A stretch of 64,000 nt of DNA from an uncultured Verrucomicrobiae bacterium (lineage in GTDB: Bacteria > Verrucomicrobiota > Verrucomicrobiia > Limisphaerales > UBA1100). The stretch spans positions 269,087 through 333,086 of the forward strand of contig CALKBX010000005.1 in assembly GCA_937775205.1 (NCBI GenBank). The letters are read 5' to 3'. The notes under the pieces are model-generated. The model saw only the letters and a list, made by a program, of their open reading frames with translations. It was not told where the DNA came from and did not search any database. The position numbers and the translations under genes were made by a program. This document shows positions 1 to 64,000 of the stretch, one piece after another (the first letter of the stretch is position 1; each line of letters begins with the position of its first letter).

Positions 1-120
1 CATGCCGCCCATGCCGCCCATCTGACCGCCCATCTGACCGCCCATGCCGCCCATCTGACCGCCCATCTGACCGCCCATCTGACCGCCCATCTGACCGCCC
101 ATGCCGCCCATCTGACCGCC
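1..120. repeat. Coding tandem repeat of 9-nt (catgccgcc) and 12-nt (catctgaccgcc) units
   Basis: Eleven perfect units, in the order 9,9,12,12,9,12,12,12,12,9,12 nt, fill 1-120 exactly. On the minus strand they encode GGM and GGQM. The array continues beyond the window edge. Confidence 0.95.
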
Positions 121-312
121 CATGCCTTGGGCGCTGTTCATAGCGCTGCCCATTCCACCCATGCCCATATTTTGGAGTCCGCCGGCCATGCCCATGGCGG
201 AGCCCATGCCGCCGAGGGTGAATTGGGCGAGGAGCGCGGGGGCGGTTGCGATGAATGCGAAAAGGAGCGCCACGGGGATGGCGCGCGGGCAGGTTTTAAT
301 GCGGGTCTTCAT
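1..312 (-). CDS. Secreted Gly/Met/Gln-rich repeat protein, N-terminal part only (gene runs off the left edge)
   Basis: The ATG on the complement of 310-312 opens 104 codons with no stop down to position 1. It is missing from the ORF track because no stop lies in the window. Translation is MKTRIKTCPRAIPVALLFAFIATAPALLAQ (signal-peptide-like), then FTLGGMGSAMGMAGGLQNMGMGGMGSAMNSAQGM, then (GGQM/GGM)n. Confidence 0.7.
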   Translation of the reverse strand, partial: MKTRIKTCPRAIPVALLFAFIATAPALLAQFTLGGMGSAMGMAGGLQNMGMGGMGSAMNSAQGMGGQMGGMGGQMGGQMGGQMGGQMGGMGGQMGGQMGGMGGM

Positions 313-480
313 ATTATTACCACTCTGTTGGACGGTTAGCGTCTTGGTTTGGTCACTTTATTTCAAGTTATTTTGAAAAAAATTATGACATTGGGTCGTG
401 GCCGAATGCTACGTAAACGTACTAGTTGGGCGGGGTTTGTCAACTGATTTGGTGATTTTTTTTGCACTTATTTTGGGAAA

Positions 481-2583
481 TCATTCGAGGCCTTGTTCTT
501 CGCCTCGGGCGGTTTTTACCGCTTCGTTGTAGGCTTGGATGATGTTGGCTTCGTGGATGATGCCAGAAAGCTGCATATTATTGGTGTTTTCGACGACTGG
601 AATGCTGACACCGACGAATTCTTCGATGATCTCAAAGCCGGTGTTGAGGTCGGTTTCTTCGGTGAGAATGTGCTCGGGCATTTGGGCGAGGTCGGCGGCG
701 GTTTGGTTGCCGCGGGATTTGAGGGCGTCCCACGCGCTGGCGAGGGTGATGGCGCCGAGGAGTTTTTGGCTGGCATCGGTGACGTAGAGATCGGCTTCGG
801 GGTTGGCGCGCAGGGCTTTTTCGATGGCGGGTAAATCGGCATCGGGCGCGATGGTGTGGTATTCGGATTCCATCACTTCGCGAATGCGGCGGCGTTGGAG
901 GATGAGTACTTCGCGTCCGGCATTGATGTCGATGCCGGCGGCTTGCACTTGATGCAGAAAAAATGAGCGGGCAAAAAATTTGTTGGTGACGAGGTTGCTG
1001 ATGACCACGGCGACCATCACGGCGGTGGCGACGGAGTAGTTTTGGTTTAATTCAAAGACGATCAAAATCGTGGCGATGGGCGCGCCGACGACGGAGCTGA
1101 TGCAGGCGCCCATGCCGGCGAGGGCAAAGATTTGATAATAGCTCGGATCGGTGGCCATGGCGATGGCGGCGCCGACCATGGCACCAATGCACAGCGCGGG
1201 GCCGAACACGCCGCCGTGCATTCCGCAGCTGAGGCAGAGCGCGGTGGCGGCGATTTTGAAAATAATTAAAAAACATAATAATTGCAGGATATATTCGCGG
1301 CCCTGATCTTGGATGACTTGGGTGGTGGTTTCTTCCACGAGCCCGAGGAGGTTGGGCAGCCAAATGGCGACGAGGCCGATGGCGAGTCCGGCGAGGGCGG
1401 GCCGCAGCCAAAGTGGGACTTTGGTTTTCTTGACCGCTTTGCCCATGGCTACGATGCCGCGCATATAAACGAGGGCGAAGAATGCGGCGATGAGGCCGAC
1501 GATGGCGAAGAGTGGGTATTGACTGAGGGTGAGTTCGGCGGGGGCGGTGAGGTTCTGGAAGCCATCAAAGAAGCGGCCGTGATGGATGGCCACGGCGTTG
1601 CCGGCCACGGCGGCGATGGTGATGGGGGCAAAGGCGCGGAGCGAGTAGTGGCCGATGATGGCTTCGTGCGTGAAAATGACGGCGGCAATGGGGGTGTTAA
1701 AGGAGGTGGCAATGGCGCTGGCAATGCCGCAGCCGAGAAAGGTGACGGTGTTGGTGCGGCCGAGTTTGAAGACTCGGCCGAAGCCGGAGCCGAGTGTGGC
1801 GCCCAAATGCACGGCGGGGCCATAGCGGCCAACCGATGCGCCGAGGCCGATGGAGCTTATGCAAACGAGCGCGGTGGAGATGCCTTCGCGGATGGGCATG
1901 ATGCCGTCGTTATTGATGCGGGCGATGATGGCGTCGGCGGGCCCGTGGCCGCGCGGGAGTTTGAAGGCAACATAGAGCAGCCCAATGAAAAGTCCGCCGC
2001 CGATGAGGGCAGCGAGGATATGCCACTTCGGGACGTCGGTGAAGGAGCCTTGTTTGTAGTCAAACCGAATCGTGTGGTTCGGCTCGGGGCCCGGCAAATG
2101 TGCGGCGAGCTGAGTGGCATTGGCGTCGGCGATGATGGGGATGAGATTTTTGCCGTCGAATTTCAGCTCGATGGGTTGACCTTCATCGACTTCCACGCGG
2201 ACTTGGTCATTTTCAAAATTCCATTCGCCGGTGACGGGGGCTTGGCGCACTCCATCGCGGGTGGTGATGAGGGTGCACTTGCCGGTGGTGGGCCACTGGG
2301 TTTGCTTGAGGGCATCGAGGTTGTGCGGGTTGTTGCCGCGAAAATCGAGCGAGAGTTTGTTGTGAGCATCAACCTTGTGCGTGTAGCGACCGCTGGGGGA
2401 ATCGTTCCAGTCGAAGTACACCCAGTTCACCACGCGATCGAAGGCATCCATAAAGCCCAGCGTGGCATAGGAAACGCCCGAGCCGATTACCACGGAAAGA
2501 ACGAGTAACAGCAGCAGATTAGTGCCGGCCTGATAAGGCGGTTTCTGCTTGCGGTCGAACAGTTTTTTAAAAGCCTCCAGCAT
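481..2583 (-). CDS. ClC-family voltage-gated chloride channel/transporter with C-terminal CBS domain pair
   Basis: 700 aa, polytopic. ClC-like motifs are present: GASVGRYGPAVHLGA, GIASAIATSFNTPIAAVIFTHE and GMHGGVFGPALCIGAMVG. The C-terminal ~150 aa resemble a CBS pair (REVMESEYHTIAPDADL..., VGVSIPVVENTNNMQLSGIIHEANII). Confidence 0.85.
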   Translation of the reverse strand: MLEAFKKLFDRKQKPPYQAGTNLLLLLVLSVVIGSGVSYATLGFMDAFDRVVNWVYFDWNDSPSGRYTHKVDAHNKLSLDFRGNNPHNLDALKQTQWPTTGKCTLITTRDGVRQAPVTGEWNFENDQVRVEVDEGQPIELKFDGKNLIPIIADANATQLAAHLPGPEPNHTIRFDYKQGSFTDVPKWHILAALIGGGLFIGLLYVAFKLPRGHGPADAIIARINNDGIMPIREGISTALVCISSIGLGASVGRYGPAVHLGATLGSGFGRVFKLGRTNTVTFLGCGIASAIATSFNTPIAAVIFTHEAIIGHYSLRAFAPITIAAVAGNAVAIHHGRFFDGFQNLTAPAELTLSQYPLFAIVGLIAAFFALVYMRGIVAMGKAVKKTKVPLWLRPALAGLAIGLVAIWLPNLLGLVEETTTQVIQDQGREYILQLLCFLIIFKIAATALCLSCGMHGGVFGPALCIGAMVGAAIAMATDPSYYQIFALAGMGACISSVVGAPIATILIVFELNQNYSVATAVMVAVVISNLVTNKFFARSFFLHQVQAAGIDINAGREVLILQRRRIREVMESEYHTIAPDADLPAIEKALRANPEADLYVTDASQKLLGAITLASAWDALKSRGNQTAADLAQMPEHILTEETDLNTGFEIIEEFVGVSIPVVENTNNMQLSGIIHEANIIQAYNEAVKTARGEEQGLE

Positions 2584-2636
2584 GCTCCCGGCGCGCTGGG
2601 GTTATATAAAAAACCGGCTAAAAATGCAATGACGGA

Positions 2637-3377
2637 CTAGGCGTTAGCCGTGGCGAGTACGAGGTCGAACTGGCCTTGCAAGTACGCGCCGTATTCGCCT
2701 TTTACTTTTTTGAGATCCACAATGAGTGGCGACTTGCTGGCCCATGGGTCGTTGGCGATATGTTTGTCGCCCTTGAAATAACATTGGGTGATCACTCGCG
2801 CGTGGCCTTTGGCTTGGGCCATATAATGAATGTGCGCCGGCCGCGTCGTGCGACCAATTCCGTATGCGGCGGGCTTGATGGTTTCGTATTCGTAATAGCC
2901 TTGCTCGTCCGTAATGAGTCGGATGCGGTTCTTAAAATTTTTGCGGGCGGGTTGGGTGCCGCCGCTGAAGCCGCGGGCATCGGCAAGGGTGGGGCGCTTG
3001 TCAGTGCGTTGAGCGGTTTGGAAATCGTACACGCCTTTGTGATCGGCCTGCCAAACATCGAGCACCGTGTGGGCGAGCGGTTCGCGGGTGCGATGGCTCC
3101 ACATGCGGCCGCGCATCACCAGCAATTCACCCGGCGCGAGGGGCGGGGTCACCTTGCCGCGGTACGGCGCGCCGCCAGCCCAGAACGGCCCGAGGATGTC
3201 CGCGTGCGTGGCCTTCCATTTGCCTTCGGGCACGATGTCCTCGCCTTTGCCTTTGAGGAAATTGATGTAGCCGTGGCTGTCATCGGTGGATGGCGTAGCC
3301 TCGGCAAAGGCGGGCAAGGCAAGGGCGGTCAAACCACTGAAAGCCAGAAAATCGCGACGGGTGGAGTCATTTTTCAT
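2637..3377 (-). CDS. Exported intradiol ring-cleavage dioxygenase family protein (Tat signal)
   Basis: The N-terminus TRRDFLAFSGLTALALPAFAEA is a twin-arginine signal. LDVWQADHKGVYD and RPAHIHYM are intradiol dioxygenase core motifs. Confidence 0.8.
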   Translation of the reverse strand: MKNDSTRRDFLAFSGLTALALPAFAEATPSTDDSHGYINFLKGKGEDIVPEGKWKATHADILGPFWAGGAPYRGKVTPPLAPGELLVMRGRMWSHRTREPLAHTVLDVWQADHKGVYDFQTAQRTDKRPTLADARGFSGGTQPARKNFKNRIRLITDEQGYYEYETIKPAAYGIGRTTRPAHIHYMAQAKGHARVITQCYFKGDKHIANDPWASKSPLIVDLKKVKGEYGAYLQGQFDLVLATANA

Positions 3378-3473
3378 AATTGCTTTGTGTTTAATGTGAC
3401 GCTACGCGGCGGGTGAAGGTTACTAAGCCTTTTCGTTGCCAACGCCGTCTCGGGACATTATACTCCGATTCCG

Positions 3474-3650
3474 ATGACCAAGCATCTTTTTATTTCAGGC
3501 ATGGCCTGTGTTTGTCTTTTGGCAGGATTGGCGGGGTGTGTTTCACAAAACACCACGCCGCCCACTAATGTACAAAACCACCTCGACGTGCCGCCAGCTC
3601 CCGGGAGCGCGGCAGTGACGCCCATCGAAACGATCTGCCCGCTGCAATAA
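3474..3650 (+). CDS. Small putative lipoprotein (58 aa)
   Basis: ATG at 3474, TAA at 3648-3650. Translation is MTKHLFISGMACVCLLAGLAGCVSQNTTPPTN..., with lipobox LAGC. It is below the ORF-track length cutoff. Third-codon positions are GC-rich like neighbouring genes. Confidence 0.5.
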   Translation: MTKHLFISGMACVCLLAGLAGCVSQNTTPPTNVQNHLDVPPAPGSAAVTPIETICPLQ

Positions 3651-3660
3651 CCCGTCGCCT

Positions 3661-3867
3661 ATGGACGCCGTGCAAGAACGGCTGGCGCGCTGGACCGCGC
3701 CGGACCAAACGCACCCCCTCGCCAAACGCGAGGCTGACCTCGCCGCCTTGGTGGACGGCGACAAAACCGCGTGGGAATCCTACGGCCAACACTACGAAGG
3801 CTGGACGATGGAAGAAATGGAACTCCTCCTCGCCGGCGTGCGCGCGGCCCGGCGCGACACACTTTAA
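3661..3867 (+). CDS. Hypothetical small protein (68 aa)
   Basis: The ORF lies in an otherwise empty gap directly upstream of the PrsW-like gene. Codon third positions are GC-rich. No family was recognised. Confidence 0.4.
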   Translation: MDAVQERLARWTAPDQTHPLAKREADLAALVDGDKTAWESYGQHYEGWTMEEMELLLAGVRAARRDTL

Positions 3868-3892
3868 TACGCTTTAAGTTTCACTTGCTCTC

Positions 3893-4963
3893 ATGATTTG
3901 GATTGTACCCGCCGTCGTGCTCGTGGTGCCTTTAGTGGCGGTTTACTTTCTGCTCATTCGGTCGATGGACCGCTATCATCCCGCGCCGTGGTGGATGCTG
4001 GGGCTGTGCCTTGCTTGGGGTGCGGTGGGCGCAGTCGGCCTTTCGGTGGTGGGCGATCTGCTCGGGCAAGGGGCCATCAGCTTTGCGGTGGATCGTGATT
4101 TCGATGACGAATCCGTATTCAACGCGACGGCTACATTCGTCGCGCCGTTGGTGGAGGAACCGGCTAAAGCGCTGGGGCTACTATTTATATACCTGTTTTC
4201 CAAAAAGCGCGGGCACGAAACTTTGGGGCCATTGCGCGGCGCGGTGTTTGGCGGCATCATAGGGTTGGGGTTCACTCTCTCCGAAGACATCGCCTACATC
4301 GTCCAAGGCGGCACCGCGGCGGGCGGCGTGGGATTTGTCGGCACGTTTTTCCTGCGCACGGTGATGCTCGGGTTGGGGCACGCCACCTTCACGGCGATGT
4401 CCGGCCTGGGCTTCGGACTCTTTGCCACCCTGAAAAGCCGCTGGCGCTGGGCAATGCCACTGGCGGGGATGGCGCTGGGAATGCTGCTGCATTTTGGGCG
4501 AAACCTGTTCGGCTCATATTTGGTGATGGAAGGCTTGGGCGTAGTGGTCACACTGCTGCTCAACGCGATGGTGGTGCTGGCGCTGTTGGGGTTGTTGATT
4601 TGGCTGGGCTGGCGTGATCGGCAGCGCGTCATCGAAGGCTTGCAAGGCGTCACCGGCGTACTCATCACGCCGGCCGAATACGCCGCGGCCACCAGCGGAT
4701 GGATGCTCCTGCCCGGCTGGAATTTGTTTAACCTCATCGGCTTGCCCGGCGGCTTCCGTGCCGCGCGCCGCAAACAGGCGAACCTCTTCCAACTCGCCTT
4801 CCACCGCCAACGCGCACGCCACGCGATTCCGCCCATCCCCGGCCAACCCCCCACGCTCGATACCGAGCAAGACCACCTCATCGCCGAACTCCACACCGCT
4901 AACCAACAAGGCACTCGCCTCGCCAACGAAGCAACGAACCCGCCGCCAGTGATACGGGGTTGA
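3893..4963 (+). CDS. PrsW-family intramembrane metalloprotease
   Basis: Polytopic membrane protein with the PrsW signature pair EExxK (VEEPAKALG) and HxxxN (LLHFGRNLF). Confidence 0.75.
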   Translation: MIWIVPAVVLVVPLVAVYFLLIRSMDRYHPAPWWMLGLCLAWGAVGAVGLSVVGDLLGQGAISFAVDRDFDDESVFNATATFVAPLVEEPAKALGLLFIYLFSKKRGHETLGPLRGAVFGGIIGLGFTLSEDIAYIVQGGTAAGGVGFVGTFFLRTVMLGLGHATFTAMSGLGFGLFATLKSRWRWAMPLAGMALGMLLHFGRNLFGSYLVMEGLGVVVTLLLNAMVVLALLGLLIWLGWRDRQRVIEGLQGVTGVLITPAEYAAATSGWMLLPGWNLFNLIGLPGGFRAARRKQANLFQLAFHRQRARHAIPPIPGQPPTLDTEQDHLIAELHTANQQGTRLANEATNPPPVIRG

Positions 4964-5003
4964 TTTCCATCCGCGTTGGCGCGACACTTTCGGCACCCAA
5001 ATT

Positions 5004-5957
5004 ATGAAACATTCTACTGACCCCACATCCCGGCGTGCTTTCATTGGCGCTTCCGCTGCGTTGGCCGCCGGCGCTTTGCCGTTGCCGGTTTCTGCTGCTG
5101 CCAAAGATAAACCGCCCACTGCGGCTAAGGCACGCACCAAGCTGGCGTTGGCTACGTATTCGTATTGGCATTTCACGGCCAAGAAATACCCCATCGAAAA
5201 GGTCATCGATCACGCGGCCGATTTAGGCGTGGAGGGCGTGGATGTTTTGCACATGCAAATGGCCGAGGAAAAACCGGCGTACTTGCGCAAGCTCAAGCGG
5301 CACGCGTTTCTTAATGGCGTGGGCTTGGTGGGATTGTCCATTCACCAAGGCTTTGTGAAAACCAAGGCGGCGGATCGCCAAAAGAATATCGATCACACCA
5401 TTCATTGTATGGAGCTGGCGCACGAGATGGGCATCCCGTGCATCCGGCTAAACACCGGCCGTTGGCGCACGATTTCGTTTGATGAACTGATGGCCAATCG
5501 CGGCATCGAGCCGGTGCCGAAAGGGCACACGGAGGAGGAAGCTTTCAAGTGGTGCATCGATTCCATCCAGAAACTCATCCCCGTCGCTGAAAAGCTCGGC
5601 GTGCATATGGCGCTGGAAAATCACTGGGGCCTCGCGCGCACGCCGGAAGGTTTGCTGCGCATCGTGAAAGCCATCCCATCGCCGTGGCTCGGCGTGCTGA
5701 TGGATACCGGAAATTTCCTGGAAAATCCGTACAAGAAACTGGAGATGATCGCCTCGCGCACCACCTTCGTTCAGGCGAAAACATATTACGGCGGCGGCGA
5801 ATGGTACTCGTTGGATTTGGATTACAAACGCATCGCCAAAATGTTGGCCAAAGAAAACTACCGCGGCTACGTGTCCATCGAATTCGAGGGCAAAGAAAAC
5901 CCACAAACCGCCGTGCCCAAAAGCGTGGCCATGATGCGCAAGGCATTTGGGGCCTAG
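5004..5957 (+). CDS. Exported sugar-phosphate isomerase/epimerase (xylose-isomerase-like TIM barrel), Tat signal
   Basis: SRRAFIGASAALAAGALPLPVSAAA is a Tat signal. The body resembles AP-endonuclease-2/xylose-isomerase-like TIM barrels (LALENHWG, MDTGNF, YRGYVSIEFEG). Confidence 0.75.
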   Translation: MKHSTDPTSRRAFIGASAALAAGALPLPVSAAAKDKPPTAAKARTKLALATYSYWHFTAKKYPIEKVIDHAADLGVEGVDVLHMQMAEEKPAYLRKLKRHAFLNGVGLVGLSIHQGFVKTKAADRQKNIDHTIHCMELAHEMGIPCIRLNTGRWRTISFDELMANRGIEPVPKGHTEEEAFKWCIDSIQKLIPVAEKLGVHMALENHWGLARTPEGLLRIVKAIPSPWLGVLMDTGNFLENPYKKLEMIASRTTFVQAKTYYGGGEWYSLDLDYKRIAKMLAKENYRGYVSIEFEGKENPQTAVPKSVAMMRKAFGA

Positions 5958-5959
5958 TG

Positions 5960-8572
5960 ATGCGGGCCTTCGCTGGCATTGCTGGCATTGCCGCCATGTT
6001 GTTGGCAGTGGGATGCGGAAAAAAAGATCCGCCGCCCAAGCCATCGGTGTCGAATGCCCCGGCTGTGGTGCCCGCCACTCAAGTGCAAAAACAAGCCGAC
6101 GGCTTTTTTTATCGCGATGGCGAAGTGCATCCCTTTACTGGCCGAACGGAGGCCACTCACACCAATGGCGTGCAGCGCGGCGCGTTTGCTTTTCGTGCGG
6201 GACGGCCGGATGGTTTGTGGCAGGAATGGCATTCCAACGGAAAACCACGCCGCAAGTTGTTTTACAAATCGGGTAAATTGCACGGCGAGTTTGTGGAATG
6301 GCACGACAACGGCAAGGTGAAACAGCGCGCCAACTTTGCTGACGACCAACCGCACGGCGAATGGAACGAATGGGACGCGACCGGCCTGCACGCGGTGCAG
6401 CGCAAGTATCAGCACGGGCTGTTGGTGAGCGAACAAATGCCGGTGGAGTTGATGCAGCGCGTGGATCTCATCACGCAATTTCGCGCCCGGTTTGATCGGC
6501 TCGTGTGGCAACCCGAACTGGACGCGCAACGCTTCCACGAAACGATGGTGGCCGCTTGGGATTCGCTGCGCACGGCGAAGGATAAATTAGCAGCGTTGGA
6601 GGAATTCCAGTTTGACACATTGTCGATCGAGCCGGGCCGCTCATTCACGCCCGCCGAATGGAAGGCGTGGCTGCACGCGCGGCGCGGGGAAGGATGGGAA
6701 ATCGAAGGCACCCACTGGCGGCAGGAGCAATTCAAATTTCAAAACAAAAAGGCCGAATCAAAATATGCGTTCATCGTGCGCGCTCGCAAAGACCGGCAGC
6801 GGTCAGTGCTGCGCGGGATGCTTGCCGTTCACTGGACGGAAGCGCAGGACGCGCGGGGAAATTTTATGCCGGGCAAGTTGGCGGTGAGTGAATTGCGGCG
6901 AGACGACCGCAAAGCCGCGCCGGGATTTGTGGGGCAGCCCGCACCGCAGGGCGTCGGGCCGGTGTTGGTGCAGGATTTGGATCACGACGGATTGCCGGAA
7001 ATCATTTTCCCCGCTGTGAACGCCGTGCATTGGAATCGCGGGGGTTGGAAATTTGAAGCGCGGAAGTTGTGCGCCGTGTTTCCGGAACCCTTAACGGCGG
7101 CGGTGTTGGCCGATTTCACAGGCGACGGCGTGGCGGATTTGCTGGGCGTGCCCGTGAGTAGCGCGCCCTGGCTGTGGGCGGGAGCGGGGAATGGAAAATT
7201 CAAAAAGCCCACGCGCGCGGCCACGGGCGAGGCGGAATGGCGCGGAGCCAGCGCGATTGCCGCAGGCGATGTGGATGGCGATGGCGACCTCGATGTGTGG
7301 GTTGCCAATCACAAACCGCCCTTTGTGGACGGCCAGTTTCCGCTTCCCTATTTTGATGCTAATGACGGGCAGCCATCGCGCTTGATGTTAAACGATGGCG
7401 CGGGAAAATTCACGGAGACCGCCACGCCGGGCTTGCGCAAACTGCGTCGCACGCGCAGCACTTCGTGGGTGGACCTCGATGGCGACGGCGATTTGGATTT
7501 GCTCAACGTGGCCGACTTTGGCGGGCTCGACCATTACGCCAACGACGGCCAGGGAAAATTTACCGACCTCAACGGCACGCTCGGCGCAGCGCGGTACGGT
7601 TTCGGGCAAGGCCACGCGGTGGGCGATTTTAATGGCGACGGCCGGCCGGATGTGTTTATGGCGGGGGTGGATTCCACCGCCGCGCGGCGTTTGTCTCAAA
7701 TGAAGCTCGGCCACAAATCACTGCCGGAATTTCTGTCGCGCCGGGCGATGATGGCCGGCGGCAATCGATTGTTTCTCGGCAGCGCCAAGGGGTTGGTTTT
7801 TAAGCAATCGAAAACCGGAATGCTCGAACGCACCGGATGGGCGCACGGCGTGAGCGGCGCGGATTTTGATCTCGATGGCGACCGCGATCTGTTTGTGGCC
7901 ACCGGCTATTCCAGCCGTCGCACTACCGAGGATTACGACAGCATTTATTGGCGGCACGATATTTACACCCAAAACAATCAACCCGATGTCGCGTTGGCCG
8001 CACATTTCAAGGGAGTGATGGGGCCGGTGCGCGCGAGTCTGTCGTGGCATGGTTTTCAACCCAACGCGTTGTTGCTCAATGACGGCAAAGGCGGCTGGCG
8101 CGAGGCGGGATTTTTGCTGGGCGCGGGCAGTCAACGCGATGGGCGAAGTGTGGTGGCGGCGGATTTCGACGCGGATGGGCGGCCGGATTTACTGGTGACC
8201 GATCGCCAGTGGGAATTCAAAACCGGAATGAATTTGCCCCGCGTTCGGTTATTGGCCAATCACTTGGAACCGGAGGGTGGCTGGATTGGCGTGCACTTGT
8301 GGGGCGCGCCGGGGCGGTCGGCAGTGGGCGCAGTGGTGACGGCGCGAGCGGGCAAAAAAATATGGCGGCACTGGGTGGTGACGGGTGATTCGTGGGAGGC
8401 GCAGCATCCGTTCACCGCGCATTTCGGGTTGGGCGATGTGACGGCGGTGGACTCTCTGGAGGTGCGCTGGCCGGACGGGCGGGTGACGCGTTTGGCCAAT
8501 CCGCCAGCGGGGAAATATCATATGTTGTCAGCCTCGAAGGCGGGGCTTGATAAACCCGGCGAAGGGCGGTAG
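5960..8572 (+). CDS. CRTAC1-like lipoprotein: MORN/YwqK-type repeats + FG-GAP/VCBS repeats + ASPIC/UnbV C-terminal domain
   Basis: The track ORF (5684-8572) was trimmed to the ATG at 5960, giving MRAFAGIAGIAAMLLAVGCGKK (lipobox). The upstream part overlaps the previous gene. There are repeated G.l.G.w.eWh.nGk motifs and multiple DxDGDGDLD FG-GAP calcium loops. The C-terminus reads LEVRWPDGRVTRL. Confidence 0.8.
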   Translation: MRAFAGIAGIAAMLLAVGCGKKDPPPKPSVSNAPAVVPATQVQKQADGFFYRDGEVHPFTGRTEATHTNGVQRGAFAFRAGRPDGLWQEWHSNGKPRRKLFYKSGKLHGEFVEWHDNGKVKQRANFADDQPHGEWNEWDATGLHAVQRKYQHGLLVSEQMPVELMQRVDLITQFRARFDRLVWQPELDAQRFHETMVAAWDSLRTAKDKLAALEEFQFDTLSIEPGRSFTPAEWKAWLHARRGEGWEIEGTHWRQEQFKFQNKKAESKYAFIVRARKDRQRSVLRGMLAVHWTEAQDARGNFMPGKLAVSELRRDDRKAAPGFVGQPAPQGVGPVLVQDLDHDGLPEIIFPAVNAVHWNRGGWKFEARKLCAVFPEPLTAAVLADFTGDGVADLLGVPVSSAPWLWAGAGNGKFKKPTRAATGEAEWRGASAIAAGDVDGDGDLDVWVANHKPPFVDGQFPLPYFDANDGQPSRLMLNDGAGKFTETATPGLRKLRRTRSTSWVDLDGDGDLDLLNVADFGGLDHYANDGQGKFTDLNGTLGAARYGFGQGHAVGDFNGDGRPDVFMAGVDSTAARRLSQMKLGHKSLPEFLSRRAMMAGGNRLFLGSAKGLVFKQSKTGMLERTGWAHGVSGADFDLDGDRDLFVATGYSSRRTTEDYDSIYWRHDIYTQNNQPDVALAAHFKGVMGPVRASLSWHGFQPNALLLNDGKGGWREAGFLLGAGSQRDGRSVVAADFDADGRPDLLVTDRQWEFKTGMNLPRVRLLANHLEPEGGWIGVHLWGAPGRSAVGAVVTARAGKKIWRHWVVTGDSWEAQHPFTAHFGLGDVTAVDSLEVRWPDGRVTRLANPPAGKYHMLSASKAGLDKPGEGR

Positions 8573-8581
8573 ACACGCCGC

Positions 8582-10015
8582 ATGAAATCGACCTTTTTGA
8601 TGTGTTCAATTTGTTTCCTGTTCGCACAGGCTGGCTCACTGCTTGCCGCCGACTCCACCAATGCCCCGCCCAAGGGCGTTCACACCGTCAAGGCCGGTGC
8701 GTTTAAGGTGGAGGTGAAGCTTTCCGGCGCGTTTGGCCCGGCGAAATCTGCGGCGGTTAAGTTGCACCCCAAGGTGTGGACCGATCTCACGGTGAAAAGC
8801 GTGGCCGCCCACGGCGCGGTAGTGGGTGAGGGCACGGTGTTGATTGAGTTTGAAACCGAAAAGCTCGACCGCCGCATCACCGATAGCCAGCGTTCGCTGG
8901 AATCGGAGCGGCTGAATCTCGCGCTGGCGAAGGCGGAACATCAGTTTGCTTCCGAGAGCGCCAAGCTCGATCGCGTTGCCGCGAAGCTCGCCTTCAAACG
9001 ATTGGGGGAAGATCTTAAACATTTTCAGGAACACATCAAAGAGTTCAGCGTGAAGTCCACGCATCAAAGTTACGCGAGCTATTCCAACTCGCTCGCTTAC
9101 GCGGAAGAGGAACTCAAGCAACTCAAGAAAATGTACGAGGCCGATGATCTCACCGAGGAGACGGAGGAAATCATCATCCAACGCGCGCTCAACACCGTGA
9201 ACCGCGCGCGCTTCACGCTGGAACGCGCCGAGATCACGCGGCTGGCCTCGCTCAAATTTGGTTTGCCGCGCGAGGTGGAAGATCGCGCCACCGCCCAGGT
9301 GCGCTCCCAACTTTCGCAGGAACGCCTCAAGGCCACCTTCGAAACCTCCGCCCAACGCCGCGAACTTTCCATCCGGCAAAAACAAGTGGACTTCGATAAA
9401 GCCGAAAAAGCCCACGCCAAGCTCGAGGCCGACCGCAAGCTGCTCGACGTGAAAGCCGCCACCAACGGCGTGGTCTATTATGGTGAATTTATCCGGGGCC
9501 TGTGGACGGGCCGCAAACATCTCGCTGCCAAGCTGCGCCCCGGTGGCAAAGTGATGCCCAACGAAATTTTTATGACCGTGGTATCCCCGCGCCCGCTCAT
9601 CATCAGCGGCAGCGTGGCCGAAAAAGATTTGCGCCATCTAAACCTCGGCACCTCCGGCTGGGCCACGCCCACGGCCGCGCCCGAGCAACGCATCCCCGTC
9701 ACCGTCACCGCCATCAGCCGCGTGCCCAGCGCGCCGGGGAAATTCGCCGTCACCCTCGCCGCCCGCCTCGGCGCGGATCACGGCTACCTCGCCCCCGGCA
9801 TGGGTTGCGCGGTGAAGCTGAAAACCTATTCCAAGGCCGACGCCATCACCGTGCCCTCCGCCGCTCTGCATTACGGGGCGGATCAAAAGCCCTACGTGAA
9901 AGTGGTGGCCGGGGATTCCACGGAAAACAAAGCGGTGCAAACCGGCCGCACCGCCAACGGTAAAACTGAAATCACCAGTGGCCTCAACGTGGGCGACAAA
10001 GTGAAAACTGATTAA
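8582..10015 (+). CDS. HlyD/membrane-fusion-protein-like periplasmic adaptor
   Basis: Signal peptide, a lipoyl-like N-terminal segment, a long coiled-coil middle and a beta-barrel-like C-terminus (GMGCAVKLKT..., TGRTANGKTEITSGLNVGDKV). No cognate pump gene is adjacent. Confidence 0.65.
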   Translation: MKSTFLMCSICFLFAQAGSLLAADSTNAPPKGVHTVKAGAFKVEVKLSGAFGPAKSAAVKLHPKVWTDLTVKSVAAHGAVVGEGTVLIEFETEKLDRRITDSQRSLESERLNLALAKAEHQFASESAKLDRVAAKLAFKRLGEDLKHFQEHIKEFSVKSTHQSYASYSNSLAYAEEELKQLKKMYEADDLTEETEEIIIQRALNTVNRARFTLERAEITRLASLKFGLPREVEDRATAQVRSQLSQERLKATFETSAQRRELSIRQKQVDFDKAEKAHAKLEADRKLLDVKAATNGVVYYGEFIRGLWTGRKHLAAKLRPGGKVMPNEIFMTVVSPRPLIISGSVAEKDLRHLNLGTSGWATPTAAPEQRIPVTVTAISRVPSAPGKFAVTLAARLGADHGYLAPGMGCAVKLKTYSKADAITVPSAALHYGADQKPYVKVVAGDSTENKAVQTGRTANGKTEITSGLNVGDKVKTD

Positions 10016-10046
10016 CCCCCGCCGCGCAGGCGGCTATGGAATTTTC

Positions 10047-12623
10047 ATGAAACATCTAATTCTAATAATCATCTTCAGCCTCACGGGATGGATAGGTTGC
10101 AAGGATGAGCCGGAGGAAAAAGCGCCGGCCCCACTTAGCGGTCCGCGCGTGGCCACTCCCGCGAATTTGTTACGCGGGAAGGATGGCCGGATGTATTTCC
10201 AAAATGAGTTGGTGCCCTTCACCGGCTTTATGAAGGCGACCTTTCCTGATGGGACGCCGCGCATTGAGTTCCCCCACACGCGCGGGATTTTGAACGGTCG
10301 TTTGCGCCTTTGGCATCCCAACGGCCAGTTGAAGATGGAAGCCCATTATAGCTTGGGTCGGCAGCATGGCAATAGGGACGAGTGGGATCCGGAGGGCTTG
10401 CACACAGATCATCGTGTGTATGCGCAAGGCAAACTGGTGCACGAAGAAATGCCTGAAGAGTTTAGCCGGCAAGTGGATTCCGTGGTCAGCAAGCGGAATC
10501 AGCTTGACCAAACCGTGTGGCGCGAGGAAACCGCTGCGCAACAAGCTGAAGATGTTTTCGTGAAATTATGGGATGATTTGCGCGCGGCAAAAGACAAATA
10601 CGTGCCGCTGAGCGAACTGGCCATTTCAAATATCATCCTACCCGTTGGAGCAGAAACGCGCGCGGTGGATTGGGGGATTCGCGAACACACGCTGAGCGCA
10701 GGCACTGAGGCGCTTGGGGTGGACGAATGGCGCGCATGGCTCAAGGGTTGGGAAAAGAAAGGTTGGCGGATTGTGGAAACTGAATGGCATCAGGAGAAAT
10801 TTTCGCTAGGCAAAGGGGCGCCGGAGTCGCTGTTCAAAATTGTCATTCACGCCCAACGCGAGAATCACAGGGCAATCTTGCGCGGTGAGTTGGAAGTGCA
10901 TTGGATCAAAGTCGCAGGAAAATTTCAGGTGGGCGCGTTGAAGGTGCTTTCCGCGCGCATGTTTGAGCGCGAAGGAGCTGTACCCTTTGCCGCGCATCAG
11001 GAAATACTTACTCAAACTGACCGCTTGGGTTCGTGCTTGCCTACGATTGTCAAGGACATCAACGGTGACGGCCTTCCGGAAATCCTATTGCCCGGTGCTA
11101 ACGAAGTGCATTGGAATCGGGGCGGCTGGAAATTTGAACGTGCGCGGTTGTTCAACCATTATCCTACGGAGCTTACCGCGGGCGTGGCGGGGGATTTCAA
11201 TGGTGACGGCCGTGTTGATTTCTTTGGCCTACCCCAGCAAGGCCAGCCATGGCTGTATGTGGCTGATGATAGTGGCCGTTTCACCGCCCGGCCGCAGGCC
11301 ATCCGCGTGCCCATTTCCGAACTCGAAGGCCATTCCGCCGTCACAGCCGGCGATGTGGATGGTGACAATGACCTGGATATCTGGGTAATGCAGTATAAGT
11401 TTCCCTATGTTCGCGGCCAATTTCCCACGCCTTACTATAATGCAAATGACGGGTTTCCTTCATATCTTTTATTGAACGATGGCCACGGCAAATTCACCGA
11501 GGCTACGGGTTTAGCTGGTCTCGCTGCCAAGGGCCGCCGCCGCACGTACAGCGGGTCCTTCGTGGATTTCGATGGAGATGGTGACCTTGACTTACTCAAT
11601 GTCAGTGATTTTGCCGGGCTGGACTTGTACCTAAACAACGGGAAAGGCAAGTTCACCGACATTACCGAGCAACTGGGTGACACGCGTTACAGCTTCGGCA
11701 TGAGCCATGCGCTGGGCGATTTCAACGGCGATGGCCGGTTGGATCTGTACATGGCCGGCATGGGCTCCACCACCGCGCGGCGACTTGAATCCATGGGCGC
11801 GGGCCGCGCGGAATACACGAAGCATCAGGCGTATCGCATGAAAATGGGTTATGGCAATCGTCTTTATCTTGGCGGCGAGGCCGGTTTTAAACAGTCACCG
11901 GACAGTGACGCGGTGTCGCGTGCGGGCTGGTGCTGGGGTGTTACGAGCGCGGACTTTGATCTCGATGGCGATCGGGATATATATGTTGCTAACGGCCATC
12001 TCAGTCGCGGGTCGTGCAAGGACCATTGCACGGTGTTTTGGAGGCACGACATTTATATTAACAACTCCGCCGACAGCCTCGTGATGAATAAATTTTTCAC
12101 TTCTCCCGAACACGGAAAATTCTCCACATCATGGAATGGTTTTGAGCACAATGTATTTTATCTGAATGCCGGCCAGGGGCGGTTTGAAAACGTGGCTTTT
12201 CTATTGGGCGTGTCGCATGAGTTTGATGCGCGTATGGTGGTGAGTGCAGATTTCGACGCCGATGGCTTACCGGATCTGCTGGTAGCCGAATTGAGCGGCC
12301 TCGGAACTGATGCTGCCCGTGAAGTGCTGCATCTGCATCGCAACCAGTGGCCTACGAAAGGCAATTGGATTGGCGCGCGCCTGCGCGGCGCACCGGGAGT
12401 GTCGCCGTTGGGCGCGGTGGTCACCGTGAAAGCTGCAGGTCGCACGTGGAGCCAGCCAGTGTTATCCGGCGATTCCCTTTGGTCACAACATCCAGCCATC
12501 ATCCATTTTGGGCTAGGTAAAACGACAAAGGTGGACTCCCTTGAAGTACGCTGGCCCGGCGGCCAACGAATTTCCCTCAAAAAGCCCAAGCTCAACCAAT
12601 ACCATCCCGTATTGGCAAAATAA
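10047..12623 (+). CDS. Paralogue of 5960-8572: CRTAC1-like lipoprotein (MORN/YwqK repeats + FG-GAP + ASPIC/UnbV)
   Basis: Lipobox LTGWIGC. It is collinear with 5960-8572 along the whole length, for example NRGGWKFERARLF versus NRGGWKFEARKLC, and LEVRWPGGQRISL versus LEVRWPDGRVTRL. Confidence 0.8.
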   Translation: MKHLILIIIFSLTGWIGCKDEPEEKAPAPLSGPRVATPANLLRGKDGRMYFQNELVPFTGFMKATFPDGTPRIEFPHTRGILNGRLRLWHPNGQLKMEAHYSLGRQHGNRDEWDPEGLHTDHRVYAQGKLVHEEMPEEFSRQVDSVVSKRNQLDQTVWREETAAQQAEDVFVKLWDDLRAAKDKYVPLSELAISNIILPVGAETRAVDWGIREHTLSAGTEALGVDEWRAWLKGWEKKGWRIVETEWHQEKFSLGKGAPESLFKIVIHAQRENHRAILRGELEVHWIKVAGKFQVGALKVLSARMFEREGAVPFAAHQEILTQTDRLGSCLPTIVKDINGDGLPEILLPGANEVHWNRGGWKFERARLFNHYPTELTAGVAGDFNGDGRVDFFGLPQQGQPWLYVADDSGRFTARPQAIRVPISELEGHSAVTAGDVDGDNDLDIWVMQYKFPYVRGQFPTPYYNANDGFPSYLLLNDGHGKFTEATGLAGLAAKGRRRTYSGSFVDFDGDGDLDLLNVSDFAGLDLYLNNGKGKFTDITEQLGDTRYSFGMSHALGDFNGDGRLDLYMAGMGSTTARRLESMGAGRAEYTKHQAYRMKMGYGNRLYLGGEAGFKQSPDSDAVSRAGWCWGVTSADFDLDGDRDIYVANGHLSRGSCKDHCTVFWRHDIYINNSADSLVMNKFFTSPEHGKFSTSWNGFEHNVFYLNAGQGRFENVAFLLGVSHEFDARMVVSADFDADGLPDLLVAELSGLGTDAAREVLHLHRNQWPTKGNWIGARLRGAPGVSPLGAVVTVKAAGRTWSQPVLSGDSLWSQHPAIIHFGLGKTTKVDSLEVRWPGGQRISLKKPKLNQYHPVLAK

Positions 12624-12629
12624 ATTCCC

Positions 12630-13826
12630 ATGGGAAAAATCATCCATTCCATCCTGCTATGCGCCATGGCCGTGACCCTTTCGGCCGCCAACCCCGTGCC
12701 TGTGCCCAAGCTGCCCGACGTGCCGCCGGTGCCGCGGGCGGACTTGGAGAAGCAGATTGAGAAAGGCGTTTATTTCCTGCTGGATCGGCAGAACAAAGAC
12801 GGTTCGTGGGGCAGCCCGCGCAACACCAAGGGGCTCAATATTTATGCGCCCGGTTTTCAAAGCCATTATGCCTTTCGGCTGGCGGTGACTTCGCTTTGCG
12901 TCTCAGCCCTCATCGAGACGGGCGGCGACACTCCCCAAACGCGCGCGGCGCTGAAGGACGCCGAGGCCTATTTGCTGGAGCACCTGCCCAAGCTGCGCCG
13001 CGCCGATGCCACGGCGATGTACAATGTGTGGTCGCATGGTTATGGATTGCAGGCATTGGTGCGGCTACGCGCGCGGGCGAAGGCTGAACCGGCGAAGATC
13101 AAAAAAATCGACGCGCTCATCGCGCAACAGTTTAAAATGCTGGGCCGGTACGAATCCGTGGACGGCGGCTGGGGCTATTACGACATGCGTTTGGGCACCA
13201 TGAAACCCGCGAGCAGTTCGATCTCGTTTGTGAATGCCACCGTGCTGGTCGCGTTTCACGAAGCCAAGATGGCCGGCCTTGAGCCGCCCAAAAAACTAGT
13301 GACCCGCGCGCTGGCCGCGCTCAAGCGGCAGCACTTGCCCGACGGCAGTTTTCTTTATGGCGAGTATTTGAAATACTCGCCGCGCCGCGGCATCAACCGC
13401 CCCGGCGGCAGCCTCGGCCGTTCGCAGGCGGGCAACATCGCGCTGCGTTTGTGGGGCGATAAACGCATCACCGACAAAGTTTTGGTCGACTGGCTCGACC
13501 GCCTTTACGCCCGCAACGATTGGCTCGGCATTGGCCGCAAACGCCCGCGGCCGCACGAGGCGTGGTTTCAGGTGGCCGGTTATTTTTATTATTACGGCCA
13601 CTACTACGGCGCGCTGTGCCTCGATCACGTGCCCGCCGCCGAGCGCCCGCGCCTGCAGGATCACATGGCCACCATCATCATGAAGTACCAGGAAAAAGAC
13701 GGCAGTTGGTGGGACTTCCCCTTCTACGATTACCACCAACAATACGGCACCGCGATGGCGCTGATGACATTGCAACGCTGCCTCAAAACCAAATCACCTA
13801 AGGCACCGGCGGTCCCTGAAAAGTAA
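12630..13826 (+). CDS. Secreted prenyltransferase/squalene-oxidase-repeat (terpene-cyclase-like alpha/alpha toroid) protein
   Basis: Signal peptide plus recurring DGSWG, DGGWGYY, DGSFLYG and DGSWWDF repeat motifs. Confidence 0.65.
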   Translation: MGKIIHSILLCAMAVTLSAANPVPVPKLPDVPPVPRADLEKQIEKGVYFLLDRQNKDGSWGSPRNTKGLNIYAPGFQSHYAFRLAVTSLCVSALIETGGDTPQTRAALKDAEAYLLEHLPKLRRADATAMYNVWSHGYGLQALVRLRARAKAEPAKIKKIDALIAQQFKMLGRYESVDGGWGYYDMRLGTMKPASSSISFVNATVLVAFHEAKMAGLEPPKKLVTRALAALKRQHLPDGSFLYGEYLKYSPRRGINRPGGSLGRSQAGNIALRLWGDKRITDKVLVDWLDRLYARNDWLGIGRKRPRPHEAWFQVAGYFYYYGHYYGALCLDHVPAAERPRLQDHMATIIMKYQEKDGSWWDFPFYDYHQQYGTAMALMTLQRCLKTKSPKAPAVPEK

Positions 13827-16755
13827 GCACGAAAGGCCCCGCCAACTGCACGGCGGCCTTGGTGCCTTCGGTGCTCCGCAACTTCACCAGCCAATCGCGC
13901 TGGGTGTTACACAACGAGCGCGGCGCGCGGCGCGTGCGCAGGGCGCGTTGATAAAAATCCTCCATGATTTTAGCCGTCACCGCGTCCGAGATGGGCCAGA
14001 GTGTGAACAGCAGATTTTGCGTGCCCGCCTGCACGAATGCCCGGCGCAGCCCCATCACGCCTTCGCCGGAGTGCACGCGGCCCATTCCGGTTTCGCACGC
14101 GGAAAGCACCGTGAGCCAGTTATCCTCCAAATGCAGCAGGCTGATCTCGGCGGCGGTGACGATGCCGTCGGTGGTGGTGGCGGGAATGCGGCCGGCTTTC
14201 CATTCGGTCAGCGTGCGGTCGGCTCCGGCCAAGGCGAGTCCGCTATTGAGGAGAGATTTTGGAAGGATGCCGCCGGCGCGCGTGCGTCCGCCGGTTTTAG
14301 AAATTTCCTTTGAAGGATTTTTGTTTTTCGGCTTGGTCGCGTTCACGAAAAATCCGTGGGTGGCGAGGTGCAAAATGTGTGGCTGACGCACCGCGTGCAA
14401 TTGGGCTTCGGTGGCAGCTGCGCCGGTGAAGATGCTGGGCTTGAGCTTCCAGCCTTGGGCGGATTGGCGGAGGAATTCCGATTCGCGCAGGGTGCCGGGC
14501 AGCGGGGGCAGAGAGAGCGATTGGAGGTCGCCCGCGCGGGTTTTTCCGCCACCGGCGGGTTGGCCGGGCTTGAATTGTGGATTGGCAAAAGCGATCAACG
14601 CGTCGCTGGCGGGTTTGCGGACGGGCCGCAGTAGGTCACGCCCCGTGGCGATGTGCAGCACTTGATAATTCTCGCAGAGAAATTTTCCGTCCGGCGTCAT
14701 CACGGTGGCGAAGTTAATAAAATTCAACTGGCCGGCGGCGGCGAAGATGAGGGTGTCGGTGGTGGGCGGCAGTTCGTCCAGCACCGGCTGGAGCAAGCGC
14801 CGGTGAAGTTGCCGTAATACTTTTTCATAATCCGCATTGGAGCTGGGCGCGGTGGGATTATAATTTTCAACCAGTTTATTAATGGCCGCCGCGCGCCGAA
14901 TCGGCACCCAGCGTGGCGCGCGCCCGGCGGTGAACACCAGCGCGCTGTATTGGTTGTGCCATTGTTCGCCAAATGCATTTCGGCCCTGATAAGTTTGGTG
15001 CTGCACAAATTCCACCAAAGTGGTTCCGGGCGGGAGGGCCTTTAGCAAATCCGCTACGCGATATTCGGTCCGCGCCTGCCGGGTGTGGCGGGCTAGGGCC
15101 TTTTGCAATCCGTTGAGGATTTGTTTTTGTTTGAACACTTGCAACCCTAGCGGATTCAGCGTTTTGGCATCCTTGGCGAGTGCCTTCTGAAGTTGCAGTC
15201 CAATGAGTTGGGCAGTGGCGGCCTCGATTTGCTCAATGTTTTTCTTCAGCTCCGGCCGCGCCGACAACCGAGCCTGTCGCTGAGCGGCGGCGAGGGAATC
15301 AAGCACGCGCCCTTTTTGGTGCAGCACCAGTTCTGCGATATCCGCGCCGGTACCAAGGCTGATCAGCGGGTGTAGCGGGTCGGTTCTCTCCAGAAAATCA
15401 AAACGCTCTTTTTCTGAGGAGAACGAAAACACTTCCTCGGTGAGCTGCCGTTCGATGGCCCATTTACTACGGGCCCATTCCCGGGCTTGGGCGGGGTTGC
15501 CGAGGTCGTGCTCCAGCAGCGCCAGCTCGCGCATCACCCGCGTGGCCTCGAGGGTGTGGCCGGTGTGAAGGCGGGCGTGGAGGGCGAGTGTTTGTTTGTA
15601 AATATCGCGGGCTTTTTTCAGATTATCCTGCAACACGTGATTGGCGGCGAGGTTGTCGAGTGTGGCGGTGTGGGTGGTGTCGGGCGGGTCGTTGCGTTGT
15701 TTGATGAGTTTCAGGGCAGCAAGCAGATGGGTTTCCGCTTGATTGGGTTCATCGAGTTCCTGATAAAGCTGGGCGAGGTTGTTGTGATCCACGATGACGT
15801 AGGGGTGGTCCGCGCCGAGTTGTTTGCGGTCGATCTCGAGGCATCGCAAATAGAGCCGTTTGGCTTCGTCCATCTTTCCAGTGGCTTGGTGGATGCGGGC
15901 GAGGTTGGCCATGTCGATGGCGGTGAGGTGATGGTCGGCCCCAATGCGGAGGGTGCTGATTTCTAAATTCAACTTGAACTGAGTTTCGGCTTTTTTGAAA
16001 TTGCCGAGCGTTTCGTAGAGCACCGCAAGGTTGGCGCGGGGGATGGTGGTGCGTGGATGGTGCTGGCCGTAGTATTCACGATAGCCATCCAGCGCCTTGA
16101 GATAGGCTTCCTCGGCGAGCTTGTATTGGCCGATGTCCATATAATAAAAGCCGAGGTTGTTGGCGATTTCGCTTTCCACTTCGGCGGCGTGTTCGGGATG
16201 TTTTTTGAGTAATGCGCTGGCCTCATCGAGCCACACTTTGGCGCGCGGATAATGCCCGGCCTCCAGCTCCACCATCGCGGCGTCGGTGATGAGCAGAATG
16301 CGGCTCAACATATCCGCCTCGGGATGCTTGGCGAGTTTAGTGGCTTTCTCGAAAAATTTCATCGAAGCCGCGTACCGGCCGGACTCGTATTCAATGAGCC
16401 CGCGTTCCCATTCGATCTCCATCTGCAAATTGCGATCCGGCTTGGCGGCGAGCAATCCTTCGGCCTGTTTCAGCGCGGCTTGGGCCTTGGGGTAGCCCTG
16501 CAATTCCCGATGCACCACGGCGATTTGGATGAGTGACTTGGCTTGTTCTACGAGGGCGCCATCATTTTTTTGAAAGAGCGCCAGTGCTTTTTGATACGAG
16601 GCGAGTGCTTTTTTGAGTTCGTAATCCTCAAGGTGTTGATCGCCCTGATCGTGCAGCTTTTGGGCTTCTTCCAAAGGCGTAGCGGCGGAAGTAGGCATGG
16701 CAAAACACAACAGCCCGAGGCAAAGGCACAAGAGGATTGTCCGGCTGCGTCCCAT
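13798..16755 (-). CDS. Exported TPR-repeat + CHAT-domain (caspase-like) protease
   Basis: The track ORF (13798-16983) was trimmed to the internal ATG at 16755, giving MGRSRTILLCLCLGLLCFAMPTSAA (signal peptide). The N-terminal ~450 aa are TPR-like. The C-terminus carries a His/Cys dyad typical of CHAT (HLATHGFF ... LSACETG). Confidence 0.8.
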   Translation of the reverse strand: MGRSRTILLCLCLGLLCFAMPTSAATPLEEAQKLHDQGDQHLEDYELKKALASYQKALALFQKNDGALVEQAKSLIQIAVVHRELQGYPKAQAALKQAEGLLAAKPDRNLQMEIEWERGLIEYESGRYAASMKFFEKATKLAKHPEADMLSRILLITDAAMVELEAGHYPRAKVWLDEASALLKKHPEHAAEVESEIANNLGFYYMDIGQYKLAEEAYLKALDGYREYYGQHHPRTTIPRANLAVLYETLGNFKKAETQFKLNLEISTLRIGADHHLTAIDMANLARIHQATGKMDEAKRLYLRCLEIDRKQLGADHPYVIVDHNNLAQLYQELDEPNQAETHLLAALKLIKQRNDPPDTTHTATLDNLAANHVLQDNLKKARDIYKQTLALHARLHTGHTLEATRVMRELALLEHDLGNPAQAREWARSKWAIERQLTEEVFSFSSEKERFDFLERTDPLHPLISLGTGADIAELVLHQKGRVLDSLAAAQRQARLSARPELKKNIEQIEAATAQLIGLQLQKALAKDAKTLNPLGLQVFKQKQILNGLQKALARHTRQARTEYRVADLLKALPPGTTLVEFVQHQTYQGRNAFGEQWHNQYSALVFTAGRAPRWVPIRRAAAINKLVENYNPTAPSSNADYEKVLRQLHRRLLQPVLDELPPTTDTLIFAAAGQLNFINFATVMTPDGKFLCENYQVLHIATGRDLLRPVRKPASDALIAFANPQFKPGQPAGGGKTRAGDLQSLSLPPLPGTLRESEFLRQSAQGWKLKPSIFTGAAATEAQLHAVRQPHILHLATHGFFVNATKPKNKNPSKEISKTGGRTRAGGILPKSLLNSGLALAGADRTLTEWKAGRIPATTTDGIVTAAEISLLHLEDNWLTVLSACETGMGRVHSGEGVMGLRRAFVQAGTQNLLFTLWPISDAVTAKIMEDFYQRALRTRRAPRSLCNTQRDWLVKLRSTEGTKAAVQLAGPFVLTFQGPPVP

Positions 16756-16841
16756 ACCCAAATATGCGATTTCCAGTGGCGGGCTGTCAATGGCGCAAAA
16801 TGGATGTATCCAAATCGCGCGGCGCGGCGTCCAATGGGACG

Positions 16842-17811
16842 ATGCATGCAATTGTGATTTTACTGATTTTGAGCGCGGGCCTGTTGTCGGCGCAGACGCG
16901 GCAAAATGGCGCGGGTGGATTCCGCCAGCGGATGGATGCCAACGGCGACGGCAAATTTTCGCGCGAGGAATTTCCCGGGCCAAAAAATTTCTTCGACCAG
17001 TTTGACAAAGACAAAAACGGATTCCTCACCCAACCCGAAATGGAAGCCATGCGCCGCGCACGAATGCAACAGGGCGGCGCGTCCGGGGCAGGGCGGGGGT
17101 GCGGCGCAGGAATTATTTCGCGGGCTGGATTCAAATGCGGATCAGAAAATTTCCGCTAAGGAATGGGCGACCCTGCTTCAGGCGGCGGATTTCAAAAAAG
17201 CCGACACCCAAGCCGACGGCCTCGTGACGCCGGAAGAATGGATGCGCTATTTCGGGCAAGATCAGCGGCCCGCTGGCGTTGGTGCTGGCGGTGCGCAGGT
17301 GGGAGCGCTTGTGCCCAAGGTATCCGCGCAGTTCATGAAGGGCGATCGCGTGTTGGATTTTTCTAAAATCAAGCGCCACACCGTCGTGGTGTTTGGCTCG
17401 TACACGTGAGGCCCCTTCTCACGCGAGGCCGGGCGCCTCCAGAAATCGTACGAAACCTACGGAAAGCAGGCTGATTTTTATTGGGTCTACATCCGCGAAG
17501 CGCACCCCACCGATTCCAGCCGGCCCGCGCGCCATGTGAAGATTGAACAGCCCAAGACGTTTCTGGCCCGCAAAGAAGTGGCCGCGGCGTGTTCGGCAGG
17601 ACTGAAACTTTCCATCCCAATGTTGGTAGATGACATCGACAACACCATCATGAACGCCTTCAGTGCCTTTCCCGACCGCCTGTACATCATCGGCCCCGAT
17701 GGGCGCATTGCCTTTCAAGGCGGTCGCGGTCCGCGCGGTTTTAGTGTGGATGAAATGGAAACCACATTAAAAAAACTGCTGGCCGTAAAATCAGCTCCCG
17801 CCAAGGATTGA
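16842..17811 (+). CDS. EF-hand / iodothyronine-deiodinase-like thioredoxin-fold selenoprotein (TGA=Sec at 17407; needs one frame correction near 17075-17105)
   Basis: - Frame 0 from the ATG at 16842 reads MHAIVILLILSAGLLSAQ (signal), then EF-hand loops DANGDGKFSREE and DKDKNGFLTQPE.
- Frame +1 from about 17100 has two more EF-hand loops (DSNADQKISAKE, DTQADGLVTPEE), then VVVFGSYT-TGA-GPF.
- The same frame stays open after the TGA, through ADFYWVYIREAHPTD ... FPDRLYIIGPDGRIAFQGGRGPRGF, to the stop at 17809-17811.
- The ORF track splits this into 16737-17159, 16906-17409 and 17536-17811. The last two are in the same frame. Confidence 0.65.
17407..17409 (+). other. Candidate selenocysteine (UGA) recoding codon
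   Basis: The TGA sits exactly where deiodinases have Sec (FGS-x-T-U-P/G-x-F). The reading frame stays open and family-like for 134 more codons. Confidence 0.65.
17425..17439 (+). promoter_or_regulatory. Candidate bacterial SECIS apical hairpin
   Basis: GAGGC-CGGGC-GCCTC forms a 5-bp GC-rich stem with a G-rich 5-nt loop, starting 16 nt after the TGA. It was found by eye only and no folding energy was computed. Confidence 0.3.
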
Positions 17812-17841
17812 CTGCCCCGGCCAACGGGGTAACCTCTCGCG

Positions 17842-18297
17842 ATGTTCAAGCTGCTGATTCTTTTGCCCGCGATTGCGTTGATGATGGGTTGCGCAATCTC
17901 CATTCAATCCATCAAAAATCCTGTTGCCGATTCAATCGCCGAACCCACTGCCACGGAGGTGCGCAATGCGTGGTTCGAGGCATTGGATCGCGCGAATCCG
18001 GATTTGCACGATTCGCTTTTGGTGGCGCTGCATTTGAGCAGGCAAACCGGGGGTGAAGTGTTTGTGCGCCGCCTCGAAATCGAAGGCGCAAAGTCGCTGC
18101 CTCAACGCTATCGCGTATCCGCCGAGCGCGGCGGCGGGGATAATGTGGTGGGCGTGAATTACGCCACGCGCGAATTTCTTTTCGACCACTACCTCCCCGC
18201 CGATGGTCCCTCGATGCAGGATATCCGAACCCACCTCCAAAACGCCGCCAGCATCCGCCGCATCAAGCGCGACCTCGAAATTTTTGGAGACCAATAA
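17842..18297 (+). CDS. Hypothetical lipoprotein
   Basis: MFKLLILLPAIALMMGCAIS carries a lipobox. No family was recognised. Confidence 0.6.
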   Translation: MFKLLILLPAIALMMGCAISIQSIKNPVADSIAEPTATEVRNAWFEALDRANPDLHDSLLVALHLSRQTGGEVFVRRLEIEGAKSLPQRYRVSAERGGGDNVVGVNYATREFLFDHYLPADGPSMQDIRTHLQNAASIRRIKRDLEIFGDQ

Positions 18298-18300
18298 AAA

Positions 18301-18385
18301 TGGTACGCGAGAGAGGACTCGAACCTCCACCCCTTGCGAGACCGGAACCTAAATCCGGCGCGTCTACCAATTCCGCCACTCGCGC
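18301..18385 (-). tRNA. tRNA-Leu (anticodon UAG), CCA encoded
   Basis: The reverse complement reads GCGCGAG-TG-GCG-GAATTGGTAGA-CGC-G-CCGGA-TTTAGGT-TCCGG-TCTCGCAAGGGGT-GGAGG-TTCGAGT-CCTCT-CTCGCGT-A-CCA. That gives a 7-bp acceptor stem (G1:U72), a Leu-type D arm, a long variable arm and the T-loop TTCGAGT. Confidence 0.9.
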
Positions 18386-18471
18386 GTGGGCCCATCTTTC
18401 GGCAAACGGGCGCGCGGGTCAAAGGGCTTTTTCATTGCCGCGCGCGCCCGCCGTGGTGAAGACTGCGCCGC

Positions 18472-19629
18472 GTGCGATTTTTAATGCTCAACTGGCGCGA
18501 CCCGCGCAACCCCCTCGCCGGCGGCGCTGAACGCGTGACCCACGCCTATCTGCACGGTCTCGTGCAGCGCGGCCACGAGGTTACGTGGTTTGCCAATGAA
18601 TTTCCCGGTGCTGATCCGGCGGAGGTCATTGATGACATCGACGTCATTCGCGGCGGCGGCAAATTCACCGCATGGATGGCCGCGCGCAAATGGCACGCCA
18701 CGCAAAAGCCTTTCGATCTGGTTATCGACCAGCACCACGGCATTCCGTGGTACGCGCCCATTTGGTGCACAGACAAATGCGTCGCGTACATTCACGAGGT
18801 GCTCGGCCCAATTTGGAAAGCGTTTTATCCGTGGCCACTCAGCAGCATCGGTAGTTGGCAGGAACGCCTCACGCTGCGCCAATATCGCGACGTGCCCTTT
18901 TGGACCGCGAGCAGCCACACGCGCGGACATTTGCAGGAACAAGGCATCGACTGCGTGACGCAAATTCCCTACGGAGTCGACACGCGCGCACTCGAGGCGC
19001 TGCCGGAAAAGGAACTCGATGAGCCGCTGCAACTCATCACCGTCTCCCGCCTCGCGCCCAACAAACAGGTGGACCATGCCATCGCCGCGCTGTGGAGTTT
19101 GCTTGGCGAACACGAGGTGAAGGCGAAATTAAAAATCGTCGGCCAAGGCCAGGAAGAACCCGCGCTGCGTCGGTTGGCGGCTGAGTTAAAAGTGGAAGAC
19201 CACGTCGAGTTTTGCGGCCAACTCCCCGAGGCCGAAAAAGACGCCGCTCTGCGTGACGCCCATTTTCTGCTGCACACTTCCCTGCGCGAAGGCTGGGGGC
19301 TCAACGTCATCGAAGCCAACGCCCTCGGCACGCCGGCCATTGTGTATCCCACGCCCGGTTTGGTGGAATCCACCTTGCACCGCCAAACCGGCCTCGTTGC
19401 CGACGAGGAATCCCCCGCCTCACTCGCCGCGATGATCGCCGACGTGCAATGCCACGATGGCGCGTATCAGGATTGGCGCATCGCCGCCCGCGATCGCGCC
19501 GCCACCTTTCACTGGGATCAAGTGCTCCCCGCCGCCTGCGACCAACTCGAAGCCTGGGCAAAGGGGGACGAATTGGACTGGAAGGATGAGGAGGAAGAAT
19601 CCGACATCGATGAAATTGACGACGAATGA
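18472..19629 (+). CDS. Glycosyltransferase family 4 (GT-B, retaining)
   Basis: VSRLAPNKQVDHAI ... HTSLREGWGLNVIEANALGTPAIV contains the EX7E motif. The C-terminal tail is acidic. Confidence 0.85.
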   Translation: MRFLMLNWRDPRNPLAGGAERVTHAYLHGLVQRGHEVTWFANEFPGADPAEVIDDIDVIRGGGKFTAWMAARKWHATQKPFDLVIDQHHGIPWYAPIWCTDKCVAYIHEVLGPIWKAFYPWPLSSIGSWQERLTLRQYRDVPFWTASSHTRGHLQEQGIDCVTQIPYGVDTRALEALPEKELDEPLQLITVSRLAPNKQVDHAIAALWSLLGEHEVKAKLKIVGQGQEEPALRRLAAELKVEDHVEFCGQLPEAEKDAALRDAHFLLHTSLREGWGLNVIEANALGTPAIVYPTPGLVESTLHRQTGLVADEESPASLAAMIADVQCHDGAYQDWRIAARDRAATFHWDQVLPAACDQLEAWAKGDELDWKDEEEESDIDEIDDE

Positions 19630-20348
19630 GCGCTCATCTTTACAGCGGCCCCACCGGCAAAGTGAGATGGTTCGCCAGGCGCTTTGGCTGGAGTGAAATT
19701 TTCCTGCTGCCCCTGCGCAAACTCGCCTCGCCCATCGTGCGACCCTTCCTCCGCCCGCGGGAATTCGAATACCGCGGCGAACGCCTCCAATGCGTTTACG
19801 AAAACTACAACGTCACGTGGAGCAACGAACGCTGCGCCGAACTCCCAATCGCCCGCTGGCACCTCGCCCAAACCGAAGGCCCCGTGCTCGAAGTCGGCAA
19901 CGTGCTCGGCCATTACGGTCCCCACTCGCACACCGTCATCGACAAATACGAAACCGCCCCAAGCGTCATCAATGCCGACATCACCCAATGGCAAACCGAC
20001 TGGCGATTTGCGCTCATCATTTCCATTTCCACCTTCGAGCACATTGGCTTCGATGATGAGGCCGAAGGCGATTCCGGCGAAAAAATCCGCGGCGCCATCG
20101 CCGCCTGCCGCGCCTTGCTCGCGCCCGATGGATGCCTCGTCATCACCGTGCCGCTCGGCTACAATCCCGCCTTGGACGATTTAATCGCCAACGAAACCCT
20201 CGGCGCAAATGAAGCGCGCTTTCTCCTGCGCCACAGCCACCGTGAATGGCGCGAAGCCTCGCCCAACAAAGCCCTCGGCACAAAATACGGCAAACCGTTT
20301 CCCTACGCCAACGGCCTGTGGATCGCCCAATTTAACGCCCCAAGCTAA
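19626..20348 (+). CDS. Hypothetical protein, possibly class I SAM-methyltransferase-like
   Basis: There is a 4-nt overlap with the upstream GT4. VLEVGNVLG and FALIISISTFEHIGFDD ... LLAPDGCLVITVP weakly resemble a Rossmann methyltransferase fold. Confidence 0.45.
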   Translation: MSAHLYSGPTGKVRWFARRFGWSEIFLLPLRKLASPIVRPFLRPREFEYRGERLQCVYENYNVTWSNERCAELPIARWHLAQTEGPVLEVGNVLGHYGPHSHTVIDKYETAPSVINADITQWQTDWRFALIISISTFEHIGFDDEAEGDSGEKIRGAIAACRALLAPDGCLVITVPLGYNPALDDLIANETLGANEARFLLRHSHREWREASPNKALGTKYGKPFPYANGLWIAQFNAPS

Positions 20349-20384
20349 TGCAGTTACTCCACAAAAACCTGAACCCGGGGACCG

Positions 20385-20464
20385 CACGCGGCTCGCGTGC
20401 TCGCCTTGGCGGCCTGCCAAGGCGCATTTCGGTGGGCCACCGAAATGAACACGCGAGCCGCGTG
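20385..20464. repeat. Nested-hairpin structured intergenic element
   Basis: A 15-bp perfect outer inverted repeat (20385-20399 cacgcggctcgcgtg / 20450-20464 cacgcgagccgcgtg) encloses two further hairpins. One is 20403-20410/20416-20423 (gccttggc/gccaaggc). The other is the palindrome 20426-20446 (atttcggtgg g ccaccgaaat). Confidence 0.7.
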
Positions 20465-20478
20465 TTCTCCCCAAACTA

Positions 20479-21663
20479 ATGCGTCTCCTGCTGGTTTCAT
20501 TTTTTTACGAGCACGACCACGGCGGCGCCGAGATGGTTGCGCGCGAAGCCGCCGCGTTGTTGCGGTGTTGCGCGGGGTGGGAGGTGGAGGTGCTGTGCCT
20601 CGCCGGCGGGCCCGATCGCGGCGAGTCGGGAATGCATCGCATCACGCCGCCGCGTTGGTGTTCGCAAAACGCGCAGACGTTTAAGCGAACGATTTTATTT
20701 TTGCCAAACCGGATGCTCGACCGATCGCTTTTCCGCGCCGCCCAAAGCGCCGGCGTGCGATCGGAAAATTACGACGCTATTTTCTGTCCGGACATGAATG
20801 CCCTTGTCCTTGCGCACGCCCTCGCCGAAGCCGCCGACAAACCGCTCTTCACGTGGTGCCAGGAAGTCGTCCCCAAACGGATGGACGCAGACGCCACTCG
20901 CGCCACTCTCGCGCCCTTGATCAATGTGTGGCTGCGCGGCCGCGATACCCCGTGGAAAAAAGCCCTCGCCGCCAGCGCGCGCGTGGCCGGTGTTTCTGAT
21001 TTCATCACCGACCGCTGCCGCGCCTTCGCGGGCGATGGCACTGTTGAAAGCGATGCAAAATTCACCACGCTGTATCAGCCCGTTGAAGATTATTTTTTAC
21101 AACCGCCCGCGCGCCCGGTCGCCACTGAAGGCCCCGCGAAGGTTTTATTTTATGGACGCCTTTCCGCCGAGAAAGGCATCGACCTCCTCCTCGCCGCGTG
21201 GCGCAAACTCCAACCCAACGCCACCCTTTCCATTCTCGGAATGGACGGCCCGCTGCGCACCGAAGTGGAACGCGCCACGGGCGACGACATCCATCTGCTG
21301 AACCACGTTGCCCACGTGGATGTGCCAAAACTAATTTCCCAACACGACATCGTCGTCTGCCCCTCCCGCGTGGAAGAAAGCCTCTGCCGCACCGCCCTCG
21401 AAGCCCGCCTCCTTGAACGCGTTGTGGTCGCCAGCCAATCCGGTGCCATCCCCGAAGTGGTTAGCGGCTATCCGCTGGCACATTCCACAGAGATTCGCAC
21501 CGATGACGCAACGGCAATCGGCAATCTCACCAAGACACTGCAGACCGCGCTAGAGGAACGACGTCCGTTGGCGAATGCGGAACGTGATGCGGAGAAAACC
21601 TTTCGTGAAAAATTCCTGCCCGTAACTTTCGTGCACCAATTTCGAATGTTGACGGAAATTTAA
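20479..21663 (+). CDS. Glycosyltransferase family 4
   Basis: GRLSAEKGIDLLLAAW ... PSRVEESLCRTALEARLLERVVVAS is a GT4 C-terminal domain pattern. Confidence 0.8.
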   Translation: MRLLLVSFFYEHDHGGAEMVAREAAALLRCCAGWEVEVLCLAGGPDRGESGMHRITPPRWCSQNAQTFKRTILFLPNRMLDRSLFRAAQSAGVRSENYDAIFCPDMNALVLAHALAEAADKPLFTWCQEVVPKRMDADATRATLAPLINVWLRGRDTPWKKALAASARVAGVSDFITDRCRAFAGDGTVESDAKFTTLYQPVEDYFLQPPARPVATEGPAKVLFYGRLSAEKGIDLLLAAWRKLQPNATLSILGMDGPLRTEVERATGDDIHLLNHVAHVDVPKLISQHDIVVCPSRVEESLCRTALEARLLERVVVASQSGAIPEVVSGYPLAHSTEIRTDDATAIGNLTKTLQTALEERRPLANAERDAEKTFREKFLPVTFVHQFRMLTEI

Positions 21664-22671
21664 TCCACCTTCTCCATCCAAAAACACGCGCCACTTGGCG
21701 GTTCGCCGTTTTGCATCGCCTCGGCGGTGATGGGGCATTTTTTCTGAATGGCCTTGGGGTGGGTGTGCAGGAGGTGATTCATCATCCAGCGGATTTGCCA
21801 CGCGCGGTTGTGCGTTAAAAATGCTTCGAGGAGGTATTGTTCGTTCCAGAGTTTGACTTGGTCGATGATGAGCGGGGTGGGATAATCCATCGGGGTGGCG
21901 ATGTCGTGGACGTGGACCCACACGCCCTTGGGGAGGCGCGGGAGGATTTGCAGGTATTCGGTGACGACATCGCCTTGCGGGCGGATGACGTGCGAGGAAT
22001 CGATGAACACTACATCGCGCGGCGCGAGGTCCGGCAAAGACATCGGGGCTCACCTCCTCCACGCGTTGGCGCAGGACGGTGACGTCGAGTTGCTCGAGCC
22101 ACGGGTTTTCGTAGGGCTCAATGCAGGTGTGTTCGCACCGGGGTGCGCCGTCTTTTTCGTTTTGGGCAAAGGCGAGTTGGGCAAGGCGCGTGCTCATGCC
22201 GCAGCCGATTTCGATGAACCGCCGCGGCTTGAGATGACGCAGGAAATTATAAAGCATCTCCGCGTCGCCGCGTCCGTAGCCGGGGTTGTTGTAAAAAAAG
22301 CCATCGGTGCCCTCCATCGGAATGGCGAGTAACTCGTCATTGAAATCAAAGTCATCGAGTTGCGCGAGCATTTCGGCGTCATCCCATTCAATGCCCGGCA
22401 GCGCGCGCGGTTCTTCCAGCGAACGCGTGAGGTGGGCGGGGTTGACGAGCGGCTCGTAATAATGATCGCGTACGGGGAACACCCGTGTTTTGCGAAACAC
22501 CCAGCGCGCCACGCGAAACCGCTCCACCCCAGCCATCCGAATGGCGCCGAGCAATAGCGCCCCCGCCAGCGTGAATGGCACCAACAACACATCCGCCACC
22601 GGCAACAACGCCTCCACGCCGCGCCGCAACAGGCCGTTGGGCGGAAACAAGTTGAACAAAAAATCACGCAC
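21660..22671 (-). pseudogene. Class I SAM-dependent methyltransferase (FIDSSH type), frame-disrupted
   Basis: - The upstream part is in the frame of track ORF 21550-22875 (...FIEIGCGMSTRLA...LRQRVEEVSP).
- The downstream part is in the frame of track ORF 21660-22043 (SLPDLAPRDVVFIDSSHVIRPQGDV...WNEQYLLEAFL).
- These are two halves of one domain, offset by +1 somewhere in 22016-22049. A CCCC run lies on the coding strand at 22045-22048.
- The start was set at the GTG at 22671 (MRDFLFNLF...) to avoid overlap with rfbF, and is uncertain. Confidence 0.6.
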
Positions 22672-22765
22672 GATTGGCGTGACCGTAGCAATCGCCCGCG
22701 GGCCGCAAGCCGCCGCAACGGCGAAGGTGTTGACCTTCCGGCCCGAAACCGCGTAGCCTCCCGCG

Positions 22766-23539
22766 ATGCAGGTGGTTATCCTATGCGGCGGCCAGGGCAC
22801 GCGATTGCGCGAGGAGACGGAGTATCGTCCCAAGCCGATGGTGCCCGTCGGTGGCCGGCCGATTCTCTGGCACATTATGAAAACCTACGCCCACCACGGG
22901 CATCGCGATTTCATTCTGTGCCTCGGTTACAAAGGCGAGGTCATCAAGGATTATTTTCGAAACTACCTTTGGCAAACCAGCGACGTGACGCTCAAGCTCG
23001 GCCGCGAGCCGGAGGTGAAGTACCACACCCATCACGACGAGGAAGACTGGACGGTGACCCTCCTCGACACCGGCCCCGCCACCGAGACCGGTGGCCGTCT
23101 TGCGCGCGCGCTGCCGCATGTGCGCGATGAAAATTTTCTGTTCACCTACGGCGACGGCCTGACCGACAGCGACCTCAACGCCTCCATTGAGTTTCACCAA
23201 AACCACGGCGCGATCGCGACCGCCACCGCCGTGCAACCGGCCGGCCGTTTTGGCGAGCTTTCCATCAACGAAGGTACCATCACCACCTTCAGCGAAAAAC
23301 CCGACCGCGAGCCGCGCTTTGTCAACGGCGGCTTTTGCGTGTTCAACAAACGCATCGGCGATTATTTGACCGGTGACGATTGCATCCTCGAGCGCGAGCC
23401 ATTGGAGCGCCTCGCCAGCGAAGGCCAGCTCAAGGCCCATTGTCACACTGGCTTTTGGCAGTGCATGGACACCCATCGCGAGCAGCAACAACTCGAGTCC
23501 CTCTGGGCCGCCGGCGATGCGCCGTGGAAAATCTGGTAG
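22766..23539 (+). CDS. rfbF: Glucose-1-phosphate cytidylyltransferase
   Basis: MQVVILCGGQGTRLREETEYRPKPMVPVGGRPILWHIMKTY... 257 aa, the canonical RfbF N-terminus and length. Confidence 0.9.
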   Translation: MQVVILCGGQGTRLREETEYRPKPMVPVGGRPILWHIMKTYAHHGHRDFILCLGYKGEVIKDYFRNYLWQTSDVTLKLGREPEVKYHTHHDEEDWTVTLLDTGPATETGGRLARALPHVRDENFLFTYGDGLTDSDLNASIEFHQNHGAIATATAVQPAGRFGELSINEGTITTFSEKPDREPRFVNGGFCVFNKRIGDYLTGDDCILEREPLERLASEGQLKAHCHTGFWQCMDTHREQQQLESLWAAGDAPWKIW

Positions 23540-23541
23540 GA

Positions 23542-24623
23542 ATGTTCGGTAAATTTTATAGCGGTAAAACCGCGTGGGTCACCGGCCACACCGGCTTCAA
23601 GGGCGCGTGGCTCAGCCTGTGGCTGCGCGACCTCGGCGCGACACGTCCACGGCCTTGCCCTCGCGCCGCACGCCCCGCCCAATCTCCACGAAACCCTCGC
23701 GCCCAAAACGTTCGCCAGCGAAACCATCGGGGACATCAGCGATTTTGATTTGGTCAAACAAACCGCTGCCAAAGCAAAGCCCGACATCGTTTTCCATCTC
23801 GCCGCCCAACCGCTCGTGCGGCGCTCGTACGACGCGCCATTGGAAACCGCCACCACCAACATCCTCGGCACCGCTCACGTGCTCGAGGCGTTGCGGCAAA
23901 ACAAAAACGACTGCCCCGTCGTCGTTATCACCAGCGACAAATGTTATGAAAATGATGGCAGCCTCCCGCGCCTTCACCGAGGCCGACCCGCTCGGCGGGC
24001 ACGACATTTATTCCGCCAGCAAAGCCGCCACCGAAATTATGACCCGCAGTTGGCAGCGCGCCTTCGGTGGCCGCATCGCCACCGCCCGCGCCGGCAACGT
24101 CATCGGCGGCGGCGATTACGGCGTCGACCGCATCGTGCCCGATTGCGTCCGCTCGCTCGAAGCCGGTGAGCCTATCGCCGTCCGAAGCCCCGCCGCCACG
24201 CGTCCGTGGCAGCACGTGTTCGATTGTCTTTCCGGCTACCTTTGGCTCGGCGCGCGCTTGGCCGAGGACGATGCCTTCGCCGACGCCTTCAACTTCGGCC
24301 CCACTCCCGAGGCCCAACGTCCCGTGCGCGAGCTCGTGGAAAATTTCCTCCAACACTGGCCCGGCGAATGGACCGACGCCTCCGATCCAGCCGCCCCGCA
24401 CGAAGCCGCCACGCTTTCCCTCGCCATTGATAAAGCCCGCGAGCAACTCGGCTGGCAACCCGTTTGGGATTTCGCCAACGCCGTCCAGCGCACCGCGCGC
24501 TGGTATCATCAACGCCACGTCGTAAACGCCGAAGACCTCCACGGCCTCAGCCTCGCCCAACTCGAGGCGTACACCGCCGATGCCACCGCCAAAACCAGTG
24601 CATTCGCTGCGTGGGCCAAATAA
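23542..24623 (+). pseudogene. rfbG: CDP-glucose 4,6-dehydratase, interrupted by two +1 frame disruptions
   Basis: - Segment 1, frame of 23542: MFGKFYSGKTAWVTGHTGFKGAWLSLWLRDLGA.
- Segment 2, +1 frame from about 23642: VHGLALAPHAPPNLHE...IVFHLAAQPLVRRSY...VVVITSDKCYENDGSL.
- Segment 3, a further +1 from about 23967: RAFTEADPLGGHDIYSASKAATE...RTARWYHQRH.
- Removing one base at each junction restores spacing equal to what I recall for enterobacterial RfbG. Confidence 0.8.
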
Positions 24624-24624
24624 A

Positions 24625-25843
24625 ATGCTCGAGAATTTCCAATGCCGCTCGTGCGCCGCGTGCTCCGGCGAATTGATTCTCGATCTCGGCGAACAACCGC
24701 TCGCCAACAATCCTGCCTCGCGCCCACGAAGACCTCGCCCAACCCGAGCCGCGCTTTCCGCTGCGCCTCGCCGTGTGTACCGAATGTTGGTTGCTGCAAA
24801 TCACCGACCTCGTGCCGCCGGTCGAATTGTTCAGCAATTACATTTATTTTTCGTCGTACTCCGACGCGTGGACGCAACACGCCGCCGAATGCGCCGCGCG
24901 CTATCGCGATGAGTTCGCGCCAAACTACGTCATCGAAATCGCCAGCAACGATGGGTATCTCCTGCGCCACTTTGCCGAAGCCAACACGCCGCACCTCGGC
25001 ATCGAGCCCGCCGAAAACATCGCCACCGCCGCGCGCGAAAAAGGCATCAAAACTCGCACGGATTTTTTTACTGAAAAACTCGCGCAAGAATTAGCTGCCG
25101 AAAAACCGGCCGACCTCATCCTCGCCAACAACGTCTTCGCCCACGCGCCGGACATCAACGACTTCGTCGCCGGCCTCAAAACACTGCTAGCTCCCGAAGG
25201 CCGCGCCATCCTCGAATTCCCTCACGCGGTCGAAATGATTGCCCAAGACGAATTCGACACCATCTATCACGAGCACGTTTTCTATTTCACCCTCACCGCT
25301 CTCGAACCTGTTTTTGCGCGCCACGCCCTGCGCGTCACGCGCGCCGAACGCACGCCGATGCACGGCGGTTCGCTGCGGATTTTTGTGCGACACGAATCGC
25401 ACGCCGCCGATGAAACCGTCGCGGCGTTGCGCGCGGAAGAAAACCAATCGGGCGTCGGCAGTCTCAGCTATTATCAAAACTTTTCCGCCAACGCCTCCGC
25501 CATCCGCGACCAATTACGCGACCAAATCGCCGCCCTCAAAGCCGAAGGCAAAACCCTCGCCGCCTACGGTGCGGCGGCCAAGGGCAGCACGTTGCTGAAT
25601 TTTTGTGGCATCACGGCTGATGATCTTGCCTTCGTGGCCGACTGCAGTCCACACAAGCAGGGCAAGCTAATGCCCGGCGCGCACGTGCCGATTGTGCCAC
25701 CGGAAGAGCTGGCCGATCGCGCGCCGGACGTCACTTTATTGTTGGCGTGGAATTTCGCTGATGAAATCCTTGCGCAGCAGCAAGCGTACCGCAACGCGGG
25801 CGGGAAATTCCTGATCCCCATCCCCGAGGTGCGGCTGGTTTGA
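24625..25843 (+). pseudogene. Sugar C-methyltransferase (zinc-ribbon N-domain + class I SAM MTase + C-methyltransferase C-domain), one +1 frame disruption
   Basis: The frame of 24625 reads MLENFQCRSCAACSGELILDLGEQPLAN. The +1 frame from about 24710 reads ILPRAHEDLAQPEPRFPLRLAVCTECWLLQITDLVPPVELFSNYIYFSSYS... and continues to 25843 (track ORF 24773-25843). Confidence 0.75.
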
Positions 25844-26376
25844 CCATGAAATTTACCGAAACGAAAATCCACGGCGTGTTTGTCATCGAGCTGGAAAAGC
25901 ACGAGGACGACCGCGGCTGGTTCGCTCGCGCGTGGTGCTGCGAGGAATTCACCGCGCACGGTTTACCGACCGATCTCGCCCAAACCAATCTATCGCACAA
26001 CGCCCAACGCGGCACCGTGCGCGGAATGCATTTCCAAACCGCCCCGCACGCGGAAGCCAAGCTCGTCCGTTGCGTCGCCGGCGCGGTGCACGACATCGCG
26101 CTGGATCTCCGGCCGGAGTCGCCGACCTTCAAGCAATCCGTCGCCACCGAACTCAGCGCCGACAATGGACGTGCCGTGTTTCTGCCCGAAGGCATCGCGC
26201 ACGGATTCCAAACGCTCACCGACGATGCCACGCTATTTTATCAAATGAGCGCGCCGTACGCGCCGGAGTTCGCCCGCGGTGTGCGCTGGGATGACGCGGC
26301 GTTTCAAATCGAGTGGCCCATCGCCGAGGCCATCGTGTGCGAGCGCGATTTGGCTTTTCCTATTTTCACCGAATGA
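25840..26376 (+). CDS. RmlC-like NDP-4-keto-6-deoxyhexose 3,5-epimerase (cupin)
   Basis: IHGVFVIELEKHEDDRGWFARAW ... RGMHFQ ... KLVRCVAGAVHDIALDLR. The start overlaps the upstream stop (ATGA). Confidence 0.85.
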   Translation: MTMKFTETKIHGVFVIELEKHEDDRGWFARAWCCEEFTAHGLPTDLAQTNLSHNAQRGTVRGMHFQTAPHAEAKLVRCVAGAVHDIALDLRPESPTFKQSVATELSADNGRAVFLPEGIAHGFQTLTDDATLFYQMSAPYAPEFARGVRWDDAAFQIEWPIAEAIVCERDLAFPIFTE

Positions 26377-27212
26377 GCACGCTACTCACAGATGAACAGC
26401 TCGCCGCCTTTGCGCGTGATGGATTTTTGGTGTTGGCGGATTTTTATGAACGCGCCGAAATGGAAGCCGTGCAACGCGGCGTCCATTCAATAATTGGTTT
26501 GCTCATCGAACAACACCAACTCGCCATCGAGCAAACCGACTTTGCGGCGGAGACATTCGACGCGGGCTACCAAGCCCTCATCGCGCACGACCGCGCCTTG
26601 GGCGGGGTGGTTTATGATGCGGCAAAACAAATCCCCGCGTTCATCCGGCTCGTGGCCAGCGCCCAACACGAGGCAGTGATGCGGCAAGTGCGCGGCACGG
26701 ACGCGCCGGCCATCGCGGCGGGCGGTTACGGCATTCGCATTGACAATCCCGCTGAGGAAAAATTTCGCGCCGGATGGCATCAGGATTATCCCGCGCAGTT
26801 TCGCAGTTTGGATGGGCTGGTTTTTTGGAGTCCGCTCATTGCGATGACGGATGAACTCGGCCCCGTTGAGTTTTGCATCGGCTCGCACAAAGACGGCCTT
26901 GCGCCTTTACGCGAAAGCGATTCGGCTAATCCCGACAAAACCGGCGCGTACGGATTGACCTTGGCCGACGAAGCGGCGCGCGTGGCCAAATACCAAAAGG
27001 CTGCGCCACTCACGGAGCCGGGCGATTTGGTGCTCGTCGATTTCCTTACATTACACCGATCGGGCGAAAACTGCAGTGCCCGCTCGCGGTGGTCGATGCA
27101 AATACGTTGGTTCAACTTCGCCGAGCCCACCGGCAAACGCCTCGGCTGGGTCGGCTCCTTTGCCGCCGGCAACGACCTCCGCGCGGTGCATCCGGAATTG
27201 GTGGTGGAATGA
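26373..27212 (+). CDS. Phytanoyl-CoA dioxygenase (PhyH) family Fe(II)/2-oxoglutarate oxygenase
   Basis: The start was trimmed to the ATG at 26373 (ATGA overlap). LTDEQLAAFARDGFLVL, GWHQDYP (HxD) and LTLHRSGEN are present. Confidence 0.75.
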   Translation: MSTLLTDEQLAAFARDGFLVLADFYERAEMEAVQRGVHSIIGLLIEQHQLAIEQTDFAAETFDAGYQALIAHDRALGGVVYDAAKQIPAFIRLVASAQHEAVMRQVRGTDAPAIAAGGYGIRIDNPAEEKFRAGWHQDYPAQFRSLDGLVFWSPLIAMTDELGPVEFCIGSHKDGLAPLRESDSANPDKTGAYGLTLADEAARVAKYQKAAPLTEPGDLVLVDFLTLHRSGENCSARSRWSMQIRWFNFAEPTGKRLGWVGSFAAGNDLRAVHPELVVE

Positions 27213-28342
27213 TGGGCGCCTGCAACATTTGCGGGGAGAGCTTGGGCGCGCCGGGTTACGAATCCGCGCGGCCGGTTTCCATCACTTCCCTTTGCCAAGT
27301 GCTCGAGGGCTACACGCGCGTTTGGCATTGCGCGAGTTGTGGCCACACCCAAACCGCGCCGCTGCCCGCGCTGGAAAAATTTTATGCCGAGGATTATCAC
27401 ATCCTCACCGCCAGTGAGGAGGAAGATCAACTGTACGCCGTGCGCGAAGGCCAGAAAATTTTCCGCACCGAACATCAAGTTTCCACACTTTTGGCGAAAC
27501 TGGATTTACCGCCCAACGCCCAAGTGCTTGATTACGGCTGCGGCAAGGCCTCCACGCTCAAATCCCTTTGCGGCCGCCGTGATGATATTGCCCCGCACGT
27601 CTTCGATGTGGGCGAACAGTACCGTGACTTTTGGAATGCCTTTGTGACCGCTGAAAACCAAGCGGTGAACGAAGTGCCCGCCGAATGGGCCGGACGATTT
27701 GATGCAGTGATTTCATTTTTTGCGCTGGAACACGTGGCCGCGCCGCGCGAGTTTGTGGCGGAGGCGTATCGTTTGTTGCGTGAAGGTGGCACGTTTTATT
27801 TTCTCGTGCCCAATGTGTTTGCGAACACCGCTGACTTGGTGGTGGCCGACCACGTGAATCATTTTTCCGAAATCTCGCTGCAACGATTGCTGTCCGATGC
27901 CGGTTTTTCAGTGCGCGAAATTGACGGCACGGCGCACAACAGCGCGTGGGTGGTGGTCGCTGAAAAAAGTGATTCGGATGGAATGGCGCCGACCACAAAC
28001 TCGGTCGCCGATGCCATCAACGAGATGGCCGAATACTGGAATGAATTCGGCAACCGCGTCCGGGCGTTTGAAAATGCGAGCAACGGCGAAGCGGTGATTT
28101 ACGGCTCCGGATTTTACGGCACATTCATTCACGCCTGCCTTGCTCGGCCCGAAGTGGTGAACTGTTTTCTCGACCAAAATCCACATCGGCAAAGGCAGGC
28201 TTTGTTGGAGAAACCTATCCTCGCGCCCGAAAAACTGCCGGAAACGGCGCGTCGATTATATGTGGGATTGAATCCGCGCATTGCCCGTGAAGAATTGTCG
28301 GCGGTGGATTGGCAGCGGGAATTGGAGGTTTTTTTCCCGTGA
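27209..28342 (+). CDS. Class I SAM-dependent methyltransferase with N-terminal Cys4 zinc ribbon
   Basis: The start was trimmed to 27209. Supporting motifs are CNICGE...CASCGH, the SAM motif VLDYGCGKAS, and FDAVISFFALEHV...LREGGTFYFLVPN. Confidence 0.75.
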   Translation: MMGACNICGESLGAPGYESARPVSITSLCQVLEGYTRVWHCASCGHTQTAPLPALEKFYAEDYHILTASEEEDQLYAVREGQKIFRTEHQVSTLLAKLDLPPNAQVLDYGCGKASTLKSLCGRRDDIAPHVFDVGEQYRDFWNAFVTAENQAVNEVPAEWAGRFDAVISFFALEHVAAPREFVAEAYRLLREGGTFYFLVPNVFANTADLVVADHVNHFSEISLQRLLSDAGFSVREIDGTAHNSAWVVVAEKSDSDGMAPTTNSVADAINEMAEYWNEFGNRVRAFENASNGEAVIYGSGFYGTFIHACLARPEVVNCFLDQNPHRQRQALLEKPILAPEKLPETARRLYVGLNPRIAREELSAVDWQRELEVFFP

Positions 28343-28830
28343 AACTGATGCTTCGCGTGCCGGTGAAAACAGATTTCGCCGTGTTGTCCGCCCTGCGCAA
28401 TGACTCGGCGGTGCAACGGCAATTAATGATTGAGCCGCGGCAGTATTCGCCGGCGCAAGTGCGGGCGTGGATTCGGCGGCGCACGACGGATCCGAGCGGC
28501 GTGTTTTTGGTGATCGACTGCAGCGGCCCGTGCGGTTTTGTGCAGTTAACGCGGATTGACCGCGGTCGGGGCACGGCGGATTTGGGGATTTGTCTGGCGC
28601 GATCGATTCGAGGCAAGGGCGTTGCGGCAAAGGCGATGGGGCTTTTGGAATTGCACGCGAAGAAAAAGTTGCGTTGTAAAAAACTGACGTTGCGAGTGTT
28701 GCGCGTGAATCATCGGGCGATTGCGTTGTATCGCAAATTGAAATTTAAGATGTTGGAAATCAAGCGGCGGCATCACTTCGATGGCGCGCACTGGCGGGAC
28801 GTGGTTTTTATGGAGAAGGCGCTGCGATGA
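28339..28830 (+). CDS. GNAT-family N-acetyltransferase
   Basis: The GTG at 28339 overlaps the upstream stop; the ATG at 28348 is an alternative start. IRGKGVAAKAM...NHRAIALYRKLKFKM is GNAT motif A. Confidence 0.75.
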   Translation: MKLMLRVPVKTDFAVLSALRNDSAVQRQLMIEPRQYSPAQVRAWIRRRTTDPSGVFLVIDCSGPCGFVQLTRIDRGRGTADLGICLARSIRGKGVAAKAMGLLELHAKKKLRCKKLTLRVLRVNHRAIALYRKLKFKMLEIKRRHHFDGAHWRDVVFMEKALR

Positions 28831-29543
28831 AAACGGTGGTCATTTCCCAGCCGATGTATTTCCCGTGGGTGGGGTTACTGGAACAGATGCGGCACGCCGA
28901 TGTGTTTGTGCATTTGGACGACGCGCAGTTTTCGAAGGGCAGTTTTTTTAATCGCGTGAAAATAAAAACCGCCGAGGGCACGCCGTGGCTCACGGTGCCG
29001 TTGGCGGAAACCAAACTTGGGCAGTCGCTCAATGAAACGCAATTGGCCAAACACAATTGGCGGCGCAAACAGCTTGTGACGCTGCGGCAAGCGTACTCCG
29101 CCGCACCGCACGTTGAGGAAACGTTGGGCTTGGTGGAATCGGTTTTTGAAATTGAACACGAATCGCTGGGGGCGTTGAGCGCGGCGAGCGTGGAGGCGTT
29201 GGGGGGGTTTTTTGACATCGCACCGGCGGAGATGCAGTGGTCATCTGCAATGGCCATCGAGGGCACGGGCTCGGCGCGGGTATTGGCGATTTGCGAGGCG
29301 TTGGGCGCGGAGCGATATGTGACTGGCCACGGCGCGCGGGAGTATTTGGATCACGAATCCTTCGAGGCAGCGGGTGTTCGCGTGGAGTATTTGGATTATG
29401 AAAAACGCGAATATCCGCAGTTGCACGGGGCGTTTACGCCCTTTGTCAGCGCGTTAGATTTGGCGGCCAATTGCGGTCGCACCAACGCAATGCGGGAAGT
29501 GATTGCCTCGGGGACGGTTTACTGGAAGGATTTCGCGCGATGA
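28827..29543 (+). CDS. WbqC-family protein
   Basis: MKTVVISQPMYFPWVGLLEQMRHADVFVHLDDAQFSKGSFFNRVKIKT is the characteristic WbqC N-terminus. Confidence 0.8.
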   Translation: MKTVVISQPMYFPWVGLLEQMRHADVFVHLDDAQFSKGSFFNRVKIKTAEGTPWLTVPLAETKLGQSLNETQLAKHNWRRKQLVTLRQAYSAAPHVEETLGLVESVFEIEHESLGALSAASVEALGGFFDIAPAEMQWSSAMAIEGTGSARVLAICEALGAERYVTGHGAREYLDHESFEAAGVRVEYLDYEKREYPQLHGAFTPFVSALDLAANCGRTNAMREVIASGTVYWKDFAR

Positions 29544-30277
29544 GTGAGGTAGCTAAATTTTTTGTCGAGGTGGAGGACAACATCGACGGACTGCGGGCGG
29601 ATGCGTCCGTGAGGCGGGCGACGCTCGACTGGGTGACCGCCATTGCGCCGCATAATTACACATATAATTTCACGTGGCTGGGTCGGCCGGTCATTCAGTT
29701 TCCGCAGGACCTTGCCGCGTTGCAGGAAATTATTTGGGACACGCGGCCCGACCTCATCATTGAAACTGGCATCGCCCACGGCGGATCTCTGATTTTTCAC
29801 GCGTCGATGCTGCAACTGCTCAGCAACGATGGCCGCGTGCTCGGCATCGACATCGACATTCGCGAACACAACCGCGCCGAGATTGAAGCGCATCCAATGT
29901 TCGAACGCATCGACATGATTCAAGGCTCGTCGATTGACGACGCCATCGCCGCGCAAGTAGCCGCCATCGCCACCGAGGCGAAGCGCGTGATGGTGGTGCT
30001 CGATTCGAACCACACGCATGAGCACGTTTTGCGGGAACTGGAATTGTACGCGCCGCTCGTCACGAAGGGGTGCTATTTGGTCGTGTGCGACACACTTATT
30101 GAAGACATGCCGGAGGGCTCGTTTCCCAATCGCCCATGGGACAAGGGCGATAATCCGCGCACGGCGGTGGATGCTTTTTTGGAAACGACTGAACGCTTTG
30201 AGGTCGACACCGCCCTCGATGCGAAGCTGCAAATCAGTGTGGCGCCGGGCGGTTATTTGAAATGCGTTGCCGACTAA
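29540..30277 (+). CDS. CmcI/cephalosporin-hydroxylase-family methyltransferase
   Basis: The start was trimmed to 29540. Motifs are IIETGIAHGGSLIFHA...VLGIDIDIR...VMVVLDSNHTHEHVLRELELYAPLVTKGCYLVVCDT. Confidence 0.75.
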   Translation: MSEVAKFFVEVEDNIDGLRADASVRRATLDWVTAIAPHNYTYNFTWLGRPVIQFPQDLAALQEIIWDTRPDLIIETGIAHGGSLIFHASMLQLLSNDGRVLGIDIDIREHNRAEIEAHPMFERIDMIQGSSIDDAIAAQVAAIATEAKRVMVVLDSNHTHEHVLRELELYAPLVTKGCYLVVCDTLIEDMPEGSFPNRPWDKGDNPRTAVDAFLETTERFEVDTALDAKLQISVAPGGYLKCVAD

Positions 30278-31407
30278 TGAGCGACCGCATCCCCATCGCC
30301 GGCCCGAGCATCACACAGCGAGAAATCGACTGCGCCACCGACGCGGCGGCGAATGGGTGGTACGAGCGCGCGGGCGAATACCCGCGCCGCTTCGAGAAGT
30401 CGTTTGCCGAGTACATCGGAGTGAAGCATGCGGTGAGTTTGCCTTCGTGTACTTCGGGGCTGCACCTCGCGCTGGCGGGGCTGAGCATTGGGCCGGGCGA
30501 TGAGGTGATTGTGCCGGACCTCACGTGGATTGCCAGCGCCGCGCCCATCACGTATGTCGGCGCCACGGTAGTGTTTGCGGACATCGACGAATGCACGTGG
30601 TGCCTCGACGCTGAGAGCGTCCGCGCGTGTATTACCGAAAACACAAAGGCGATTTTGCCGGTGGATTTATATGGTGGCGTGCCGGATTACACCGCGCTGC
30701 GGGCTATTGCGGATGAGCATGGCTTGAAAATTATTGAGGATGCCGCCGAGGCCATTGGCAGCGAATTTGATGGACGCAAAGCGGGGTCGCTCGGTGACGT
30801 GGCGACGTTTAGTTTTCACGGATCCAAAACCTTCACCACCGGCGAGGGCGGAATGCTCGTGACGGATGACGACGAACTGCACGCGCGCGTGATGCAGTTG
30901 CGCGATCACGGCCGCGAGCCAGGCGACATCCAATTCAAAAATACGGAAGTCGCTTTCAAATACAAAATGCCGCCCGTGGCCGCAGCGATTGGCTTGGCGC
31001 AAGTAGAGCGCGCGGAGGAATTGGTGGCCCGCAAGCGGGAAACTTTCGAATGGTATCGCGAAGCATTGGCGGATGTGGAAGGCATCACGTTGAATCACGA
31101 ACCGGCCAACACGAAGAACACATTTTGGATGGTCACCGCCGTGCTCGATCCGATGCTGGAGTGGCCGAAGGAAAAACTGATGGTGGCGTTCGACGCCGAA
31201 GGCATTGACAGTCGGCCGATGTTTCATCCGATCAGCAGTTTGCCGGCGTACGATGGCCAAGCGGAAGCGGCGGTGGCGCGCAAGCGAAATGCAGTGAGCT
31301 ATCGCCTCAGCCCGTGGGGCATCAACTTGCCGTCGGCGATGAACCTCACTTACGAACAAGTCCAGCGCGTGGCAGAAACTTTGCGCCGCATCCTCGGCTT
31401 GTCATGA
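30277..31407 (+). CDS. DegT/DnrJ/EryC1/StrS-family sugar aminotransferase
   Basis: The start was trimmed to 30277. IPIAGPSITQREI..., DLYGGVPD and FSFHGSKTFTTGEGGMLVT (PLP lysine) are present. Confidence 0.85.
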   Translation: MSDRIPIAGPSITQREIDCATDAAANGWYERAGEYPRRFEKSFAEYIGVKHAVSLPSCTSGLHLALAGLSIGPGDEVIVPDLTWIASAAPITYVGATVVFADIDECTWCLDAESVRACITENTKAILPVDLYGGVPDYTALRAIADEHGLKIIEDAAEAIGSEFDGRKAGSLGDVATFSFHGSKTFTTGEGGMLVTDDDELHARVMQLRDHGREPGDIQFKNTEVAFKYKMPPVAAAIGLAQVERAEELVARKRETFEWYREALADVEGITLNHEPANTKNTFWMVTAVLDPMLEWPKEKLMVAFDAEGIDSRPMFHPISSLPAYDGQAEAAVARKRNAVSYRLSPWGINLPSAMNLTYEQVQRVAETLRRILGLS

Positions 31408-32363
31408 GTGAGTTGGTCACAGTCATTCCCGTTTACAACGGCGAACGCTTTCTCGAGGCTACCCTCGAATCGGTGGCCAGCCAAACGCGGCGGCCCGATC
31501 GCGTTATCATTCAAGACAACTGCTCCACCGACGGCACGCATCGCATTGCCAAGGCGTTTGAAAAAGAAGGCTTCGAGTGGCGACTCACCGGGGAGCACGT
31601 TAGCTCGACGGAAAATTTTAATGACGCGTTGCGCTATGCGGAGGAGGCGGATGTGCTGCATTTGCTCACGGCGGATGACTTGATCAAGCCGGAGTTTTAT
31701 GAGCGCATGCTTGAGCCGTTGGAAGCGGTGAAAGGGCGCGCGCTGGTTTATGCGGCGTACGAAGTCATCGACGGAGACGGCGCGTTGGTGGACGGCGGGG
31801 ATTTGATGTGCCCGTTTCCCATCGTGCCGGGTGGTGCGCCCCTCGATATTCCGCAAAAAGAATTCATCGCCGCGCAGGCGGATCTGCGGACGATTTGTTT
31901 GCCGGCGGTTTTGATGAAGACCAACCGCGCGCCGTTGCCGGTGGCGTTTTACACGCACTTCATCCAATGCGCGGACGCGGTGTTTTACGCGGAACTGGCC
32001 GCCGCGTGTGAGGCGGTCATCGAGGTGCCCTCGGCCCTTTGCGAATATCGGCGGCACGAGCACAGCGCCACCTCCTGCAACCGGCGCGAGCCCGGCGCGG
32101 TGATTGCCGATGAATGGCAGGCGATGGTGGCGGCCTCGGCGTTGTTGGAAAAATCCGGCTTCGGCGCGTGGCTGTGGGGTTTCCGGCAGCGTTGTCTGCT
32201 GGCTGCGCGCAGTCGGGTAAAAATTCAACAATCGGCGGATGAGACGCCGCATTACCGGCAGGAAATCGAACAGGCCACCCGCACCCTCACCGGTCCGTGG
32301 GCGGGGATGCTGGGCAACTTGGCCGTTGCGTTGCGGGGCATTTCGGGGCAAGGTCGCCGCTGA
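31404..32363 (+). CDS. Glycosyltransferase family 2
   Basis: The start was trimmed to 31404 (ATGA overlap). VTVIPVYNGERFLEATLESVASQT...IIQDNCSTDGT. Confidence 0.8.
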   Translation: MSELVTVIPVYNGERFLEATLESVASQTRRPDRVIIQDNCSTDGTHRIAKAFEKEGFEWRLTGEHVSSTENFNDALRYAEEADVLHLLTADDLIKPEFYERMLEPLEAVKGRALVYAAYEVIDGDGALVDGGDLMCPFPIVPGGAPLDIPQKEFIAAQADLRTICLPAVLMKTNRAPLPVAFYTHFIQCADAVFYAELAAACEAVIEVPSALCEYRRHEHSATSCNRREPGAVIADEWQAMVAASALLEKSGFGAWLWGFRQRCLLAARSRVKIQQSADETPHYRQEIEQATRTLTGPWAGMLGNLAVALRGISGQGRR

Positions 32364-32370
32364 GGTTTTG

Positions 32371-35300
32371 ATGTCCGAATCTTCAGGCGAACCCCGTTCC
32401 CCCAAGTGGCTTGACGCGCTGATTGTGCTCGCGTGTTTGGCACTGGTGCTGGGCTTTCTCTTTCGTGGCAGCCTTGAGCGCGGTCAGGTAATTTTCGCCA
32501 ATGATTCCCCGCTGGCGGGAATTCAGTCCCACGCCTTCGATGAAAAATCCGGATGGAGTTTTTGGCAGGATCAAAACTGGCTCGGCGGCGAGGTGCCCTC
32601 GGCGATGCCCAACTTCACCAAAGCTTACTTCGATGTGTGCCTCGCGCTGGGCGGCGACAGCGGCCCTGTGCTTTTTACCAAAACCTACGCCCCGATGGCC
32701 CTCCTGCTCCTTGGCTTGAGCGGCTGGTTGCTTTTCCGTTCGCTGCGATTTTCGCAACCGGTTTGCGTGCTCGGCGCGCTGGCGTTGGCGCTCAATGGCG
32801 ATCTGCTCACGCACGCTACTTGGGGATTACCCAGCGTGGCACTCGGCGCGGCGGGCGCGTGTTTGTGTTTGGCGGCGGTGTTCCATGGGCTCCGGCAAAC
32901 CGGATGGCGCGCTTGGGCGTGGACGGTACTGGGCGGCTTGGCGCTCGGGCAGGGCGTGATGGAAAGCTTTGATGTCGGCGGTATCTTCAGCTTATGCGTG
33001 GCGGCGGTGGTGTTCGTGGCGGTGCTGAATCGTGACGGTCAAAAATCCAAAAGCCTTATTCCCAACAGCTTGCTGGGTTTTGCCAAAGTCGGCGTTATCG
33101 CGTTGGCGGCCGCATTGATGGCGGGGCACACGCTGGTGAATCTTTTTCAAACCGCTGGCGGAACGGCTGCGGCCATGAAGGCGTCGCCTCTGAAACGGTT
33201 GGATGACGCCGTGCAACAAGCCCGCGAGCAGATTCAATCCTCGACCGACCTTGATCCCTTCCAGAAACAACAACTCTTGGCTGAGGTGGGAAAACAACGG
33301 CTGGCCCAATTCGATCAAATCCGGCAGCAACAATTTGATGCCGCCACTCAATGGAGCGTGCCGCCGGGCGAAACGCTGCGGCTGGCCATTCCGGGCTTGT
33401 ATGGGTATCGCGAAAGCCCGCACGGCTGGCTCAACCTGCCCGTGTCCGATGCCCACCGTTATTGGGGCGCGGTGGGGCAGGAGCCGGCCTACACCCGCGC
33501 CTTGGCGGAAAATCCGCGCAGTCATTTGAATGCTTTGGAATCCTATGCAAAAGTAGCCGGCCCTCAGCGCGCGCCGTTCAGGCGGCATGCGTATCCCGGC
33601 TTGTACGCGGGGCTGCTGGTGCTGTTGGTCGTGGTGTGGGCTTTGCTGCAAAGCCTCCGCAAGCAAGGTGTGTACAGCCCCGCCGAGCGGCGGTTGGTTT
33701 GGCTTTGGGCGGCCGGCGCGCTGGGATGCTTGCTGTTGGCTTGGGGGCATCACGTGCCGTTTTATCAACTGATTTATCAACTCCCATTTTTTGATACCAT
33801 CCGCAATCCCATCAAATTCATGCACCCCATGAACGTGGCGTTGGCAGTGCTGTTTGCTTATGGGCTGGAAGGCATGGCGCGGGTATATCTTTCGAATGCG
33901 CCCTCGAGGATTTCATTACCAAAGCGGCTGGCCGCGCTGCGCGGTTGGAACCGCACTTGGGGCGTGGGCCTGTTGGGGTTTCTGGGAATCGCGTTATTGG
34001 CGTGGATAATTTACGCCGTATCGTTGCCGGATCTTCGGATGCATCTCATCGACTCGCTTGGGTTTGAAGAGGGCGCGGCCAAGGAAATGGCGCGCCACAG
34101 TATCACCGCCGGCGGGGTGGCTTTGTTGGTCATGTTGTTGGCCGTGGGCTGGATGGCGCTGATGATGGCCGGCGTGCGCGCGGCCTGGGTTTGGATGGCG
34201 TGTGGAGTGCTCTTGTGCGCGGATCTCGGGCGGGGGAGTGCGCCGTTTATCGCGTATTTCAATCACCACACTCAGTACGCTTCCAACGACATCGTGCGCA
34301 TCATCAGCCAGCGGCCGTACGAACAGCGCGTCCAGTTTGCGCAGGGCGTGATGGTATCCGAACTGCGCACACTGACGCAGCAGCAACAGCGATTGATTCT
34401 GGAGCATCAAGGCACGGCGGATCCCATCAAAAAAAATCAACTCGAAGTCGCCATCGCAGATTTGAGCGCGCAGTCGCAGCACCTGCAGTTATTTTTTCGG
34501 GTTTATCAAACCGACTGGAAACAGGGCCTGTTCCCTTGGCATCGGGTGCACACCATTGACCTCATTCAAGAACCGCGCGTGGCACCGGAGAATGCCGCCT
34601 TCCGCGCGGCGGTGGGCGCGAATCCCCGGCGCTCGATGGAGCTCACCAGCACGCGCTGGTTGTTGGGCGGGCGAGTGAGCATCATTCCCGAATTGCCCGC
34701 GATGTTTAACACGCACACCAATGCGTTTCGTTTGCGCGAAGCGTTTAATCTGGTGGCGCGCCCGGGCATCACCAATGGCATTCCGAACTATACCGCCAAA
34801 GCCACTCCGCGTGGACTGCTCGCGTTGGTGGAGTTTGAGGGTGCGTTGCCGCGGGCGGGCCTGTACTCGCATTGGCGGAGCGGGGTGGCGGATGAAACGG
34901 CGCTGGCGTTATTGCCGGATCCGGAATGGGATCCGCATCGGGAGGTGTTGGTGACAGAGGGTTTGCCTGCGCCGGACAGCACGGATGCGAACGCCACGGT
35001 CATCCCAGCGCGGTATGAATTTTATGATCCCAAGCGGGTGGTGATTTCGACTGATGCGGAAACCTCCACGGTGTTGATGCTCAACGACAAGCATCATCCG
35101 GCGTGGCAAGTGACGGTGGATGGCAAGCCGGCGAAATTATTGCGGGCGAATTATTTGATGCGCGGCGTGTATTTGTCGGCGGGGAAACACACGGTAGAAT
35201 TTAGATTTGCTCCGCCCGCGGGGAGCATTCGCATCAGCCTTGCGGGGCTGGGATTGGCGGGCGTGCTGGGGGCGTTATTGATTTTTATGCCGAGTCGTCG

Positions 35301-35478
35301 GCGCGAAGAGGAAGAGGAGGAGGATGGCGATGGTCCAGAGGAAGTGGATTTGGAAATCATAATCCCGTCGGATGATCCAGAAACTCCCACGGCAGACGAA
35401 ACTGCTTCGACAGATGAGCCGCCAGCGCCTTCACACCGAAAGTCTCGGTCGCGTAGTGGCCGCCGTAGAAAACGTTGA
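32371..35478 (+). CDS. Very large polytopic membrane protein, possibly YfhO/ArnT-like glycan-processing enzyme; charged C-terminal tail
   Basis: The start was trimmed to the ATG at 32371. It has at least 12 hydrophobic segments with a large soluble region between them, and ends RREEEEEEDGDGPEE...RKSRSRSGRRRKR. The functional guess rests only on its position at the end of the glycan cluster and on topology. Confidence 0.5.
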   Translation: MSESSGEPRSPKWLDALIVLACLALVLGFLFRGSLERGQVIFANDSPLAGIQSHAFDEKSGWSFWQDQNWLGGEVPSAMPNFTKAYFDVCLALGGDSGPVLFTKTYAPMALLLLGLSGWLLFRSLRFSQPVCVLGALALALNGDLLTHATWGLPSVALGAAGACLCLAAVFHGLRQTGWRAWAWTVLGGLALGQGVMESFDVGGIFSLCVAAVVFVAVLNRDGQKSKSLIPNSLLGFAKVGVIALAAALMAGHTLVNLFQTAGGTAAAMKASPLKRLDDAVQQAREQIQSSTDLDPFQKQQLLAEVGKQRLAQFDQIRQQQFDAATQWSVPPGETLRLAIPGLYGYRESPHGWLNLPVSDAHRYWGAVGQEPAYTRALAENPRSHLNALESYAKVAGPQRAPFRRHAYPGLYAGLLVLLVVVWALLQSLRKQGVYSPAERRLVWLWAAGALGCLLLAWGHHVPFYQLIYQLPFFDTIRNPIKFMHPMNVALAVLFAYGLEGMARVYLSNAPSRISLPKRLAALRGWNRTWGVGLLGFLGIALLAWIIYAVSLPDLRMHLIDSLGFEEGAAKEMARHSITAGGVALLVMLLAVGWMALMMAGVRAAWVWMACGVLLCADLGRGSAPFIAYFNHHTQYASNDIVRIISQRPYEQRVQFAQGVMVSELRTLTQQQQRLILEHQGTADPIKKNQLEVAIADLSAQSQHLQLFFRVYQTDWKQGLFPWHRVHTIDLIQEPRVAPENAAFRAAVGANPRRSMELTSTRWLLGGRVSIIPELPAMFNTHTNAFRLREAFNLVARPGITNGIPNYTAKATPRGLLALVEFEGALPRAGLYSHWRSGVADETALALLPDPEWDPHREVLVTEGLPAPDSTDANATVIPARYEFYDPKRVVISTDAETSTVLMLNDKHHPAWQVTVDGKPAKLLRANYLMRGVYLSAGKHTVEFRFAPPAGSIRISLAGLGLAGVLGALLIFMPSRRREEEEEEDGDGPEEVDLEIIIPSDDPETPTADETASTDEPPAPSHRKSRSRSGRRRKR

Positions 35479-36130
35479 TCCCCAATTCCTCGGCCAGCGC
35501 CCCGGTCCAGTGCGGGCCTTCGCCGGTGATAAACGTATCCACCCCTTCCGCCGCCGCGCGCGCGATGCTGCCGCCGGCGCCACCGGTTACGATGCCGATC
35601 TTTTTGCAAACACTCGGACCACCACGCAACAGTGTAGGTGCCGCGCCGAGGATGGTTTTTAATCGGCTGGTTAAAATATCACGGCACAAGCGCGTGCTTA
35701 CGCGCAGTCCGATGGGCGCGCCGTGTTCCACGAAAAATGGTTTGGGCTTCGTGAACTTTAGTGCTTTGCAAAGGCCGGCGTTATTGCCAAGGCGCGGATG
35801 GGCGTCCAGCGGCAAGTGGGCGCTGTACACGGCGAGATTGTTTTCGACCAACTCGCCGATGAGCGCGCGCTTGGGGCCGGTCCACGGCAGTTGCGGGCTC
35901 CAAAAGAGGCCGTGATGCACGACTAACAAATCCGCCTTCGCTTCGGCGGCAAGTCGCACGGTGGCGAGCGAGGCGTCCACGGCGGCGGCAATGCGGGTGA
36001 CTTGCCCGTTGTTTTCCACCTGCAAACCGTTGTGCGCGCCATCGTAATCGCCGATGGCGTCGAGCCGCAGAGTCTTGTCGCAGTGGGCCACGATGGTTTT
36101 GAGGTTTGCTTTCTTCTGAACGGATGGCAT
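35357..36130 (-). CDS. Nif3-family dinuclear-metal-centre protein (GTP cyclohydrolase 1 type 2 homologue)
   Basis: DNGLQVENNGQVTRIAAAVDASL...ADLLVVHHGLFW...ITGEGPHW...GGHYATETFG. Confidence 0.85.
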   Translation of the reverse strand: MPSVQKKANLKTIVAHCDKTLRLDAIGDYDGAHNGLQVENNGQVTRIAAAVDASLATVRLAAEAKADLLVVHHGLFWSPQLPWTGPKRALIGELVENNLAVYSAHLPLDAHPRLGNNAGLCKALKFTKPKPFFVEHGAPIGLRVSTRLCRDILTSRLKTILGAAPTLLRGGPSVCKKIGIVTGGAGGSIARAAAEGVDTFITGEGPHWTGALAEELGINVFYGGHYATETFGVKALAAHLSKQFRLPWEFLDHPTGL

Positions 36131-36209
36131 CCGGCATAAAAAGCCCTCGCGGAAAATTTTGCAATGCCCGTATTGAAAAACTATTTTCTGTCCCTATGAT
36201 GCCCCGCCG

Positions 36210-38159
36210 ATGACGGATGCTGCCGCCAACAAAATGAACAGCGAGTGGACGATTGAGGACGCGCGTGCCGTGTACAATATCGATCGCTGGGGCGCGGAGT
36301 ATTTTGGCATCAACGCCGCCGGTCGCGTGGTGGCCCGGCCACAACAGGCGGCCGGCGCGGAGGTGGAGCTGATGGAAGTGCTGGCCACTGCCCGCGAGCG
36401 GGGGCTAAAGGCGCCGTTGCTGGTGCGGTTTCAGGATATTTTGCGGCATCGGGTGGAAGCGATTTGCGCGGCGTTCGGCAAATCGATTGAGGCGCACGAT
36501 TATCGCGCGCGCTATCGCGGGGTGTTTCCGGTGAAAGTGAATTCGCTGCGCGAAGTGGTGGAGGAAATTCTCGATGCCGGCCGGCCGCACGGGTTTGGGT
36601 TGGAAGTGGGCAGCAAACCTGAATTGCACGCCGCGCTGGCGTTGCAAAATGAGCCTGGGAGTTTGCTGATTTGCAATGGCTACAAAGATGACGCCTTCAT
36701 CCGCACGGCGTTGATGGGCACGCGGCTCGGGCGGCAAGTGGTTTTGGTGGTGGAGAAGCCCGATGAATTGCGCCGGATTATTTCCGTGTCCAAACGCGAA
36801 GGCGTGCGGCCGCAGCTCGGCATTCGCATGCGGTTGCTTAGCCGCAGCACAGGCAAGTGGGCGGACAGCGGCGGCGAGGATGCGAAGTTCGGCCTCAACA
36901 CCGCCGAACTGATGGCCGCCATCGAGCTGCTGCGCGCCGAGGGCTGGGAGGATTGCTTTCGGTTGCTGCATTTTCACATCGGCTCGCAAGTGCCGGACAT
37001 CCTCACCGTGCGCAAGGCTGTGCAGGAGGGTGCCCGGTTTTATGCAAAGGTGCGGCAGCTCGGGTTCCCTCTGGAATACCTCGACGTGGGCGGCGGGCTC
37101 GCCGTGGATTACGATGGCTCCCGCGCCGCGTTCGAAAGTTCCGCAAATTATTCGCTACAGGAATACGCCAACGACGTCGTGCAAACCATCGCTGAAGTGT
37201 GCAACGCCGAGGACGTGCCGCATCCGGACCTCATCAGCGAAAGCGGCCGCGCCGTGGTTGCTCATCACAGCGTGCTGTTGGTGGAAGTGTTTGGCGCAAA
37301 TAACAAAACGCCAAAGACCCGCAAGCCGCATTTGAAATACGGCAAGGAGGAACATCCGCTCGTGCAGCAACTCTTGCGCATCCGGCGCGGCCTCGCGCGC
37401 GGCGGCAAGCTCGCCGCGTATCACGACGCCCTCAATTGCAAGGACGACGCCACCAATATGTTCACCCTCGGCGTGCTCGGCCTTGAGGAAAAAGCTAAAG
37501 TCGAAACGCTCTATTGGGAAATTTGCCAAAAAGTACTGGTTTTTTTTCGCAACGAGGAACACGTGCCCGAGGAAATTGCCGAGCTCGAAGACCAAATGGG
37601 CGACCAGTATGTTTGCAATTTTTCCGTGTTCCAATCGTTGCTCGATCACTGGGCGGTGGATCAGCTTTTTCCCATCGTGCCGCTCAGCCGCCACACCGAA
37701 CGCCCAACCCGTGAGGCCACGCTGGTGGACATCACCTGCGATTCGGACGGCGCGGTGCGCAAATTCATCGACCTCGAGGACGTGCGCGACACGCTGCCGT
37801 TGCATCCATTACGCAAAAATGGCAGACGCAATGAGCCGTATTTTCTGGGGTTCTTTTTGATGGGCGCGTATCAGGATGTGATGGGCGACCTGCATAATCT
37901 CTTCGGGCGGGTGAATGAAATCCATGTGTTTCTCGACCCCGACGAGCCGAGCGGTTATTACATCGAAGAAATCATCCGCGGCCAAACCCTCAGCGAAAGC
38001 CTCGGTAGCGTGCAATATCACCGCCGCGAATTGCAGCGGCAAATGAAAAAGCAATTTGATGCTGCCATCCGCGACAACCGCCTCAAGCCCAGCGAAGGGA
38101 TGCGGTTGCTCGAGGAATACGAGCGCGGCCTCGACGAGTACACTTATCTTTCATTTTAA
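36210..38159 (+). CDS. speA: Biosynthetic arginine decarboxylase
   Basis: 649 aa. WTIEDARAVYNIDRWGAEYFGINAAG..., FPVKVNSLREVVEEI, LHFHIGSQ and YLDVGGGLAVDYDG are present. Confidence 0.9.
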   Translation: MTDAAANKMNSEWTIEDARAVYNIDRWGAEYFGINAAGRVVARPQQAAGAEVELMEVLATARERGLKAPLLVRFQDILRHRVEAICAAFGKSIEAHDYRARYRGVFPVKVNSLREVVEEILDAGRPHGFGLEVGSKPELHAALALQNEPGSLLICNGYKDDAFIRTALMGTRLGRQVVLVVEKPDELRRIISVSKREGVRPQLGIRMRLLSRSTGKWADSGGEDAKFGLNTAELMAAIELLRAEGWEDCFRLLHFHIGSQVPDILTVRKAVQEGARFYAKVRQLGFPLEYLDVGGGLAVDYDGSRAAFESSANYSLQEYANDVVQTIAEVCNAEDVPHPDLISESGRAVVAHHSVLLVEVFGANNKTPKTRKPHLKYGKEEHPLVQQLLRIRRGLARGGKLAAYHDALNCKDDATNMFTLGVLGLEEKAKVETLYWEICQKVLVFFRNEEHVPEEIAELEDQMGDQYVCNFSVFQSLLDHWAVDQLFPIVPLSRHTERPTREATLVDITCDSDGAVRKFIDLEDVRDTLPLHPLRKNGRRNEPYFLGFFLMGAYQDVMGDLHNLFGRVNEIHVFLDPDEPSGYYIEEIIRGQTLSESLGSVQYHRRELQRQMKKQFDAAIRDNRLKPSEGMRLLEEYERGLDEYTYLSF

Positions 38160-38161
38160 TT

Positions 38162-38962
38162 ATGGCTGAAACTGAATCGCCCGAACCGTTGCACCCCGAT
38201 CTCATGCCCTCGTTGCGCAAACTGGTGCGCGGGTTGGAGGTGCTCTTTTGGGCGCTGCCCTTCGCGCTGCTCGTGTGTGTGCAGGAAACGATGGTGTCGT
38301 GGTGGGAATCGTGGGGCATCGCCCCCGCGCTGGCGGCGATGGTGCTGCTGTGGTACGGCACGTACAGCCTCAGCCATTTTCAAAAACAAGAACGCGTGTG
38401 GCAGGGCACGGTGAATTTCGCGCAAGTGCTCGCGCTGCTGATGGTGGGGCTCGTGCCCTTCCTCCATTGGCAGCAGCAAATCACGTCCGACACAATGACG
38501 TGGAGCCAAATGAGCGAAGCACAAAAACACGTCGTCTATTCTGCGTGCATCTTTTTCACCGCCGGAATGATGTACGTGCTAAATCTCAACCATGTGCTCG
38601 CACGGCTCGCTGCGATGTTGCCCGATCCCATTCTGCGCGCAGATGTGCGGCTGTTTGTGTATTTGAATTTCGGCCTGTTTCTGTTGTTGGTCATTGGCCT
38701 GTGGATGCATCAAAAAGCGGACGTAGTATTCCTCGGCTTGCGCGAGTTTGCACCGGCGTTTGCTGAAAGCATCGGCAGCTACCTTGGACTCGCCGCGATG
38801 ATGAAAGCCGCCATCCTGTGGGCGGCCACGCTCGTCGTCACCTTGACGATGACGATGCTGTGGAAAACGAAAGAGGCCATTCTCAAAAGCGTATTCAGCC
38901 TTGAACCGCCACCCTTACCGGAAGCGGCGGCCGCGGATGAAGTAGATCCCTCGCTGAATTAA
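38162..38962 (+). CDS. Hypothetical integral membrane protein
   Basis: About 6 hydrophobic segments, starting 3 nt after the speA stop. No family was recognised. Confidence 0.6.
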   Translation: MAETESPEPLHPDLMPSLRKLVRGLEVLFWALPFALLVCVQETMVSWWESWGIAPALAAMVLLWYGTYSLSHFQKQERVWQGTVNFAQVLALLMVGLVPFLHWQQQITSDTMTWSQMSEAQKHVVYSACIFFTAGMMYVLNLNHVLARLAAMLPDPILRADVRLFVYLNFGLFLLLVIGLWMHQKADVVFLGLREFAPAFAESIGSYLGLAAMMKAAILWAATLVVTLTMTMLWKTKEAILKSVFSLEPPPLPEAAAADEVDPSLN

Positions 38963-40062
38963 GCGGCTTTGGCATCGACGAGCCCGTACCAATTATCCCG
39001 CTGGCGCGGTTCGTAGCCGAGGTCTTTTATCAATCGCTGCATATCGGCCACGTCCATGCAGTAAACCGTGCCGGCTTTGGACACCACGTTTTCTTCGATC
39101 ATAATGCTGCCCAGATCGTTCGCCCCGTGTCGCAGTGCCACTTGGCCAATCTCGCGCCCTTGCGTGACCCACGAGCTTTGGATGTTGTCGATGTTATCCA
39201 AATAAATCCGCGAGAGCGCCTGCATCCGGAGGTACTCATGCGCGCCGACGGTGGGCGCTTTGAGTCGCGTGTTCTCCGCTTGAAACGTCCACGCGATGAA
39301 TGCGGTGAAGCCTTTGGTATCATCCTGCTGCACGCGCACGCGCTCCAAATGTTCGATGCGTTCCTCCACCGTTTCCACGTGGCCGAACATCATCGTGGCG
39401 GTAGTGGCGAGACTTTGGCGGTGGGCGATGGCCATTACTTCCAGCCATTCGTCGCTCATCGCTTTGAGTGGAGAAATTTTTTGGCGCACGCGGTCCACCA
39501 GAATTTCCCCGCCGCCGCCGGGGATGGAGCCCAATCCCGCCGCGCGGAAATCGCGGATGATGTCTTCCAGCGGCTCATCAAAAACCTCGCGGAAATGAAT
39601 GAACTCGCTCGGCGAAAATCCGTGCACGTTGATGGACGGGAATTTTTCACGAATGTGCGAAAGTAAATCGAGATACCATTGCTTATTCAATTTGGGATGG
39701 TGTCCGCCTTGCATTAAAATTTGCGTGCCATCCAGCGCGAGGGTTTCCTCGATTTTTTGGTCGATCTCATCGTGCGTGATCACGTAAGCATCCGCCGCTT
39801 TCTCGCTGCGCCAAAACGCGCAAAACTTGCAGTACACATTGCAGACGTTGGTGTAATTGATATTGCGGTCGATGCTGAAGGTGATGATGTCATTGCCGCG
39901 TCCTTCAAAGGCATCTTCTTTAGCCAGTTCACGCCTGCGATGAGCCAGAGCTCCTAAGGTTTCCAAGGGAAGCGTATAAAGACGCAAGGCTTCGTCAGAA
40001 GAAATGCGTTTTCCTGACCATGTTTTGTGCAGGAGTTTGTCTATGGAAGGATCATGGATCAT
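38959..40062 (-). CDS. mqnC: Radical-SAM cyclic dehypoxanthinyl-futalosine synthase
   Basis: NINYTNVCNVYCKFCAFW (CxxxCxxC), ILMQGGHHP. The start was set at the ATG at 40062 (MIHDPSIDKLL...) rather than the TTG at 40101. The mqnC versus mqnE assignment rests on my recollection of the QGGHHP/CAF pattern. Confidence 0.75.
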   Translation of the reverse strand: MIHDPSIDKLLHKTWSGKRISSDEALRLYTLPLETLGALAHRRRELAKEDAFEGRGNDIITFSIDRNINYTNVCNVYCKFCAFWRSEKAADAYVITHDEIDQKIEETLALDGTQILMQGGHHPKLNKQWYLDLLSHIREKFPSINVHGFSPSEFIHFREVFDEPLEDIIRDFRAAGLGSIPGGGGEILVDRVRQKISPLKAMSDEWLEVMAIAHRQSLATTATMMFGHVETVEERIEHLERVRVQQDDTKGFTAFIAWTFQAENTRLKAPTVGAHEYLRMQALSRIYLDNIDNIQSSWVTQGREIGQVALRHGANDLGSIMIEENVVSKAGTVYCMDVADMQRLIKDLGYEPRQRDNWYGLVDAKAA

Positions 40063-40129
40063 CCGGGGAGCAAATGTACGCACTTCACTCCCGAACCGCA
40101 AGGAAGGGGGGGCACTCCTTTATAAAAGA

Positions 40130-41320
40130 TTATTTTTCGGAAGCAGAATTTTGTTTTCCGATTTTGAGATCATAGGTGGTTTCTCCAATTTTCACAACCA
40201 CGGTGCTGGCGGTCACATCAACGCTGATCACTTTCACGCCATCCTGATCTTCTCCAACTGCCAGTTCGTAGTATTGGGCTTTCTTTCCTCTCGGTGGCGA
40301 TATTCTCAGGATGGCTTTTGTGCGGCCATTAATCCGAAGCAGTCCCGCAAGTTGCGGGGCATCGACAGGGACGAATTCTTCAATTTCAGGAGGCTTTTCA
40401 ACTTTGGGCGGCGGTATTAGGCGAAAAGCATCTGATTTCGCAAATGTTTGGGAGGCATTGTCGAGATATTGATGTATTGCTTTGTTTTGCTCTTCATTAT
40501 TGTTCATACCAAATAGTAGCTGGCCGATGGCCTCGAAGCCATTTACTCCCGCATTTGGTTTGAGGATATGAATGCTCAAGGAAAGCTGAACTTGGAGCCG
40601 CTGGCGGTCAGCGGTGGTCGATATCTTCATATCACGCACACGAACGCTCGCCATTTCCTGGTTGATGCCTCGGATGAAATCCGCCAGATCCTTAGGATCA
40701 CACACGAAAGAAACGTTACGCCTGTGTTCATGGAAAATCTGGGCCTTTTTTGGGCGGGCACCGCGAGCAACACTATTGCGTGTAAGAGTAATGCCAGCAC
40801 GTTGGGCGTTTCTTCGAATTCCTTCCAGTAGCTTTTGGGCTTGACTGGCATCCCCAGCGAAGGGGAGGGAGCCACTGGGTATTGATTTACCTCCAGCTTC
40901 ATTAGTCTGTATACTGGCAAATATCTGGTTGTAGGCTTTCTTTTCCTTTTGCAGTTTGGCGGCAACACTCTTTAAACGCTTCTTTCCATCGAGAAATATT
41001 TTCAGGGGGCTTCGTTCCTCCATTTCCCACTTGTAATTAACAGGCTCCGGGGCTTCAGGCAGGATTAGGTTGCTTGCGTTAACAGCATCCGGCCGAATCA
41101 TGCAAACAATTGTCCACCGCCCACGCCCTTCAGTGCCGGCTGCCTCTTCGTGCTGCGATGAGAGCATGACATCGTGAAACAACTTCCGTTGTTTTTTGGA
41201 AACCGGATCAGGCACCATAATTCTTGCGAGGTTATTGCGATAGTCATCCACCCGTTTGCCCTGCCCGGATTTCACCTCACCGTTGAGCGTGATATTGTTT
41301 CCCTCACCCCTCACCTTCAC
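40130..41320 (-). CDS. Hypothetical protein with PilN-end / PilO-like / PilP-like segments (low-GC insert)
   Basis: GTG start, 396 aa. VKVRGEGNNITLNGEVKSGQ...YRNNLARI resembles the PilN core. SFVCDPKDLADFIRGINQEMASVRVRDMKISTT...LQVQLSLSIHIL resembles a PilO/GspM ferredoxin-like end. LLRINGRTKAILRI...YYELAVGEDQDGVKVISVDVTASTVVVKIGETTYDLKI resembles a PilP/GspC beta domain. It is in the same frame as 41348-41632. Confidence 0.5.
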   Translation of the reverse strand: MKVRGEGNNITLNGEVKSGQGKRVDDYRNNLARIMVPDPVSKKQRKLFHDVMLSSQHEEAAGTEGRGRWTIVCMIRPDAVNASNLILPEAPEPVNYKWEMEERSPLKIFLDGKKRLKSVAAKLQKEKKAYNQIFASIQTNEAGGKSIPSGSLPFAGDASQAQKLLEGIRRNAQRAGITLTRNSVARGARPKKAQIFHEHRRNVSFVCDPKDLADFIRGINQEMASVRVRDMKISTTADRQRLQVQLSLSIHILKPNAGVNGFEAIGQLLFGMNNNEEQNKAIHQYLDNASQTFAKSDAFRLIPPPKVEKPPEIEEFVPVDAPQLAGLLRINGRTKAILRISPPRGKKAQYYELAVGEDQDGVKVISVDVTASTVVVKIGETTYDLKIGKQNSASEK

Positions 41321-41347
41321 CGAATTGATAAAGCCCAGTGACAGTTC

Positions 41348-41632
41348 TTACGGAATGTTGCCCGCAGCTGCTTCCAAGGTGTTCATTGCCAACAGGCGAG
41401 ACCTCTTGGCATTCACAACCTGCATTAATATACTCTGCCGATCTTCGTATTCTTTGCTTAGCTTATGATTTTCCCTTGATAATTGGTAGGCACGTTCCTC
41501 CTCGGCCGCAATAGGTTTCAATATGAATTGATTGAAGGCGAGATAGCTGGTTAATCCAAAAATAATCAATATGCCGGGGATAATTAAAAAAAGCCTAGGC
41601 CCTTTCAATCCAGTGTTTGTCTTGTGGCTCAC
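41348..41632 (-). CDS. Single-pass membrane + coiled-coil protein (PilN/PilO N-terminal-like), ends at an in-frame TAA
   Basis: MSHKTNTGLKGPRLFLIIPGILIIFGLTSYLAF (TM) is followed by a coiled coil. Its stop TAA (41348-41350) is followed by 9 sense codons and then ORF 40130-41320, all in the same frame. Confidence 0.5.
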   Translation of the reverse strand: MSHKTNTGLKGPRLFLIIPGILIIFGLTSYLAFNQFILKPIAAEEERAYQLSRENHKLSKEYEDRQSILMQVVNAKRSRLLAMNTLEAAAGNIP

Positions 41633-41710
41633 ACCACTTAAACTACCATTCCCGATTTCTGAGTCAAATTATATCCCATTACAATTTAGGCGGAAAATTA
41701 TAGTGTATTA

Positions 41711-41842
41711 TTATACGATAACTGGCTTGAACACGGGTTGGTTGCCATGAGTCCCTAGTAGCTCAATGAATTTATTGAGGCCGGCCTTTTCACGTCCGCC
41801 AAAGTTGTAGCGGATATGGTCTCTGTATTTCTGTGGTGAAAA
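41711..41842 (-). pseudogene. Orphan duplicate of the last ~43 codons of an mqnA homologue
   Basis: Translation is FSPQKYRDHIRYNFGGREKAGLNKFIELLGTHGNQPVFKPVIV*. The intact MqnA C-terminus is NFRQTYLGGHIQYELGDAEKAGLAKFSELLETHGETEVFTPLFV*. The last 29 residues are 17/29 identical by my count. The fragment begins 1 nt after the intact mqnA stop and is visibly more AT-rich. Confidence 0.7.
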
Positions 41843-41843
41843 A

Positions 41844-42593
41844 TCAAACAAACAAAGGCGTGAAGACCTCTGTTTCTCCGTGCGTTTCCAGCAGCTCCGA
41901 AAATTTTGCCAAACCTGCTTTCTCGGCGTCGCCGAGTTCGTATTGGATGTGGCCGCCGAGGTAGGTTTGGCGGAAATTGGCGTCGTAGTCGGGGTAGGTT
42001 TCGATGGTTTGGGCGAGGTGAGCGAGTCCGTTGGTTTTGGCGGTACGGAGTTTTTCGCGCAGGGGCTTGTCGTGATGACCACGGCGGAGTGCCCAGACGG
42101 CGTAGACGAAAGGGAGGTTGGTGAGTTCGTGCCACGCGGCGCCGAGATCCCAGATTTTGTGCTCGTGCGGGGCTCGTAGGAAATCGATGGCGGGATTGCC
42201 GATAAGTAAAACATTTTCCAACGAAACGGATTGGCGATAGCCACCGAGAGGTTCCAGCTTTGGGCTGCGGCCGCGCTCGGCGAAGAGCACGCGCAGGAGG
42301 TTCACGCTGGTGAGGCTGGCGGTGTCGCAGTGGATGGTTTCGATTTCATCCAGCGGCTGGCGGTGTGCGAGGAAGACGCTCTTCACCGCGCCGCGCGAGG
42401 CGACGGCCACGCCATCGAGCATATCGTAGCCGTCGTGAAAAAGCGCCTCGGTGATGCTCACAAGAGCGGCATCGTGTTGGCCGGCCCGCAGTTTTTCTGC
42501 CAAACGCGAGGGCACATCGTATTCCGTTTCGTGCTCGATGCCATGAGTGAGCGGCACGGAATTGAGATAAGGAACGGAGCCGATGCGTTTCAT
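41844..42593 (-). CDS. mqnA: Chorismate dehydratase (futalosine pathway)
   Basis: MKRIGSVPYLNSVPLTHGI..., 249 aa, periplasmic-binding-protein-like fold family. It overlaps mqnE by 4 nt. Confidence 0.85.
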   Translation of the reverse strand: MKRIGSVPYLNSVPLTHGIEHETEYDVPSRLAEKLRAGQHDAALVSITEALFHDGYDMLDGVAVASRGAVKSVFLAHRQPLDEIETIHCDTASLTSVNLLRVLFAERGRSPKLEPLGGYRQSVSLENVLLIGNPAIDFLRAPHEHKIWDLGAAWHELTNLPFVYAVWALRRGHHDKPLREKLRTAKTNGLAHLAQTIETYPDYDANFRQTYLGGHIQYELGDAEKAGLAKFSELLETHGETEVFTPLFV

Positions 42594-43765
42594 GCGGTGG
42601 CCAAATTATCGTCCAGTAAATTGGGCGGCACGGAATCATCCGGCGAATGGGGGGCGTCAGGTGTGTCATCGGTCCATTCGCGGACGGGTTCGTAAAAGGT
42701 GTTGCGTTGCACGGGCGTTTTGCCGGCTTCGCGAATGGCTTTGATGAGGGCGGCCTCGGGTTGGCATTGGGGCGCGCCGGTACCGGCCATTCGGAAAATG
42801 TTTTCTTCCACGATGGTGCCGTGCAAATCATCGGCGCCGTAGCTGAGTGCCACTTGGGCGAGTTTCATCCCGAGGCCCACCCAATACGCGGTGAGATGGT
42901 CAAAGTTATCAAGAAATAAACGGCTAACGGCGATGGTGCGGAGTGCGTCGTTGCCGGTGGGCGGATGCGTGACGGGTATGGCGTTATTCTCGGGTTGATA
43001 AGGCAGCGGAATGAAACCGGTGAAGCCGCCGGTCTCGTCCTGCAAAGCGCGCAGTTGGGCGAGGTGATCAATGCGTTGCTCGATGGTTTCTACGTGGCCA
43101 AAGAGCATCGTGCACGTGCTGCGCCCGCCGAGTTGATGCCACGTGCGATGGGCATCGAGATATTCGCTGGCGGTTTCTTTGCCCTTGGCGATAGCGTCAC
43201 GCACGTCTTGCTGGAAAATTTCCGCACCGCCGCCAGTGAGCGAATCCAGTCCGGCGGCCTTCAACGTGGCGAGCACTTCGGGCATTGGCTTTTTGCTGAT
43301 GCGGGCGAGGTGGTAAATCTCCACGGCGGTGAAGCATTTGAGCTGGAGATTTGCATTGAGCGCCTTCAGCGCGCGCAGCATTTCGGTATAATAATCAAAC
43401 GGCAGCGAGGGATGCAGTCCGCCGACGATGTGGAGCTCGGTTATATTGAGCGCCAGCGCTTCCTTGGCCTTCGCCACTATTTCGTCGATAGAAAGTTCGA
43501 AGCCATCGCCATTGCGTTTCTTGCGCGCGAAGCTGCAGAATTGGCATGAGAGGATGCAGTAGTTGGAATAATTGATGTAGCGGTTGACGATGTAACTGGC
43601 GCGGTTGCCGACCTTGCGTTCGGTGGCCAGCGAGGCGAGTCGGCCGAGGGCATTGAGGTCTGGCGTGCGAAATAGGCGCAGGGCATCGTCGGCCTCAAGG
43701 CGCGTGTTGGATTCGACTTTTTCGGCAAGGTCGGCCAGTTCGCTTTTTTGCAAAATGAAATCCAT
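42590..43765 (-). CDS. mqnE: Radical-SAM aminodeoxyfutalosine synthase
   Basis: The start was trimmed to the ATG at 43765 (MDFILQKSELADLAEKV...). NYSNYCILSCQFCSF, TELHIVGGLHP, LDSLTGGGAEIF, CTMLFGHVE and LQDETGGFTGFIPLPYQ match what I recall of SCO4494-type MqnE. Confidence 0.75.
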   Translation of the reverse strand: MDFILQKSELADLAEKVESNTRLEADDALRLFRTPDLNALGRLASLATERKVGNRASYIVNRYINYSNYCILSCQFCSFARKKRNGDGFELSIDEIVAKAKEALALNITELHIVGGLHPSLPFDYYTEMLRALKALNANLQLKCFTAVEIYHLARISKKPMPEVLATLKAAGLDSLTGGGAEIFQQDVRDAIAKGKETASEYLDAHRTWHQLGGRSTCTMLFGHVETIEQRIDHLAQLRALQDETGGFTGFIPLPYQPENNAIPVTHPPTGNDALRTIAVSRLFLDNFDHLTAYWVGLGMKLAQVALSYGADDLHGTIVEENIFRMAGTGAPQCQPEAALIKAIREAGKTPVQRNTFYEPVREWTDDTPDAPHSPDDSVPPNLLDDNLATA

Positions 43766-44919
43766 CACCACAATCTCCACGAAACAAAGCGGCCAACAAG
43801 GCTGACCTCGGTGACCACCATAATCAAAAACACCATGCTGACAACGCCGTTGAGATTGAAGAACGCGCGTTGTACCCAATCGAGGCTGCGCTTGCGGGCG
43901 ATCCAATGCTCGAGCAACACGCACGCGGAAATGATAATCAGGCCAATCCAGTAAGACATTTTGAACGCGGCGAACAATCCAAAGAGCGTCAGCAACGCGA
44001 GCAACAACATATGCATCAGCAGCGAAGCGGTCAGCGCGTTGTCGGGCCCCCAGCGGACAACCAGTGAATGCAGCTTGTGATCACGGTCGAATTCGAAATC
44101 CTGAATCGCATAAATGATGTCGAAGCCGATGAGCCACAGCACCACCGACGCCGCCATAATGGTGGGCAGGAAAGCGCTGTGTCGCAGCGGGTCTTTAATG
44201 TCCGGCGAAAAATCAAACGAACCATTCACCGCCAGCCACGCGCCAATCGGGGCGATGGCCAGCGCGATGCCGAGGAAGACGTGCGTGAAATCGGTAAATC
44301 TTTTTGTGAGTGAATAGCCGAGAATAAAAAGTAACGCCACCGGCGACAGAAAAAAACACACGAGTCGTCCTTGATGCGCGTCGCGCACCATATCGATTCC
44401 GTAAGTGGTGGCGATGAAACCCAGCGCGCTAAGGATGCAAAGCGTCCACGCGCTGGTGAGGGAGATTTTGCCGGCGGGTAAATGGCGGTCCTTCGTGCGC
44501 GGATTGGCGGCATCGAATTTGCGGTCCGCGATGCGATTGAACGCCATCGCGCAAGTGCGCGCGGTGATCATCGCCAGCAGGATGAGGCCGAAAAGTTTCC
44601 AGCCCGGCCAGCCGAGCTTCATCAACGGCGCGGCTTCTTGTGCTTCGAGATCCAGCACCGCAAACCCCGCCCGCGCCGCCAGCACCATCGAGGCCAGCGC
44701 GAAGGGGAGGGCAAAGATGGTGTGCGAAAACTTGACGAACCCGCCCCATTTTTCGAGGAGGGAGGGTTTGGGTTCGTTGGATTCGTCTTTGCGCGGCACG
44801 GACACAGCGTGGAGGTTTGGCGGGGGAAAAGCAAAAGAAGAAATCACAATTGAAAATTGTGATGGTAGGGCGGTTTCTCCGAAACCGCTTTGGCGCGCTC
44901 GGAGAGCACTCCCTACCAT
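43765..44919 (-). CDS. UbiA-family aromatic prenyltransferase (likely the futalosine-pathway MqnP role)
   Basis: FVKFSHTIFALPFAL..., NRIADRKFDAANPRTKDR (the Asp-rich NxxxDxxxD motif) and a second DFEFDRD motif. The start is uncertain. The ATG at 44919 overlaps the ubiX stop by 1 nt in the same way mqnE overlaps this gene, but the first ~45 aa are not family-like. Confidence 0.75.
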   Translation of the reverse strand: MVGSALRARQSGFGETALPSQFSIVISSFAFPPPNLHAVSVPRKDESNEPKPSLLEKWGGFVKFSHTIFALPFALASMVLAARAGFAVLDLEAQEAAPLMKLGWPGWKLFGLILLAMITARTCAMAFNRIADRKFDAANPRTKDRHLPAGKISLTSAWTLCILSALGFIATTYGIDMVRDAHQGRLVCFFLSPVALLFILGYSLTKRFTDFTHVFLGIALAIAPIGAWLAVNGSFDFSPDIKDPLRHSAFLPTIMAASVVLWLIGFDIIYAIQDFEFDRDHKLHSLVVRWGPDNALTASLLMHMLLLALLTLFGLFAAFKMSYWIGLIIISACVLLEHWIARKRSLDWVQRAFFNLNGVVSMVFLIMVVTEVSLVGRFVSWRLW

Positions 44920-45488
44920 TAGTCCTCCTCTTTCCGCCAGCGGGGGGAGATTTCATTTTCTACGCCGAGGTGGTCGAGGACGCGTGCGACTACGGTGTCA
45001 GCCAAATCCTCCAGCGTTTTTGCTTCGGAATAAAAATATGGGTTGGTGGGCATCATCGTGGCGCCGGCTAATAGAAGCAGCTCCATGTTTTTGACGTGGA
45101 CGAGACTGAGTGGCGTTTCGCGAGGGCAAAGGATCAGTATTTTGTTTTCCTTGAGCATCACGTCAGCGGCGCGCAGGAGGGCATCATCGCTGATGCCGTG
45201 GGCAATGCGGCCGAGGGTTCCCATCGTGCAGGGGAGGATCACCATCGAGTCGAATGCATTGGAGCCGCTTGCGAAGGGGACGTTCATGCTTTTGGAGGCG
45301 TGTAGCTGCACGCCCTCGGCGAGGCGCAATCCGTTGGGCAGTTCTTCCTTCAGCACGATTTGCGCGTAGCTACTGGTGATGACGTGAATTTCATGCTCGG
45401 TGGGGTCCAACCGATCGAGCAGGCGTTGGGTATAAATAGCGCCACTGGCGCCTGTGATGGCAACGAGAATTCTCACGGGCACGAGCAT
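44919..45488 (-). CDS. ubiX: Flavin prenyltransferase UbiX
   Basis: The start was trimmed to the ATG at 45488. MLVPVRILVAITGASGAIY..., ILPCTMGTLGRIAHG and CPRETPLS are present. Confidence 0.85.
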   Translation of the reverse strand: MLVPVRILVAITGASGAIYTQRLLDRLDPTEHEIHVITSSYAQIVLKEELPNGLRLAEGVQLHASKSMNVPFASGSNAFDSMVILPCTMGTLGRIAHGISDDALLRAADVMLKENKILILCPRETPLSLVHVKNMELLLLAGATMMPTNPYFYSEAKTLEDLADTVVARVLDHLGVENEISPRWRKEED

Positions 45489-45610
45489 TGCTTTTTCGGG
45501 GTAAATGGTGCAAGCGATTTGTTCACCATTGTGAATAACCTCGACATGGAGGCGGGTTAGGGGCAGGGTGCGCGTCGCATTTTTCGTGCCCTGTCGGCGC
45601 GACAAAGGAG

Positions 45611-46801
45611 GTGCAAACAAAATCAAAACGGGCGTATTCCGCTCTCTTGGCGGTCGTGGCCTTGGCGTCGTGTGAAATGACGCCACGCAGTCACGGACCG
45701 ATAACCTATCGTGTGCCCGCAGCCAAAAAACCTGCGGTCGCAAAACATCAACCTGCGCAACCGGTGAAACCCGTGCGCGTTGCCACGGCCAAGCCACCGC
45801 GGTATTTGCCGCCGGGCACGGGCACTGCGCCCACCACGCCTCCCACGCGTCCGAAGTTGCAGCCGGCGCAGCCGGTTATTTTGCAGGGCGAAAAACTAAT
45901 GCCCGCGCAAGCCTCGCCCAAGGATTACCGCGTGAAGGTTGCCAGCGCGGAATGGATTTCCCTCGAGCGCTGGGGAAAATTATATGAAGGCTGGTTTGGC
46001 CGCATCCAACAACGCAGCGGCACGGTACATCGTTTGGTGGCGGCGAATATGCGGTTTGACTTCACGCCGCGCCAGCGGCTCATCACCTGTCAAGGCATGC
46101 AAATCTGGATTGGCTTTGGGCCGCGTTTGGTGAAGGGCCATCTTTATATCCACGTGCTGGATGTGCAGAAACATCTCGCGCCGCTCATTTCCGGCATGCC
46201 CACGCTCGGCCGCGTGGCGGTGATCGATGCCGGGCACGGCAAGGACAACAAAGGAACGCGCAGCATCTTCAACAAGAAATACGAAAAGGAATACACGCTC
46301 GACTGGGCGATGCGGCTCAAGCCGCTTTTGGAGCGCAAAGGCTGGCGGGTGTATCTCACGCGCGCCACGGATGACAGCCTCTCGCTGACCGACCGCGTGA
46401 AGTTCGCCGATCGCGTGCACGCGTCGGTCTTCATCAGCCTGCACTTTAATGCTGCCGCCGCGAAGGTGAGCGGGTTGGAAACCTATTGCATTTCTCCCAC
46501 CGGCATGCCCTCGCACTTCACGCGTGGCAACCCTGATCCGGTTGCCACCAAACTCCCCAACAACCCGTGGGACGCCAGCAGCTTTCAACTCGCCGCGCGC
46601 GTGCATAATCAATTACTGCTCACTTGCCGCATGCCCGACCGCGGCGTGCGGCGCGTGCGTTTCATGTCCGTCATCAAAGGCCAGAAACGCCCCGCGATTT
46701 TGGTGGAAGGCGGCTATCTTTCCAACCCCACCGAATCAAGAAAAGTCGACACCGCAGCCTATCGGCAAAAGTTAGCTGAAGGCGTGGCATCGGCGTTATA
46801 A
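45611..46801 (+). CDS. N-acetylmuramoyl-L-alanine amidase (Amidase_3), lipoprotein with Pro-rich linker
   Basis: GTG start with aaggag 3 nt upstream. Lipobox LASC. VAVIDAGHGKDNKGT...EYTLDWAMRLKPLLERKGWRVYLTR...FISLHFNAA...ILVEGGYLSNPTE. Confidence 0.85.
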   Translation: MQTKSKRAYSALLAVVALASCEMTPRSHGPITYRVPAAKKPAVAKHQPAQPVKPVRVATAKPPRYLPPGTGTAPTTPPTRPKLQPAQPVILQGEKLMPAQASPKDYRVKVASAEWISLERWGKLYEGWFGRIQQRSGTVHRLVAANMRFDFTPRQRLITCQGMQIWIGFGPRLVKGHLYIHVLDVQKHLAPLISGMPTLGRVAVIDAGHGKDNKGTRSIFNKKYEKEYTLDWAMRLKPLLERKGWRVYLTRATDDSLSLTDRVKFADRVHASVFISLHFNAAAAKVSGLETYCISPTGMPSHFTRGNPDPVATKLPNNPWDASSFQLAARVHNQLLLTCRMPDRGVRRVRFMSVIKGQKRPAILVEGGYLSNPTESRKVDTAAYRQKLAEGVASAL

Positions 46802-46804
46802 ATT

Positions 46805-47341
46805 TCACCACTCCACTTCCACCTTCAGCTTATTTCCAAACCGATTGGTGTAAAACAAATGCCCGTGGGCCGCGCCGTATTCGTGGACGAGCTTGGTGAT
46901 CTTCACATCGAAGCAGCAGTACTCGGCGATCTCGGCGAGCTTGCCTTGCTTGAACCACTCGATGGCCTGCAATCCCTCGGCGGATTTCTCGCAGCCGAGC
47001 GTGGCTTGGGCGATGGAGTCGAGCTTGAGCCGATGGCCGAGCGTGTCATTGAGCACAATCAACATATCCAGCGAAGGCACCTGGCTGAAATCAAAAATCG
47101 AGTAGCCCTCCAGCACGCGATAATCAAACCGGATGTGATTGAACCCCACCACGAGATCGGCGCGCTGGAGTTCCTTGATTAAGTCCTCCACCTCCGGTTC
47201 GCCATAAATTTTGTAATCCCCGCGCGCCGTGCTGTACGTGACGCCGATGCTCATCCCCATCTTGTCAATATGGCTCCACCCACCCACATCATCAGCGGCG
47301 TGCTTAGTTTCCAAATCGAAGTAGACGATGTTTTGACTCAT
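46805..47341 (-). CDS. RNase-H-like DEDD 3'-5' exonuclease domain protein
   Basis: VYFDLET (Exo I), VVGFNHIRFDYRVL (Exo II-like) and HRLKLDSIAQ (Exo III-like). 178 aa. Confidence 0.6.
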   Translation of the reverse strand: MSQNIVYFDLETKHAADDVGGWSHIDKMGMSIGVTYSTARGDYKIYGEPEVEDLIKELQRADLVVGFNHIRFDYRVLEGYSIFDFSQVPSLDMLIVLNDTLGHRLKLDSIAQATLGCEKSAEGLQAIEWFKQGKLAEIAEYCCFDVKITKLVHEYGAAHGHLFYTNRFGNKLKVEVEW

Positions 47342-48753
47342 TAGCGTTCGCGGGCTTTTGGTAAATGGGTGGCTTGGCCGAAGAGGGCTTCGGAGGCTTC
47401 GAGGATGGCTTCGCTGAGGGTGGGGTGGGCGAAGATGGTTTCGGTGAGTTGCTCGGCGGTGGCTTTCAATTTGATGGCGAGGGTGATTTGGCCGATGAGT
47501 TCGGCGGCGTGACCGCCGAGGATGTGGCCGCCGAGGAGTTGGCCGGTTTCGGCGTGGGCGATGAGTTTGACGAATCCATCAGTCTCCCCCTGCGCAAGGG
47601 CTTTGCCAATGGCGGCGAAGGGGAAGCGGCCCATTCGGATGGGGATGCCACGCGCCTCAGCCTCTGCTTCGGTGAGGCCGATGGTGGCGATCTCGGGATG
47701 CGTGAACACGGCGGCGGGGATTTCATCGTAATTCATCCGGGCCTCGTTTTCGTTGGCGATGAGGTTATCCACCACCACGCGGCCTTGGGCGGTGGCGACG
47801 TGGGCGAGTTGCATTTTGCCGGTCACATCGCCAATGGCAAAAATGTTAGGCACGTTGGTTTGGAGGAATTCATTAACACCAATCGCGCGGCCATCGAGCG
47901 CCACGCCGGCGGTTTCGAGGCCTAGGTCTTCGGTGTTGGGCGTGCGGCCCACGGCGACGAGGAGGTGCGTGCCTTCGAGGGTTTCATCGGCTAATTGGAC
48001 GGTGACGCCTTCGGCGGTGGCGGTGGCGGTTTGGACGGTTTCGTTCAGGCGCACGGTGATTTTTTGGCGTTTGAATCCGCGTCGCAAAAAATCGCAGAGA
48101 TCGGGATCCATCCCGGGGAGCAAGCGCGGTTCGGCCTCGAGCACGGTGACTTCGCTGCCGAGCGCGGCAAAGATGCTCGCAAACTCGCAGCCGATGTAGC
48201 CGCCGCCGAGGATGAGCAGGCGCGGCGGCAAATCAGTGAGCGTCAGCAAATCATCGCTGTTGAGAATACGCGCGCCATCGCGCGGGGCGATTGGCAATTC
48301 CGTGGGGCGCGAACCGGTGGCGAGGATAATGGCGCGCGGATTGGCAATCGTTTGGGTGACGTTGCCTTCGGCATCGGTCACTTCAATCTCGGTGGGGCTC
48401 TTCAATCGCCCGCGGCCTTTGATGAAATCGACGCCGTTTTTATCGATGAGATTTTGCACGCCCGCCGCGAGCTTGGTCACCACCTTTTGGCGGCGCTCCA
48501 CAATGGCGGCCAACTGCGCCTCCGCCTGGGAAATGCTCACGGCCCATTGGCTGGACTGCTGCGCTTGGCGGAGGAGATCCACGCTGGCCACCATCGTTTT
48601 GGTGGGGATGCAGCCGGTGTGCAGGCACACGCCGCCGGGCGGATTGGGATCCACCAACGCCACCCGCAGCCCGTGATGCGCCGCGCGAATGGCGGACACA
48701 TACCCACCGGGGCCGGCGCCAACGATGGCGAGGTCATAATTCGAATCACTCAC
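47341..48753 (-). CDS. lpdA: Dihydrolipoyl dehydrogenase
   Basis: YDLAIVGAGPGGYVSAIRAA...GGVCLHTGCIPTK (redox disulfide) and the C-terminal HAHPTLSE. Confidence 0.9.
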   Translation of the reverse strand: MSDSNYDLAIVGAGPGGYVSAIRAAHHGLRVALVDPNPPGGVCLHTGCIPTKTMVASVDLLRQAQQSSQWAVSISQAEAQLAAIVERRQKVVTKLAAGVQNLIDKNGVDFIKGRGRLKSPTEIEVTDAEGNVTQTIANPRAIILATGSRPTELPIAPRDGARILNSDDLLTLTDLPPRLLILGGGYIGCEFASIFAALGSEVTVLEAEPRLLPGMDPDLCDFLRRGFKRQKITVRLNETVQTATATAEGVTVQLADETLEGTHLLVAVGRTPNTEDLGLETAGVALDGRAIGVNEFLQTNVPNIFAIGDVTGKMQLAHVATAQGRVVVDNLIANENEARMNYDEIPAAVFTHPEIATIGLTEAEAEARGIPIRMGRFPFAAIGKALAQGETDGFVKLIAHAETGQLLGGHILGGHAAELIGQITLAIKLKATAEQLTETIFAHPTLSEAILEASEALFGQATHLPKARER

Positions 48754-48803
48754 GCGCGCAATCTAGCGACGAAGCGGCCAGAGGCAAACAAAGAATTTTT
48801 TAA

Positions 48804-48878
48804 GGGAGTAGTGAATGGGGATTAGGGAGTAGGGGTGTGAATTTGGCCACTACTCCCTAATCCCTATTCACCACTCCC
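48804..48878. repeat. Long imperfect palindrome in the lpd/pssA divergent intergenic region
   Basis: The arms 48804-48832 (gggagtagtgaatggggattagggagtag) and 48850-48878 (ctactccctaatccctattcaccactccc) are complementary at 27 of 29 positions, with a 17-nt spacer. Each arm contains an internal direct repeat (GGGAGTAG x2; ACTCCCTAATCCC x2). An extra taatccccc follows at 48879-48887. Confidence 0.8.
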
Positions 48879-48961
48879 TAATCCCCCTATTATCGGCTTT
48901 AGTTTTTGGCTGTGTTGGGGTAGCGTGCGGCTGTTTTCCGGTGCTGGGCGCCGGGGTATTG

Positions 48962-49900
48962 ATGTCTGAATCCAAACCCAACGAGCGTGGTTCGAACGGT
49001 TCGAGTGGCTCCAATGATAATGGGGAGTTGAAGATTTATTTTCTGCCGAATTTGTTGACGGCGGGGAATTTGTTTTGTGGCTTTTTGGCGTTGACGATTA
49101 TTGTGGGGGCGCCGTCGTTGTACGAGTGGGACCCAACGAAGTACTCGGCATTTGGCGATCAATTTGTTGCGGCGAAGCAGGCGATTTATTGGGCGCTGGA
49201 ATTGATTTTGCTGGCGTGTGTGTTTGATGTGTTGGACGGGCGGGTGGCGCGGCTCGGGGGGTATGATAGTCCGTTCGGGCGGGAGTTTGATTCGCTGGCG
49301 GATGTGGTTTCCTTCGGGATTGTGCCGGCGTTTTTGGTGCATCGGGTGGTGTTGGGCGATGTGTTTCAGAAATCGCCGGAGGTGGGCTGGGGGATCGCCT
49401 CAATTTATGTGATTTGCGGGGCGCTGCGGTTGGCTCGGTTTAATTGTTATGCGGCCATGGAGGATGACTGTAAGGCGCGGGGCGAGGTGGCGGGGAGTCA
49501 TTCTAGGGAGTTCATGGGATTCCCCATCCCGGCGGCGGCGGGGATGGTGGCGAGCATCACTTATTTTTTGATTTGGTTTGAGGATAAAGGGTTTACGCAG
49601 GGCGCCTGGAAATTCGCGCTGCCGGTGTTGTTGCTGTTTCTCTCGGCGATGATGGTGAGCAAGGTGGCTTACCCGACTTTCAAGAAAGTAAACCTGCGAG
49701 GGTCGCGTTCATTTTTCTTTATGGTAATCGCCGCAGTGGGCATTGGGCTGGTGGCGACGGTGGGGCGGAAGTACGCGCTGCCGATAGGCGCGCCGTTGAT
49801 TTTTATTGTGTATCTCGTGTACGGCTTTGTGCGGCCGTGGATGCCGCATCGCGCGCGGCGCGAGATTGAGGAGGATGTGTCGGAGGAAAGCAGGGAGTGA
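48962..49900 (+). CDS. pssA: CDP-diacylglycerol--serine O-phosphatidyltransferase
   Basis: LPNLLTAGNLFCGFLAL; DVLDGRVARLGGYDSPFGREFDSLADVVSFG carries the CDP-alcohol phosphatidyltransferase motif. The ATG at 48962 was preferred over the track start at 48941. Confidence 0.85.
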   Translation: MSESKPNERGSNGSSGSNDNGELKIYFLPNLLTAGNLFCGFLALTIIVGAPSLYEWDPTKYSAFGDQFVAAKQAIYWALELILLACVFDVLDGRVARLGGYDSPFGREFDSLADVVSFGIVPAFLVHRVVLGDVFQKSPEVGWGIASIYVICGALRLARFNCYAAMEDDCKARGEVAGSHSREFMGFPIPAAAGMVASITYFLIWFEDKGFTQGAWKFALPVLLLFLSAMMVSKVAYPTFKKVNLRGSRSFFFMVIAAVGIGLVATVGRKYALPIGAPLIFIVYLVYGFVRPWMPHRARREIEEDVSEESRE

Positions 49901-49927
49901 ATTGTGCTTCCGGCACGTGGGGTAAAT

Positions 49928-52285
49928 TTATTTTGAGAATTGTTTTGCTCTGGCTATGGCTTCGTCGATGCCGGTAGCTTTGAGGGTGGCGAGCTTGTCA
50001 AGTTCGGTCATGAGCTCGTCAAGTTCGGCCATGATTTCACCCAATTCACCCCATGGTTCAAGGAGTCCGGCGCTGAGCAGCGGGACGATAATTTTGGCGG
50101 CTTCAGGATGCTTGGGGGATTCTGCAAAATAATTATCACGGACGAATTTTTTCAGTGTTCCGGTTTTAGCTTCGGACCATTGCTCTAGTGGGCCGATGAT
50201 CTTTTTATCGATGATGCCGGCTTGCTTCAGGCTGTCCGCGAGTTGTCGGGCAATTGGCTGTTCTTTATCGGCAATTGTCTGTTCTTTATATAAAATATTC
50301 TCTTTAACTTCACTGATTTCCGAAGGCAATCCTTTCTTGCGGCCTTCGAGCGAGCTAATGATAATTTCGGAATTCAGTTGGCGTAGGTGGCTGGCAAACC
50401 AATCGTTGGCGGCGGCTTGAGTGCGGGTATTTTTTCGTTGTTGCGCGGCGTAATTGCGGAGCTCGCTCGCATCGGTCGCAGCACCTTCCCGGCGTTCGGT
50501 GATGTGCAGCACGTAACCTGCGATGGTGTCATTAAAGGAAACGCCACCCCCGCCGCCGAAGTTCTCGAGAAAGCCGGTGAGGTTTTCTTTTTCGGGGTCG
50601 GCTTTGGCCTGTTGAGTTTGTTCGTGGGTGAACAGGGCGTTTTGAAGGGTGCTTAATGGCACGAGATCTCTCAGCAAATCAATGTGGTTGGTGTCGGCAT
50701 TGGCGTACAGTGAAAAGGCCGGGAGAGTCACGATGCTCAGGCCAGCGTTGGTGGCGGCGTGGGTGAAGGATTGCCCTTCTTTGAGGCTGGCCTCGGCGGC
50801 GGCCTGAAATTCTTCACCGGCTTCAAGCGCTAACCGGCGAGTTTCGGATGTGAGGAAACTTTCGTGAACTTTATTTTGCTCATCCTTGGTAAGCTCGGCG
50901 TATTGTCGCAGTTTGAGGGGCGTAATGGTTTGCAGGCCGAGAATGTAAATGTGGTTCGGGTTTGTGGTAAATACGGCGCTCTCGAGCAATTTGCCGGACT
51001 TGAGAGAGGGGGCAAAGGCGGCCTCGATGAGGGAGCCGGGTAAATCTTCGGGGGGTTCTTCCCGGCTAAAGGTGGCGGTTTGGAGCTGCAAATTGAATTG
51101 TTTTGCGCTCGCCGCCAGATTGGCGGTGGCAAAGGGGCGCAGGCTGAAGAGGGCTTTGCGGAAGGCCAGTGCTTGGACGCGTGCGGCGGCGTTGGAGGCT
51201 TCAAAAATCCGGTCGCCCAAGGGCGTTTTGCGCACTTCTTCCTCGGCGCGGGCGAGGAGGTTGGTGGCGTTGATGGGCAGTGCGGTGCCGTTGGTTTCGG
51301 TAATTCGGTTGGTGGTGGTGTTGTGCAGCTCGATGAGTTTTTGCACCTCGTCATCAAATTTTAATTCCTTGCGGATGTCGCCCTCGAAATCGGCGAGGTT
51401 GATTTTTACATAGGCGATGGTGCGGTGCACGGGCACTTGGTATTGATTGGCGACTTGGTTGAAATGATTGGTGAAGCCTTCAGCTTTCGTGAAGTCGGTG
51501 TAATTGGTGGCGCTGGCGGTGTGGTTGGTGAGTGAAATAAACGCGGCTTCGAGGGCGTACTTGCGGTTTTGTCGCGCGAGAGTGTCGTCCATATCCGTAT
51601 CGGGCCAAAACCCGGCGCTGCGGTTCATCATTTCGTTGAGCTGCTGAAGCGTGAGCCGGCTGCGCAGATAATCTTCGAATTGTTCCTGCCCAATGCGGCC
51701 GGAAGCGATGAAGTCGCCTTTGGCCAGTTGTTTCAGTAGTTGGTCAAATTGGTCGGTGCTGAATTCCTGAGTGCCAGTGAGGTTTTGCACCATGTAATTT
51801 CGCGAGGCGTTTACGGCGTTGTCGCTGATGACAATGCCCAGCTCGGCGGCCAGAGACAATTTCCGCAAACGAACGCGGGCGCTGTATTCCAAGCTGTTGA
51901 TGTCGTTGTAGTCGTCGCCGTTGAGATCGATGTGGCGCGAATTCCCGGCCATGCGGCTGGCGCTGGCGTTGGACAGGATGTCCGGAGATTGCATCAATCG
52001 AAAGGCCTCTTGAAAATTTCCACCGGACATTTGAATGGCTTCCTGCATTCGGCCGGCGCGCGAGAGCATTTGCACCCGCACTTGGCGCTGGCGCAGTCCG
52101 ATGACTTCCTCGAGAAGAATCTGATTCTGTGCCTGTTTCACCGCGGCGGCATCGGCGGTGAGATTGCCCGGGCCGGTGTCGAAGGGGTCAAAGTTGGGTG
52201 TGAAAAAGACGACAAAGCTGATGACGACCACAATAATGATTGCGATCCACAGCGGCTGCGAGTGTTTACGAAAGGTTCCAAACAT
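49928..52285 (-). CDS. PpiD/SurA-N-domain-like periplasmic chaperone, N-terminally membrane-anchored
   Basis: MFGTFRKHSQPLWIAIIIVVVISFVVFF matches the PpiD-type N-terminal anchor. A long helical periplasmic region follows. I could not see an obvious parvulin PPIase motif. Confidence 0.5.
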   Translation of the reverse strand: MFGTFRKHSQPLWIAIIIVVVISFVVFFTPNFDPFDTGPGNLTADAAAVKQAQNQILLEEVIGLRQRQVRVQMLSRAGRMQEAIQMSGGNFQEAFRLMQSPDILSNASASRMAGNSRHIDLNGDDYNDINSLEYSARVRLRKLSLAAELGIVISDNAVNASRNYMVQNLTGTQEFSTDQFDQLLKQLAKGDFIASGRIGQEQFEDYLRSRLTLQQLNEMMNRSAGFWPDTDMDDTLARQNRKYALEAAFISLTNHTASATNYTDFTKAEGFTNHFNQVANQYQVPVHRTIAYVKINLADFEGDIRKELKFDDEVQKLIELHNTTTNRITETNGTALPINATNLLARAEEEVRKTPLGDRIFEASNAAARVQALAFRKALFSLRPFATANLAASAKQFNLQLQTATFSREEPPEDLPGSLIEAAFAPSLKSGKLLESAVFTTNPNHIYILGLQTITPLKLRQYAELTKDEQNKVHESFLTSETRRLALEAGEEFQAAAEASLKEGQSFTHAATNAGLSIVTLPAFSLYANADTNHIDLLRDLVPLSTLQNALFTHEQTQQAKADPEKENLTGFLENFGGGGGVSFNDTIAGYVLHITERREGAATDASELRNYAAQQRKNTRTQAAANDWFASHLRQLNSEIIISSLEGRKKGLPSEISEVKENILYKEQTIADKEQPIARQLADSLKQAGIIDKKIIGPLEQWSEAKTGTLKKFVRDNYFAESPKHPEAAKIIVPLLSAGLLEPWGELGEIMAELDELMTELDKLATLKATGIDEAIARAKQFSK

Positions 52286-52398
52286 AGGCCTGTAAAATGA
52301 GACGCGAACGCATACCGCACCGGCTCGGATGGGTCAAATCAATTTGACCGCCAAATCGCTTTACAAGCCGCCGCGCCGGTGCAAGGCTTCGGCGCATC

Positions 52399-52785
52399 AT
52401 GACACGGCAAACGGGTATCCTCATCATTTTCCTCACGGCGCTGCTGCTGGGCGGCTGCGCCCGCGCCACGCTCACCAACCTCACGGTGGGCCAACAGCCG
52501 CGCGACGCCAATGGCCTTTATCGCGTGGAAATCATTTGGGAAAACAACGCCAACGGCGTCCGCCACGAGACGGTGCAGCCAGTGGTGCTGGTGGGCACCA
52601 ATGTATTCCCCATGGCGCGCACGGCACTGGTTTCCAGCCGCTGGGAGACGCTCCTGCCCGTGGCGGCCGATGCGGCGGGCGTGGCTTATCGCGTTCGGGT
52701 GGACTGGGAATTCAATGCCATTCCTGTTCCTGAGGCCAATAGTAAAATGTCTGGGGCGTTTCAGTTGATCATAAAAGACAAATGA
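52399..52785 (+). CDS. Hypothetical lipoprotein (128 aa)
   Basis: ILIIFLTALLLGGCARA carries a lipobox. The stop overlaps the next start (ATGA). Confidence 0.6.
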   Translation: MTRQTGILIIFLTALLLGGCARATLTNLTVGQQPRDANGLYRVEIIWENNANGVRHETVQPVVLVGTNVFPMARTALVSSRWETLLPVAADAAGVAYRVRVDWEFNAIPVPEANSKMSGAFQLIIKDK

Positions 52786-53198
52786 GCCGGTCGATGCCAA
52801 GCTGGATTCGTCACGCCATGCGGATTGCCGTGGTTGTCACTCTTGCTTTTGGGTTGGGGCCGCGTTTGGAATTGCTGCAATTGGTTGCTTGGAGTAATAT
52901 GACTTCAGTGAATCTCGAGGTCATGCCTATGGATCAGGCAATTGAGAAAGCTATGAGTGGGCAGGATATCTGTGGCATTTGCCGAATCATCCAGCAAACC
53001 CAAAACTGCCAGAATGAAGTGCCTGACGAATCCATTTTGGCGAAGATTTTCAATCCGTTGATCTCTTTACCCCCCCCCAATGGCGTTAGAGTTACTGAGG
53101 TTTCCTTTGGGTCATCATATTTAATTTTCGATCCGTGTTCTATTTTTATAATTGAACAACCCTCTCCCCCATCGCCACCGCCTCAATTGGTGGTTTAG
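52782..53198 (+). CDS. Hypothetical membrane protein with CGIC motif and Pro-rich C-terminus
   Basis: One N-terminal hydrophobic segment, LELLQLVAWSNM, DICGICRII, and an end reading QPSPPSPPPQLVV. It lies in lower-GC sequence. Confidence 0.5.
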   Translation: MSRSMPSWIRHAMRIAVVVTLAFGLGPRLELLQLVAWSNMTSVNLEVMPMDQAIEKAMSGQDICGICRIIQQTQNCQNEVPDESILAKIFNPLISLPPPNGVRVTEVSFGSSYLIFDPCSIFIIEQPSPPSPPPQLVV

Positions 53199-53315
53199 CT
53201 TCCTTTTCCTTCAAACACAAAATCCGTCAAGTGCCTATGAGGCTCTCTACGGTTTATAGAAGTGACCTGACACGTTGCTACTCAAAATACAAAAATTTAA
53301 AATCCGAGATATAAC

Positions 53316-54068
53316 ATGAATAAAGAGAAAATAAATAAAACGCGTCAAACAGGTTTTACTCTAATTGAACTTCTGGTGGTTATCGCAATTATTGGAATCT
53401 TAGCCTCCATGCTCCTGCCCGCCCTCGCGCGTGCTAAGGCCAAGGCTGCCCGCATCAAGTGCGTAAACAATCTTGCGCAGATTGGCAAAGCTTCCATTGG
53501 CTTTGCTCAGGACAACGGAGGTCGGATGCCTTGGCAATTGACCCCCCGTGGAATCATGAATCATTTTGGTCATCACACAATGCATTCCCGAATGACGGGT
53601 TGTATTATTGGGACGGCGGCCATGAAAAGCGAACTGCAGACGGCTAAGATAATCACCTCCCCCTGTGATGCCGCCCGCGAGGCTGCAAATGAGGTTTGCC
53701 AGTCCAAATGGGCAAGCTATAACACAAAGGCTCAAGGCCATAACATGGAGTTGGCAAAGGCGATCAGTTATGGGTTTGTAGAGGGTGCTGACAGTGTTCG
53801 TCCCGCCTCCATCCTCGCGGTGACACTAAACGTGCATGGCGAGGACCTTGCGGCTGCTGATTGGTGTGGTGCGGATGAAGACTCCCCGCCTGCGAACGCT
53901 TTCACCGGGCTAAATAAAAGTCAGGGCCAGTTGGTGTTAATGGATGGTAGCGCGAAGCAATCTACCGATGCAGACCTTGGAGCCAGTGGTAAGCTCGTTA
54001 AGTCGCACATTAATTCCAGAGGCGGAGTGACCATGGGGCCTTCTAAAACTAAGGTGTTTCGAAAATAG
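53316..54068 (+). CDS. Prepilin-type N-terminal cleavage/methylation domain protein (DUF1559-like pseudopilin)
   Basis: [35 protein letters not shown] is the class III signal (G/F cleavage, E+5). The C-terminal [10 protein letters not shown] resembles the DUF1559 HX9DG-type end. Confidence 0.85.
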
Positions 54069-54086
54069 AGCACGGACATCCTCACG

Positions 54087-54115
54087 AAGGCACCCTGCAA
54101 AGGGTGCCTTTTTTA
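54087..54115 (+). terminator. Rho-independent terminator after the pseudopilin gene
   Basis: aaggcaccc-tgcaa-agggtgcctt followed by a T-run (tttttt). It starts 19 nt after the stop. Confidence 0.75.
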
Positions 54116-54193
54116 TGTCAATAAGACTAACAAAAGCCCCTTGACCGCGGGCGGGCAAATGCTGTCTTTGGGGGCGCAGCCTTTTTTGAAGGA

Positions 54194-54433
54194 ATGAAAG
54201 CCAAAGTCATCATCACCCCCAAGCGCGCGGTGCTCGATCCGCAGGGCAAGACCGTGCAGACCGCTCTCGAGCATATGGGCTGCGCCGGCGTGCGCGACGT
54301 GCGCATCGGCAAATACATCGAGATCGAAATGGATGGCGACCGCGAAACCGTTGAGGCCAAGCTCAGCGAATACGCCGATAAATTTCTCGCCAACCCAAAC
54401 ATCGAAGACTACCGGCTGGTTTTTGAGGACTGA
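54194..54433 (+). CDS. purS: Phosphoribosylformylglycinamidine synthase subunit PurS
   Basis: 79 aa. [29 protein letters not shown]... Confidence 0.9.
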
Positions 54434-55146
54434 TGAAGTTTGCCGTCCTTCAGTTCCCCGGCTCCAATTGCGACCAGGATTGCGTGCACGTGTTGCGCTC
54501 CGTGCTCGGTCGCCCCACGGAGTTGCTGTGGCACAAGGAATACTCGGTGGGTGATGCCGATGCGGTTTTCATTCCCGGCGGTTTCAGCTATGGCGATTAT
54601 CTCCGCACCGGCTCCATCGCACGCTTCAGCCCCGTGATGGGCGCGGTGAAGGAATTTGCCGAAAACGGCGGCCACGTGTTCGGAATCTGCAACGGGTTCC
54701 AAATCCTTTGCGAAGCGGGAATGCTCCCCGGCGCACTCATTCGCAACCGCTCACTGCAATTTCGTTGCGAACACGTGTACCTGCAAATCGCCTCGCGCGT
54801 TTCCCCCTTCACCGGCCAAATCCCCGAAGGCAAAAACCTCCGCCTCCCCATCGCCCACGGCGAAGGCAATTATTTTTGTGACGACGAAACGCTGCAGTCA
54901 CTCGAGGCAAACGACCAAATCCTTTTCCAATACGTCGATGCCGAAGGCGACCTCACCGATCACGCCAACCCCAACGGCTCGTTGGCCAACATCGCCGGCA
55001 TCTGCAACGAAAAACGCAACGTCGCCGGCATGATGCCCCACCCCGAACGCGCCGCCGAAGCGGCCCTCGGCGGCACCGATGGCCGCCTCATTTTCGAAAG
55101 CCTCATCGCCGCATTAAAAACCCAATCCACCCTCGCCTCCGTCTGA
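54433..55146 (+). CDS. purQ: Phosphoribosylformylglycinamidine synthase glutaminase subunit PurQ
   Basis: [16 protein letters not shown]..., GICNGFQIL (nucleophile Cys) and MPHPER. Confidence 0.9.
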
Positions 55147-57461
55147 TGCCCACCGAACCCGCCATTACGCCGGAGTTGGTTGCGGAGCACAATCTTACGC
55201 CGGAGGAGTACGAAGGCATTTTGGAATTGCTCGGTCGCGCGCCTAACTACACCGAGCTGGGTATTTTCAGTGTGATGTGGAGCGAGCATTGTTCGTACAA
55301 AAACACGCGCGCTTTATTAAAGGGCTTCCCCACAGAATCACCGCGCGTGCTCGTGGCGGCGGGCGAGGAGAACGCCGGCATTCTCGACATCGGTGATGGC
55401 CTCGCCATCTCGTTCAAGATCGAAAGCCACAATCACCCCAGCGCCGTGGAGCCATTCCAAGGCGCGGCCACGGGCGTGGGCGGGATCATTCGCGATATTT
55501 TTACAATGGGCGCGCGGCCGGTTTGTGCCATCAACTCGCTGCGCTTTGGCGAGCTTTCCAACCCCGAAGTGCGGAGGCTCTTTCGCGGTGTGGTCAGTGG
55601 CATCGCGCATTATGGAAATTGCTTTGGCATTCCAACCGTCGGCGGTGAAGTTTATTTTGATAAAAGCTACGAAGGTAATCCGCTTGTAAACGCATTCGCC
55701 CTCGGCGTGTTGCGGCACGACCAAATTGCGCGTGGCGCGGCGAAGGGCGTGGGCAATCCGGTTTTTTACGTCGGCCCCGCCACAGGGCGCGATGGCCTCG
55801 CGGGCGCGGCGTTTGCTTCGCAGGATCTCACCGAGGAATCGGCCGAGATTCAACGTGGAGCGGTGCAGGTGGGCGATCCATTTATGGAAAAACTTTGCAT
55901 GGAGGCGTGCCTCGAATTGTTGGCCACCGGCGCAGTGGCGGGCATTCAGGATATGGGCGCGGCGGGGCTCACTTGCTCGACTTGCGAAACCGCCGCACGC
56001 GGCGGCACGGGCATCGAGATTGATTTAGCAAAAGTGCCGCAGCGTAGTCCGGGCATGACGCCTTACGAAATTTTATTGAGCGAATCGCAGGAGCGAATGC
56101 TCATCATCATTGAGCAAGGCCGCGAAGAGGAGGTCAAACGCATTTTCGACAAATGGGATTTGCCGTGGGCGGAAATCGGCCACGTGACAGACACCGGCCA
56201 AATGGTCGTAAAAAACCACGGCGAAATTGTCGTCGACCTCCCCGCCAGCAAGCTCGCCGATGACGCGCCCCTTTATCATCGCGAAGCTACGGAGCCCAAG
56301 TACCTCGCCGCCGTGCGCGCCTTCACGCTCGAGGGCATCGACGATTTGGACGACCCCACCGCCGCGCTCGGCAAACTGCTCAAGTGGCCGACCATCGCCT
56401 CCAAAAATTGGGTGTACCGCCAGTACGACCACATGGTGCGCGCCAACACGATGGTCAATCCCGGCAGCGACGCCGCTGTCATTCGCATCAAGGCCGACAG
56501 CATTCCTGGCGGCGATGACCGCAACGGCGACTTCCCCGAAAAGCTGCTCGCGCTCGCGGTTGATTGCAATGCCACGCACGTTTATCTCGATCCATTTGAG
56601 GGTGCCAAAGCGGCGGTCGCCGAGTGCGCGCGCAACCTTGCGTGCAGTGGCGCCACGCCGATTGGCTCCACCGATAATTTGAACTTCGGCAATCCGCACA
56701 ATCCTGAGTTGTTTTGGCAACTCAAAGAATCCGTGCGCGGCTTGGCCGAGGGCTGCGCGGCATTTGACGCGCCGGTCACCGGCGGCAACGTCAGCCTTTA
56801 CAACCAAAACCCCGAAGGCGCAATTGACCCCACGCCCACGATGGCGATGGTGGGCATCATCGAAGACGCGGCCCACGTGACGACGCAGTGGTTCAAGGAC
56901 GAAGGCGACGCGATTATTTTATTGGGCGAACCAGTGGACACTGAAGACCCGCTCCACGGCCTCGGTGGCTCGGCGTTTTTGCAGGTGTTGCACGAGCAAA
57001 AAACCGGCACGCCGGCGCGTTGTAATTTGGAAACCGAACGCACGCTCGGCACCACGCTGCTCGGTCTCATCCAAAGCGGTCTCGTAAAAGGCGCGCACGA
57101 TTGCGCCGAGGGCGGCCTCGCCGTGGCCTTGGCGGAATGCTGTTTTTCAGAATTGGAAGGCCGCAACACGCCGCGCTTCACCGGCGCGGAAATTGATTTG
57201 AGCGAACTGGAATGCGACCGTCTCGACGCGCTTTTGTTTGGCGAAACCCTCGGGCGCATTGTCATCACCACCTCGGAGCTGGACTCCGTAAAAGCCATCG
57301 AGCGCGCCAAACTGATGGGCGTGCCCGCGCGGCGCATTGGCACGGTGAGTGCCGAAAAAGGCGCGGCCTTGAAAATTAAGTCGACGACTGGCGAGTGGTC
57401 GTGGGAGGTTGCCGGTTTGCACGATCTTTGGTGGAACTCAATCGACAACGCAATGGCTTAG
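55146..57461 (+). CDS. purL: Phosphoribosylformylglycinamidine synthase subunit PurL
   Basis: 771 aa. [18 protein letters not shown] and GGIIRD motifs. It overlaps purQ by 1 nt. Confidence 0.9.
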
Positions 57462-57465
57462 CAGA

Positions 57466-58923
57466 ATGAGCGACGAACAGGATTACCCCAAACATTACTG
57501 CGGCGTGTTCGGCGTGCACGGCCATCCCAACGCCGCCGAGCTGACGTATTACGGCTTGTACGCGCTGCAACATCGCGGGCAGGAAAGCGCCGGCATTGTC
57601 TCCAATGACGGCACGCAGTTTCGCGAGCACAAAGGGATGGGCCTCGTGCCGCAGGTTTTCAAAGGCGACGTGCTGCACGACTTGGTCGGCCACACCGCCA
57701 TCGGCCACGCGCGCTATTCCACCACCGGCAGTTCAAACATCGGCAACGCGCAGCCGCTCACGGTGGATTGTTCGCGCGGCCAAATTTCCATCGCCCACAA
57801 CGGCAACCTCACCAACGCCGCCGTGCTGCGCGAGGAACTCGAAGAGCGCGGCTCCATTTTCCAAACCACGGTCGACAGCGAAATCGTTTTGCATTGGCTC
57901 GCCCAGCCGACGAGCAATGGCGAGAACACGCTCGTCAGTACCATTCGCAAACTCGAAGGCGCGTACTCGCTCATCATTCTTACTGAAAACGAAATGATCG
58001 GCGTGCGCGATCCGCACGGCTTCCGCCCGCTGTGCATCGGCCAGCTCGCGAGTGGCGCGTACGTGCTCAGCAGCGAAACGTGCGCGTTGGATTTGATTGA
58101 GGCCAAGTTTGTGCGCGACGTGGAGCCGGGCGAAATTGTCATTATTAACGACGATGGATTGCGCAGCATCGAGGCTTTTCCCGAACAGGAGAAACGGTCA
58201 TTTTGCATTTTTGAGTACGTCTACTTTTCACGGCCGGACAGCAACCTCAACGGCCGCAATGTTTACAAAGTGCGCGTGGATATGGGGCGCGAGTTGGCGC
58301 GCGAAAACCCCATCGAAGCCGACATCGTGGTGCCCATTCCCGACAGCGGCAACTGCGCTGCGCTGGGTTACGCGCTGGAAAGCGGGATCCCCTTCGAGAT
58401 GGCTTTCGTTCGCAATCACTACGTGGGCCGTAGCTTTTTGCAGCCGAGCCAGCTCATTCGCGATTTCAACGTGCGCGTGAAGCTCAACCTCATCACCGAT
58501 CTCGTGAAGGACAAGCGCGTCATCATCGTGGATGATTCCATCGTGCGCGGCACCACATGTCAAAAGCGCGTGAATGGACTCAAGGAAGCCGGGGCCAAAG
58601 AAGTGCACGTGCTGGTAAGCTGTCCGCCGCACAAAAATCCGTGCGTGTATGGAATTGATTTTCCTGATCGCAGCAAGCTGATGGCGGCCAATAACACCAT
58701 TGAAGAAATTTGCACTTATCTGAATGCCGACTCGCTGAATTATCTTTCGCAAGACGGAATGGTGCGCGCCACGGGCCATCCAAAGGAATCATTTTGCATG
58801 GCGTGTTACGATGGAAATTATCCGGTGGAATACGATCCCGCCGTGGACAAGCACATTATGGAACGCCAGCGTGATCGCGCCAAAAGCCTCTTGGCGGATG
58901 ACGACCAGCCCAGACTTTTGTGA
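57466..58923 (+). CDS. purF: Amidophosphoribosyltransferase
   Basis: The start was trimmed to the ATG at 57466. There is a propeptide, then CGVFGV (N-terminal nucleophile Cys). RHRGQESAGI and the PRPP loop VIIVDDSIVRGTT are present. Confidence 0.9.
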   Translation: MSDEQDYPKHYCGVFGVHGHPNAAELTYYGLYALQHRGQESAGIVSNDGTQFREHKGMGLVPQVFKGDVLHDLVGHTAIGHARYSTTGSSNIGNAQPLTVDCSRGQISIAHNGNLTNAAVLREELEERGSIFQTTVDSEIVLHWLAQPTSNGENTLVSTIRKLEGAYSLIILTENEMIGVRDPHGFRPLCIGQLASGAYVLSSETCALDLIEAKFVRDVEPGEIVIINDDGLRSIEAFPEQEKRSFCIFEYVYFSRPDSNLNGRNVYKVRVDMGRELARENPIEADIVVPIPDSGNCAALGYALESGIPFEMAFVRNHYVGRSFLQPSQLIRDFNVRVKLNLITDLVKDKRVIIVDDSIVRGTTCQKRVNGLKEAGAKEVHVLVSCPPHKNPCVYGIDFPDRSKLMAANNTIEEICTYLNADSLNYLSQDGMVRATGHPKESFCMACYDGNYPVEYDPAVDKHIMERQRDRAKSLLADDDQPRLL

Positions 58924-58998
58924 ATGACCAATCCCCAAAATTCAATGACCAAGGAATGAGCAATCCTCAAACTCCAACGGGTCATTTTGTCATTCGCC

Positions 58999-60054
58999 AT
59001 GGGTAAAACCGCTTACGCACAAGCCGGCGTCGACCTCGCCTTGGGCAACCAAGTTAAGGCCGGTCTTTCGCGGTTGCTCAAATCCGCATCGCGTCCCGAA
59101 GTGCTCGGCAAAGTCGGCGGCTTCGGCGGTCTCTTCGCGCTCAAGACCGGTAAGTACAAAAACCCCGTCCTCGTCTCCAGTGTCGATGGCGTGGGTACCA
59201 AGCTCAAGGTCGCCTTTGCGATGAATCGCCATCACACCATCGGGCAGGATTTGGTCAACCACTGCGTGGACGACATCGCCGTGCTCGGCGCGGAGCCATT
59301 ATTTTTTCTCGATTATCTCGGCACGGGCGTCTTGAAGCCGAATGTGTTTGAGCAAATCATTGCCGGCTTCGCGCTCGGCTGCGCGGAAAATAACTGCGCC
59401 CTCATCGGCGGCGAAACGGCGCAGATGTCCACCTTTTATCAAAAAGGTGAGTACGACGTCAGCGGCACCATCGTCGGTGTGGTCGAGAAAAGCGTGATGC
59501 TCGACGGACGCGGCATCAAGCCCGGCGACGCCGTCATCGGCATCGCCAGCAGCGGACTGCACACCAATGGCTACTCGCTCGCGCGCCAAGTGTTTTTCGA
59601 AACCATGAAACTCAAACCGCGCAGCCGCGTGCCCGAGCTCGGCTGCAGCGTGGGCGATGAGCTGCTGAAAATCCACGTCAGCTATGGCCCGCTCGTGCGT
59701 GCGTTGCTGAAAAGCTTCAACAAACCCCGCCGCGTCCGCGCCATAAAAGGGCTCGCGCACATTACCGGCGGCGGCTTCATCGACAACATCCCGCGCGTGC
59801 TGCCCAAAAACTGCGGCGTCACCATTCGCCAAGGCACGTGGCCCGTGCTGCCGGTTTTTGACCTCATCCAAAAACACGGCAAAGTTTCCACCGCCGAGAT
59901 GCATCAAGTTTTCAACATGGGCATCGGCATGACCGCCATCGTCAGCGGCACGAAGGCGGACAGCATCCTCCGCAGCATCCGCCGCCGAGGCCACGCCGCA
60001 TGGATCATCGGCGACGTGACAAAAGGCGGTGGCAAAGTTAAATTAACAACGTGA
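58999..60054 (+). CDS. purM: Phosphoribosylformylglycinamidine cyclo-ligase (AIR synthetase)
   Basis: MGKTAYAQAGVDLALGNQ..., SVDGVGTKL and GGETAQM. The ATG at 58999 was preferred over the TTG at 58987. Confidence 0.9.
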   Translation: MGKTAYAQAGVDLALGNQVKAGLSRLLKSASRPEVLGKVGGFGGLFALKTGKYKNPVLVSSVDGVGTKLKVAFAMNRHHTIGQDLVNHCVDDIAVLGAEPLFFLDYLGTGVLKPNVFEQIIAGFALGCAENNCALIGGETAQMSTFYQKGEYDVSGTIVGVVEKSVMLDGRGIKPGDAVIGIASSGLHTNGYSLARQVFFETMKLKPRSRVPELGCSVGDELLKIHVSYGPLVRALLKSFNKPRRVRAIKGLAHITGGGFIDNIPRVLPKNCGVTIRQGTWPVLPVFDLIQKHGKVSTAEMHQVFNMGIGMTAIVSGTKADSILRSIRRRGHAAWIIGDVTKGGGKVKLTT

Positions 60055-61343
60055 ACATTCTCTTAATAGGCGGTGGCGGGCGGGAGCACGCTTTGGCTTG
60101 GAAGTTGGCGCAGAGCAAACGCGTGAAGCGGCTTTGGGTGGCGCCGGGGAATGGCGGCATCGCAGGCGAGGTGACCGCGGGCGGCGAGCCGGTGGAGTGC
60201 GTGCCGGTGGGCGCGGAGGATTTGGAGGCGTTGCTGGATTTCGCGCGAGCGCATCAGCCAGAGCTCACGGTGGTGGGGCCGGATAATCCGCTGGCGGCGG
60301 GCATTGTGGATTTATTTGAGGAAAATGATTTGCGCATTTGGGGGCCCAACGCGGAGGCGGCGCAGTTTGAATCGTCCAAAGTGTTCGCGCAGGATTTCAT
60401 GGCGAGGCACAGCATCCCCACCGCGCGGGCGGGCACGTTCAATTTCCCGACGGCGGCCAAGGCATTCGCGGGCGAGTTGAATGGGCGTTGCGTGGTGAAG
60501 GCGGATGGGCTGGCATTGGGCAAAGGAGTTTTGATTTGCGAAACGCTGGAGGAAGCGGAGGCGGCGATTGACTCGGTGATGGTCGATCAACAATTTGGCG
60601 AGGCGGGCGATCAAGTGGTGATCCAGGAATTTCTCAAAGGCACCGAAATTTCGCTGCACGTGATGTGCGATGGCCGCACCACGATTTTGTTTCCCACTTC
60701 GCAGGATCACAAACGTGCGCTGGACGGCGACCGCGGCCTCAACACCGGCGGCATGGGCACCTTTTCGCCCGCGCCGTTTTTAAGCGATGAGGATTTAGCG
60801 CAAGCCGCGAAGGCCATCATTGACCCGTGGCAGTTGGGGTGTCAGGTGGAGGGTATTGATTTTCGCGGCATGCTTTATCCCGGCCTGATGTTAACCGACG
60901 CCGGCCCGAAGGTGCTGGAGTTTAACGCGCGCTGGGGCGACCCCGAAACTCAGGTGTACCTCGCGCGATTGGAAACGGATCTCGTGGATTTATTCGAGGC
61001 GAGCATTGACCGCCGCCTCGCGGAGATGGACGTGCACTGGAACGATCAAGCCGCCGTGTGCGTGGTGATGGCTTCCGGCGGTTATCCCGAAAGCTACGCC
61101 AAAGGCAAACCCATCACTGGTATCGCGGATGCCGACGCGATGGAAGGCGTCAAAGTCTTCCACGCCGGAACCAAAATAAATGGCGAAAACCTCGTCACAA
61201 GCGGCGGCCGCGTGCTGGGCGTTACGGCGCTGGGCGACACGCTAGGCGAGGCGCGCGATCTCGCTTATGCGGCGGTGGATAAAATAAAGTTTGAAGGCGC
61301 GCACGTTCGCGGGGATATTGCCGCCAAGGCGTTGACCGATTGA
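60051..61343 (+). CDS. purD: Phosphoribosylamine--glycine ligase
   Basis: GTG start overlapping the purM stop. [19 protein letters not shown]..., with an ATP-grasp body. Confidence 0.9.
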
Positions 61344-61366
61344 CCGGCCGCGCCACCCAACCGGGA

Positions 61367-63511
61367 ATGAAAAAAATTCTCTTTATCTGCACGGGCAACA
61401 TCTGCCGCAGCCCGATGGCCGAAGGCTTTTTCCGCGAACTCATGCAAGAGCAGGGCGGCTATGAAGCACTGTCGGCCGGCCTCGGCGCGATCGATGGCGC
61501 TTCGCCCAGCGTGCACTCGGTCACCGCGATGCAGGGATTGGGCATCGACATCACCGCCCAGCGCAGCGCGCAAATCACCCCGGAAATGGTCGCGGAATCC
61601 GATTACATTTTTGGCCTCGCTAGCGGGCACGTGGACAATATTATTCGCTTTTTCCCTCAAGCGCGCGAGCGGGTGTTTCTGCTGCGCGAGTTTGTGGAGG
61701 CACTTCCCGCCGATCGCAAGGATATTGCCGATCCCATCGGCGGCGACCTTGCAATTTACAAAGTCTGCCGCAATCAAATCAAGGAGGGCATCGAGGCGCT
61801 CATTCCATTTGTGAATCAAACTTCAATGACATCATCAGTGAAAAAAAATAACACCCTCGCCATCGGCGCGGATCATGGCGGGTTTGCGCTCAAGGAAACC
61901 CTGCGCGAGCATCTCGAAACCCAAGGCATCACCGTGCAGGATTACGGCCCCGCCAACGAAGACTCCTGCGATTATCCCGACTTCGCCCAAGCCGTGGCTC
62001 GCAGCGTGGCCAGCGGGCAACACGCCCGCGGCGTGCTCATTTGCAAATCCGGCGTGGGTATGAGCATGGCCGCCAACAAAGTGGCCGGCGTGCGCGCAGC
62101 GCTCATCGACGAGCCCGGCACGGCGGTGCTCGCGCGTCAGCACAACGACGCCAACGTACTTTGTTTGTCCGCCAACAAAACCGGCGCGGAGGCGGCTAAA
62201 GATATTTTGGAATCATTCCTCGGTACGGAGTTCGAGGGCGGCCGCCACGCGCGGCGCGTTGACAAACTTGAATCCGATCATCGCGTGGAAGTGGTGGATC
62301 CCGATGTGGACGAGGTGCTGCGCAAGGAGAAACAACGCCAACAGGAAAACATTGAGCTGATTGCCAGCGAGAATTTCACTAGCCCCGCCGTGATGGAGGC
62401 GCAGGGCTCCACGCTCACCAATAAATATGCCGAGGGCTATCCCGGCAAACGCTGGTACGGCGGTTGCGAACACGTGGACGTCGTGGAAGAACTGGCCATT
62501 GAGCGCGCGAAAAAAGTTTTCGGCGCGGATTATGTGAACGTCCAGCCGCATTCCGGCAGTGGCGCGAATATGGCCGTGTATTTCGCGGTGCTCAAACCGG
62601 GCGATAAAATGCTGACGATGGATCTCAACCACGGCGGCCATCTCACGCACGGCAACGCAGCGAATTTTTCCGGCAAGTTTTTCGAGATTGTCCACTACGG
62701 CGTGCGTAAGGAGGACGAGCGGATTGATTACGATCAACTCGCCGAAATGGCGATGGAGCACAAACCGAAAATGATCACCGTGGGCGCGAGCGCGTATCCG
62801 CGGCTCATCGATTTTCAGCGGATGGGCGAGATCGCCAAGGCAAGCGGCGCAATGTTGCTGGCGGACATCGCACACATCGCCGGGCTCGTGGCCGCCGGAT
62901 GCCATCCCAGCCCCGTGCCGCACGCGGATTTTGTCACCACCACCACCCACAAAACTTTGCGCGGCCCGCGCGGCGGCCTCATTATGGCGCGCGCGGAATA
63001 TGCCAAAAAGCTCAACAGCAATGTGTTCCCCGGCATCCAAGGCGGGCCGCTCATGCACGTCATCGCCGCCAAGGCGGTGTGTTTGAAAGAAGCGCTTGCG
63101 CCGGAGTTCAAGGAATACCAACAGCAAATTATTTTGAACGCCAAGGCGTTGGCCGATGGAATGGAGCGCAATGGATACCGGTTGGTGAGTGGCGGCACGG
63201 ATAATCATTTGCTGCTGGTGGACGTGCAAAGCAAGGGTCTCACCGGCAAGGAATGCCAGGAAGCGCTCGATACCGCGGGCATTACGGTGAATAAAAACAC
63301 GATTCCGTTTGAGACGCTTTCGCCGTTCAAGGCCAGTGGCGTGCGGCTGGGCACGCCGGCGATGACCAGCCGTGGGATGCGCGAGGAGGAAATGGAGGCC
63401 ATCGCGGACATGATTGCCGAGGTTTTGGCCGATGTGAAAAATGTTGACGCCGCCCGCAAAGTCCGCCAGCGTGTCCGCGAACTGACCACGCGTTTCCCGC
63501 TTCCGTATTGA
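61367..63511 (+). CDS. glyA: Three-domain fusion ORF: LMW protein (Tyr/Arg) phosphatase + ribose-5-phosphate isomerase B + serine hydroxymethyltransferase
   Basis: - One uninterrupted frame, with the start trimmed to the ATG at 61367.
- Residues ~1-155 form the phosphatase domain: [19 protein letters not shown] (CX5R-S P-loop) and DIADPIGG.
- Residues ~165-310 form RpiB: [14 protein letters not shown]..., [23 protein letters not shown].
- Residues ~315-714 form SHMT: [45 protein letters not shown] (PLP lysine). Confidence 0.85.
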
Positions 63512-63613
63512 TCTGCCGGGAGATTGCCGGTTCCGCATTCCTCGAATTCCCAACCACGGCTGGGCGCACATTGCGCGGGGCACAAAAAATTTAATCCACA
63601 TAAAATACACGAC

Positions 63614-64000
63614 ATGCCCAGACCCCCGAACAAATCCGCCAATAAAAATCCCAAGCGCCGCCCCATGAAGCGCGGCTCACGTAAGCGCAGCGGCAGCAAT
63701 GTTCCCGATGGATTGCCGCGCGACGTGGAGGAACACGGCGAAGATCTCGCCGCGTTGGAGGAAGCCGATGGCGAAGAAATTCGCATGGGCGATCTCCAGC
63801 AAAAAGACATCGCCGAGCTCAACATCATCGCTAAGGAAATGGAGGTGGAGAACTTCGGCACCATGCGCAAGCACGAGGTCATTTTCCAAATCCTCCGCAA
63901 ACACGCCGATAACCGCGGCATCCTCATCGCCGAGGGCGTGCTGGAAATTCTGCCCGAGGGCTTTGGTTTCCTGCGCTCGCCTTATTATAATTACCTGCCG
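63614..64000 (+). CDS. rho: Transcription termination factor Rho, N-terminal part (runs off the right edge)
   Basis: ATG at 63614, 129 codons with no stop. A basic N-terminal extension is followed by DLQQKDIAELNIIAKEMEVENFGTMRKHEVIFQILRKHADNRGILIAEGVLEILPEGFGFLRSPYYNYLP, the canonical Rho N-terminal domain. Confidence 0.9.
   Translation, partial: MPRPPNKSANKNPKRRPMKRGSRKRSGSNVPDGLPRDVEEHGEDLAALEEADGEEIRMGDLQQKDIAELNIIAKEMEVENFGTMRKHEVIFQILRKHADNRGILIAEGVLEILPEGFGFLRSPYYNYLP

Follow-up and report, generated by a model that had tools for sequence, protein, structure and literature searches.

An LMW phosphatase-RpiB-serine hydroxymethyltransferase fusion protein encoded next to the purine gene cluster of an uncultured Verrucomicrobiae bacterium

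Introduction

A single polypeptide combining an LMW cysteine phosphatase (LMWPc), ribose-5-phosphate isomerase B (RpiB) and serine hydroxymethyltransferase (SHMT) was described as Minf_1669 in Methylacidiphilum infernorum V4 (Hou et al. 2008; PMC2474590), and the same three-domain architecture was reported in 2026 as an 'RpiB with additional SHMT domain' of Limisphaera and of 'different verrucomicrobia' (PMC13608581); in both cases it was called 'unusual'. A literature search returned these two descriptive mentions (PMC2474590, PMC13608581) and no biochemical study of the fusion.

The window analysed here, a stretch of 64,000 nucleotides from an uncultured Verrucomicrobiae bacterium (contig CALKBX010000005.1), encodes a further orthologue of the Verrucomicrobiota LMWPc-RpiB-SHMT fusion, an architecture that is already known. 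The novelty considered in an earlier note on this DNA, made from the sequence alone, is therefore not upheld, as the architecture is published for Minf_1669 and Limisphaera and is abundant in databases.

Structure of the fusion gene and its product

The fusion ORF and its features are as follows, with residues counted from the ATG at 61367.

61367..63511, + strand: complete fusion ORF of 714 codons and a stop (ORF listing)
61376..61801, + strand: LMW cysteine phosphatase domain, residues 4-145 (Pfam PF01451, E 6.7e-32)
61388..61411, + strand: catalytic P-loop C8-T-G-N-I12-C-R14-S15, specificity position X5 being Ile (sequence)
61805..61855, + strand: linker 1, residues ~147-163, Ser/Thr/Ala/Lys-rich and of variable length (alignment, AF2)
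61859..62269, + strand: ribose-5-phosphate isomerase B domain, residues 165-301 (PF02502, LacAB_rpiB, E 4.8e-56, profile 2-138/138)
62270..62296, + strand: linker 2, residues ~302-310, short (alignment, AF2)
62297..63508, + strand: serine hydroxymethyltransferase domain, residues 311-714 (PF00464, E 5.9e-173)
62951-62953, + strand: PLP-binding Lys529, inside a 14-residue stretch with the T-T-T-T-H-K motif

The ORF listing also offers an alternative TTG start at 61340, overlapping the purD stop codon; ATG 61367 is favoured because the N-terminus MKK[IV]LF[IV]CTGN is kept among homologues. Some database gene calls begin at Met17, and thus cut off the catalytic cysteine. The names under which the protein is filed, 'ribose 5-phosphate isomerase B' or 'glycine hydroxymethyltransferase', cover one of the three enzymes; a fitting name would be trifunctional or multidomain LMW phosphatase/RpiB/SHMT protein.

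The 714-codon frame of the earlier note, its linker and motif strings and the ATG at 61826 (Met154) were all located in the sequence, and its claim of three complete enzymes in one frame was borne out by full-length, high-scoring profile matches, the Pfam scan that it had proposed returning LMWPc, LacAB_rpiB and SHMT one after another in a single open frame. As in Minf_1669, the three domains stand in the same order in an uninterrupted ORF that is kept in relatives. The phosphatase domain scored 111.1 bits with PF01451 (cut-off 23.2) over profile positions 1-143 of 144. RpiB reached 166.9 bits with the rpiB equivalog TIGR01120 (cut-off 138.65), and the LacA, LacB and actinobacterial Rpi models of NCBIfam all scored under their own cut-offs on the fusion protein; its alignment with PDB 1o1x (E 3e-38) sets the Cys of 'ICKSG' (C226) against 'LCGTG'. 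The SHMT match to PF00464 comprises residues 308-683 (profile 2-399/399, 575.5 bits), with 645 bits for NF000586 of NCBIfam (cut-off 335) and an end-to-end alignment with PDB 4mso (E 1.5e-164).

In 34 aligned fusions none of the three domains shows any change in its catalytic residues. These residues comprise C8, R14 and S15 of the P-loop, which conforms to the CX5R(S/T) pattern, the phosphatase general acid D122-P123 (D-P motif), D169, H170, C226, H259, N260, R293 and R297 of RpiB, and K529, the PLP-binding Lys of the SHMT domain. The RpiB set, composed of the catalytic Cys loop C-x-[ST]-G, the Asp-His and His-Asn pairs and two phosphate-binding Arg, presumably matches the E. coli residues. 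The phosphatase domain is predicted to be active, and we infer an activity for each of the three domains from these sequence features. RpiB interconverts ribulose-5-phosphate and ribose-5-phosphate, and SHMT is a PLP-dependent enzyme that converts serine and tetrahydrofolate to glycine and 5,10-methylene-tetrahydrofolate; the two enzymes, both dimers in established structures, have no substrate or product in common.

In an AF2 monomer model based on 34 homologues the LMW-PTP and RpiB domains are confident (pLDDT ~90 for the phosphatase), and the SHMT part is poor (mean pLDDT 65; whole model pTM 0.37), so that the quaternary arrangement is not readable from it. Both linkers fall below pLDDT 50, at residues 152-161 and 300-307 respectively. 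Linker 1 has a length of 16-27 aa in 119 homologues; the second junction (query columns 299-311) measures 13 or 18 aa in most of them and looks like an RpiB C-terminal tail joined onto an SHMT N-terminal tail. The length differences of the linkers across homologues are always in frame.

Genomic context

The fusion gene is preceded by a purine cluster, purQLFMD, which spans 54433..61343 on the + strand and is composed of the following genes.

54433-55146, + strand: purQ (Pfam)
55146-57461, + strand: purL (Pfam)
57409-58923, + strand: purF (Pfam)
58987-60054, + strand: purM (Pfam)
60051-61343, + strand: purD (Pfam)

The ATG of the fusion follows the purD stop codon after only 23 nt, and with purQ, purL, purF, purM and purD upstream, its placement directly downstream of the purine operon in the earlier note is correct. 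Downstream lies rho (Pfam), and the order purQLFMD-fusion-rho is kept in those close-relative loci that are long enough to show it; in the distant locus L081, purE and tsaC are located upstream of the fusion. A promoter/terminator scan, whose counts were at chance level, revealed no convincing terminator from purQ up to the fusion gene, which is probably co-transcribed with purQLFMD.

Conservation and origin of the fusion

This single-ORF arrangement recurs in 15 independently assembled Verrucomicrobiota species genomes and is represented by over 100 protein clusters with 67-97% identity over the full length, and even the protein of L081, at 43% identity, is fused and has a complete CTGNICRS motif. 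The distribution, which the earlier note had proposed to survey, and the lack of stop codons between the domains in these relatives thus speak for the fusion, which is common in Verrucomicrobiota and uninterrupted in all 15 independently assembled species genomes. Calculated from the close relatives L001-L003 only, since synonymous sites are saturated against L007 and L009 (relatives at 80% identity or less), dN/dS is ~0.08 for the LMW domain, 0.03-0.06 for RpiB and 0.04-0.07 for SHMT (domain range about 0.03-0.09), compared with mostly 0.3-0.6 for the linkers (0.05-0.58); linker 1, with only 17 codons, gave 0.4 twice and 0.05 once over the three unsaturated comparisons.

Separate genes for LMW-PTP, rpiB and glyA occur in this same order in Firmicutes, Planctomycetia, Ratteibacteria, Omnitrophota and two Verrucomicrobiota genomes, which bears out the view of the fusion as a collapsed gene neighbourhood. 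This old gene string is often preceded by tsaC/sua5, giving (tsaC)-LMW-PTP-rpiB-glyA, and its genes overlap or abut in unfused relatives: in L046 the LMW gene stops at 2449 with the rpiB frame open from 2424, and rpiB stops at 2876 with the glyA frame open from 2870. In Planctomycetia, Ratteibacteria and two further lineages purM-purD is located upstream of the unfused string; an adjacency to pur genes is missing in many other unfused lineages, such as most of the Firmicutes and Acidobacteria loci.

Neighbours in this string have also fused in other combinations. RpiB-SHMT fusions were found in Kiritimatiellae, Victivallales, Verrucomicrobia nzgw607 (L034) and one Bryobacteraceae genome (L029), and Sua5-LMWPc and Sua5-LMWPc-RpiB fusions in two other lineages (L033, L036). 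A rough NJ tree built on the SHMT domains, without support values, groups the triple fusions in one clade, with P0123 outside the main clade, and the RpiB-SHMT fusions, positioned apart from this clade, are probably independent in origin. These repeated independent fusions of neighbours, together with purM-purD ahead of the unfused string elsewhere, support the functional coupling for which the earlier note had argued, and the triple fusion and its sister fusions provide Rosetta-stone evidence that a genuine functional link underlies the conserved tsaC/LMW-PTP/rpiB/glyA string.

Proposed function and alternative explanations

The explanation that we consider probable is that of a genuine, conserved multi-enzyme polypeptide, derived from fused neighbour genes and kept for the linked supply of purine precursors. 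In a Verrucomicrobiota ancestor with abutting or overlapping LMW-PTP, rpiB and glyA genes, the inter-gene stop codons were lost to leave one ORF, whose three domains remain separate catalytic units on two short flexible linkers. The fusion would then fix the equal production of two activities feeding purine synthesis, ribose-5-phosphate going to PRPP, the substrate of PurF, and SHMT providing glycine, the substrate of PurD, and one-carbon units for the two formyl-transfer steps. The gene order makes this fixed, joint supply of ribose-5-phosphate, glycine and one-carbon units to purine synthesis the most likely role, and since RpiB and SHMT have no common intermediate, the likely gain is one of co-expression and co-assembly. 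Against the purine-supply rationale counts that SHMT and RpiB have general housekeeping functions and that many unfused lineages do not have the string beside pur genes; the explanation also assigns the phosphatase no defined role.

The ORF is confirmed as a genuine single fused reading frame. The junctions in unfused relatives are so short or overlapping that a single base error could join frames, and the lone RpiB-SHMT fusion in Bryobacteraceae (L029), amid unfused relatives, could be such a case; for the present gene, however, sequencing or assembly errors that erased the stops between three ordinary genes are ruled out for practical purposes by the 15 independent species genomes and the more than 100 clusters with in-frame variation in linker length, by strong purifying selection on every domain, and by the presence of the fusion in complete genomes of cultured strains (PMC2474590; PMC13608581). 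A single ORF could still yield several products if translation also started at Met154 in linker 1 (ATG 61826-61828) or at a GTG ahead of SHMT, giving RpiB-SHMT or SHMT besides the full-length protein. Met154 is kept in all close-relative loci scanned (L001-L010) although the linker evolves fast, and several GTG codons are present at junction 2 in the close-relative clade; a Shine-Dalgarno scan detected no motif at the genuine starts of purL, purM, purD, rho and the fusion within the window, so it does not discriminate internal starts and the lack of a motif is no argument against them. On the other hand, Met154 is found in only 54 of the 119 homologues and may be what is left of the start codon of the ancestral rpiB gene, L012 has no ATG, GTG or TTG among the 24 codons scanned at junction 2, and the candidates in L013 sit at other positions, which leaves internal initiation a small chance. 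Channelling of substrates between the enzymes, as is often seen in fusions of consecutive pathway enzymes, was rejected as highly improbable, because RpiB and SHMT have no common substrate or product and because the linkers are flexible, with no confident inter-domain packing in the AF2 model.

The best matches of the phosphatase domain among solved structures are YwlE proteins (4pic from Geobacillus, E 3.5e-27; 1zgg and 4kk3, ~3e-20), and its overall architecture, including the DP[IF]GG general-acid region, is YwlE-like, as would be expected of a protein arginine phosphatase of the YwlE/PtpB type opposing an McsB-like kinase. The P-loop points elsewhere: position X5, which is Thr in every YwlE structure (Thr11 in YwlE), is Ile12 in the window protein and either Ile or Val in 101 of the 102 homologues with an N-terminus (Ile 62, Val 39, Thr 1). 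Exchange of this Thr for Ile in YwlE, PtpB and DARP lowers activity on pArg and raises that on pTyr, shifting the preference from the former to the latter (PMC7772506; PMC8001253). The 'YwlE-like' label of the earlier note is thus apt for overall similarity and is not supported in the sense of an arginine phosphatase. Among phosphatases encoded next to rpiB-glyA, X5 is Thr in Firmicutes, Ser in the Planctomycetia type and Ile or Val in Verrucomicrobiota, fused or unfused, a split which suggests that the substrate class varies among phyla. With Ile/Val in the P-loop, the domain is more likely of a phosphotyrosine or small-molecule type, and an arginine phosphatase appears rather improbable. A phosphotyrosine-type P-loop would suit a regulator of the fused partners or of one-carbon flux, acting in cis by removal of pTyr from SHMT or RpiB, or as a sensor inhibited by aminobenzoate (pABA) or PLP-type metabolites. 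In Porphyromonas gingivalis, GlyA is an in vitro substrate of the BY-kinase Ptk1, and the folate precursor pABA inhibits the LMW-PTP Ltp1 (PMC12519173); in addition, linkage of the LMW-PTP gene to rpiB-glyA extends across phyla, with repeated fusion to its neighbours. This possibility is nevertheless drawn purely by analogy with other systems, RpiB-SHMT fusions without a phosphatase in Kiritimatiellae, Victivallales and L034 indicate that the pair can do without the phosphatase, and the fusion of the phosphatase to Sua5/TsaC points to a different partner, so that we regard regulation in cis as unlikely. Were it true, the phosphatase would be no mere passenger, and its coupling of one-carbon and pentose supply to a phosphorylation signal would explain the persistence of LMW-PTP beside rpiB-glyA (and tsaC) across bacterial phyla, making the Verrucomicrobiota fusion a natural experimental handle on a long-standing gene-neighbourhood puzzle.

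Comparison with known systems

YwlE of Bacillus subtilis and Geobacillus and PtpB of Staphylococcus aureus have the CX5R(S) and D-P catalytic apparatus in common with the phosphatase domain of the window protein, and their genes likewise adjoin rpiB and/or glyA, with ptpB next to glyA in S. aureus and LMW-rpiB-glyA in Firmicutes; they are, however, free-standing enzymes with Thr at X5, in contrast to the fused domain with its Ile. The Sua5/YrdC-LMWPc(-RpiB) fusions (L033, L036) derive from the same gene string and likewise contain RpiB and a phosphatase of this family, but are joined to the t6A enzyme family on the upstream side and not to SHMT on the downstream side, and have CTGNSCRS as P-loop. 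The two-domain RpiB-SHMT fusions (555-583 aa) display the same RpiB-SHMT junction, made from native termini, and differ from the window protein in having no phosphatase domain. The closest systems are Minf_1669, compared by its description, and the Limisphaera protein, which have the same three domains, belong to the same phylum and show no substantive difference from the window protein; the published notes on them are silent on the P-loop Ile, on the purine-operon context and on the wider pattern of fusions to which this gene belongs.

Domain architecture of the fusion protein

The phosphatase, RpiB and SHMT (serine hydroxymethyltransferase) parts are carried by the following features.

61340 (TTG) or 61367 (ATG) to stop 63509-63511, forward strand: fusion ORF, single open frame
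Residues 4-145, forward strand: LMWPc (LMW phosphatase) domain (Pfam, E 6.7e-32)
Residues 165-301, forward strand: LacAB_rpiB domain (Pfam, E 4.8e-56)
Residues 308-683, forward strand: SHMT domain (Pfam, E 5.9e-173)

The earlier note had described a 714-codon uninterrupted frame with three complete enzymes in series; the ORF listing from ATG 61367 gives 714 codons, the motifs that it quoted and the ATG at 61826 (Met154) are all found in the window sequence, and the Pfam run returned three full-length domains. The middle domain scored 166.9 with the NCBIfam rpiB equivalog TIGR01120 (cut-off 138.65), the LacA, LacB and actinobacterial-Rpi models all remaining under their own cut-offs, and the C-terminal domain scored 645 with the SHMT model (cut-off 335). 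ATG 61367 is the favoured translation start because the fusion homologues share the N-terminus MKK[IV]LF[IV]CTGN. In the AlphaFold2 model, pLDDT is approximately 85-93 in the first two domains (phosphatase, RpiB) and below 50 at residues 152-161 and 300-307, and with a pTM of 0.37 the predicted arrangement resembles beads on a string; the SHMT part was poorly modelled and was left out of the interpretation. Database homologues of the fusion carry one name only, either "ribose 5-phosphate isomerase B" or "glycine hydroxymethyltransferase".

Conservation of the triple fusion

The fusion is not an artefact. A word-indexed protein search returned more than 100 protein clusters of 698-736 aa with all three Pfam domains and 67-97% identity, the source names, where given, being Verrucomicrobia, Pedosphaera, Opitutaceae and Akkermansiaceae. 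A one-genome-per-species scan returned 80 loci, whose ORFs were then checked; the first 15 (L001-L015), all Verrucomicrobiota, encode the three domains in one frame, with L011, L014 and L015 ending at a contig edge inside the SHMT domain. In an alignment of 34 fusions, residues C8, R14, S15, D122 and P123 of the phosphatase, D169, H170, C226, H259, N260, R293 and R297 of RpiB, and K529 of SHMT (in [14 protein letters not shown]) are invariant. In Nei-Gojobori comparisons with the three closest relatives, whose synonymous sites are not saturated, dN/dS comes to about 0.08 in the phosphatase, 0.03-0.06 in RpiB and 0.04-0.07 in SHMT; in the two linkers, which comprise very few codons, it is mostly 0.3-0.6 (range 0.05-0.58). 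Linker 1 varies between 16 and 27 residues and linker 2 is mostly 13 or 18 residues long, the frame always being kept.

A 721-aa triple fusion with 68% identity (P0087) comes from a contig of 317 kb that NCBI labels "Candidatus Binatia bacterium"; either the architecture is present outside the Verrucomicrobiota, or this MAG is taxonomically mislabelled.

Fused and unfused gene strings

LMW-PTP, rpiB and glyA also occur unfused, in the same order, in Firmicutes (Pelotomaculum, Megamonas, Gracilibacter, Selenomonadaceae, Peptococcaceae), Planctomycetia, Ratteibacteria and Omnitrophota, and in two Verrucomicrobiota genomes (L046, L059); the rpiB-glyA pair alone adjoins in Acidobacteria, Deferribacteraceae, Myxococcales, Nitrospirota and others. 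Where they are not fused, the genes lie end to end or overlap: the LMW-PTP stop of L046 is at 2449 with the rpiB frame open from 2424, and the rpiB stop at 2876 with the glyA frame open from 2870. Loss of the stop between neighbouring genes would therefore suffice to generate the triple fusion, and linker 2 looks like two native tails joined.

RpiB-SHMT fusions of 555-583 aa were found in P0122 (Victivallales), P0124 (Kiritimatiellae), P0128, P0131, P0229, L034 (Verrucomicrobia nzgw607) and L029 (Bryobacteraceae). Two further loci, in which purM-purD precede the fusion and glyA follows as a gene of its own, show that the phosphatase has joined neighbours on either side in the conserved string.

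L036, 7353-8903: Sua5/YrdC-LMWPc-RpiB fusion
L033, 7314-8426: Sua5/YrdC-LMWPc fusion

An exhaustive search of 50%-identity representatives yielded two full-length clusters and one fragment of the triple fusion (P0121, P0123, P0183); the triple fusion is one moderately diverse family. In a rough NJ tree of SHMT domains, drawn without support values, the mainstream triple fusions form one clade and the RpiB-SHMT fusions fall in at least two other places. P0123 is divergent (43% identity), with purE and sua5/yrdC upstream on its contig. Many database gene calls for the family start at the Met17 equivalent; these, the 698-aa forms (P0002, P0015-P0027), P0121 and P0123, drop the P-loop with the catalytic Cys. 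For P0123, the one case checked (L081, 3830-6148), the frame stays open beyond the called start and there encodes [24 protein letters not shown], with CTGNICRS, so that its truncation is a start-codon calling artefact. Other SHMT fusions among the representatives (P0198, P0142, P0155) are MeaB GTPase-SHMT (728 aa), DHFR-thymidylate kinase-SHMT (811 aa) and FolB-SHMT (562 aa).

Purine cluster context and rationale of the fusion

The position directly downstream of the purine operon was borne out by Pfam: purQ, purL, purF, purM and purD precede the fusion, with 23 nt between the purD stop and the fusion ATG, and rho follows. The strongest terminator-like hairpin of the region in a simple scan (54086-54111; 11 pairs, T-run) lies before purQ and delimits the pur cluster on its upstream side, following this gene:

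53316-54111 including the hairpin, forward strand: 250-aa protein with an N-terminal prepilin-type methylation motif (PF07963, Pfam)

Since the same scan found no convincing terminator from purQ to the fusion, co-transcription with purQLFMD is likely. The order purQLFMD-fusion-rho is kept in all close-relative loci that are long enough (L001, L002, L004, L007-L010) and seen in part in the shorter L005, L006, L011, L014 and L015; a short way upstream of the unfused string, purM-purD are found as well in L033, L036, L037 (Planctomycetia) and L051 (Ratteibacteria). Elsewhere in the window, a 784-residue ORF (49928-52285, reverse strand; 785 codons with the start) has no Pfam match at E <= 1e-5, and rho (63614-64000, forward strand), which runs off the window end, has a charged low-complexity N-terminal extension of about 59 residues followed by Rho_N (Pfam, residues 60-100).

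Ribose-5-P is the source of PRPP for PurF, glycine is the substrate of PurD, and the two formyl transfers of purine synthesis draw on one-carbon units from SHMT. For this reason the best rationale appears to be that the fusion would fix co-production of RpiB and SHMT for purine synthesis. Substrate channelling, in which the joined enzymes would hand on a metabolite, is unlikely because RpiB and SHMT have no intermediate in common.

Internal starts, proposed earlier as a route to separate products, are possible in the window's clade, where a secondary RpiB-SHMT product could begin at Met154, a residue kept in all close-relative loci examined (L001-L010). Met154 is present in just 54 of 119 homologues, junction 2 has no conserved Met, and in L012 the 24 codons scanned there include no ATG, GTG or TTG; separate products are thus, on these alignments, not a general property of the family. 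Shine-Dalgarno scoring does not discriminate, because real starts in the window also lack the motif: of eight candidate gene starts examined (54433-63616), six have none 3-13 nt upstream, and two, purQ and the alternative TTG 61340, have 4-nt matches only. Several genes also abut or overlap, purQ/purL sharing base 55146 and purM/purD overlapping by 4 nt, which points to translational coupling or to initiation independent of SD motifs in the source organism.

Phosphatase type

The label "YwlE-like" holds for the overall sequence, the top solved-structure matches of the domain being YwlE arginine phosphatases (4pic, E 3.5e-27), but not for the arginine phosphatase class. The phosphoarginine preference of YwlE, PtpB and DARP comes from Thr at P-loop position 5, and its replacement by Ile lowers pArg and raises pTyr activity (PMC7772506, PMC8001253). 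The window phosphatase has Ile instead of Thr at this position, so that membership fails on a defining feature, and its substrate is more probably of phosphotyrosine type or a small molecule than pArg. Homologues with an N-terminus have Ile (62), Val (39) or Thr (1). The residue follows lineage, not fusion: Thr in the Firmicutes neighbours of rpiB-glyA, Ser in those of the Planctomycetia type, and Ile or Val in Verrucomicrobiota, whether fused or unfused. A possible lead for the phosphatase role, by analogy, is Porphyromonas gingivalis, where GlyA is an in vitro substrate of the BY-kinase Ptk1, and pABA, a folate precursor, inhibits the LMW-PTP Ltp1 (PMC12519173).

PDB entry 4egs, a 180-aa chain named "Ribose 5-phosphate isomerase RpiB", has its match in the phosphatase domain (query 3-146, E 1.4e-20) and not in RpiB; its name seems to have been taken from a gene adjoining or fused to it.

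Comparison with known fusions

The earlier note had correctly read a real fusion, and its interpretation is supported in part, but the architecture is already known (PMC2474590, PMC13608581) and will not surprise a specialist in Verrucomicrobiota genomics. The present analysis adds the Ile/Val P-loop, a map of where across phyla the string is fused and where it is not, the sister fusions, the repeated occurrence of pur genes nearby and the selection data; the fusion offers a useful natural way into the LMW-PTP/rpiB/glyA neighbourhood, which has had no explanation. A literature search found no biochemical study of the triple fusion. A 2026 Limisphaera paper mentions an additional SHMT domain on RpiB "in different verrucomicrobia" (PMC13608581). 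For Methylacidiphilum infernorum, Hou et al. (2008) reported Minf_1669, "an unusual protein" combining SHMT, LMW phosphatase and RpiB domains, and inferred from it a link between serine and pentose-phosphate metabolism (PMC2474590); Minf_1669 has the same three domains as the window fusion, and the published inference of a serine-pentose link matches the one drawn here.
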